A program made the position numbers and the translations under genes. A stretch of DNA of 56,327 nucleotides, filler included, from Sluysia triapertura (taxonomy: Eukaryota): assembly GCA_046118255.1 (NCBI GenBank). It is 4 parts of 4 records of this genome, joined end to end, with 100 filler letters (N's around TTAATTAATTAA, not from the genome) between each part and the next. Parts side by side here need not be neighbours in the genome. Positions count along the whole stretch, not along the records: positions 25,788 to 44,946 come from JBJNIA010090900.1; 3 more parts are not named here. One strand, given 5' to 3'. The notes below the pieces were generated by a model. The model ran no database searches. It saw only the letters and a program-made list of their open reading frames with translations, and was not told where the DNA came from. Every line of letters starts with the position of its first letter. Position 1 is the first letter of the stretch. Positions 1 through 56,327 of this stretch are shown here, piece by piece.

Positions 1-2009
1 TGTCATTTTTGTCATTTGAGTGATTATCAGCATTTAGTAAAGATTTTCATTAATAATAAATTGTATTACGAATTTTTTGTTTAATAGTACAATATCGACT
101 TAGTTTTGATTTTTATTGTCAGGTACTTAAATTTGGGGATAATAGTTAGTGATACTATACGAGAAGATTGAAAAAATATATTTGATATATTGACTATTTA
201 AATTATCGAGATTCCTTTAAGCTAACCAAGTTAAAATTGAGTCGTAATAGCCAGTAATTTTTAAAGACGCAACACTATTATTTAAATCAACCATGTCCAA
301 AAGTACATATAAAAAATATTTAAAAAATTTGTGGAAAACAATGGGTCTATTATATAAAAAATCAGAACGCCAAAACATTTTTCACGTAACATATTACTAG
401 TAAATAACTATTGAAATTTAGACTAGGGTCCGATAAGTTAAATCTAGAATATCATCCCTCTAATAAAATTTATTAACTTGATTAATACTTTAATAAAATT
501 AGATATTTTCACTTTTAATCTATAGTATTGAGAAAAATATGAAGTTAAATAATAAATATTTTCCTTTTTATTAATTTATACAACTTTATTTTATAAATAT
601 TTATATTATGAAAAAAAATAAACTATTTTACCGATTCTCAATAAATATAGAAACTCGAAGTACTTAAACACATCTAATTACATCTTGCTGCTTTTTAAAT
701 TGACCAAGGATCAATTATTTTAATATTATGTGATGTATGACAAAATTATGATATGGAATATTATTTGACAATGTATTTTGAAGGCCTTCGGAATACTTTT
801 TTAATTTTTTTGCTGATGTCTATCAAATATATCAAATATTTATATCCCAAAAATATCGCAGTACGTTTATCTTTTTGTTATGTTTGACTTTTTGGATTTT
901 AACAATTATTATCACTTCATCTGATAATACAATGTTTATCAATACTATTTTCTAATAAACGTTTTTGAGAAAATCCCAATCTTTTTTTGAAAAAATTGAC
1001 AATTAATGCAATCCAATGCAATTGTTGCTTTTAGTGTTTTTCATTTGTTAATCTTTATTAATTTCGTTCGTCGATCATTTCCTCTCCTTGTTCTAAAAAT
1101 TTTATTTTTTTAATAGAAATTTTCTAATACAAAGTTTTTAAATAACTTTTGTAAATATCTAAACCCTATATTTACTTAATATTGCCTATACCAGCAAAAA
1201 TTTTGTTTAAACAAAACATATGTTTCCTTTTATATATTATTTTGAAACCAAAAAATGGCTTAATAATATATAACAGGAAAGATACATATTTTTGACCTTT
1301 CATCTTTAATCACATATTCTGCTAATATTCTTGGGTTTTTTATATTTAGTATTTTCAATTTTAAATTGTTCAAAAAATGTCGACTAATGCTGATAGTGAT
1401 AATGAAATATTTGCAGACAAATTATCATGCAATTAAGACTTATATTTCTGAAGATAAGAACTAAGAAATAACATGATAGTTCTGACATTACAAAGATTGC
1501 AAAAATACAAAGTATCTCCAAAACATATTTTGAGTAGTGATGAAAGTGATGTGGGCAGTGATATAAGTGATTGGTCTGAAATTGAATCAAATTCTGATAG
1601 AGATCTTAAACAATAAATCATGCAAAGTTTGTATGAAATGCCTACAAAAATTAATTTTCAGAATATCATTAATTTAATTTTTATTCTTAGCACGGATTTC
1701 TATAGGACTTTCTAAAGTTGACTCAACCATCACTTATACTAACATTAAACTATGAAAATAAGGAAAAAAATATTATAAAGTATTATACAATATTATAAAA
1801 CAAATATCGTACTTCTTCCAAAGAGGCTGTTAATAAAATATGTCGAAATTGTTCATAAATTTGATGAGCAGATACGCGAATTCGAGCATCGTTTTTGTAT
1901 CGTCGACACTGAAAGCATAATACGAAATCTATTACTATTACTAGTACTATTATTATTATTATTATTATTATTAATATTATTATTATTATTATTGTAGCAC
2001 AATATTCAT

Positions 2010-3650
2010 TTATTCTTAATCTTTCAATTTTAAATCAACCTAAAATTCATTTAATTTAAAAATTAATTCTTAAAATAAAACTATTTCAAGATAAAATTAA
2101 AATCATTACCATTGAGATTATAATACTTCATATCAATTTAAAATGAGATTTAATAGAGTTAATATAAATTGAAAATTTAATAACAAATAGTAACCAATGT
2201 TAAATTGAAATTAAATGAATAATCATTTTTAAATGAGATTCCATAAAGAATGTAAAATCAAACTTTAAGAACATAAAATTCAATAAAAACTATTTTAATA
2301 CGTAAGTTAAAACCTGTAAGATCGAGAGTAACATCATTCTCGATCAGAATTAACTTAAATAAACAGAGAAAGCCATATCGACAAAAATCATTATAATCGA
2401 CAAAAATCATCTTAAAATAAGGATGAATAAAATTATATGTAATCAAAATTTAATAACAAATCTACAAACGTGAATATTCGGGCTGAGAGTAATATTTATC
2501 ACTATTATTTAAATTTATTAACAAAATTATCAAGTTAATTTATATTACTAACAAAATTATGGTTATATTATCATCATTATTATTTTCAATTACTATTTGT
2601 GCATTACGAATTAGTAATAAAATTTATAAAAATTTATAACGATATTTTATGATACATACTATCTACTTAATATTTAAATAACTAAATGCTAATAATAAAA
2701 AATATAAATACCACGCACAAACATTTTAATCACACAACAAATAAAAGAAAATCTGTACGTATAAGAGGAAAGGAAGATTAAAACTTAAAATTGGAAATTA
2801 CAAATTGATCGCTGAAACTTTTAAGATAAAAATCACAATTGGTTACCAATAGTTCGAACCTGAAGACACGAGTTTTACTTTATTACCGGAATTTTAGATT
2901 GGAGAATATACACAATAATTGATTAACGATTATTAAAATTTTAGTGAGTGATACATATTGTATTATCAGCCTAAATATCAAAATATCTAAATTCATTATC
3001 ATTATAATTATAAGTTCTTTTATAATTAAAAATTTATGCATCATTAATAACATTATTATTTAATCTTGTTATCTTTCTACAAAGTTTAGAGTTAATAAAT
3101 TTTATTGAATTTAATTTTCTTTATTGAAAGTAATATCCCGAAATTACGACATAATTGAAATAATTAAAATTTAATTTGATCATTCTTGCCAAATAATTAA
3201 ATTCCATATTAAAATAAGATAAAGGCTTACTTTCACGTTTCCATTTCAGGTCATTGAAACGAGTATCCGATCTCACACTTCCAGATAAATTGAATCCATA
3301 AATTACTTACAAAACAAAACGATAGAGGCCATACGACTTAAGATAAAACGATTACTTCGAGGATTTTAAGTTGTTATTGACGAATAGTAACTTATATAAG
3401 CAGAATATTTAAACTATTATTAAAGACCAAAAATTAAGAATTTGAAAGAGAATAATAACATTTTATAAATTTTACATTCATATTAGATCATAGTTAAAAT
3501 AGAATAAAGAGGTTTCGAATATTAAAGAAACTTATTAGTATAAAATAAAAGTTCGATATAAGTACACAGAAAATCTATAAAGTAAGACAGTACTCAAAGA
3601 CATTTAATTTTTATAAAGAACTACAACTACAAAAAATAATTTTTAAATTT
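2010..3650 (+). repeat. Copy of an unclassified dispersed repeat
   Basis: 2010-2250 matches 22155-22400 (+). 2340-3650 matches 23000-24420 (-), e.g. ttataatcga.aaaaatcat..aattatatgtaatca..tgaatatt.gg.ctgagagtaata and catt..aggt.attg.aacgag.atccga. Confidence 0.65.
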
Positions 3651-4069
3651 TACATCATTATTATTAAATTTTTAAATAAAATGTAACTCATACATAAACA
3701 TTTGAACTACATTTAATTTGGTAATTATTTTTGGATCGCTTTATAATACTCTTTCTTTTATAAAATTTTCGCTTTTACGAATTACAAAATACCGCAATTT
3801 ATTTCTTAGTACTACAATTGTTATAATTTGGAAAATCTTAGTACAATCTGTTTAATTGTAACTTCAATATAAATACCTTTGTATTTTGTTCAAAAATAGT
3901 CAATACTATTATAAAATTCGGCATTAAAAATAATTTAATAGGCTTTATTTGAAATGAATCTAAAAATTAATCATTAATAGATTCAGAATGTAAACAAAAC
4001 TTAAATATATTTTAATTTAAAAATATTTAATATAAAATGTGTGCGTAACAATATTTTTAATATAAAAAC

Positions 4070-4359
4070 CTTTCGAATTGTAAAAACTATATCAGACACA
4101 TGACATAAAGACGTTAATGCTGGATAATCGATATTATTTGCAATAGAACTTGATACATTCCATTTTCGTAATTCATTTTTCAATTTATCCATTACCTGAA
4201 GACAATGAGTCATATTTTCACGACCCACCAATAAACTACACTTGATTTCATTATCAATAATCGACAGTTTACTACGCATAGCACGTTCGCGATCAGATGA
4301 AATTATACAACTTTCTTTAGAACTAATACATTCTTTTTGTGGAGACTGTCGATTCAATA
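4070..4359 (-). CDS. Internal exon encoding a LEDGF/p75 (PSIP1)/HDGFL2-type integrase-binding (TFIIS-N-like) domain
   Basis: Polypyrimidine+AG acceptor (ttttattttag) at 4360-4370 and AAG|GT donor at 4070/4069. Peptide MRSKLSIIDNEIKCSL..NMTHCLQVMDKL..DIVFTIRK aligns by eye with LEDGF IBD MDSRLQRIHAEIKNSL..DVNRCIEALDEL..EMITTLKK. Confidence 0.6.
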
Positions 4360-5002
4360 CTAAAATAAAAATAATCAGATTACCGAAAAAATTATTTTTT
4401 AAATAAATTATTAAACATGAAAATAAATTTTAAAACTACTTTTATATTAGATTTTTGAGCGATTTTATAAATCTGTGATACGAAATATTTTGTGAAAATA
4501 TAAATTAATCTTAAAAAATATTATAATTTTGTTCAAAAATTAATGGATTTTAAAACTAAAAATATGTAAGATAAATGAAATACAAAATTCGAGAAATTTC
4601 CTTGACAAAATTGCAAATAACTTTAAATAAGTTTAATGAAATAATATAAGCAACTATAATACTCTCAGTAATTCCAAAAATAGAATTTAGAATACCAAAA
4701 ATAAAATAAAAGCATTTAAATAAAATTGAAAAATGCAATACTTATTACACTTAATTAGCAAGAAAAACTACAGATTGAACAGAAATACCTAAAGAACATA
4801 GAAAACACGTAATATTAATAAAATAGAAATACTAACACATACAAACGAATGTAAACTAACAAGGCGGATATAAATAAATAAAAGCCAAAATTAAAATAGA
4901 GAATGGAACTTAATTATTAATTATTATTGCTTGTAAGTCTATATTTGCAATAAACATTTTGCGAAAGTTTCTTTGATCATATAAAAACAACAGTTCAAAT
5001 TT

Positions 5003-5630
5003 CTAGGACAATGACAAGATACATGCAGCTACATTAAACAATGAGTCCAAAGTGGCTAGAAAGATAGACTGACGCGTTGAACTTGATTTAGAACGAGACA
5101 GTTCTGAACCTGTTGAAGTCATTGCTTCCATATGTTTAATTACAGATCGGTAATGCATCGTTGGAATGGAAGCTTTGTTCCACAGACTGATAACAGCATT
5201 TGACACAGCTCTGTATTTGTCTTTGTTTGAATCATTCTTTCTTTTTTTCATATGCAAGAAATGATGTGCAATTTGAAGATTTGTTGGAAGTACGTCGTGA
5301 GGAAGCTCACTGCCTTCGCCAAATACAGAGTGCCGTGTTACGCTTCTTGCAGCCATTAAGTTACAAAACATTTAATATATTGTTCTAAATAAATAACCTA
5401 CAATCGAAATAAACAGGCATACAAATTATACATACCAAATCTTAAAATTAATAAAGTAATAATATAATTAATCAAGCTGAAAATGCTGGTTAATGCAATT
5501 TAAAAATTGGGCACTTCCTGTAATACAAAAGCAATTTAAAATTTTGTTTCTTCTTTCAGAGGTCATTTGTCAAATAAATGCGGAGTTCCGTAATGATATT
5601 CTAATATTTTCTCTTTTTCAACCCACCCTA
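5003..5630 (-). mobile_element. 5' fragment of a DNA transposon (probably hATm-like) with transposase N-terminus
   Basis: 122-aa ORF with LP.DVLPT..QI, LWNKASIPT and LFNVAAC motifs typical of an invertebrate DNA-transposase N-terminus. Upstream end TAGGGTGGGTTG (minus strand, 5630 down). The family label is from memory. Confidence 0.55.
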
Positions 5631-5674
5631 ATATGTATAATATGTATTACTGGATAATTAATAATTTATACTTA

Positions 5675-5675
<1 letters not shown>

Positions 5676-5739
<64 letters not shown>
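5676..5739. repeat. (TAA)n microsatellite
   Basis: Direct inspection. Confidence 0.95.
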
Positions 5740-6437
5740 TAGTGCACATTGTCACCAGTGTACCTGTATGAATTATTTTTTAATTTCTCCTTTTTCAATT
5801 TGAGTTAGTCAAGAAATTTTATAATGTTTTATAGAATATTATTGAAGAATATTCAACATGTAACTCTTTGTGCAACTATTAACTCTATATTAACATTGTA
5901 TTAATGGTGACATGATTAAAATAAACAGAAAGTTAAAGTAAATATAAAATAATCATCGATTTTTGAAACATTTATAATTATATAAATTGAGATGAATATT
6001 AAATTAAAAATTATAATTTTATATGAAAAATTTAATAAATAAGTTAACATCTTTAGTGTTTATTTCTTATTTTTATTTATTTTGTACTACTAACATTCCG
6101 CCTTTAAAATTGCTTAAATTCATTTACAAACACTATACTTGAATATCATATTGGTTTTGTAATTACTGGATATCAGAATATTATAAAATGACATTTGTCA
6201 TTAAATAATTAAAATTTGCTTTGATGATTATTTTCAATAATTTCGTAAAATATGGATAAAATTTGGCATTAATTACAAGATGGTAAATTGTAATTACGGT
6301 ATTTTTGTCTTCCTTATATTCTAAACTCTTACTTTTGCAGACATAAGCCATTACGAAAGGGTTTGGCAACTGTATATTAAAATTTAAATTCGGAATGCTT
6401 TCAAATACTTATTTTAGAATAGATATTAGTGCTAAAT

Positions 6438-6458
6438 TTATTATTACTATTATTATTA

Positions 6459-6514
<56 letters not shown>
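6438..6514. repeat. (TTA)n microsatellite
   Basis: Direct inspection. Confidence 0.95.
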
Positions 6515-6517
<3 letters not shown>

Positions 6518-9061
6518 CTCTGTTATTAAAAAACAAATATTTATAAATCTTTAATTCATTATTTTTAATTAATAATTAATTCAATATGTTAATTTTTGCA
6601 TATAAATTTTAAATAAAATAATAGTTTAACCTATAAATACCTAAAATTTCAGATAATTAAATTAACAATAAATTTTTTATGTTTAATGAACATTTTAAAC
6701 TTTGTTTTTATTGTTTATAAATTTTCAGTAGTTTATGATTTTTGTTCGACTTTCCAATTAAAATTAACTTATCTTTCTTTGTTCAAGATAAAAGTGGAAT
6801 AGATTTATAAATACTGAAAATGTTTATTCCAATTCAATGTCATTTCATGAGACAAATAAAAACAAATGTGTATGTGGTGGCATTAGCTGCGTCAATTCCC
6901 TAACACGATTGGTGTCCGTGTAACAATTCATGAGCGAAAATAAATTTGTTTCAACATGTTTACATTTTCCACATAATATTCCTCCATCCTACGAATAGAT
7001 GCCGTGTTTGTTATCACCATAACTTAAGAAAATAGATTACCTGGCAATGTAAACAGTGCAAAGTACCTTTCGTATTTACCAAGATACTGTTCAAAATTAT
7101 TAAAATTTAACTTATGTTTTATCTTAATTAATCTTGTATTCTTCTGAATAAAATTATATTTGGTTATGTTTATAAAGTAAATGTATTCATCATGATGTTA
7201 CAGTAAAATTAAATACTTTCAATATGTTAAAAAAGTTTAAATAAATGAAGAAATAAAGTAGTCTATTTACAATACATATATATAATTTTCATTTATTATT
7301 AATAGTACATCGTGCAAATCGAATATAAACTACAATGTCTATAATTCAATCATTTATTTCATTTTGAAATAAAAGTAAATAGTACATGTAAGTATTTTGA
7401 AAAAAAACATGAAAGGGGTTGTCTATTCATAATAATAATAAATATACAGGTGTAATTCACATTTTATGTGTAGAAAGCAGAAATATAAGATTTTTTCTCA
7501 ATTTTTTCAACGAAGCTGTGCTCATATTCATACAAGATCCAGCTGATATAGTTTTTCTAATGGTATGGAATAAAATTTAGCAACATTTTCTCCATTACGT
7601 AAACGATCTAAAATTTTAATTTTGCTTTTCATTTGGCATCATAAAACTTGTACAATTTTAAAATTATAAAAACATTATAAACGGTAACTATGATAATGCT
7701 AAATCGTGTAAATCGAGTAAATCGAGGGATTATGCTTACATTTTAGCAGATTTTTCATGTTTTTTCGAGTGTTTGCGTTTAATACATGACGAAGTTGATA
7801 TGAAATATTCTCTGCAACTTCTTACGGATTGTTACTAATAATAGTAAACAAAAATTACTACGATAAAACATGTTTTTGTAGGAATATAATCTATTATTAT
7901 ATTGTAATAATATCTTATTTATTAATTGGCTCGAGTAATTAGAAATTGTAAAAATTTGTAACAATATAATTATAAAAAGTACATTACAACAGCTCATGAA
8001 ATATGAGATTGCAAATAAATACACTGTGAAATTATACTACTGGAATGTCATTGATAACACATTATAATATTTTTGATCGTAGCAAAACTCCAATGTGTTT
8101 CTAGCTTACTATTATTAAAATTTAATGAATGACTTTTTAGATAGTTTGGAAGTAGTAAATTTGTAGTGCTCCATTTTTAACTATCGCAATAAATGAGTCA
8201 TTTTTTAAGCCACTTTATAAAATTGTTTAAGAATGGTTTTTAAAGAAAATTCTACAATATAAATTCGAAACAACATGCGGATCTTCTCAATCACGCTTCG
8301 AAAATTTTCAAAGAAAACCAAAATGTCGATATCTTTTGTTGTACACTCATCCACAGAAGTTATCTAAGTTATTAACTCTTTAAGTACGAGTCTGATGAAT
8401 TTACTTGTTTTAATAGCTGAATAACGCTTATTTGTCGCTGCATATCTATTGATTATGCGTTGTTTATTTATGTTAGCGCTTGGTTTTTTTCAGTTGTATA
8501 CAATATGATAGGATATTTTAGATTTGTTTGTATTACGTCTACTGCGTACTTAGAATTTTACACGATTCTCAGACAAAACATTGTTCGTTTTTGTAAATTT
8601 TAGTTTTCACATTATCTCATCAAATCTAAATTTAACAAATGCATTGAATGAAAGCTTTCCAAAAATGAGAGTTTTCACAATATCAACTTCTCACCAGCTT
8701 GTTAAATCCCTTGACGATTTTTAATTAATGTTATCATGTTAATAATTTTACACTTCAAAATTGATTTTTATTATCTATTTTCTTTTTAAACATAATCGCC
8801 ATTTTTAATAGTGACATCCAATTTTAAACAAGTTCTCTAGTGGTATCATGTTTTCTAACATCTATTTTGAAATTATTTAATATCAAATTAAATTAGAAAT
8901 AAATAAATAATCATTATAATCGTGAATATAATGAGTATAATAGTAGAAGTGATAAGAATAATAATTACAATGTTTAATTCAACCATGAATAATGTATAAA
9001 TAGTTTTAAAAAGTTTGACAATGTTAGCTTACCACAGGCTTCCATATAGGAAAAATGTAAA

Positions 9062-9199
9062 TACACCTACCCCTGGTTTTACACGTTTTCGCTTTTGCGC
9101 GGTTGAAAAAATTTAAAATGTGTTCAATAATTAAGTTTTAATTTTTTTTCAACGAAAAATAACGAGTAAAAAAACCGAGTGAAACGAAGAATAGGTGTA
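9062..9199. mobile_element. Short Tigger/pogo-like MITE
   Basis: Imperfect ~28-bp inverted ends TACACCTACCCCTGGTTTTACACG / CGAGTGAAACGAAGAATAGGTGTA with TA termini. Confidence 0.55.
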
Positions 9200-10253
9200 T
9201 CTATATATTTATTAGTATTTTCTTTCTGATTAGTCTGGCTGTTTAATAGGCCTACCACGTAGTAACACAATAATAAATACATTCATTAATTGTTAATACT
9301 GATTGAATTGAAAATGAACAATTATGATGAGAAAAAATACTAACAATTAACAGTATTCATTACACATCAAGAAATGAGAAAGATAAGATAAGTGTGAGTT
9401 GCAAAATTTGTTTCATTTACTATCTCGTCCTAGTTTAGCACTGAATTGTATTTATTTGTTTAAATATTTAAAATATTACTGAAAATAATAAATAAATGTG
9501 AAGCATATAATTATCAAAAGTTCGGATTGAAATGTGGTTTTAATAGTTTACGAAAATGTGACATATTAAGTTATGTATTTATAAATTTCAAATTTATTTA
9601 GTCAATAAAATAATCTTTTTTATTTCATTGATGTAAAAATCTTTTGATTTACATCATCTATTATTTCAAGTTAGAAGTGTTGTGCCGAATGAAATAGAGT
9701 AATATATGTGATAGAATCGACCAATTAAATGCTGTTAACACACTCCGAGTGAATTATACCTTTTTATTGATGAATGATGGTCGATTTTCTGATATAAGCG
9801 ATCCCACCAAACATACTTTGAAGAGTCGATTAAACTGGTTCACCTAAAGAAAGCTCAATTATTATTAACATATAATGACTATTTTTCATCTTCAATAACA
9901 ATTAGGTCCAAAAAATTTCTGTTTTTTCTATTCAAGCGGTTGTATGACTATAGTATGGTTAGTTCTCTCTTTGAATGTATTGAATTAGCTTTTCTATTTA
10001 GATTTTTGAAATTTTAATAAAGTTTTCAGTGGCCTTATACTTAAAAAAGATGTCATGTCGAATATGATTCTTATCATAAAACATTGAAAAAATGATAAGA
10101 AATAATAAAATAAATTTACTTTTGTTAATTTAAATTCATAATTATAATGAATATTTAAATAATGTGTTAAATTTCAACTTTTAAATTTGCGCAGAATTTT
10201 TCCGTAAAAACATTTATTTCCAACTTAATATTTATTCGTCCATGTTATAATTA

Positions 10254-10383
10254 ACTTTCTTACTTTCTACATTTACATTCACTTTCTTACTTTCTATATT
10301 TGCATTCACTTTCTTACTTTCTACATTTACATTCACTTTCTTACTTTCTACATTTACATTCACTTTCTTACTTTCTACATTTA
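10254..10383. repeat. 27-bp minisatellite, ~4.8 copies
   Basis: Unit ACTTTCTTACTTTCTACATTTACATTC. The minus strand reads NVNVESKKV repeats. Confidence 0.9.
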
Positions 10384-11210
10384 TTTTGAGACTTAAAAAT
10401 GCTTATTTTGATGTGTTACTAAAACATAATTGTGTTCTAATATTATTGTATCTGGAAAATTATATTTTAATTTTATAATCTCATTATTATTAATATTATT
10501 ATTATTATTATTATTACCGATACAATTTCGATCTTTCTTTACTCTTGTTGATTTACATTAGAATTATGAAACTGAATCTCTCTTGTTAATTATAATTCGT
10601 AGCATAATTTCTTTTTATAACTCAATCTGTGAATCAAATAATAACAACCTTTTCATGTTTCGAAAAATATTCTAATTTGTTTTAACTTTTTTGTTTGAAA
10701 AATTTTAATTATCGAATCGATTTTTACACAAAAGTAAATATTATGTAAACATTTCTATTAATTATATTGTATTTCTTTGTGTTTACTATAATGAGTCTGA
10801 GGATGATAGTGAAGATGTTATTATTTTTTTAAATGGGTTTCATATTTTTATGTGCAATATGGTAATAGTTACATAATTTAAAAAATTTTCTATTTTATTC
10901 TAAAAGTACAAAATTCTGTGTAATACGTTTATTTTGATTAACAATAAAATTGTAGATTATACAAATGTTATCAAAAATGATCTATATAGTTGCTATTGAT
11001 GGAATTTATTGTTAATTGTCTTGATGTTTAAATAAATAAATTTATAATATTCAATATATCACTTTTCGTATTTATTAATTACATTACATAATTATAAATT
11101 AATTCCAGATTTTAATTATATAAATATTTCTTAAACGTTCTATTTTTAAATATGTGTAAAATACAATGAAATACTTATGATACTTAATATTGAAGAAAAG
11201 TACAATATGA

Positions 11211-11231
11211 TGTGTGTGTGTGTGTGTGTGT
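11211..11231. repeat. (TG)n microsatellite
   Basis: Direct inspection. Confidence 0.9.
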
Positions 11232-11729
11232 TTAACTAATATTAAAGAGAAAACTGGTTGCATAATTATGTAAATTATTATAGAACTAAATTGGTTAGTA
11301 GTAGAATGTTTATATAAAAAGAATTTGATTATAATGAAGAAACTACACTATGGAAATTGAATGATTGTTGGTTATATTTCGATATAAGCAAAAATATTAT
11401 TATTATTATTCGGATATCAAGATTAGCCCGGGAATTCACATTAAAAATTTGGTTTTTCTACCGACCTTGATAATTAGATCTTGGACAATAGCTTAAATTA
11501 AATAGACCTTTAAAAAGGAGTTAATAAATTTGAATTTCCAATTACTATTTTGCATTTCTCCATCTCTATATATCTGTTACAAATTAAGATAAATAAACAA
11601 TAATTAATAATTAACAAAAGTTATTTATTACATTAATTTAAATTATTTTAAAATAAATTTTTTCAGTTAAATTCTTTAATTATATTTATATTGTAGTCGT
11701 ACTTTCATTTGTGTACTATTAATTCTTAA

Positions 11730-11951
11730 CCCTTTCAGCCCCGAATTTTTTTTCCTTAAGATATATGGTGATTTATTGTCTTTATAGATGATTTAGGAAA
11801 AATGTATGAAAATTGTAAATATTGACGTGAAGTAAAAATATATAGGTCAAAGTTCAAACAAATATATATTGAAAAGTTACGAAAAAGTTTATAAAAAGTT
11901 AGTAAAAAAAATCGCCATTGACGCCATATGGCGGTCCCGGGGCTGAAAGGG
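11730..11951. mobile_element. piggyBac-type MITE (family A), complete
   Basis: Perfect 14-bp TIRs CCCTTTCAGCCCCG / CGGGGCTGAAAGGG with TTAA on both flanks (11726-29, 11952-55). Confidence 0.9.
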
Positions 11952-12489
11952 TTAAAAACTTTTAGCTGCCTAGAGGTAAATGATTGTATGAAATTTATTT
12001 AAAAGAATTAATAACAATAATCAAGTTTATAAAATGATTTTTCGTCGATTCCCTTATACACGTAGCTAGGGATAAATTCTAGCTCTTGAAATCATAAAGA
12101 ACGACTAATTTTATATTTGAAACTAATTAACTTGCAATTTATAATGAAAATCAAAATGTGATATAATTTATTCGTAAAAGATGTTTTAAAATGAAGTATA
12201 TAATGATGCAATAACAATGTAAATTTTAAAGTAATTTTTTTACGATTGATCTATGAAAAGGTCGGGAAGTTTTAAACAAAAGAATTTACGTCGGATTTTG
12301 CGTATGATACTATACTGTATCGACCTTAAAATAATTAAACTAAATATTAGAAAATCTTGTGGAACTGGAATTACAGTTTTCAGAAAACACTGATTTACAA
12401 AAAGCTGTTATGATTATGTTTAAAATTGTGTTTTGATTACAAAAATTAAAATAGATGAATTTTTTTAACCTCATTAAAAATAATTAAAA

Positions 12490-12805
12490 TAAAATCCCGA
12501 GCATAAGCTGCAGCGTGTATTAGCTGCAGAGAACGTTTTTATGGAAGTGTATTTTAGTCGCATAAGCTGCAGCAAGTATTCGCTGCACCATTTGCGTTGA
12601 TGTTCTTGAAATTGAAGAAAATGAAATGAATGTGAACGAGTCTGATCCAAACATTGGAGTTTTATTTACAATGAAAAGTGTGATGGTTTTGAGGAGTGTG
12701 ATGTTGAAAATTGAAATAAATAAATAATCTTATCTTTAATTTGAATTGTTTTTTAGTTGTATAAGCTGCACATCATATTAGCTGCAATATTAGCTCGGGA
12801 TTTTA
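12490..12805. mobile_element. pogo/Tc2-like MITE
   Basis: Inverted ends TAAAATCCCGAGC / GCTCGGGATTTTA. Internal repeated ATAAGCTGCA/TTAGCTGCA motifs at ~12503, 12520, 12562, 12761 and 12778. Confidence 0.65.
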
Positions 12806-13920
12806 CAGTGTATTTTAAAATCCACAATAAAACATTGTTATTTCAAAATACGTAAATCATAAGCTGTCAACATTCAAACTCATCTTCAGTCAAAAACATT
12901 AATTAGTACTTAAAAGTTCACTTTAAACACATCGTACAATATTAAAATTATACTCAATTTTAAAATTCCTTAATATGTATCAAATGTCTTAAGAAATATT
13001 TTGTGACAGAAAGAAAGTTGGTGTTAATTACCAAAAAGGAATTTATGCATTTTATAATAATAGTAATAATAATAATAACATTCTTGTTATTATTACTAGA
13101 ATCATTTTTATTTTTATTAATTTCAAATCACAATAATTCTGAATCAGTATATACCACTGTCAATGTTGACATTGTGAGTTACAAATTCTTATCAACAATG
13201 CAAAAATAATTATTGTTATTAGTGGTTGAACAACCAATCAAGACAACCTCGCATTTATTACTGTGTATTAGTGGTTTATGGTGATTTGATTTGTGCTGAA
13301 AAGTAGTCATAAATATTGGCAAATATATTACAATAACAATTTCATTATTTGGTGACATAAAAATTTAATAACTTCTCTTTGGTAAAAACAATAAATCGAA
13401 TAATTAAAATTATTATTTTGTATTTTATAATTAATAAATAAATTAGATGCGGTTATGTTTTATTGAACACAATTGACGAACCTCTTATGATCACATTGTT
13501 AAACATAATAAATAATTCACATTTAATTATAGATAAACGTTTCGTAAAACGAGTATAAGCTCTAAACTATATTTCTCAAACAAACATACCTATAAACATT
13601 AAAACGATGATTTCTATAACTGAGTCGGAAACTACTACTTCACCAAATGAAGAACATGGTATTCAGGAAAGACGAAAATGTTTATAAATCAATATTCCAC
13701 ATAAATTTGATGAAATCTTCATTTATTATATTCACATACTCTCTATTCTAGATTCAATTTTAATGCTTCAAAGGAATTTATTAATCAAAACTTAGAGTAT
13801 TTCAATACCTCTATAACTTGAAAATTCAACATTTATAGCTTTTAGTAACAAAAATAATCTCAAATGAAAGAAAACCAATTGAAAACAGTAAGAATCTAGA
13901 TGTGAAACTAAATCTATTTT

Positions 13921-14020
13921 NNNNNNNNNNNNNNNNNNNNNNNNNNNNNNNNNNNNNNNNNNNNTTAATTAATTAANNNNNNNNNNNNNNNNNNNNNNNN
14001 NNNNNNNNNNNNNNNNNNNN
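13921..14020. other. Artificial contig spacer
   Basis: N44-TTAATTAATTAA-N44, with stops in all six frames. Confidence 0.97.
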
Positions 14021-14159
14021 TTTTATTAATAAACGTATGTTATTTTTGTAATACATATTACTTTATTTTGCACATTTAATTAAATAATTTTTAAACTATG
14101 CCGCCAAATTTTGAAATCTTTAAAATAGTGCCGCAACAAAAAAAGACTGAGAATCACTG
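14021..14159. mobile_element. hAT element terminus
   Basis: Two TGCCGC subterminal motifs, then AAAAAAAGACTGAGAATCACTG (cf. typical hAT end GTTGAGAACCACTG), followed by GTGTAGAT, a Charlie-like target. The other end is lost at the contig break. Confidence 0.5.
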
Positions 14160-14357
14160 GTGTAGATGTTGGCCTTAATCGAATTAGCAGTATTTTGAAT
14201 TTTCATCAGCATTATTGTACAATAGAATATCTGACTCTAATGCCTCTGTAATCTTCTGGACTCATCTTGGTACATAATTATATCTTAACTTTAAAAATTC
14301 GAAATGTATTTTCCGGTTCTAATTTATTATGAATGATTTGTTTTATTGAATCTATAA

Positions 14358-14675
14358 CTACCTTATTGTCTTCCAAACATCACAGAATTTGTATTTCAAT
14401 GAATTTAAGAATTTTACTGTTTCATATAAAGGATTTTTGGTTTGAACCAATGTAACACCATCGATTTTATCTAACATGTTGTCAACATCTAAATAATTTG
14501 GATGATTATCTAGATCAATTGAACATTCTGAGGTATGCAAATAAATTTCAATAGCTATGCGAGCTGCTTCTATATAAAATTGATGGTTTAACAGTACGAC
14601 GTGTGAAGGTAATGATGACTTACGAAGACATTATGGATGAAAATCAAATAGATTGTCTATCATTAAAAAGTGAAT
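14358..14675 (-). pseudogene. NAA15: NatA auxiliary subunit (NAA15/NAA16) fragment, disabled
   Basis: Translation [63 protein letters not shown] versus NAA15 HF.[59 protein letters not shown]. TAA at 14631-14633 replaces the conserved Tyr, and there are internal deletions. Confidence 0.75.
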
Positions 14676-16169
14676 CATACAACTTTTGGAGAAATTCATT
14701 ATCATATTAATTTATTCTTATATAATGGTATTTTAAAGTTTAAAGAGATTTATGTGCTGGATTGTTTAAATGTTTTTGAATTTAATTTACATTCTATAAG
14801 ATCATAACGATTAATAATTTTTGTAAATACTCATAAAATATATGATAATTTGTAAAAAAGTAAAATTATCGTAAATAAATTAAATAAATAATAATATTAA
14901 AATCAAATGGTAAAATAAATAAATTTTAAAAGTTTTATAGAACAAATTATAAAAATATTTAATTATAAATTGTATCGAGAATTTATTAATAATAAAAAGT
15001 TTTGCAAGTTTTTATAGTCACAAATTTAATAATTATTTTATTGGTTGTATATTGTTCATATAAAGGCAAGTTAGTACCACAAAAAATTAACATAAAATTT
15101 TAGTAAAAAATAAGTAAAAGACGCTCAAAGGGAATCATGCAAAAGTGATCATTATTCTTGTCGAATTATTTGAAAATAAATCAATAGTTCCAGAGATTAT
15201 AACTCAGTTATAATGGTAAGTTTAATTTTGTTAGGATCAATCTTACCTAAGTAAGAATTAAAATACACTCAAACTCAATCTTAAAATCATAGTTAAAATT
15301 AAAAAATAAATATTTGAAGAAATCCTAATATTTTAAAATATAATCATCATTATTATAATTTGTGATAATTAATTAGTTTTTGACGTATTTTTATAAGCTA
15401 AAGTGTTAGATATTTGTAATCAATACATATTTCATCTTTATTTGTTATTACTCAATGATAAAATAATTAACTCAGTCCCAAAATACTTAAAGTCATTTAA
15501 ATATTTTTAATCATAAAAATTAAAAGACCCTCAAATAAAAGTTTCTTTTGAAAGAATCTTGACAGTATCTAAGATAAGCCTTCGAAATCACCAATAAAAT
15601 TGATAGAGCATTTTTATAATAGCACTTCTGATCTTTACTACGTTATATGTTATTCATTATTTATTATATACTTACATTCAACAGAATTTTGAGAACTAAT
15701 AATATGCAACGAAATATAATGTTATTCTGCTATTATTAATTACAGTTGCAAACGGATCACAGAAGGTTTATAGATCCAAAATACTTTGATTTTTACAATG
15801 ATGATACGGAAGTACGTATATGAAGCACTTAATTTTAATTTGTGGAAAATCCACAAACATGTCATACCTAATATGTAAAGATTTTCTACTTTCTGAAGAT
15901 AAACATAATAATATATGTAAAGAATCAAGCCAAAGAATCAAATAATTACGTTATGCAATACAATGCAATCGAAAGATTCCACAATCTTAGAATTTTTAGG
16001 AAATGACCCATCATTAATTATTTTAATAGTAAGAGCAACATTGTTTATTATTGTATTAATCATAACCTTACTAATAATCATGATGTTCATATTGAACAAA
16101 TGCAAATACATAGGTTCATTACCTGATGATGACCATAACAATTATTAAGATGTTGCACCAAATAAAAAA

Positions 16170-16415
16170 AATTAGTTTAAGTGTATTTTAAGATTCCCTC
16201 GAAGGTGAATCTACGACTTATAAAAACTAAATTACTTATGCATGGAAAAATAGTAGTCGAAATAAGCGTAGAACTTTTCCAAATTATTTACTTGATTAAA
16301 TTATTTGTAAAACTTGCTCTAGAACTTGTTCTGAAAAATTATTCTAAAAATTGTGATTGTTAAATTTTTCCTTACCTATTTATATCCAGATTTTCTTAGG
16401 TGTCACTTTTGAGAA
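16170..16415 (-). pseudogene. Polinton-type (rve) integrase relic
   Basis: Minus-strand translation PKKIWI*IGKE.FNN..F resembles PKKL.TD.GKEFYN. FRTSSRASFT resembles F.KGY.PNWT, and RRFTFEGILK resembles G.FYE.EL.K. Heavily deleted. Confidence 0.45.
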
Positions 16416-18038
16416 ATTAATTTAATAAAACAAAATTCTTTATACCATTTAGTTAAAACAAAATTCTTTGTTTAATTTTATAAATTTAATAATTTTATTT
16501 TGGTAATTTAAAAGTTAACAATATTCGTATAGAAATGTATTACTCTTTTATCTTTCACGCTTTACTAAATCTAGTTATACTAATCGTTAGACGTTCTAAG
16601 AAATTAGTAAGCTTATATTATAACTAGAATGGCTTTATAGTAGTTTATTTAATTCAAAATTATCTGCAATCTACAGAAGATAAAGTAAACTTATGATACA
16701 AATTTGATATTAAAATTATAATAAACAACAAATATGTAACAAAATTTAAGTTTTATTATACAACAAAAGATAATTTAAAAAATTAACATATTATTAGTTT
16801 ATAAAAATTCGAAAAACAATTATCAACGATAAGCACAAAAATTTATAAATAATAAATTTATAATAAAGATAAAAATTGAATTATATTAAAGGTCTAGCCC
16901 AAAGACCTTTAATGATTTTATAACTGACCTTAAGGGCCAACTAAAGATCAGAGAATTTATATTTTAAATTGATTTAAATTGGCCTTAAGGACCAACCGTA
17001 CAATTAAATATTTTACGCATAGATTTTAACTCAAAAAATGAGTTTTCAAACTATATGTAAATCGTAAATCGGTCTCTAAAAAATATATAAATCAAACAAA
17101 TTAAACTAGCCAGATTATGGTCTAGTTTCTAAATCAGTTTAAGCTAGCCGTTTATGGTCTAGCTTACACGTTAAAATATTTTAGTGATATTAGACTATAA
17201 ACAGCTTTATTAAGGTGCAGTAAATTAATCAATAATTTAGTTTAAATTTATAAAATAATGTAAATGGTCGGCAAGGTATACAAAATAATTTTACGTAAAT
17301 GATCGATACACAAAAATATAATAAAAATACTGAGTTTATAGAGTCACTTAAGAAATAGAACTTTCTTAGTAAAGTTTAAAAATTAAATTAAACAACCCTT
17401 ACTAAGGTTTTGTATACAAGTAGAGGATTTTAAGTATATTTTTATTCTTCCTTATATGGTAAGAATATAAATCTTAAAGTCAAAACAAATTACTTTTAAT
17501 CATGGAATTGCAAGATGGCCAAAATATTGTTCCAATTTTTTGATTAAACTTTCTTTTATTTTCTGTGTAATTCCATTGTAAAACAAAAGTATTTATATCC
17601 AAATTTCTTCAGCCATATTTATTATTTATTTATTTATTATTTTTTAATCAACCATGCGTATTTATTTATTCTTTTACTTTATTTAAACAAATGAAATGAA
17701 AAATATTTTATAATTTTATTTTGAAATAGATTTATTATTTAATTTTATTATTTTAAGTTAGAAATTATTTTATAAATTCTCTTATCACTAAATTAAGATT
17801 ATTTTATAAAATTAAAATTATTTTATAAATTTAAATATAATATTTATAATATTAATAAAATTAAATATACAAACATGACGAAATAAAAAGCGTAAATTGT
17901 TCAATAAAATATTGTTCATGACAAAAATAGATGATAAAAATAAATATCGTTCTTACAGTAATTAATTTTATTTAAATAATTTTTTGATAATTATTATATT
18001 TTTAATTAAAAAATTTTGACAAGTAAAATTATTTTAAG

Positions 18039-18986
18039 ATACAAATGGAAAACAATTATTGTCTATTGAAATTGAACAAATTTTGGCCTATAGAGATGCA
18101 AATTTGGGAATAAGAAAAATGGATTTTTTCAGGATCCCGAGAATTATGGCAAGAAAATAAGAAGAGGGTTGAAACCAAAGTTGACACCTAGAGACAAAAG
18201 GAGCATCTTCATGACGTCACTGACAGAAATGTCTCTAAAACAGATTAAATTGGTCCATCAGCTTCCTTGTTCAATAAGAACTGTCCAAAGGGTTGTAGGC
18301 AACTGCCAACACTTAAGATATTAGAAGAGGAAGCCCAAACCAAAACTCACAGCAAAGCACAAGTAGGCACGGGTCACCTGGGCACAATTATGCATATCAT
18401 GGATTTTAAAATGGCATCAAATTATATTCAGTGACTAGAAAAAATTTAATCATTATGGCCCCAATGGATGCCAGTTTTACTGGCATGACCTGAGGAAGAG
18501 TCCGGATTACTTCAAAAAACGTGGATTCGTAGGTGGTTCGGTGATGGTCTGGGCAGCCTTTGGTTGGAATAGAAAAACAGAAACTGTGTTCTTAGACGGT
18601 AAACAAAACTCACAGAAGTATATTTAAACACTCAATGACTTCCTCATCCCCATCGCAGGTCAAATTGAAGACTGAAACTGGATCTTCCAACAAGAAAATT
18701 GTTCAATCCATTGTTCCGCGGAAACAACTAAATGGTTTGAAGATAACCAAATTCGGGTTTTAAGTTGGCCATCTTGTATCCCGGACTTAAACCCCATTGA
18801 GAACCCCTGGGGTTTACTCGTTCGGAAGGTTTACCGGAATGGACACCAATTTGACAATGTAAGGGATATGAAAGCAGCCATTCTTTCTACTTGGGAAGAA
18901 ATCAGCTTGAGGAGATGAAAAATCTAGTAAGCTTAATGCCTAAAAGACTTATTGAAGTCTTAAAGAAGAATAGTGACTTTAATTAA
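18039..18986 (+). pseudogene. Tc3-like (Tc1/mariner, DD34E) transposase, disabled
   Basis: Manual translation: NGKQLLSIEIEQILAY..QDPENYGKKIRRGLKPKLTPRDKRSI..WHQIIFSD*KKFNHYGPNGCQFYWHDLRK..GGSVMVWAAF..WIFQQENCSIH..WPSCIPDLNPIENPWGLLVRKVY..MPKRLIEVLKKN. There are 34 residues between the second catalytic position (mutated D>E) and E. Several in-frame stops and frameshifts. Confidence 0.92.
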
Positions 18987-19737
18987 ATGTCGTTTATCTG
19001 ATAGTTAAATATTTTTGTCATAATCAAATTAACGGATATAATTTTTAATAAATTATATTATTTTTTTATAATTATTCAATAATTATTATATGAGATGCAT
19101 TAAAAAAACTAATGATGTTATATATCTGTCGTCCACCTTAGGACAACTAATTAGTAGTTATGTACATTTAGACCACTTTAATTACTCAAAAGCTTTTATT
19201 TGGTATTGCAAAATCTGTTTTGTTATAACATAAACATTTGCGAATCATTAGTTGTTGCATAAGGAATTCCAAGAATATTTAACTTTTTATCTAAAATTAA
19301 ATTTATAAAACTATTCTACAATTTTTTCAAGATTTATTTAAAAAACAAAATTAATTTTATGTCAATCGGAATAATTTTTAATGCGTATTATAAACAGTGA
19401 CTTAAAAACTAATGACCACATTAATCATTCATTTAACTTTAATTATATTAATTATTCATTGAAACTATAATGATTCCCAATAGATAAATAAATACAATTT
19501 CTTTATTCTATTTAAATTCGTCATCAATTTATAAATTCAAAAAATTTTATCAATAGTTTAACTGAATATGTTTTTTATTTTATTAAATTTCATTTCATTT
19601 TCATGTTATGTTTAATGTATGTGACCTTATAAGTTATTTCCAGACATCTAATATAATATAAATTAAATTATTTCGACTAAATTAATTTTAATTTTATAAT
19701 GTAATATATTTCAAAATAATAGTCAATATTTAAAAAT

Positions 19738-20841
19738 ATGACGCATAATTTTCCATTACCAGATTCGTTTGTTGAAACATTACTTGAATTAACATGTCTT
19801 ATAATGGCAAAAAAGCCCAGCAATTATATACAATTTTGTGAAAAATATTTTGGTGTTCTTATGCGCAAAGAAAATATCGATGTTCTCTTAGTCGATTCTG
19901 AACCAGCTTTAGAACATTCGCGTACCATTAGTTCTTTAAGCATAGAAACTTCTGAGTTAGAAATGCGCAGACAGGGTGTTATGGGTGAGCAAGTAGATCT
20001 TGAAGAAACTGAATCATTTGATGTGTTTCAAAAAACTGATGAACAAAAAACAAGATTAAAATATAATTGTTTAAAAATATCATTATTGTCTAGTTTATCA
20101 GATAAAGATTTAGATGAAGTTATTGTATATATGAAAGAAGTTCGTATTAAAACTGGTGATGTCATTATTAAACAAGGTGAACGTGGGGAAACATTTTATA
20201 TTATTGAAAAAGGTATTTTTGAAGCGTCAATTTCCAAAAACGGTGTTACAACACCAATTAAAACTTATGAAGATGAAGGTTCGTTTGGTGAATTAGCACT
20301 TATTCTAAATTCACCACGAGCTGCCACAGTAGTTGCTAAAAGTAATGGTATTTTATGGGCTTTGCCAAGAAGAGTATTTCGTCGGTTAGTATTAACAAAT
20401 GCTCAAAAAAAGCGTGAATTGCATACTCAGAGTTTATCAAAAGTGGCAATTTTACAGACATTAACCGAATATGAAATATCAAATATAGTTGATTCAATAA
20501 TTTCACGTGACTGTAAACCAGGAGAAATTATTATAAAGGAAGGTGAACCTGGTAAAGAAATGTTTTTCGTAATAAGCGGTACTGTAAAAGTATATAAACT
20601 AATTGGTGATTTTGAAGAAGCAGTTGCCATTTTAGGTCCAGGCAGTTATTTTGGTGAAGTTTCATTGCTTGCGCATTTACCACGTACAGCTTGTGTTAAG
20701 GCGATAGAAGATACACAATTAGCAATATTAGATGTCACTAGTTTTGAAAGATTAATGGGTCCTTGTATTGAAGTAATGAAGCGTAATATGGAAAATTACA
20801 GAAATCAGTGGAAAGAAACATTTTCTAAAACTAATAATTAG
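19738..20841 (+). CDS. PRKAR2: cAMP-dependent protein kinase regulatory subunit (RII-like, PRKAR2-type), intronless, 367 aa
   Basis: N-terminal RIIa-type dimerisation/docking domain (FPLPDSFVETLLELTCLIMAKKPSNYIQFCEKYF). Inhibitor site RRQGV. Two cNMP-binding domains with PBCs FGELALILNSPRAAT and FGEVSLLAHLPRTAC. RII-like C-terminus FERLMGPCIEVMKRNMENY. Uninterrupted ATG..TAG ORF. Confidence 0.95.
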   Translation: MTHNFPLPDSFVETLLELTCLIMAKKPSNYIQFCEKYFGVLMRKENIDVLLVDSEPALEHSRTISSLSIETSELEMRRQGVMGEQVDLEETESFDVFQKTDEQKTRLKYNCLKISLLSSLSDKDLDEVIVYMKEVRIKTGDVIIKQGERGETFYIIEKGIFEASISKNGVTTPIKTYEDEGSFGELALILNSPRAATVVAKSNGILWALPRRVFRRLVLTNAQKKRELHTQSLSKVAILQTLTEYEISNIVDSIISRDCKPGEIIIKEGEPGKEMFFVISGTVKVYKLIGDFEEAVAILGPGSYFGEVSLLAHLPRTACVKAIEDTQLAILDVTSFERLMGPCIEVMKRNMENYRNQWKETFSKTNN

Positions 20842-21479
20842 AAACTGATTTTTTGCTATTAAACTTCACTTTACAATTAAATTTAATTTTATATTTAAAA
20901 TGTAGTATTTAGTTTATAATAATTTCAATTTTAGTAAAAATAAAATAATTGAAATAAGATTTTTTAATTACAATTTTATTCTAGCAAGTTTAATTTTTGA
21001 TTATGGAATGAAAATGTACGGATGATAAAATTATGTAGTTCCTATTTTAATAACGTTAATTAAGTCATTAGATTATTTGAAGAATTGTGATTAATTTTTG
21101 TAAGCTAGTTTAACATTTTTATACCGTTCACTCAGAAATGTAATGTATGAACAAGTTGTCATTTAGATATGAGACATTTACTGTATTGATTGCAGAACTT
21201 TTAATAAGAAATATGAAAACTATTCAGTTTCAATAAAAAATTCATTAATGAAATATTTGTTTGTCATTCTGTGTTAGATTGCTACGGCTTTAAGATTTTT
21301 TCACAAGGAAAAGTTTACAATGGAAACTTAAATATAAAAAATTTTGAAAGTTAAGGAAATTAATATGGACATCTATTCTCGAAATTAAGTATTTTAATAT
21401 TCAAGACAATGAATGATTGATCATCAAAAATTATGGTAAATTTAGATTTTGATATTGTGTTGGGTGTTTGAAAGCGAAA

Positions 21480-22125
21480 GTTATAATTAATGTCGACAAT
21501 TTAGACTGTAAAAGATAGGCTTTCACGACTTAGCAATTCTGGTGCAGAAATATTGTAATAATTTCTAAGCAGCTATAGATCACGCAAGCTGTCGTCTGAA
21601 TTTCTCAACCATAAAGAATATCTCGCAAATGTATATGCGTGTAAATTATTTAGACACTATATTAGAACAAAAGTTTTATTGTATACCGACAATAAGCTTC
21701 TCACTTGCTTATATAATCAAAGCCGAAGTAAGTAGACTAAGTTATGAGAATTCGATTTGGAAATTATTTACAAACCTGGAAATTGTATATCTACATTAAC
21801 ACCTACGACAAATGTAATATAAATTTCATCCAAATTATGACAATTTCAAAGTCAAAGGTCCTAAAGAAATTATAAAACATCAAAGAAAACGAAGAAATTT
21901 CGCTTATTATGGCCACTAGGGTAAATGACACATTGATTGAGAACCAAACTAAAAGACTTGTGATTACCAATGGAAAACAATAGTTCATCGTCTCTGATTA
22001 CCCTATATTGATTCAATTTCATGGTGATCACTTATCGTCAAAACGTCAAAGATCAAAAACAAATGCTAATGGGAAAATATGGAGTATATCAAGAAATGGT
22101 GTAAGGTTTGTATAATTTGTTACAC
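21480..22125 (+). mobile_element. Ty3/Gypsy pol relic (RNase H + integrase zinc finger)
   Basis: One frame reads KEYLANVYACKLFRHYI..LLYTDNKLLTCL..EFDLEIIYKPG. Downstream is FHGDHL..WENM..IKKWCKVCIIC (HHCC). Confidence 0.8.
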
Positions 22126-22154
22126 ATAGCTTAAGAATGTAACTTAATGTTCAT

Positions 22155-24420
22155 TTATTCTTCAAAATTTTAATAGTTCGAATTTTTAAAAATTCATTTT
22201 ATTTAAAATTTATTCTTCAAATTCTTAAAATCATTAAAATTTGAAAATAAAATCATTAAGATTATAATGCTTTTATATTAATTTTAAATAAGATTTAATA
22301 GAATTAATATAAATTTAAAATTTAGTAGCAAATAACAATCAATTTTAAATTGAAATACTTAAGAAATCATTTTAAATTAAGAATTAAAATTTAAGAATAT
22401 CAAATCCGATTAGGATTATGATTCAAAATACTATAAAAACAACATGCTACTATTTCTGTATTATATGTATATTGGATACTATTTATTATTAAAATTATTA
22501 CTACCTACTATTGCTATATTATATGCATTGCTATTTATTACTATTAGATTGAGATGAAAATTATAGATACTACTATTTATTATTAAAATTATTACTAAGC
22601 AGACGAAATATTATGGATAAAAATTAAAATCACTAAACATATAATTTTATTAATATAAGAACAGTATAAATAGCGCAGCCAAAAAAAGATTCATAAAAAG
22701 TAGAGATAGAAAATAGAATTGATTATTTGAAATAAATTGGACTAAATAAATTTGGCCAAAATTATTTAAAAAACTGATTTTGAACTACACTATTTGAAAT
22801 ATTGAAAATTGGTTTAAATTATCGAGAATCAATCGGATTAAAATAGAAATTGACTTACAAATTTGGTAATTTGAATTCAACTTGCTGTTTAATTATAAAA
22901 GTAAGTGGTTTGTTTATAGTCTTTTGTCTGAATGGTAAAATCAAAAGAAAAATTTTTTATTTTATTAAAGGAAAAATTACAATTTCTTGTTATTATTTCA
23001 TTATAGATCTGTAAAATTTTAAAAATTATGTACCTGTTTAGTAACAGTTTTTTTACAAAACTTAAAGTATCTTCAAAGGCTTTTGTATAATGATATCTTA
23101 AGTTCTTTAATCTAATTCAAACTATAAATTTTATAAAATGTTGATATTCTTGAATGTTTTGTAATGTCTCTGCGTACTTTGATAATAATTTGAGTTTATT
23201 CGATTATGAATTATTACTCGTCAAAAAAACTTAAACCTCTTTAATTGTAGAATTTATTAATTCAAAATCTCTTAAGGATTATCTTATCTTATAGACTCGT
23301 CCTCTCCTTTTATAAATAAGCTTTATGTTTTTTAGATTTATTTTCTATGTAAAAACGTTAGCTCGGATGCTCGTTCCAATAACCTTGAATGGAACGTAAG
23401 TAAATTTTCTTTATTTTATTTAAAGATTGAAGTTTATCCTATTTAACACGAATTCGATAAACTCGGTAAAAACAAATATTATTTTAATGCAATGTAGATC
23501 AATCTTATTCCTCACACTGTTGACGCCACTTCCAACAACAAATAAAAGAAAAATTTATTTGCCAAAATTAATAGTAAATGAAAACGTCTTTTCAAATAAT
23601 TTTTCTCCGTACTTTTAATTTATTGATCAAGTATAATGAATAAGAATAAGAATATTTTTATAATTCGTTTAATTTATTGATCAAATATGTTACACAGTTA
23701 ATCAAGATAAATTTTGAAATTTATGTAATATTATGATTTTAGACGGAGTGCAATAAATATCACTTACGTCGATGACACTGATTAGATATAATAATAAATA
23801 GTGTTTTTCAAGATTGGATATTTTGATATTTAACGGGGAATTATCTCGCTATCTTCGGATCACCATTGATAGATCCTGAACAATGTTTTTGAATTCGTTT
23901 GCAGCAATAATCAGATCTTTAATACTCACGAAATCCTTCATTATCGATTGCTAATAGATTGTTATTGTGTTGTCTTGTGTATTTAATTGATATTTATATT
24001 GTAGTGCATTATTAGTTTGAAATTTGAATTTTATATGTATTTATTTCATAATCCTATACATAGTAATTTAATAGTACATAAATATTTACTAACAAGTGAC
24101 AGCAGTAATATATAAATTTTCTTATAAGTGAAAAATATATGATAATTTTGTTAATAATAAATTTAATAAACAGTAATATGCATTAAAATGATAATAATAA
24201 TAACTATTACTCTCAGTCCAAATATTCATGTTTTATTAAATTGTGATTACATATAATTTATATTCAATCTTATTTTACTATGATTTTTCTCGATTATAAT
24301 CCTATTAATTTTGATATTACATTATTCTTTTCTGTTCTGTCCAATCTTTAATTTAAGTTGATTTTAATCAAAAATAATGTTATTGATTTTTAATTACATA
24401 CTATTTTTATTCATTCTCAT
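22155..24420. repeat. Two oppositely oriented pieces of the same unclassified repeat
   Basis: Homologous to 2010-3650. 22155-22400 is direct and 23000-24420 is inverted. Confidence 0.6.
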
Positions 24421-25687
24421 TTTAATATAATTTTATATTATATTAGAATTGTTCAGATTTTATACTAATGCTGAGACAATTATGAATTTTTCTGGGTTCG
24501 CCTGCAATGTACGTTTTATATCTCAAGGAAGACGTACTCACAATGTGTCAAATGTCAGTAAAGCTACGTAAGAATCCTTAACAACTTGATGTAATTACCT
24601 AATATGTTTTTTCTTAATTTGCACGTTTAATCTATTATTCAATTATTACTAAGTTTCTTAAATAGCAAATTTACTAAATTAACAGTTTACAATAAGCTTT
24701 ATATTCGATTTTATTTCCAAATAGCAAATTTACAAACAAATTGTATACAAGTTTGTTATTGCAAATTATGAAGTTTGCGTTGTAAACTTATATTGTCTTT
24801 AATTTACGTTATTCTTTTATATCAACAAAGAAAAAACTTCTTTAACTAAAAATTTATTACGAATAAATAACAATATTAAAAAGTTTATACACCAAGAGTT
24901 TATATTTATAATTGATTTTATTAAAGATTTTAACTCTGGCGAATGCTTGAGTAAATTAAAGGTAATTTAAGTATATTTTGACACAAAGCTTATCAACGTG
25001 ATAACTTAACAAAATTAGCTTACTTATTTGACATTACAATTTCCAGTAATAAAAATATCCAAAACATGGTTTGTTCCGCGAAATTCCACGATAAAGTCTG
25101 ACGTGTCAATAACGTTTCCACCGAATAAGTTTTAAAAATATAATTTCTCCTAAAAAACTTGAGAAAAATGATGTTTTCGTGAATAATTTTCCAACAAGGT
25201 AATTTCAAAATTTATAAACAACTTTTTGATTTATTCTTGTGAGCGTTGTAAGCTAATTTTGTTCTTTTTATAGTTATTGAGTTTTATAGTTTGATTTTTA
25301 CCGTGTTTTTGTAAATAAATTAATTAATATTTTCTCCTGAAAGAATTAACGAAGTCACAAATTGAAAATAATATAAATTAATTAATGTTTTATACAATAA
25401 AAATGATTGATATTTTTCGAATGATTAATTAATGTTTTCTCTATGACGAACAAATAATTAATGTACGATAAATGATTAATTGATGTTTGTCGAATTATTT
25501 AATTTACTTAATAAACTTTTAAAATGAAAATTAAAATTTTGAAAATTAAATACATTTTACATTTTTTATTTAAAATTAAGTTTCTAAATTTACAAATTAA
25601 ACAAATTAAATTTCTATTTATAATTTTTACATTATTTACAGAATCATCTTTATGTACTTAAAATTTGATGTTATATTCTTTATATAT

Positions 25688-25787
25688 NNNNNNNNNNNNN
25701 NNNNNNNNNNNNNNNNNNNNNNNNNNNNNNNTTAATTAATTAANNNNNNNNNNNNNNNNNNNNNNNNNNNNNNNNNNNNNNNNNNNN
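25688..25787. other. Artificial contig spacer
   Basis: Identical 100-nt spacer. Confidence 0.97.
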
Positions 25788-26999
25788 AATAATAAAAATG
25801 AAGATGAAAAATTTAATTCTATATATATATTTAAATAAGTCAGAAGTTTTATTATTTCAATTATATTTATTTATATTTAAACAAACAAAACATAATTCAA
25901 GCCAATAAAAAATATATAAAATCCACAAGTCACACAATTCATAATCTACTGATAACATACGAACATTTCGAGTTTTATAAGTTGCCGTAGTAAATTTAAT
26001 TAGTTTTAAATTTAAATTTAATTATTAAATTTAATTAAAAAAGGAAGAGGTAAACTTCAAAATATTACAGATAATAAAATTTGATAACCAAAATAAAATA
26101 TAAAGTACGCATTCACGTTATTATATCAGTATTAATTTGGAGTTTACAAAAATCTGAAATGACGTCACATGAATCTCACAATTCAGTAACTAGAAATAAA
26201 TTGGTAACATTATTTCCTTAATAAATAAATCCATTTTGGAAGTTTTTAAGGAAAATATTTAAGAAAAATACAATTTGAAAATATCCAAATATATTCTATT
26301 ACTTATAGTCTATTTTTGTCATATACTGTATTTATATAATATTTGTTAAATGTTTACCTTCTTATTAAAGAAATTTAAACTATCTTAATTTACCTATTAA
26401 GAATTAAAAATTCTATCTTTGCTATCAGAAATTTGATTGACAAAATTACCTAGCGCATTATAATATTTAAAATAAATGAGAGTGTAAACATTTAATATTA
26501 TTTAAATAAAAGTTATAAAACATCTTCCAATTCAATTTAAAAATCATATAAAAAATATAGAATAATTTTAAACCTGACATTAAAACAAATGACTATGAAC
26601 ACACGCGCACACACATACTTATAGTTAATCATTAAGAACACAGTTATCTCCAAAATGGATCAATATTTTAATAATTATTATTATAACATTAAATATCACA
26701 ATAGTCATTATTGTGTCTACTGATTGTCGATTATTTTGTAGTTACACAAGTATATGTAGGTTAATTTTATTGATTGCCCAATATTACTCCAAAGTCACAA
26801 TATTTATTTCATTATAACCTAAACCTGGTTAAGCATAATTCTATATGTATTGAAGAATTACTTTTTGAATACAATAATATTTATATTTACCATCAAAATA
26901 AATTAAATGACTAATAACATTGCTAAAACAATAAAAATATCAACAACAACAATAATAATAATATGAATGTTAATTACACTGTTGTTAGATTTATTTAGT

Positions 27000-27430
27000 G
27001 CTTAAATCTTTATTAAAGCCTTCTACGATTATTCGTATTACTGTAAAATTATTCCTTATAAAGTCTCAGCTTGCTATTAAAATTTACTTTGAAGGTCAAA
27101 GTTTATTCGTCTCAGATGCGCCATATAGAAATTCAATTAGTTCTATTCAAATTAAAACTGAAATTTTCTCTCCTTTATTTCAACGAAACGAAACTAAATA
27201 AAATGAAAGATACCACAAGTAATTTGGTTTTAGTTTAATTACTATTATTGAAAGTTATTTTAATGGTTTTAATTATTATGGCAAATTTTATATTATTCCA
27301 TTAAATTTTTAACAATAATATATTTTTGTTCCTGTATTTTAAGTGTCAACAAATCTGATGTATTTTCAAAGAAACCTCATGTATCTTCAATTTACCTGAT
27401 ATAATTTAGTCATCAAGAAGTTTCAATTCA
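27000..27430 (-). mobile_element. Probable Gypsy RT relic
   Basis: LLDD*IISG resembles the RT catalytic YLDDIIISG. The remainder is very degenerate. Confidence 0.3.
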
Positions 27431-27505
27431 ATATCTTCCTTATATAGTAATTATGCAGTTAATTTATTCAATGTTGCTTAATAGATAGCATTTGATTAAA
27501 TTTTT

Positions 27506-27507
<2 letters not shown>

Positions 27508-27573
<66 letters not shown>
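27508..27573. repeat. (TAA)n microsatellite
   Basis: Direct inspection. It produces the spurious poly-Ile ORF. Confidence 0.95.
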
Positions 27574-27576
<3 letters not shown>

Positions 27577-28310
27577 GTAATAGAATAATAGTATAATCGT
27601 TATGACAATTACAATACAATGCTAATAATATTATATATTGTTGAGGACATATTTTCATTGTGTTAAATAACTCTTTATTGACTTTTGCATTGTAAATAAT
27701 TTCTTAAAACAGTGCTTAGGCACATTATGTTATCAAAGTATTCGCAATTACTATTTAAAATTTTATTAAATTTATAAAATGAATAACAAAAGACGAATTG
27801 GATATATGTGTAGTTACAGCTTACATCTAAAGAGCAGAACTCCATGAACATAAAACAAAACCTCAAAAACCAACTAGAAAACTTATAATTGTTTAATAAA
27901 ATTAACATATTGTTTTTCCTTTCCGAGGTCAGACCAAATTTTCTTGCAGCATCTTCATCTTTGATCGTGACTTTTGTTTTCAATATTTGTAGTTCTGGTC
28001 ATTGCAAAAGTTCTTGAACCAAATGATTAAGTTTACTTGGTGGTTTATTACACAATATTTTAACTAAATTGCACAACATTTGATTATCTTTAACAATGAT
28101 ACAATTAGTAGTTGCTGCAACATACTTTTCTGAACATTCAACTAATGGCACAACATTTGATTATTTTTGTCATTCGAAAATTTTTAAAATATTTTAAATT
28201 TTGAGACCTTAGGCCAATTAGTAAAATAATTACAAGAGCATGTAAATATAAATTGCATTTTGTAAATCAAAAAGGTAAATCATTATTTACATGCACAATA
28301 ATTATACAAA

Positions 28311-28637
28311 TCATAACAATAAAATGATAAGCGAAATAAAAGACGAAGATGAGTTTAAGGATATAATATAACGTCGATGGTGAATATTATGGTGATGTGT
28401 ATGACTTGTACTAGTAGCATTAGAGTTGGTTGAAGTAGTGGTGGAAGAAGCAGCATTATTAGGTTGGTGTGAATAATTATGCGGCTGCGTAAGATGCGTG
28501 CCGCTGCTATTAAAGTTTGTAAGAGGATGGAAGTGTTGGGGCAGAAAACTATGCGGATGTTGTAATCCATAATGAAGATGATGCTGTGGAGTAGGGTGCA
28601 TAGTTGGAAGTGTCGAATCAAAAGGAAAATGTTCTTT
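28311..28637 (-). CDS. His/Pro/Ser/Thr-rich low-complexity exon of unknown gene
   Basis: Acceptor-like ttctcttcttaaag before EHFPFDSTLPTMHPTPQHHLHYGLQHPH..SSTTTSTNSNATSTSHTHHH. Locally higher GC. Confidence 0.35.
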   Translation of the reverse strand, partial: KEHFPFDSTLPTMHPTPQHHLHYGLQHPHSFLPQHFHPLTNFNSSGTHLTQPHNYSHQPNNAASSTTTSTNSNATSTSHTHHHNIHHRRYIISLNSSSSFISLIILLL

Positions 28638-31301
28638 AAGAAGAGAATTTAGTTTGCGTTTACCATGATGAGACTGACGAAATTTGGCGGGCTCATCAGG
28701 AAGACATATCTAGTTTTATATAGAAAATCAAGAAAATATATGTAATATCTAGAAGAAATGTTGGCGGGTCTGAGATGAGTGGAAGTAAAGAAAGCTTCAA
28801 CTGTGGTAGACCATAGTAATTGACATACTTCTACATTGCACACAAAATAATAATGAAATGGGTGAGTAGGAAAGTGATAAAAATAGTACGATGACGATCT
28901 GACATGTAATAATAATGAGAATAAAATAAATATCAGTTGAAAGTTCATAAAACTAATTTCTATTAATGTTAGTAAATAAGATGATAATTTAAAGTTTTAA
29001 GGGTTTAAGGGTTAGTACTTGATGATAAGGATATGAAAATTGATGAAGTATTTTGTGTTAGTATCACAATACAATCGTGATAGGTTGGACTACTACAGTT
29101 CGATTACTTCATTTAAGATTAGATTTTAATTATAGAAAATTTGTAAGAATATGAATGCACTTGAATATAATTAGTGATAAAATTTATGGAATCTACGGAA
29201 AACAAGGAAAAGAAACATTCAAAGAATAAACAATTCATATAAAATAAATGAAGGTAAGGTAAACAGACTGACTAAAATTAAGAATCAAAAGAAATTTACA
29301 AACACTATTGGTAACAATGAGAAAAATAAATAATCAAATCATTTTGTATTTTCTTTTTCATGTTAATGACCAAATAAATGCGAAAGAATTGGTCGAAGAA
29401 TAGGAATAACTCTTAGCTTAACTTCGAGTAACTTAAAAAAGTTCTCGAGGACATGAATTGGAAACTTCTTCTGTATTAATGCATATTTTCAAGTAGTACA
29501 TCGAATGATGTATGGTTTTTATATTGAAAAATGATTCGTTAAATATTAGTTTATTTTTAAATTGGTATTACTACTTAATAAACTTTCCTCACATATAGGT
29601 CGAAATAGGATTAGTGACACAAATACAATATTATTATTTTATAATTTATACATGTAACGATATGAATTTCATTTTTGAATATTAGAGTGGTTAATGCTCT
29701 TCATTTGGGTTTTAATTGTCATTGAACAAGACAATGCTATTCACTTTTGTCTTTTCAGGGCGTATGAAATATCCATTAGAATTCTTTAAAAATAATTTTG
29801 TCAATGGTTGCTCTTATTGTTAAATTATTTATTATTTTGCGGTAAATGAAAGTGCAATTAAGAAATAGTATAACACTGAATTCATTTTGTTGAATCTTAA
29901 GCGAGATAAATTGCACAACAATATGTAAAAGAATTTGCATATAATTTTCGTAGATCAAATAACAATTGTAATTTCTCAAAAGTTGGTGTGATGTAAATGA
30001 CATTTCGAAATATGGACTCGACATTAGTAATGGATGAAGCTTTAAAATCTGGTCCAAGTCCAGAATCCTACGAAGAATAGTATATGATAATGACAAAGTA
30101 TTCCTAAGTAGAGAAGTTTAACATAGGCCATGTATATTATCCACAAACAAATGTTAAAGTAGAAATAATGTACGATTAGATAATTTGTGACAACAATTTA
30201 GTTGTTCACACATTTGTTCTCTTAAAAGCTATTATATAAATTCATCTTCTTTTTAAAGTTGTAGGTCAAGAAATGAACAAGTTCATTAAATTAGTAATTA
30301 CCTAGTAATATATGAGACATCAATCATTCTTATACTTTGATGGTACGATTTAAATCACAAAATAAGATTATCTACGGTACTGTGACAAAGAGTACATGTA
30401 TTTACACCTGATTGGTAAAGTTTGTATAGAGTTTATGATAGATTTATTAATGTATTTAATATGTAAAGTAAATAATTAACTGAATTTTCAAATTAATGTT
30501 ATTAATGAATAGTTGTGATGATGAAAGGATAGTGATAAAAGATAATACATGAATATGAATAATTAACTCATGATAAAGTATTAAAACTTATTTTTATAAA
30601 ATTAGTAGTAAGATATACTGTGTTTAAACAATTATAATTATAATTGTAATAATAATTATTATTGAGATTTTTAATTAATATTTTAATTGGTAATAAACAA
30701 AGCTATTCATTTGGGGCTATTAAAGCTATAAATTAACATTATTTTAGAATAACAGTATGTTTGAATAATTGCTTCATTTGTTTAACAACAGATTCTTTTA
30801 ATAACTTCCTATAATTAAAAACTACAATAAAATGCATACCTACATTAGAAAATGATGATTGTCAAGGTTGTAAGTATTGGAAAATATGTTTGCTTACATA
30901 TCAAGGTTCACTGTTTTGCTGGAACTTTCAGAATTATGCTTTTTCAATTCTTATTCAAACTATTTTTATTCTTATATGATGTACACGTATTACACACTCA
31001 AAAATATTATAGGTCTTCCAATTTTCGTATCTGGTACAATGATCATCAGTTCGTCATTGTTATTTATAGTAATTATAATTTCAGTTAGCAATAAATTAAT
31101 TGGAAATTGTAATTCTTCATTCATCTATAACACCTAAGAGTGATAATTAATTTGAAATTTTGGCATATCATTCAAATAATGAAAATATTGAAAATGTTCT
31201 TTCAAATTTCAAATAATAAAAATATGTAAGGAAATTATAAAAGAAACTCTCAATATTAATTCTTAGTACAATTATGTTACTAAAATTATTTTAACACTAA
31301 C

Positions 31302-31646
31302 CATTAGCAGGAGGTGTATCAAAGTAATTATCGGGACTTGTATCACACTCGTACTTATTACAAACCTTAATTTTAATGTTATAACGAGTGATATCAGTTA
31401 AATTTTGAGCTGGATATAAAAATTTGTACAGATAATTGTTAGAAGAGGTCGGTAACTCAGTTAGTAAGTTCTTAACATCTTTTTCATTTTTGTATTCGAT
31501 ATTAAATCTTTGATTTGTCTTGCTATTGAATATAGAAATAGTAACGGCGTTAATAGGAGATCTTGAGTTAACTTGCCATTCTGCAGAATGATAATCCGAG
31601 TATTTGCTTGAAATCGGTGAAACAATTTTCAAATTAAGAGGTTTTA
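31302..31646 (-). CDS. Exon encoding a fibronectin type III-like domain
   Basis: AG acceptor at ~31647 and G|GTTAGT donor at 31302/31301. Peptide KPLNLKIV..EWQV..NLTDITRYNIKIKVCNKYECDTS...FDTP fits the FN3 pattern (P.NL, W, L...T.Y.I.V...N....S....F.T). Confidence 0.6.
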
Positions 31647-31838
31647 CTAAATAATAATAATATTATCATCATAATTATTATTATTATACAATACTAATAA
31701 TTAAGTGTTATTATTGATAATTAAAAATTAAAAAAAATTTTGAATGAAATTTTAAGAAGACGTAATCTATGTGAAAGCACAGAATTTTGTATAAACAATA
31801 TTTTAATCTTTATTTAAAATTTTCACAAATTTGTTTAA

Positions 31839-32180
31839 CCTTAGTATTACCAAGAACAAAAATTACGTAGATTATCAAGCGTGGATAAAAATTGTCCACA
31901 ATATACATTTCTTTATTTTCAAATTTAAACACACTCATTACATATTATACTCTTCTTTGAATGTAAAAGACAAACATAATTGTTGCATTTACCAAACATA
32001 CTAGAAATTCTTTTAGATTTTTGCTTTTTCTTCGCTTGTTACAGAATATTTAAAACAAATGAAGCATCTTCCACGGAAAGTTTTTGTTACTGATGATGAT
32101 ATTGATGTTGTGTTTAAATTCAGATCAAAACATTAGTGTGCAATTCTACGATGTGTCTTCTTTCCGTGTGAGGTTTAACT
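31839..32180 (-). mobile_element. piggyBac 3' end relic with Cys-rich C-terminal domain
   Basis: RGRCFIC...(fs)..KCNNYVCLLHS....ICNEC matches the piggyBac CRD (C-x2-C..C-x2-C-x4-C-x2-H..C-x2-C). The element ends ..AAGG-TTAA at 31835-31842. Confidence 0.6.
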
Positions 32181-32723
32181 AACACAAAACTAAAAAAGAA
32201 AATAATAATTAAAAATTCATGTTTCATGAAACGGAAATTATTTTAAATTGTACGGAATATTTATAAAATTAGATTAAACAAATTGCTAAACTTCATCTCA
32301 ATTAATTAATATTAATTATAAAATTTTAAATGTTGAAACACATTTCTTATTATAAAATCTGAGTTGTCTTTATTTTTACACTTAGAAAGTGATATGAATG
32401 GAAAGCTGTCAGTCATCTAAATTCATAATTTAAAGTGTTTTGAGATTCTTCAGACTTAAATAATTTATTTATGTGGCATTGTGGGGATCTTACTTAAATT
32501 AGTAAGCTTGTTATTAAATGAAACAAATAATTAATATTTATTTTGTAAATAAATAAAATATTTCAAGTTGATAAATTGTGTCATGTAATACTCATATTGT
32601 AATACTCATAATGAAATAAAATAAAAATTGATTGTTTTTCAAATAATGTTTAACTTATTTAATTTTAATGATTTTATTTAACTTTGATAAAATAAATGTA
32701 TCATTATTACAGTACTAACGGTT

Positions 32724-32886
32724 TTAAGACATTCGCTACCAGAGTCGCACTTGTGGCGTGTCTACCTTATCAGTTTTCGATAAGATGTTGCACTATTTTT
32801 CGCGATTAAAAAACAAATGCCATTTAAAGTCATTTCATAAGAAAAATTTCCTTGGGCTGTGGTACAAGATATTCTTCTCAAGCTCC
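32724..32886 (+). mobile_element. TTAA-type (piggyBac-like) MITE family B, copy 1
   Basis: Begins TTAA-GACATTCGCTACC. The body is the reverse complement of 53474-53640 (shared tttaaagtcatttcataagaaaaatttcc..ttcttctcaagctcc). Confidence 0.7.
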
Positions 32887-33949
32887 ATATTAATAACAAT
32901 GTTCAAAACAAGTTTATAGATCTAGATTTACTAAGCATAAAAAGATTATTAAACAAATATTTGAAAAATATTTGTATTAGCATTGGTTATTGGTATGATG
33001 AAATGGTCAAGTTTACTTGGCCTTGTTTATTGAATAAGAGCATATTCTATGTGAAATTAAGTAACTATATATAGCACTCGACTTTTTGGTAAAACAGATA
33101 ATTGCGTTCGAGAGAAATTACGTCTGCCTAAAAGTATGAAGGTTTATAAAGATCCTTTATTGAGATAATTCATGTTTTTCTCATGTTTACCATTTGGTTC
33201 ATGAATACGCTCATATTTATATGGTACAACATTGTAAGATTCGATCGAATTGTAAGAGTAAAATCTTTACGAGAATACTGATGACTAAGTGTTAGTTTAA
33301 TCTCTAATTGGGACAATAATTTTATATTTATTAAATTTGTTTCTATCATTTCGTTTAACATCATCTTAGAATTATTGTTAAGATTTGAAAAGATGTTTTT
33401 ATAATTTTCAAAAATTTCGACAAAATTTAACTTAAAACAGATATGATTTATCAAATTAGGACGCCGTAATACATGGTATTAATGGTGGCTCAACCGATTA
33501 CCTCGATCATATTATATTAATAACATCACTTACAAATACGAAAAGTTTGTCACAAAAAGATATCACAATACGTTTCACTTATACCATCACATAACATCCC
33601 ATCAAATCCCGTACTTTCACCATTACATTTCAACTCCAAAAACAATAGTCATAAAATCATCGATTAAAATTAAATTCTAAGTTTATAATACCAATGTTAC
33701 CACACTCCAAACTTTAAAATAAATATAGTCGCCATTGTCATCGTATCATTGTTATCATTTTTTCACTTTTGCTCATATTTATATTTTTATATTCATGTTT
33801 TTATAATGTATATGTTTTAAAGATCGTGAAAGAACTCAAGAAATGTGTATTTTATGAAACATATGGTCAAAGATACAGAATTAAACACAAAAAATTGTTT
33901 AATTAAAGAATATAAATAAGTTGGTTAAAAAGATATTAAATTGTTTTAT

Positions 33950-34620
33950 TGAATGAAGAACCATATCTAAGTCGACCTTAGTACTATTTTTAGAATTTCA
34001 CAAATTTTTAAAGTTACTTTGAAATTACAATTTTAAAAAATCAATGAAGATGTTGCAAAATACAATGCGGAACTAATCTGAGATGAATTCTGTTCAGATA
34101 AATTTCAAATTAGGATTTCTAAGGCTGAGTGAAAAGAAAAGTAAAGTTAGTGACATAACTTCAAATGCATAAAGTTGAAATTTTGGATACGTACCACCAT
34201 GACCATCAAAATTGTATAAATGATGATTTAATTGTAGTTAACCTTAAAGTTATGATTTGAATCAAATTTAAAATGATGACGATGTTTACGTATTTAAGCA
34301 TGTCACTTCGGCATGTCGTATGATTATCACTTCGTATTTGGATCACCAACCACGTAACTCCGATTGTTTTAGATTGTTTGCATAAAGAGTCACTCACAGG
34401 CCGTCTGAAAGGTGATAAACAAAATGTGAGTCAAAGGTTTTGAACATCGGAATTCAAAATGTAAGGAATTTATAATTGTAGATCATTTAAAACTCGAAAT
34501 AATATCAGTCATGCATTAGCCTAGTGCGTCAGAACGATAATGTATCCTCGACTACTGTTCGATGTTCATACTGGTCAGTATATGATTATTATTCGTAATT
34601 TTGCATTTTACGATTCACCA
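33950..34620 (+). mobile_element. Ty3/Gypsy RT-integrase relic
   Basis: FTYLSMSL (cf. FEY.RMPFG), VLDCLHKESLTGRL.GDK..VSQRF* (cf. H2C2 region), YDYYS*F (cf. VDYFSKF). Confidence 0.5.
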
Positions 34621-35847
34621 TGTATTATCAAGTTTTGTTATTTACATGTCACAAAATTAGCCTGCATACAAATTTGTTGATTCTTATTTTTAGTGTTAAT
34701 TTTAAATGTTACGTGTGGTGACCAACCCATTAATTTTAACGAATTTTATTAAAATTTCCATTTAAACATTAAAACCACATACATCAAGAAAATAAATCAC
34801 ATTTTCAACATTGTACAAGCATCTTTTCAACGTACCAAAACATAGCCTACGATCTATCTTATTCACATCCATTAAACTATTCTTTTTCAACATATGCATA
34901 ATTCACAGTCCTTTAACATCCAAACATTAATGTACATTTATCATCCATTTTTTAACATTTATATTATTTCAAAATACTTAAGTTATAACCTTCTACATCC
35001 AAATACATCTTCAGTAAGAAACATTAAATAACATTTAAAAATTAACTTTAAACTAGTAAAGAACATTTAAAATTATATTAAAATGTTTTACGCATGGTCT
35101 TATAACATAAGAATCACACTACACTATAAAATCTCATTGTAAACACGTAACAATAGTTTGTAACACCATAGGTTCATAAAAGTTTAACATTCAACCTAAA
35201 ATAATTAACTTCTGTAAACTAAGAAATTGAATTTTAAATATGTTGAGAAATACTACCATATTAAGGAAAGAAAGTTCATGTTCTTTAAGTTAAAAGATTT
35301 ATGTAAATTATATTAAAATAATAATAATAACATTAAAATTATTATTATTCTTGTCATAAATTGTTCTCGTCATAAAAATTATTTGGTAACTGCCATCATC
35401 AATAGTGACACTTTTGGTTCACATGTTGGTTTAATGTCACTATTGACGATGGTTATTACGATAGTAATTACATCTAAATTCTATCAAGTAACAATTGATT
35501 GGATATCCAATCATAACCTCAATTGCAAAAATTTTCTGCTAAAATTGGATTGGATATCCAATCAACTCGAGTGGCTAATAATGGAACAGAGTACTGATAG
35601 TAAAAAATACAATCAAAAATTGATATAATGGATTTTATAAAAGATGCCAAATACCACAAGATGAAATTAAAAATCAATGACAAATATAAATATAATATAC
35701 ATTCGCTTGTAGAAACTAATATTCCATTATTTACAAATGTATTTAAGAGATTATTTTTAGAAAGTAAAAAATTGATCGAAGTTATTGCAATAATAATTAT
35801 ACTTTGGATTATTTACTTAAGTCATATAATCGTATCCGAGAAGGTTT

Positions 35848-37302
35848 TCAGTTCGAATTGCTTGAAATCAATAAAACTAGTAATGATTTTAGTAGTTTTA
35901 AACTCTTTATTAATTTTAATTTAAAGTCAAGGAATACTTTATTTAAATTATTAAATGTAAAATCTTTTAAATTATTATATGTAAAATTATTAGAAGTCTT
36001 TAGAATTAAAAAATTACAAAACATAATCAAAAACAAATTGACAAATACAAATTTATTATTTATTATTACATTAAAAAACTTTATTTTTGTTATTTCTTGC
36101 AGTTGAGAGTCTAAAACAAAATGAAAATTTAAGTTATAAACAAAGTAATGAAAAGAATTAATTACATTATGAGGATACTGTGAAACTTGTAAAATCCACG
36201 CCATCATATTTTGGTCTTGAAACAGTAAGCATTCTGTGCATTTAATTTTAATAGAATTGACTTTGATATTATTTTGAGATAAATAAATTTCTAATAGAAC
36301 AAAAACATCTGCTGTGTCACGCTTGGATAATTTTCGCATTAGTTCTATAAAAACATTATACAATTCACTAATTGTGATATCATTGCCGCCCCTACTAATA
36401 CTCATACAAACGTTTGTAAAACCACCACTAATAACATCATCATAATCAGCAATTTTATTCAATTTATCTTTTTTAGACTTTTTATAGACGATGTTTATTT
36501 TATAATTTAAAATCTAATAACTTGAGAACACCTCTGAAAATTCGATCAATTAACATAAATATAAAATCAATTGTCATGTTATCATGGACAAGATGGATGA
36601 GATAACTCATCACAAGATGAGCAGAATTACTACGAACATTTATTTCTTCTTTCGTATTTAACACAAAATAAGGTAAGTGATCATTATGAAAAGATGTAAA
36701 ATATTTGAATAAAAATGCAATATGTAGTAGAACATTAACTTGTGCTACAAATTTTAAATTATCTTTACTATAAGTAGTCATCAACATCTTAAATGAGATG
36801 GCGATACTTTCATTAATACGACCGTAGCCTTTCAGAAAATCAATTAAGAAAATCATAGATTCATCTACATTATTCATTTGACTCAATGCAGTATTACTTT
36901 TTTTCTCTTTAAACATATTCTCTACAAGTAAATGAGAATCAAAAATATAATATATCTAGTTAAAACGTTCGTTATTAGTAACTGAACTTGTTCTTTGAAA
37001 AATAATAAATGATTACTATATGTATAAATTGGATCCAATGAAACAAAATTAAAAATTTTAAACAATTCTTTTATTCATTCTGAAAGTGGAACTATGTGTC
37101 CTGGATTGTGTACAAGAATTGAATAGCATCGTTCAATACACTCAAAAATGACACATTTAAATCTTTCATATGCATCACCAACTAGTAAACTAATTAATTC
37201 GCTGCTGTTCTCAGATGATACTAAAGAAAACTCTATTAAGATATCAGATATTTGGCATTTAGAATCATAATGTGCTCCAAATAGCTTTTTAGTTTCATTC
37301 AT
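35848..37302 (-). CDS. Unidentified multi-segment gene or pseudogene (helical protein)
   Basis: Three collinear minus-strand ORFs (75, 138, ~100 aa) with protein-like composition. Apparent GT-AG intron at ~36166-36113. A single-base frameshift separates ORFs 36500-36916 and 35848-36462. Confidence 0.4.
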
Positions 37303-38399
37303 CTGTGAATTTTTATCTATTCGGTTAGACGTTTATTTATTTGTTTCTCAATATTATTGACGTTTTGAAACTCTCTAATTTTTCAATTTTTATAATTGTG
37401 ATTTTGCGACTGTCAATTTTTATGAACCAATTAATCTGATTGGACGACCATTATTAAAATTAAAACAGAAACATTGAGTGAAATGCCACCATCAGTACTG
37501 ACATAAATCTATTTACAGTAATGAGCAATGTCAGTACTGGTGATGGTAGATACAATTTTTAATATTTAGATAAAATTATGAAGTTTAATGTTAATAATAA
37601 TAACAATAATGTTGCTATTATTATTAACATTAATTAAATACAAAATATGTAAAAATACATGAATTCCGTGTAAATTCCACACGATCTTTCTATTATTTTT
37701 CTTTATATTTCTTACATATTTTGAATTCAAACTAAAAATAATTAAATTGAGTGTAATAACAATAATAATAAGAGAAACGATGTTATAGTTATTATTGCTA
37801 TTAAACTTCATAAACTCTTGAATTCTTTAAAAACCGAACACGATCTTATTTTAAATGCTTTATATTTCTAAACATATTAGAAACTAAAAATTTTTAAGTA
37901 AAGGTTGGTTTAAGCGAATGTGAAAGAGATACATTATAGTAAAAGTTTTAGTATATTTGAAAGGCTATTGTACAATGTTGATAATGTGATTTGTTCTCTT
38001 TCTATTTTTAAGTGGTATTGTCTTTTGTGCTGTTAGGGATTATGTGATAACAAATGATGAATTTACAATGTCGAAATTGATTCGAAGGCCTCGGGTGGCT
38101 AATTACGGATGAGGTTGTAGTTTGATTGTTATGAATATCGAGTAAGATTTTTTTGATGGATCTGTTGATGTAAATTGATGATATTGGATGTAAGTGTGGT
38201 TTGTATGTATGAGATTCTGGCAGATGAACTGTTTTAGTGAGCGTAGAGAAGATAAATATGTGAATATTAGAGTGTTAAAGGATTATTTTTTAAGAAAAAT
38301 TTAATAACAGTGAAAGTTGACCACCACAATGATAATAGTCGTAAACGATGGAGATGCTTACGTCTTAGTATCAAATTGTCATTTGTAGTGTTTGTTTGC

Positions 38400-39100
38400 A
38401 GTTTCTCTGTCCTGGCTCGATATTAATATTCTAGAACCATTTGTTCACCAAGTTTTAGAGAAGTTGAGTACTAGGCTGAAAAGTGGTTAATGTATGCTCA
38501 TCATAAATAGACATCAGGTTCGTGATTTCAGAGCTGTCATTGTAGGTATTAGTAACATAGCCAGACTATGCATTGACAACCATATGGAAATATTCTCTCA
38601 ATGTCATTTGGTTTCAGAGATCAAAAGTTTAATTGAAAATGTAAAGGAGAATGTCTTTTGTGAGTTTGTTTTGCGAATTTCTAGTGAATTAATCAAGATT
38701 GGTGAAGATAGATTTAATATGACTCAAAATATGCTTGGTTTTTCAATGAAAACAGATATGACGAGAACAATCTATATCGGAGCTTCAATCTCATGCCGAC
38801 AATTATTAATATCCTCTGTGACTACTTCGAGCTATGTGAGGGAAATTTGATTGTCATTATGCGAGTGGGAGAAAGTCTTATATTGCATATGAGGTTGACT
38901 AAAGTTTGGAATTACTACGTCAAAAAAGACAAAAAATCCCATGTCATGTGTTCCTTGATAAAAGAAATCAAGAACAAGTCCAAGATTTCAATTCGAACGC
39001 AGCGACTATCTAATACAGAATCGTCGATGTCTATTAAATAATATTTGATCAAATGTTATCTGTTGATCAAACCTGTATATCGATATGACACTAGACAACA
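38400..39100 (-). mobile_element. Ty1/Copia integrase relic
   Basis: HIDI (cf. HSDV.GP), KYYLIDIDDS (cf. KYF..FIDD.SR), IFPYGCQCIV (cf. LRVFGC.AYV), LKSRT*CLF (cf. KLD.RS..CIF), in the correct order. Confidence 0.45.
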
Positions 39101-41534
39101 GTTATTTGCCGTATAAACTCTTTGGTGATTCGAGACAATAACTTTTTTAAAGTAAGTTTTAATTGTAACAACGCTTATAACAATATCTTTAACATCAATG
39201 TTCATTTATTTCTTTTTGTTTTTAGAGTGTCACAGAAACCAAATCCGAAACGTACTGGTGAAATCATCATTAATAAAGAATCATCGAAAATAAACTTTAA
39301 ATGTCTTATCATTAGTAATAAAATAGTTGTAAATTTAGTTCTTCTTTTCGTTAATAATTATTTAAACTTAATCAAAAAGCAATTAAATAATTTTTGATCT
39401 TTGAGCAAGTATATTGTAACAAAGTAAATAAAAATAAAACTTCTATTAGTTTTGATATTTATGAATTAAAATTGAATCTTTTATTTAAACTAATCAATAT
39501 CAAACTACAACAGCAGTGTCATCGGTTTTATAAAGCTATTCAATCATCTAAAACTTCCAAATAGACGAGAAGTGAAATTAACTGTAACAAAGCTTTGAGT
39601 CCTTAATCGAACTGACACATATTTCCTTTATTTATTCGTTATTGTTTTACAATTCGAATAATAATTATCTGATAATTAATCTAAATTTAAATTACTTTAA
39701 AAAATTTAAGATGGAATTTAAATTTTTACACCAATGTATTTATTTATATAAGGAGAAATAATAACAAAAAAAACAAACTTTAAAAATATAAAATCAAATA
39801 CGTATATTTGGCAAAACCATTTTATTAAAAACTAAATCTCCTAAATAGTGCCACTAACTAATACTTCGAAGTACTCACTCCGTTAACATATTGCATCTAA
39901 GTAAACTAGATATGTAGATATTAATATGTATTATAATATGTATTAAAACGTTAAGAAAACTATATATTTTGTTTAAATCAATAAAATACAAATTAATAAT
40001 AATTATTTTTATAAAGTTTAATTAAAATAATTAAGTAAAGTACAATTTATTATCGATATTATTATATTTAATAATCTAAAAATTTGTAATTATCAGAAAA
40101 GTTTAAAATACAATTAACGAGTTTTGTAATTATCAGAAAAGTTTAAAATACAAATTATCTACATTTAAATTTAAAAATTTCGTATAATTATAATTATCAA
40201 AAATTAATGTAAATTAATGTTTCCATTTAAAATTAATGTCTCTATTTAAAAGATTAATTTAAAAGATTAGTTTAAAAAACAATATAAATAGACTTACAAA
40301 GTCTTACAAAAACACATAAATTTCTGTTTTAAAATCTTTTACGTCTTACGGAGAAACTTCGAATACTTGTCAGAGAACTTTCGATTTCGATTTGGATTTG
40401 AAAAAACTTACTTGGATTTGAAAAAAAGTTGTTTGAATTTGAAAACCTTTTGGATTTGGAAAATTCTGATTTTGGTTTACAATTGGTTTGAAGAAGATTT
40501 GGAATTAAGAAACTTGTTGGATAATTTTCAATTTGGATTTGCAACTGATTTGAAGAAAATTTGGATTCGATTAAACTCTACATTGATAGTAGAATTTGAT
40601 TCATCGATTACAGAAGATTACAAGAAGAAGAATTAATTTTTCGGAAATTTATTTGGAATTGAAAAAGACTTGTAAGCTATTTTTAATAAGTTTATATAGT
40701 AATATACTATATTAAAATATACTAAAAATCTTATATTCTTTCACAAACCCAAAGATTAACTCTGGGTCAAAATCACTTTAAACTCTGCTGAAGAAATATT
40801 AAGAGAAATCTTAATAATTATTTAACTTATTATTTATATTATTAATCATTTTTGTGTTCCTATTTGCGTATTTTTAGATTGAGTAATTTTTGTAAAAAAT
40901 TTTGATCATAATAAAAATTCGTAGAGTACAACAAGTACTAGCCTTTGTTTATTATTATTGAAAAAGAAAAGGAATTCGTTATTAAATAGTAAAAATTTTA
41001 TTGTCAAGAAAGTTATAATAACAACTTCACAATTTAATAAAAGACCCTCGATCCAAAGTATAGGAACGATCTTTCGTAGTAATACTCACCACCCATAATC
41101 AAACCAATAATTAAGTCTTCCGTAGGAAATAAATCTTAAATTATTGGCGAACCCAATAAGGATAAAAAAAATCATAATTGTTAAGTTATTAAACTAAGAA
41201 AACTTGAACAAAATCTATCATTACTATATTTACCAGTAAATAGGATAATTCTTGAAACATTGACTTTAGGCACGCCTTATAATGATAGCTGTTTAGTAAA
41301 ATTCATTTGTGAAGTGTATTTAAATATTAATAAGTTTTTACATCTTAAATATGTTTAATATGTTTAATTTCAACTTAGTGAATGTTGACAATAATGCAAT
41401 AAGAACCAAATATTCTGATAACTAATTGACATTTCATGTCATCTTTTAATATACATATAGATCATATTAATACAATAACTTCTAGACAAAGTATTCTTTA
41501 TACCATTCATTCACAAGTACAGAACTAGTCAAAA

Positions 41535-41970
41535 AATTCATTTAATATTATAAAGAAATAGCTGTCTACTTTTACCCAACCATGTTCATTGTGGATTATC
41601 AATTTCCAATAGAAATACCTGGAAAATGGGAAGCTACACTGGTCAAATTTACATGTAATTTTTGCAAAATTTCAATGGAACATGAAACAAAATATTATTT
41701 AATAAAAATGAACCTTTAAAGCTAACATAAATTCATTTTTTGATAAGAAAAATAAACTTATTGATAAATCAGATGTTGAAGAAAAAAGATAAAATAAAAT
41801 ATTTCAACGGACCTATGATTAATACATTTATGGAAAATAATAAAATAATGCTAAAACTCAGTATAACGATATTGACAGTAAAATGGAATTATTATCCATT
41901 GAAAAATTTAATATTGAATTTAGATTTTCCAACCAAAATACCTATAAGATACTGGTTATTTTATAATTGA
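41535..41970 (+). pseudogene. Polinton/Maverick minor capsid (penton) N-terminal fragment
   Basis: SFNII..NSCLLLPN..MFIVDYQFPIEIPGKWEATLVKFT resembles the penton N-terminus FY.TLPSNSS...P.N....F.V.L..PI.L.G.WEV.L.EI. It lies on the same strand directly upstream of the major capsid relic. Confidence 0.65.
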
Positions 41971-42079
41971 TATTTTTAAATTCACTAATGATAAAAGGCT
42001 TCGTATTTAAGCTAAATTTGAAAGTGAATCAATACAATAAAAATAATTATAGTGATGCAGAACTTAAAATGCAAGCGTC

Positions 42080-43045
42080 GTGAACTGATCTTAATGATAC
42101 ATTATTATTTGTCCCGTTGAAAAATACAAAATCCGATATAAAGATATTCAAGTAACTAATTGCATATTTCATTCATTTTGGAAAATGTGATTTTATCATT
42201 CAGTAGTACTCAAGTTGAAGGTGAAAATTTCCAACATTCACAAAAATCAATATTAGAAAATATTCTACATTATAGTATTCTGAAGCTTTAACATTAAACT
42301 TGATTTAAATAAAAGTCGTAGAGTATAATGGATTGGAAAATCAAAAAAGTTTGTAATATGTGGTTCATTTTTGAGTCAACCAAAATATTTAATTCCAGAT
42401 GTAAATGCTTACTTGAAATTGTTAAGAAATAAATCAAGCTTTTGTCTTGTGTATGATTCAGATAGTGGTATTTATAATTTGTTTTGAAAAGTGCGACACA
42501 TATTTAAGAAGAGTTGAAGTTGAGCCATCATTGTTAGTTGTACATCAATTAGGTCTACAAAAATTGTAATTTATCCATTTCGTCAAAGAAAATTTATAGT
42601 GTATAGTATACCAAATGGAAAAATTGGATTTTATAAAGATCAAATTTTTGGTTATATTTCAATCTTCAAACACAATTAATAGAACTATTAAAAAAGATGC
42701 ACACAGAATAATGTTGAATCAATTAATGAAAGTCGAATTATAGACTCTCAAGAAACTTTGATAGTATGCATACAGTCGTTAAATATTATGTGCAATAAAT
42801 TATTACAAATTTAAGATAATGAAATTATAAACCATGGAATAGGAATGGCTGTTATCAAACTAAAATATTCTTTCTTTATATTTATAGGTTCAACTGATTT
42901 TGATGTCGATCAAAAATAATTACCACAACAAGAAAATTTGAGATTTCACCTTAAATTTACTAAATGATTGGAATAACCAACAATTGTAATCGATAATGAA
43001 ATAAAAATAAGAAATAGCCGTCTAATTACATTTCAGATAAAGTGA
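42080..43045 (+). pseudogene. Polinton/Maverick (adintovirus-like) major capsid protein (double jelly-roll), decayed
   Basis: Collinear translated blocks across frameshifts: TDLNDTLLFV; VTNCIFHSF/ENVILSFSSTQVEGENFQHSQKSILENILHYS; FLSQPKYLIPDVNAYLKLLRNKSSFCL; YLRRVEVEPSLLVVHQLGLQK/IYPFRQRKFIVYSIPNG..KDQIFG; NHGIG..YSFFIF; ENLRFHLKFTK..DNEIKI. These match recalled Polinton PY motifs (YIDL..TYLYV, NNFLHSLFSQVDV..YPYRAYIETLLNY, FNQ..YLLNGV..LKL.RS...FCL, VRKV...PS..LAH...YP....FTIP.G...DNLF.G, GNLR....F....FDN.IEI) in the right order. Confidence 0.8.
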
Positions 43046-44800
43046 GTTTCTTACATTATATTCTAATTAGTTCTTTAGAAATTAATCAAATTACTCTACT
43101 TCAAAATGAGTTTAAAGTGTATACCATCATCTTTTGATGAAGATAGTTGTATAAAAATTATGTTGCGACTTCAAATTTATTATTTACTATAACTCAATCT
43201 TATCTCGTTTAGCTTGAAATAGTCTTAATAATTTCAATAGTCAGTATATCAGATATAATTTTGTCGTAATTTTCTCTCTTAATATTAATAACGATTGGCC
43301 CAAATTTAACTCTTGAAAATTAAATGAAAACTAAGTCAATTATGTACTATTAAACAAAAATCCGTAATATAATTTATGGTCAATGAAAATCTTTACTAAA
43401 TGCTATGAATCACTAAAATGACAAAAGTAACAATTATGTTTATAATAAAGTCAAAGACACTACAATCTAATTAAGACTAAAACAACCAGAAGTGACGTAA
43501 CAATCACTAAAAATATGAATATCAAGAAAGTTTAGAAACGTAATGATGATTAAAAATATTTTAAAATAAATTGGGTAGAGTGTCTCCCACTAAATTATCT
43601 TACATTTAGCTAAATATCAAATGTACGTAAAGTGTTTTTCTCAAAATTACCTTAAAAATAACTGAAAATTAAATATAACTTTTAACAAAAATTGTGCGGG
43701 AGTTTTCAATCAATGTTACCTTAAAAACCGGCTTAAAAATTAAAAGAAAATGATGTAATATTAAAATTATCCAAATTAAAATAAAATCAGATATTTATTT
43801 TAATTTAACATTTTCCAAATAGCTAAACATTAGTAAAGTAGTTGAAATCAGAAATTACAAGAGATAACTTTCTCAACAAGATTTAAATAACAAATAAGCA
43901 AGAACTGTAAAGAAGATATGAATAGATTTTATATAAAACAGAATTACGCAATAATTAAGTTCTTGTAAAAGAAAAGAATAAAGAAAAAATTTATTCAATT
44001 TTTATTTTTATTATTATTATTAGCATTATTTTGTTTTATTTTATTTTAATATTTTAAGGTGTAAAAATTTTATTTTTATATTTTTTAAGATTTCGTGTGA
44101 AAAATAAAATTATGAAAATATTATGAAAATTATTATTTCAATTATAATAAAATTAAAATTATTATTATTATAAATAAAAAAATAACTAAAAAGAAACTTC
44201 TCGAAAGAAGTTTATTTGATTAAATTAAATTTTAAAAAATGTCTTTATGTCTATATAAAGACATACAAAGAAATTAGAACGCCATTAGCAAATAAAGAAA
44301 TCAGAGAGAAAATTGTTATGCCATTTTGAAAAGGCATTACAAAAAGATTATTCGTGGCTCCATTTAATAAATCTAATCAGTAAAACAATATTTATATTAA
44401 TATTTCCAATCGATAATTATGTATATACATAAGTATACACAAACAAATTCAAATGATATAATTTATAAGCATAACGTAACATATTTTACGAAAATTAAAC
44501 ATTTTGCAACGTCCTCTGTTTTTTCCAAATGAACTTATATTGAATATTTTAATAAATTTGTAGTCGAATTTTATTAATCGAATTGAGCAATACTTTACTG
44601 TCTGATGCTTAATCGATCTAAAGATATGAATAATATGCTACAATATGTTACGTACATACGAAGTCATTCCTTTATTCATACGAAGTCATACCTTGGTCAG
44701 ACTAAAACAAAAATATTAAAACAAAATTTTAAAAATTAAGTTACTGATGTTAATTTAAAAATAAAAAAATCAATAAAATTCTAATAAAATAAAATTTTAA

Positions 44801-44946
44801 CCCTTTCAGCCCTGAATTTTTTTTCCTTAAGATATATGGTGATTTATTGTCTTTATAGATGATGATTTAGAAAAATGTATGAAAATTGTAAATATTGACG
44901 TGAAGTAAAAATATATAGGTCAAAGTTCAAACATAAATATCTATTG
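44801..44946. mobile_element. Second copy of piggyBac-type MITE family A, cut by contig end
   Basis: TTAA+CCCTTTCAGCCCTG, then near-identical to 11730-11870. Ends at the N spacer. Confidence 0.9.
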
Positions 44947-45046
44947 NNNNNNNNNNNNNNNNNNNNNNNNNNNNNNNNNNNNNNNNNNNNTTAATTAATT
45001 AANNNNNNNNNNNNNNNNNNNNNNNNNNNNNNNNNNNNNNNNNNNN
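44947..45046. other. Artificial contig spacer
   Basis: Identical 100-nt spacer. Confidence 0.97.

Positions 45047-45123
<77 letters not shown>
45047..45123. repeat. (TTA)n microsatellite at contig start
   Basis: Direct inspection. Confidence 0.95.
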
Positions 45124-45124
<1 letters not shown>

Positions 45125-45966
45125 TTTCTTAAAGATTACATTTATTATTACTTATTATTTTAGCGCATGACAAAAATCTTCACGGTAGAAAATATTTTGG
45201 TACAAGCACAATATTAATAGATGAATTTATAAAACAAAGAGTTACGGAACAAGTTTTGATTTTGTCAACGAAAAAAGTAAATGCTAACTTTATTTAACAT
45301 TATACTAATATTTGTTGCTTATTTATTATTTTTAAATTTATTTTTAAAATAAAAATTGATTATTATAATTATTATTTATTTTATTTGCATTATTTATTAT
45401 TTTCTTATTTGTATTATTTATTTAAAACTTTAATATTAATATTCAGATATCAACAAATAAATTATCACAATCTTATATAACATCTACACTTGCACAAGGA
45501 AATGAATCTGATCAATCATTTGGATCCAATCAAAGTCTACAGTCTTCTGGAGCGAAAGATTATTGTAAAGTACAATTAACATTGTGTTCCACGAAAATTA
45601 TTAATAATAGTATGGTTTTGTTTATTTATTTTGATATTTTTTATAGCTTATGAATGATTTTTCTGAACTACGAATAGTATATTGCAAAACAAATTTTAAT
45701 TTTTCGATATGTTCATTTTGAATGGAACGATTAATTAAAATATTAATTATTTATTCTAGTATATTTGTAATTTTTTTTAGTATCATTTTGGCTGTTTTCA
45801 ATTTGATATTACGTTACTTGTAATCTTATATCGGTTATTGTGCTTAGGCGCTTAATTTTACGTTGAAACTGAATTTTATTGTTAACCAATTTATTAAACA
45901 TCAAATACGTTTTGTAATTTATATCACTTAAAATAAATTAATAAAAACGAGTTTTATTATACTTAC

Positions 45967-47065
45967 AGGTACAAAAACACACAGAGTGATTATAACAATG
46001 CCCATGGATCACATTTGGCCCAAAATAAATAAAAGATTTTAAACCTTACCAACATAGTTGAATGCATTTGTGTCTGATCAGATAGTCCCCACAAATATTA
46101 AAGTCAATCAAATGATAATATTTACTAATAGAAATATGCAGCAATCTCTAATAGCATAATAGTATTATAATAGTATTTACTTCATTGAAAAATTATCGAC
46201 ATTGTTAAAAACCTCACAATCTTTATAAAAATTATCATTATGTAGAAATGATACTTTTAAAAAGATTTAAAATTTCTATAAACGTTAACATTTAGAATTC
46301 GAAAATTACTCAATCAAATTATCAAGATTTGTCAATTCATTTCATATTAGAGAACAAGAGTAATAAATTGTTATTTTTAAGTTTAGACGTAGATGCATAT
46401 TTAAAATCAATTATATAAGTCTGTAACACAATATTTCTAATATTAAAATCATTATGAATACATATTGCATTATCAAGCAGATAACACATATAAGGCCAAA
46501 CACTAAAGTCACATACTTCCTTACTTTCACAAGTACCTTTTTCTAATATGTTTATCTAAAAATCTCAACTTTTGAGGCTGTCTTTGTGAGTGATAATTCA
46601 TTTATTTGATTTGAAATGTAATTATGATTTACATTATGATTTAGAGCACAGTACTAAATCAAACACCGTAAATCAAATGTAATTCGTTATATAAACAATT
46701 TAAAATGTCACCTTGAAGGGGATTGGAACACGCTGCAGTAAACGCCTCAGACCACTCATCCATAATGATGACTCAATTTTGAATATTCATTACTTTTGTT
46801 CACAAAACTTATTCATATATTGGTACATTTTAAATGACATCTCAATCAAAACCAAAGTGATAGATAATTGTACATCACTAAGCACATTTGGTATAGGGAT
46901 GAGTGATACTCTGGCAATGAAGGTAATTAAGACCTTGCTACAACTAACCAGACAAATTGATGATTTCTTTTCTCCATTTCGTAGACATATTATTGACACA
47001 TTCACCGCTTTCAACATTCGCTTCAAATTCATTTTTAAATTATCATGGCAATCATAAAATTTCAT
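45967..47065 (-). CDS. Putative multi-exon host gene with short introns, product unknown
   Basis: Several minus-strand donors (GTAAGT ~45966, GTAAGG ~46049, GTGACA ~46711), a candidate ~38-nt GT..AG intron at ~46911-46948, and short higher-GC open segments between them. Confidence 0.3.
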
Positions 47066-47299
47066 ACGTAAAACTAAAACTTTTTTAAAATGACGATAAA
47101 ATGATGACGATCGCGATTATGTTGTTTACAAATGTTAAAATGTATCATATTAAAGTATTGATTTAGATTTGATTAAAAGTATTATAGTTTTATTATTTTA
47201 CAAGTTGAAGCTTAGTAATGAGAATTATTTAAGATTTTTATAAATTTACTATTTTAAAAGTTAATATTTGGTGTTGTGATGTTTTGTAATGGTACAAAT

Positions 47300-47579
47300 T
47301 AGCCATGTCCAACGTGCGGCCCGATAACAGAAAAAGGAATCACACAAATTAATATTTAAATTTTAATAATCGATAATAAATAAGTTTCTTATTAAATATC
47401 TGTTGTAATTTACTAAAATACCTATATATTTTTGTGTATATCTGTGTACATGCTAATTTGTGTGTACGTATCTCATTTGAGCGCGAGTGTGCGCTACAAT
47501 TGAAATTTTTTTGTTCAGGTGAGTGCCTTGTACATTCCTAAATTTTGGCCCGAAGAGTAATTTGGGTTGGACATGGCTG
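47300..47579. mobile_element. hAT (Charlie-like) MITE
   Basis: Inverted ends (T)AGCCATGTCCAAC / GTTGGACATGGCTG with subterminal GGCCCG motifs. The 8-bp TSD is not preserved. Confidence 0.65.
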
Positions 47580-48232
47580 ATTTAATTGTTATTTGACAGA
47601 AAGTGAAATATTTGAATAGAATCACTGAGTATCTTAATAAATTCGCAGACACTTCAGGCAGATATTCCCATCTTTATTTAAAAAATCTTTTTTCCATTTT
47701 CTCTAGCCCTAACTGGTAAGCCTAGTACGTTGGTGAACTCACGTAAAAATCTTATTTTATTCTATAAGGATCTTATTTACTTTTAAAATCCCACAATTTC
47801 TTAACCTTTTCGAAATTCCTTTTTAGTTCTTAATCAAGAAAATGCGTCATTAACATTAAAAATTGAGTTAATATCAGAGAAATTAAATTCTTAACACTGA
47901 CCAGAACTGTACATCCAAGTTTGTTAAATTGTCTTTGGTTGCCAAATAATATCTTCTGTAAATTTGTTGTAAGGAGAAAAGAGAAATACGAGTGAGAGAA
48001 AGTGTTAGAGCAATGCAAGAATAATTTAAAAGTAGATTAAGGAAAAGTAAAAATGAGTAAAAGAAGGAGTTGTAAAAGAAAGTTAGTGAAATTGAAGGTT
48101 ATTAATTTCATTTTATTCTATTTCTGGATTTTAAAATACAAAATTTAGTAAGTTTTGACGTAATGTTGTGTAAATGTAACTTTTGGTGTGTTGTGGTGTG
48201 TTAAAATCTTGTATCACGGTGCTGATCACCAC

Positions 48233-48451
48233 ATGTAGCACTTTATGCAAGGTTATCAATATAGATTATCTGATGAAGTTGAAGAAGCCTCTCAAGAATT
48301 TTTCGATTCAAAACAGAAGATGTGGTACTTTTATCAAACCCGAAAGCTTGCAGATAGTTGGAAAAACGTCCTGAACAATGATGGTCTTTATTTTGAAGAT
48401 TATTCTTGTTTATGAATAAATTCTTGCATAAAAATATTTTAACAGGCACAT
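48233..48451 (+). mobile_element. mariner transposase C-terminal fragment plus probable 3' TIR
   Basis: M*HFMQG..SDEVEEASQEFFDSKQKMWY..KLADSWKNVLNNDGLYFED matches the mariner C-terminus (EFF.SK...WY..GI.KL..RW..V...DG.YFE). Confidence 0.8.
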
Positions 48452-49199
48452 AAATATTTTCCTCAACTCAGAATGATATTATTACATCTTATTATTCACT
48501 ATTCTTAGACTCGTACCGATATTAAACTAATTTTATCAACTTCAAGATAAAAAAGCAAAAATTCATTTTTTCTAACAATAAAGATTTTTTAATATTTTTA
48601 TTCCATTAATTTATTATTATATTTATAATTAAATTCTAAAATAGAACAATTGCGACGATTAACTAATTTATGCAATAATAAAATACAATAGCTAAAAAAC
48701 CAAAAATTATGTATAAATAATTAAAGCTTCAATGAGTCTAAAATCACAATGCCTTACATAATTCACAAAAAATATTTTTATTATTAAAAAACAATGAGAA
48801 TGGTAGAAATAATTTGTGATATCTCTGTCATATTAATCAGCATGTTATATTAATAAATATATTTGATTTAATAATAAAAAGCATTTCATAATTAATAATA
48901 ACCTATTATAAATTATATGCCCTTTAATCTGAAAATAATTAATACTTATTATATTTGTTCAAAATTCAACAGAATAATCTGTGCTGTAAATAAAGAAATT
49001 TTACTATAATGAGAGACTTCGTTAAAATATTTTCATTCAATTCAATATTAATCAACATTCACATACTTTGATTCTTATTAAAATTTATCATTAACAAACA
49101 TTATTATCCACATGAATATGTAGGTGCTTTACATATCTTAAGTGTAACGAGTAACTAACTATATTAACCAAAACCGTTATAGGCATTATTTTTCATCAT

Positions 49200-49720
49200 A
49201 AAACCATTTAGTTCCAAGTTCATATTCTAGAATAGAAGGTTTTCGACTGATTTTCAAAATATTTCTTGACAATAATTATTAATTCAGAAGTTTCAAATTT
49301 CTGCCCGCGTAACAATCAAAAATTACTCGAAACTTAGTCAAAATTGTAATGGATATTTTAATTCAGTCAGTTCTAATTGAATGATAAACTTTTTCGTTTT
49401 TTTTGCAGTGTACTGGATGCCTTTAGTGATCTCTATAATAAGATTGGATAATTTTTCTTCGTATTGATCCAAAATTCCTGTCTGTTTATCAATCTTGTCT
49501 TCATAAAAATCAAAAATTCTTCGATTTTTATACTCCTTAGTTAGTTGCTTAATAGATTTATCTAATAGATATTCATTAACGCCATAGAATTTTCTAAAAT
49601 CTTATTTCATCTTCATTCACTTATAGAAATTCCACGAAAAATCTAACTTAAATTCATATCAAAAGAATCATTAATAAAATTTTGTCAATCTTGATATTAT
49701 TACCATTAACAGTTACAACA
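49200..49720 (-). mobile_element. BEL/Pao gag-RT relic
   Basis: TKFRVIFDC (~49310-49340) resembles the BEL RT motif TKLRVVFDAS. Confidence 0.45.
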
Positions 49721-50199
49721 AACCATAAAATAAAATCTCGTTCTCTATATATTCGTTTTAGGATTATTATTGTTATCATCATATTTATTAATATTGTTTT
49801 AATATTATCATTGTTTTAATATTATTTCTATTATATTCTTATTATTCATTATATTATATTTTACGTTTCGTTTAAGGCTTTTCTAAAAACTTTTAAAATG
49901 GATTCACCAAAAAAATTACTGATTTTTGAATATGTGAATCGATTTCGTATTATTAACGAATGCTTGAAATGATAATTGGTAATATAAAACAATTACAAAA
50001 GTTGCACATGTGTGTCAAAGTAAGGAAGCAGCCAATTGAATGTGAAACAAGATAATGTTGTTAAGATAATGATATGTATAAGTTAAGTGTTACCTGTACC
50101 AATTTTAAATCTCATTAATGTTAAATTTTCAATTCTATTGGATGATGTTTCAAAATTAAACAAAAATCTAATCGATTATAATTTAAGAAATTGAAATAA

Positions 50200-51060
50200 T
50201 TTAGAAAATTCGATTATAGGTCGATGTTTTGAGTTGAAATGTTTATAAAGATGAAATGCGTAACTTCAAATTTAAGATTCTTGCGACGAACATATATTTC
50301 AATGGAGAAAAAGAGTTGTAGAATGTTATTTTGTCATTTAAATTTCAATGATAAGAAATATTAAAAAAGCATTTAAATCTCGCTTTCAATTTTAAATATG
50401 TAATAAAAGGGCGACTGAACGTTTTCTAAATGTGAAGCATTTTTTGTAAATTTCTGAGTGTGAATAGGAATATATCAGATGTCCCAATAAAGAGCCTAAA
50501 TACTTTATTTAAAGTTATCTGAATTCTTTGATTATTGATTAAAAAATGAAGACTGATTCATGCCGTATCAGGTATGAGAAAAGCTTCTCGGCGGATTTTA
50601 GTTTATTTTTAAATATCCGTGTTTAAACTTTTAAGTTACGTAAATAGTAAACGTAGAAATTATTCTGGCTTTTATTTAGGCAATTTCAGTGAGACTATCA
50701 AGGTTTGTAACTCTTTAAGTATGGGTTACATCAATAAGCGATTTTTGCGTAACCTCCGCGACATCCGGGTAGCATTAATAAGCGTTCTGATGAATTTAAT
50801 TTTTTTAATATTGAGTATGTATTATTTATTTATGTTAGCGCTGGGTTATATCAGTTGTGTACAATATGATAGGATATTTTAGATCTGTACTTAGAATTAT
50901 GGAAGTCCTAAACTATTATTTACTGGTTTCGTCGCTTCATTACTTTCACTCGGATTTCTGTATTTTTCGAAGTTAGTCGTTACTGTTATTTGTAAACTAT
51001 ATGTACACCATCAACTTCTCGCGATTTTCCCCCATCAAAGTGATTCAGGTAATAATAAAA
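50200..51060 (-). mobile_element. BEL/Pao pol 3' relic
   Basis: Nucleotide homology to 8370-8560 (tttatttatgttagcgct..cagttgt.tacaatatgataggatatttt). KYPIILY motif and C-terminal HRPI motif. Confidence 0.5.
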
Positions 51061-52699
51061 AAGAACACTTGAGTGAAATAGAGATACTAGCAGTGACATT
51101 GATGAAGAAATGTGAAGGGATTTTTTTGCGTCCTGCGAGTGTGATATTTTGAAAGGGTTAATGGCACTAAGATTTAAAAATGTCAACTTAATTGACATTA
51201 AAATTAAAAATAAAAGTAATATAGATATTTTATCATGTGTAAAATATTGCGATATCGAAAACTAATAAATGAGACAATCGTAAAGCCATGCCTCTAAAGG
51301 GAATAAGTGGTGAAACGGCCAATAATAATCTTCTTAATATTTGTAGAATAAATAACGACGTGAATTTAACTTGTGTGTCTATTATTACGAATTTTCACCA
51401 AGTAAAATATAATATTAAAACAATGCATATGTTTGTTAAACTAGATATGATAATATAACATTTAACGAATAATCAATATTTTCTTTGTTTACCTCCATTA
51501 GTAGACTTACTTAACTGTTTGAGTGCGGGAGAATATTCTTATGCATATGCTAAAAGTCCTGGATGAAATGCATAGTATTTTTTGGTGGGAAACAATGAAA
51601 ATGGTTATAATTAACACTAATTGTTATGTAACAAGTAATTTTGATCAAAAAAATATTTTTATTGTCATTTATTACAAAAATGTTTTGCTGCACAAATAAA
51701 TGCTTAAAGTATACTAATCAACAGCAGCATCTTCGCATCATCGATACAAAACAAGAAAAGTGCTATTGCGCTGTTCCATATTTTTGGCATACGACAAGTG
51801 AAGCGCGATAGCGCTTCGCCGGATTCGAACGGCGATTATAATGCCTTTAATTATAATATATGTGTTAGCTTCTCAAAACCAAAACATTTTAGCCGAATTA
51901 TTGTCACTTTTAAATTAAAACCGCCAGATAAATTTCATACAAAAAATAAAAGAAATAAAATTATATTAATTTTTTAATTAAATATTCAAATTAAATCTAT
52001 TTAATAGTACAAAAATTTGAATAAATTTTGATTTTAAGAGCATTATAAGTGAAATTTGATATTTTAACGATCATTTAGTGAAAATTATCCGTATTTAGTA
52101 AGAATAATCCGAAATAATAACATAACTGAAAATTTATGTTATCATTACTAGGTTAAAAAATGTTTAATATTGTATTTTATGGTCGTATTATAAATGTAAT
52201 ATTTATATGTCTACGTTATGTGTAATATTTATAAGCTTTTTAAATAAATTTTCGAATTTGATTACTTTTTTTAATAATCATATGAAATTTCCACTTCGGT
52301 ATAACGAGAAAAAACGAAAAAACAATAAATATAATAAAAATATTAAAATTATTCTTAACTGTTTCTTCACTTATTTTCAAATAGAGAGATGTTCTAGTTA
52401 CGAAGATTTAAATTATCTTGAAAAAAAGCTTCAAATTTGACATATACAAATGTTTGCTCGACCGTTGAATTGCAAGTGACGTTTGAGCTTCAGACATGTA
52501 TGATATCTCAAATGTATCTTTAAAATCTGAATCATTTGCAAAAAGCCGCTACAAGGTAAACTTAATTCAAATTAAAAAAATTAAATAATTATTTAAATAT
52601 GTTTTATTTACATTTACAAAATAATTTTAATTCCTGCACTAACAAATCTAGATTCTATTTGTATTTTAAATGTAAAGTTACTTCTTACGTCTTAACGTA

Positions 52700-53202
52700 C
52701 AGTGGTGGCCAAATTATTAGACTAAAGACCATTTTTGTGATAAAATCCAACATTTTTCAAAGATACCATGAAACTATTAATCAAATACATGTCATTTACA
52801 GGCAATTGCAGAAAGTGTAAAATGTTGGAAAATAACTACTTTCTCCGAAAAAATTCTGGTGAAAGTAAATTAATAGATAAAAATAATGAGATCCAAAACA
52901 TGCAGACATTTTATTCATATAGAATGATAAGGCAATTTACTACAAATCAAATATATACAAACTGTTGTATCATTACTTTGTTTGCCCTCCTTTGTTATCC
53001 AATAATTTCCTGATCCTTAAAGGCATGCCATGAATGAGCTTGGGTCACAGTCTTTGATCTCGTCATCGTGATGCCATACTTTCATCAGGGTTTCAATAAG
53101 TTCCGTCCTGGTGGTTTGTTTCTTGTCCAGGGTAGCAGCTTAACACCATGATATCGAAAAACATATTTTTCCTGTTTTAGTCTAATAATTTGGCCACCAC
53201 TG
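52700..53202 (-). mobile_element. Non-autonomous Tc1-like element (internal deletion derivative)
   Basis: Perfect 27-bp TIRs CAGTGGTGGCCAAATTATTAGACTAAA with TA on both flanks. Internal minus-strand transposase C-terminus TTRTELIETLMKVWHHD..LIHGMPLRIRKLLDNKGGQTK*. Confidence 0.9.
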
Positions 53203-53473
53203 TATTAAACATATTAAATTACAAATAGATTTAAATTTTTATCGTAAAATAAATAAGAGAAAAAATTGATTTTAAACTGTTTTTAAATATCTTATTATTA
53301 TTTTATATTTCTACGAAACAAACACTTAGAATAGGTCATTCGTCATATATTATGAAGATTTTTGTCTTCTTAAATATTTCCAGTCTCTTAGTGTTTCAGA
53401 TTTTTGAAAAAAATAGTATATAATTCATCATTTATCTTACTATCATAATGGATTCTGTATAAATTGTTATATC

Positions 53474-53640
53474 TTAACATGTTCGCTACCGGAGCTTGAG
53501 AAGAAAATCGTGTATCACATCCCACGGAAATTTTTCTTATGAAATGACTTTAAATAACACTGGATTTTTTAAATGAGAAAAAAGTGCAACACCTTATCAA
53601 AAACTGATCAGGTAGACACATCACACATTTATGACCCTGT
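53474..53640 (-). mobile_element. TTAA-type (piggyBac-like) MITE family B, copy 2
   Basis: Begins TTAA-CATGTTCGCTACC (the opposite TIR). Reverse-complement homologue of 32724-32886. Confidence 0.7.
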
Positions 53641-55826
53641 GTTCAAAAGCGAGAATTTATACGTGTTTAGTTTCTGCATTTTTATCGCCAAAAAATATTC
53701 AAGACTTTCATAACATTAGCATTGATTAATTACTATCATAATTTTGAATTCAACTATTCATTTTATTGGTAACGTGTATAATTATTTAAAATAATGTATT
53801 ATATGATATCATTTTAATTGAAAATTTATTCTTACTAATTACAAAAAATGATGCAACATACATTAAAAGACCATCATTTTTCATTTGTTATTTAATACCT
53901 CTTTTTGATCTTTTGCTTTCAAAAATCATAGATTATATATTACAATACAAAATTTAATTTGATTATTTAAAACTATAAATAGCTCTGTTTTTGAAAATGA
54001 AATAATCAAATTTTAACGAATTATATATATGAGGTTTTGAAAAATAAAATGCATACGCGTGTTTTAGGTAGTTTAAGTTAGGATTTAGTGTTTGCAAAAT
54101 GGAAATTATATTTAATAATGGATTTTGGTGGGATAAATGAACGTATAAATGAGCGATTATTTTATAGACAAATCAAGGAACTATAATATTTTTAAATTTA
54201 TATTAATTTGTCGACTACAAACGAAGGTAACGATAAACACTTACAAACTCAAAATAAATAAATGAAACAAGTTATAAAAAGTAAATTACACTTAAACTTA
54301 CTTAGACCTTTCTTAGCTCTATGCAGTGCTTAATAGAATTTAAATATTTCATCAACATCTGCGATACATTAAGTAAATTAATTTCGTTGTTAGGTTTTAT
54401 ATAAGATGTTTTTGGTACTGCAATATATTCATTGAATTTATTTAAATGCTTCTTGAGTACATTTTACTCAACTTTGTCAATATCAATTAATTTAGATCCA
54501 TATTTGTTCGGTATTGTCTCTGCTGTTTTTTTGAAAATATTTTTAGTTTTTCTTTTGAGAAATATATTTCATACGAAAAAAGTTTCTAGATTTATGATAA
54601 AAATTTTTTGCTTTTGTTAATTCAGTCGATTTTGGTAAAATCGGAATTGCATTATTAACTTGCATTGTATGAGAAAAGTAACTTGTTTTAATTTACGAGA
54701 ATGTAAAAGTTTTATATTCCAGTTGTATGCATACATAATAGATCAAATATCTGAATATGTCTATGTGGATATAAGATTTTATGAATGTATAAATAGCTAG
54801 GAAGAAATCATTTAGTCTTTATCATTGTGTTAGTAAATATTAATAACATTTTAAATGATATTAGTCATTTTAAATAAATCAGTGGAAGGTGAAACGCTAT
54901 GAATGCCAATTAAAAGTTTATTCATTGGTTATTTTTAAAAATGATAAATTCAGAATTATGATGTTTAAGAACCAGTATAATATATTTCTTAATCATTGAG
55001 AATTCTAACTGATTGTGTGTAACCGTGCACAGTTACATTTAAGATGGACGAATAAATCAACTAAACTTAACAACTAAACCATGTTTGAACCTGGAATTTT
55101 CCTGGCCTCAGTTATTTGAAGTACAGGTGATTCGTTATTTACGCATTGTAAGAGTGTATATAAAATTATTACAATTTTATGTAATAATTTTTCTAAACTA
55201 TTTTTCAAAAATTTCAAATGAATCTTTTATAACGATATCGAAATGATAAAGTAGATCTCCAAAATGATGGTGAAATGGAGAGACGACAAACCTATAAATT
55301 TTTGAGATGAATAAGCTAGAGTTTCAAAATAAAGGTTTAAAAAAGAATTAGAAAAATGTGGATCATTAATCATTATTTAATATTTGATAAGGAGTGTTAA
55401 TTGAATTATTTAATTGCACTATAAGAGATTTTTACAAAATATTAATAAATGTATTACCTAGTGTAATTGATGCATAAAATAAGAGGCGAACTAAAAGAAT
55501 AATGATAATGTGATACCACATTCAAAAATTAATTTTGGTTACAAATACATTTTAAGCTGTTATTGCGGTTATTAAATTATACTTCATTGTTTTATAATTT
55601 CGAACTATTAAAAATATACTTTTTGTAAAAAAAGAAATTTTATTTTAACAATTATGTGCTTAAAGCACTTAAAACTTAAAATTAAAACGTTGAAATCATT
55701 TTTTATGCCTCTGAGGCCTATTAACGTAAAAATAAGACAAAATTACTCTATTAGTATAATAAAATCCATGATGAATCAATAATGAACGTACGAAAGCGTT
55801 AAAACAAAAAGGAACAACAATAGTAA

Positions 55827-56327
55827 TTAATACTTCAATATGATAATCAAATTGTTCACGGAGTCTAACAAACCTCGCAGCGCGTCGCCAATCCATTGAC
55901 CATTTTCGGAACCTTCAACTGCTTCTATCGGAATCATACCTCGAGAATCATGTTTTAAATTTTCGGGAAATTGAGCTGGGAGAGGTTTCTTCCAGATTCT
56001 TTCACAGTACAATATATCCTTTCACATTTCGATGAATCAAACAATCAGTATAATAATCCGTTGCACGAAGTGCTGAAAAATTTTCACGGGCCATTGGCAC
56101 TGCTTTAAGTTTGATATCACAGTTGCCCGAAAACATGTTTGTTATTGCTGCCGAGTATAGTTCTCCACAAGCCAACCCACGAATTATTGATGAATATAAT
56201 CGAACGTTTCCCTTATCTTCCGCGTGATAATTGAATATTTTTTTACCTGGATTTTGAATAAATTCATAAAACATATCCCAAACGTCCTTCGTTATAAATT
56301 TAATTTGCTTTTCTTTTAAAAAATAAT
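55827..56327 (-). pseudogene. Unidentified coding segment, frameshifted, running off the window end
   Basis: Open frame from the window end (..KDVWDMFYEFIQNPG..RATDYYTDCLIHRNVKGY), then a shifted frame CERIWKKPLPAQFPENLKHDSRGMIPIEAV..WIGDALRGLL. GC visibly above background. Confidence 0.35.

What the first reader, a model, noticed from the sequence alone, without database searches (positions are those of the whole stretch)
41535..43045. Hidden endogenous Polinton/adintovirus-like virus: penton + major capsid genes
Seen: no long ORF, but stitching frames gives an ordered series of peptide blocks covering almost a whole major capsid protein, preceded on the same strand by a penton-like N-terminus. 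Established: Polintons/Mavericks encode a double jelly-roll MCP and a single jelly-roll penton. Inference: this host was colonised by a capsid-encoding polintovirus. The recoverable residues (SQPKYLIPDV, VVHQLGLQ, IYPFRQRKF) differ from the consensus I recall, so it may be an undescribed lineage.
Basis: partly seen in the sequence, partly recalled or inferred. Interest (0 to 1): 0.75.

Follow-up and report, generated by a model that had tools for sequence, protein, structure and literature searches.

The report
Decayed Maverick virus capsid fossil
This is a broken, 1.5-kb leftover of the capsid genes of a Polinton/Maverick-type virus-like transposon in an AT-rich animal genome, likely a flatworm's; such fossils are common, so the find is real but ordinary.

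Summary
Window 42051-43030 (+) is a major capsid protein (MCP) pseudogene: 117 of 118 intact relatives hit the window by tblastn (best E 1e-37; reversed-window control, one hit at 0.003). It covers 325 of 408 profile positions through about 9 frame switches and 6 stops. A penton N-terminal scrap lies upstream (41585-41692). The intact relatives fold as double jelly-rolls and sit in canonical Polinton/Maverick loci (ATPase, integrase, penton, PW, MCP, protease, polymerase on the other strand). In the window, most of the penton, PW, protease, ATPase, polymerase and terminal repeats were not found, so this is a fossil fragment, not a provirus. The 'undescribed lineage' idea gets little support. 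The gene nests among intact relatives on a long end branch and keeps only 42 of 63 near-invariant columns (intact rows 92% or more), which points to decay. The host is likely a flatworm (weak tree support). Capsid-encoding Polintons are already listed for Schmidtea, and 96% of vertebrate Maverick loci are reported as degraded. I could not test whether this roughly 408-aa MCP clade is the Schmidtea one.

The parts
41585..41692 (+). Remnant of the N-terminal part of a Polinton penton (minor capsid, PX) gene; profile positions 31-66 of 361
   Evidence: Frameshift-aware score 62.8, 0 of 100 shuffles reach it, best in the whole window; tblastn E 1.5e-4 from 2 of 664 locus ORFs. The relatives' penton family starts with the same kind of motif block as the published PX rows (compared by eye).
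41693..41984 (.). Unassigned spacer where the rest of the penton and the PW/core gene would be expected; about 0.8-1.2 kb is inferred to be missing
   Evidence: No match above shuffles to the middle or C-terminal penton profile or to PW. Penton-to-MCP start distance is about 440 nt here (inferred) against 1264-1636 nt in 15 of 16 intact pairs.
41985..42050 (+). Possible decayed N-terminal part of the MCP gene (weak)
   Evidence: Appears only as part of tblastn sum-statistics chains; not significant alone (14 of 100 shuffles reach it).
42051..43030 (+). Pseudogene of a Polinton/Maverick double jelly-roll major capsid protein (PY/hexon); profile positions 39-406 of 408, about 9 frame switches and 6 in-path stops
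   Evidence: Closest intact relative P0040, 40% identity over 366 columns. Fold shown on the intact relative P0003.

Best explanation
Window 41585-43030 holds a broken major capsid gene and a scrap of a penton gene that match Polinton/Maverick elements, likely left by an old germ-line insertion that has since lost most of its genes and decayed, and it is predicted to make no capsid protein. Inferred history: an element with the layout ATPase, integrase, penton, PW, MCP, protease and an opposite-strand polymerase integrated through its retroviral-type integrase. Deletions then removed the flanking genes and about 1 kb between the penton start and the MCP, and point changes and small indels accumulated without selection. 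Shown: homology, order and strand of the two pieces, the breaks, and the absence of detectable neighbours. Inferred: integration route, deletions, neutral decay, flatworm host.
For: tblastn 117 of 118 relatives, best E 1e-37, reversed control 0.003. Frameshift-aware scores against shuffles. Relative P0003 folded with a 52-row alignment at pLDDT 90; Foldseek's top hits are double jelly-roll capsids: PBCV-1 Vp54 E 4e-15, iridovirus and mavirus MCPs, and a Cotesia sesamiae Mombasa bracovirus protein E 2e-26, a source for which a Polinton with a fragmented MCP is listed. Atlas: DJR-like clusters, score 0.98, TM up to 0.96. Relatives' neighbours carry rve (E 1e-12), Pox_A32 (2e-6) and Peptidase_C5 (3e-6) domains and a polymerase that aligns at E 8e-164 to one with PF03175. 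Penton-PW-MCP are adjacent in 25 of 25 loci where both penton and MCP were called, the order published for vertebrate Mavericks. Decay: end branch 1.0 against a median of 0.25; 42 of 63 near-invariant columns kept against 92% or more in intact rows; GC 25.7%, close to the window's 24.4%, against 31-39% in ten intact MCP genes. Three contigs of run X1 match 41185-41768, 41820-42405 and 42623-43199 with no differences, at depth 9.8-18 like four listed pieces elsewhere in the laid stretch (10.9-17.8), and two of them bridge into the flanks.
Against: No Pfam family or solved-structure sequence hit for the window's own reading or for P0003/P0004; the fold is shown on a relative, not on the window's gene. 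No polymerase, integrase or terminal repeat is attached to the fragment, so its source element is typed only through relatives. Run X1 may be the window's own source sample, and 42406-42622 is not covered by the eight pieces shown. The conserved-column test defined its columns on the same intact rows, and misalignment near breaks adds to the window's loss. Host placement has only 91/85 support on a long branch.
Confidence: 0.9

Rival explanations
1. The fragment comes from an undescribed, deeply divergent polintovirus lineage, and its odd residues are lineage features.
For: Best identity to any intact relative is only 40-44%. None of the close relatives carries a name or organism. No relative was confirmed in IMG/VR. 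The clade's MCP is short (about 408 aa).
Against: The window row nests within a 9-row clade (98*) inside a 72-row clade (99*) of intact proteins, on a long end branch. Changes hit near-invariant columns. Motif cores are shared with most relatives. The wider family is huge: 2,560 clusters at E<=1e-30.
Confidence: 0.12
2. The capsid genes come from a Polinton-like virus or another double jelly-roll virus without polymerase and integrase, captured passively.
For: No polymerase or integrase is attached to the fragment. Structural hits include NCLDV, virophage and adomavirus capsids.
Against: Those hits are at 7-15% identity. The close relatives (33-44%) lie beside rve integrase, A32 ATPase, adenoviral protease and a family B polymerase.
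Confidence: 0.04
3. The gene is intact or domesticated in the host, and the breaks are sequencing or assembly errors.
For: The blocks are collinear over about 80% of the protein.
Against: Contigs of run X1 match most of the region with no differences or gaps. There are 6 stops and loss of one third of the near-invariant residues. A real exon of the same window (19723-20841) is open for 372 codons.
Confidence: 0.03
4. The match is chance similarity in AT-rich DNA.
For: None for the MCP. The penton scrap is short, and one HMM search missed it.
Against: Reversed-window and shuffle controls.
Confidence: 0.01

Closest known systems
Polinton/Maverick elements (polintoviruses; PY = MCP, PX = penton; Krupovic et al. 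2014, PMC4028283)
   Same: Double jelly-roll MCP with a penton gene upstream on the same strand. The intact relatives have the published module integrase, penton, PW, MCP, protease, plus ATPase and polymerase.
   Different: The window holds only a broken MCP and a penton scrap; PW, protease, ATPase, polymerase and terminal repeats were not found. In the closest relatives the ATPase lies on the capsid strand, whereas in vertebrate Mavericks it lies in the polymerase module.
Adintoviruses, Alpha and Beta classes (Starrett et al. 2021, PMC8502044)
   Same: Hexon, penton, adenain, FtsK ATPase, rve integrase and PolB gene set in the relatives. Weak Adeno_PX hits in a small gene of two relatives (E 0.01-0.02, below the cut-off). 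The closest relatives' PolB does not score with PF03175, as described for the divergent Beta class.
   Different: The Beta assignment is a lead only: no named adintovirus sequence was compared. The window has no PolB to class.
Schmidtea mediterranea Polinton-1_SM and Polinton-2_SM
   Same: Listed with MCP, penton, ATPase and protease (Table S1). The window's host is likely a flatworm.
   Different: Their sequences (supplement S5.doc) could not be read, so kinship with this clade is untested.
Degraded Maverick fossils of vertebrates (Barreat and Katzourakis 2021, PMC8097293; authors recalled)
   Same: 96% of 3,511 loci are eroded by stops, frameshifts and insertions, and many lack terminal repeats.
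   Different: Different host group; no orthologous copies were available here for dating.

Membership tests
Polinton/Maverick element | Double jelly-roll major capsid protein (PY) | tested here: met
   Window pseudogene is homologous to P0003-type proteins, which fold as a DJR. Broken in the window.
Polinton/Maverick element | Penton (PX) upstream of the MCP, usually one gene away | tested here: met
   N-terminal scrap at 41585-41692; the intervening PW gene and the rest of the penton were not found. The penton fold was not modelled; the Atlas gave unnamed clusters, two of the top three mostly viral with Preplasmiviricota commonest.
Polinton/Maverick element | Protein-primed family B polymerase | tested here: not met
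   No signal in the window (best 44, median 33). Present in relatives such as L001, L006, L025 and L071.
Polinton/Maverick element | Retroviral-type (rve) integrase in the same element | tested here: not met
   Nothing in 39500-41700. A weak integrase remnant lies 12 kb downstream, on the wrong side for the same element. Present in relatives.
Polinton/Maverick element | [quoted passage not shown] | tested here: not met
   Window scores at background level. Present in relatives.
Polinton/Maverick element | Long terminal inverted repeats and target-site duplication | tested here: not met
   Only two AT-rich 51-60 nt pairs in 36000-44700. None found in four long relatives either, which may be incomplete contigs. 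Target-site duplication cannot be tested without ends.
Beta adintovirus / group 1 Polinton | Divergent PolB outside pfam03175, and virion proteins clustering with the Terrapene exemplar | tested here: inconclusive
   L001, L006 and L025 PolB lack a PF03175 hit and L071 has a weak one. No named exemplar was available for clustering.
Schmidtea Polinton-1/2_SM family | Sequence kinship of MCP and penton | not testable with these tools
   Supplement S5.doc unreadable; no SM row was found by name in the penton alignment supplement.

The most novel reading that the evidence does not exclude
The compact-capsid (about 408 aa) clade, with a TBP-like gene and a divergent polymerase, is an undescribed flatworm-borne polintovirus family. 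Its dozens of open-frame members sit unassigned in metagenomes, and this fossil, plus a second TBP/integrase remnant 12 kb away, is a host anchor for it.
Probability: 0.2. Interest if true: 0.4.

Novelty: new member of a known kind. Interest (0 to 1): 0.17.

Why it matters
As it stands, little: degraded Maverick copies are the usual state of these elements. Its one use is as a host anchor. About 70 close, open-frame MCP relatives come from unnamed metagenome contigs, and a fossil embedded in a likely flatworm genome suggests where that clade lives. Planarian Polintons are reported as piRNA-silenced targets of SMEDWI-2 (PMC8532177, passages), so a named flatworm clade would give a tractable animal system for asking whether Mavericks make particles. 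The fragment itself cannot answer that.

Tried and rejected
No whole genome is held for this window, so other copies could not be counted. Pfam gave nothing for the window's frames or for P0003/P0004. PDB sequence searches were empty. A single-sequence fold of P0003 failed (pLDDT 30). IMG/VR gave 69 pattern matches, none confirmed. I suspected a penton C-terminus at about 41860-41930 by eye; rejected, as 53-75 of 100 shuffles scored as high. The MCP N-terminus is not significant alone. Summed depth and joints in run X1 at 80% likeness do not show further copies: depth over the MCP (292-590) is like that of many non-viral bins, and the joints have short sides. No RNA holder was listed. Three look-ups of earlier findings (place, words, sequence) returned nothing. 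No flatworm term was found in the adintovirus paper's supplement or in its preprint text. The nematode Polinton paper gave nothing on endonuclease VII or Schmidtea. Family files for searches were cut at 60 members, so 24 of 84 MCP-family ORFs (including L071, L073, L075) are missing from the gene-order count. The MCP tree kept 113 rows (proteins of 390 aa or more plus 9 locus MCPs); shorter hits and the 145 representatives were left out, and 45 of those 145 hit the window by tblastn, best E 9e-15.

Full report
Setting. The window is AT-rich eukaryotic DNA (GC 24.4%) with TAA microsatellites and few long ORFs. The one long ORF, 19723-20841, is an uninterrupted cAMP-dependent kinase type II regulatory subunit. 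In a 19-row tree it groups with two unnamed proteins (100/100) and then with schistosome proteins (91/85, not starred, long branch). The host is therefore an animal, likely a flatworm; this is not established. No whole genome was held.

Observation. One frame read with stops as X found two proteins of 408 and 419 aa at E 5e-21 and 3e-18. The first of these, P0003, found 118 relatives. 117 of the 118 hit the window by tblastn, 104 at E<1e-10 (best 1e-37); 300 of 301 aligned pieces lie at 41.5-43 kb on the + strand; the reversed window gave one hit at 0.003. A frameshift-aware profile alignment scored 278 against at most 27 in 12 shuffles. With a profile of 113 full-length relatives it covers positions 39-406 of 408 (325 positions) at 42051-43030, with 9 frame switches and 6 stops; these counts depend on my gap penalties.

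What the protein is. Pfam and PDB sequence searches were blank. P0003 folded with a 52-row alignment at pLDDT 90. Foldseek matched it to double jelly-roll capsids: PBCV-1 Vp54, iridovirus, mavirus and Sputnik MCPs. In the viral library the top hit was a Cotesia sesamiae Mombasa bracovirus protein (E 2e-26, 22% identity), a source listed with a fragmented Polinton MCP in PMC4028283 Table S1. The Atlas agrees (DJR-like clusters, score 0.98, TM up to 0.96). The family is large: 2,560 clusters at E<=1e-30.

Genomic context of relatives. Eighty metagenome loci were fetched. Their neighbours include rve integrase, A32-type ATPase, adenoviral protease and a TBP-like gene, and a long opposite-strand ORF that aligns (E 8e-164) to one bearing PF03175. 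Penton, PW and MCP are adjacent in 25 of 25 loci in which both penton and MCP were called (family files were cut at 60 members). This is the module described for vertebrate Mavericks (PMC8097293, passages) and for Polinton PX and PY (PMC4028283, passages). The labels penton and PW rest on position and on a by-eye match to published PX rows; the penton was not folded.

The penton and what is missing. Window 41585-41692 matches penton positions 31-66 with score 62.8; none of 100 shuffles reached it, and it is the best penton score in the window. A plain HMM search missed it, and only 2 of 664 locus ORFs found it by tblastn (E 1.5e-4), so it is real but slight. Nothing in 41693-41984 matches the rest of the penton or PW. 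The penton-to-MCP start distance is about 440 nt (inferred) against 1264-1636 nt in 15 of 16 intact pairs, so about 1 kb is inferred lost. Protease, ATPase, polymerase and an adjacent integrase were not detected, nor terminal inverted repeats.

Integrated, and the breaks are real. One public run holds the stretch. Three of its contigs match 41185-41768, 41820-42405 and 42623-43199 with no differences, at depths of 9.8-18, like four listed pieces elsewhere in the laid stretch (10.9-17.8); two bridge into the flanks. The run may be the window's source, and only 8 pieces were shown.

New lineage or decay? The closest intact protein is P0040 (40% identity over 366 columns). In a FastTree of 114 rows the window nests in a 9-row clade (98*) within a 72-row clade (99*), with an end branch of 1.0 against a median of 0.25. 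It keeps 42 of 63 columns that are at least 95% conserved among 71 close relatives, where intact rows keep 92% or more (the columns were defined on those same rows). Its GC (25.7%) is near the window's, while ten intact MCP genes have 31-39%. The QPKYL[IL]P core is in 84 of 113 relatives, and the window's variant of that peptide is in none. The oddness is therefore best read as a known type of motif plus neutral decay.

What is known. Polinton-1_SM and -2_SM of Schmidtea mediterranea are listed with MCP, penton, ATPase and protease (PMC4028283, supplement 1 read whole); their sequences were in an unreadable file. Orthopolintovirales-related insertions in Rhabditophora are reported (bioRxiv 10.1101/2025.04.19.649669, passages; its supplements were not seen). 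Planarian Polintons are piRNA targets (PMC8532177, passages). 96% of 3,511 vertebrate Maverick loci are degraded. Adintovirus classes are from PMC8502044 (part 2 of 6 and passages) and its preprint (passages); the closest relatives' polymerase lacks a PF03175 hit, a lead towards the Beta class. Six paper searches were run; none of the listings I saw names this clade, but the searches could not identify it by sequence.

Verdict. A real but ordinary fossil: a fragment derived from the capsid module of a Polinton/Maverick-type element. It is not filed as a complete member, because polymerase, integrase and terminal repeats were looked for and not found. Interest 0.17. The boldest open reading is that it anchors an unnamed compact-capsid clade to flatworms (probability about 0.2).

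Noticed in passing
window 54880-55107, 55510-55560 and 56063-56206 (+): A second, fainter Maverick-like remnant: a TBP-like piece (score 38.9, 0 of 30 shuffles; tblastn E 1e-4) followed by integrase pieces (51.3, 0 of 30; 41.4, 0 of 100), in the order seen in L001, L003 and L025. Likely a separate decayed copy; Pfam does not see it, and a non-Maverick integrase is not excluded.
   Followed up: partly
L001:2160-2618 and 9 other loci: Relatives carry a TBP (TATA-binding protein)-like gene (PF00352, E 3e-17), either upstream of the ATPase or downstream of the protease. TBP-like genes appear in figure legends of the adintovirus preprint.
   Followed up: partly
L022, L024, L025 (for example L025:5610-7684); L071: Some relatives have two penton-like genes, in tandem in L022, L024 and L025.
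   Followed up: no
L001:9125-12568, L006:2818-6489, L025:10212-14123, L071:13687-17781: The polymerase ORFs carry an endonuclease VII domain (PF02945).
   Followed up: no
window 19723-20841 (+): Uninterrupted, fast-evolving type II PKA regulatory subunit ORF of 372 codons, 45% identical to its nearest relative.
   Followed up: partly
window about 43200-43870: A very high-copy repeat lies just downstream of the MCP fossil (summed depth about 60,000 in run X1); 43356-43432 also matches window 1-77 in inverted orientation. Likely a small transposon.
   Followed up: no
window 35848-36955 (-): Two adjoining long ORFs (151 and 221 aa) with no Pfam family; possibly exons of an unidentified host gene or a decayed element.
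   Followed up: no
window 18676-18915 (+), 14361-14630 (-), 56005-56325 (-): A DDE_3 transposase fragment (E 2e-8), a NatA auxiliary subunit exon-like piece (E 1e-5) and a weak cyclophilin-like piece (E 8e-4).
   Followed up: no
window 11718-11867 and 44789-44940: A roughly 150-nt dispersed repeat at 95-97% identity; the second copy runs into an assembly gap.
   Followed up: no
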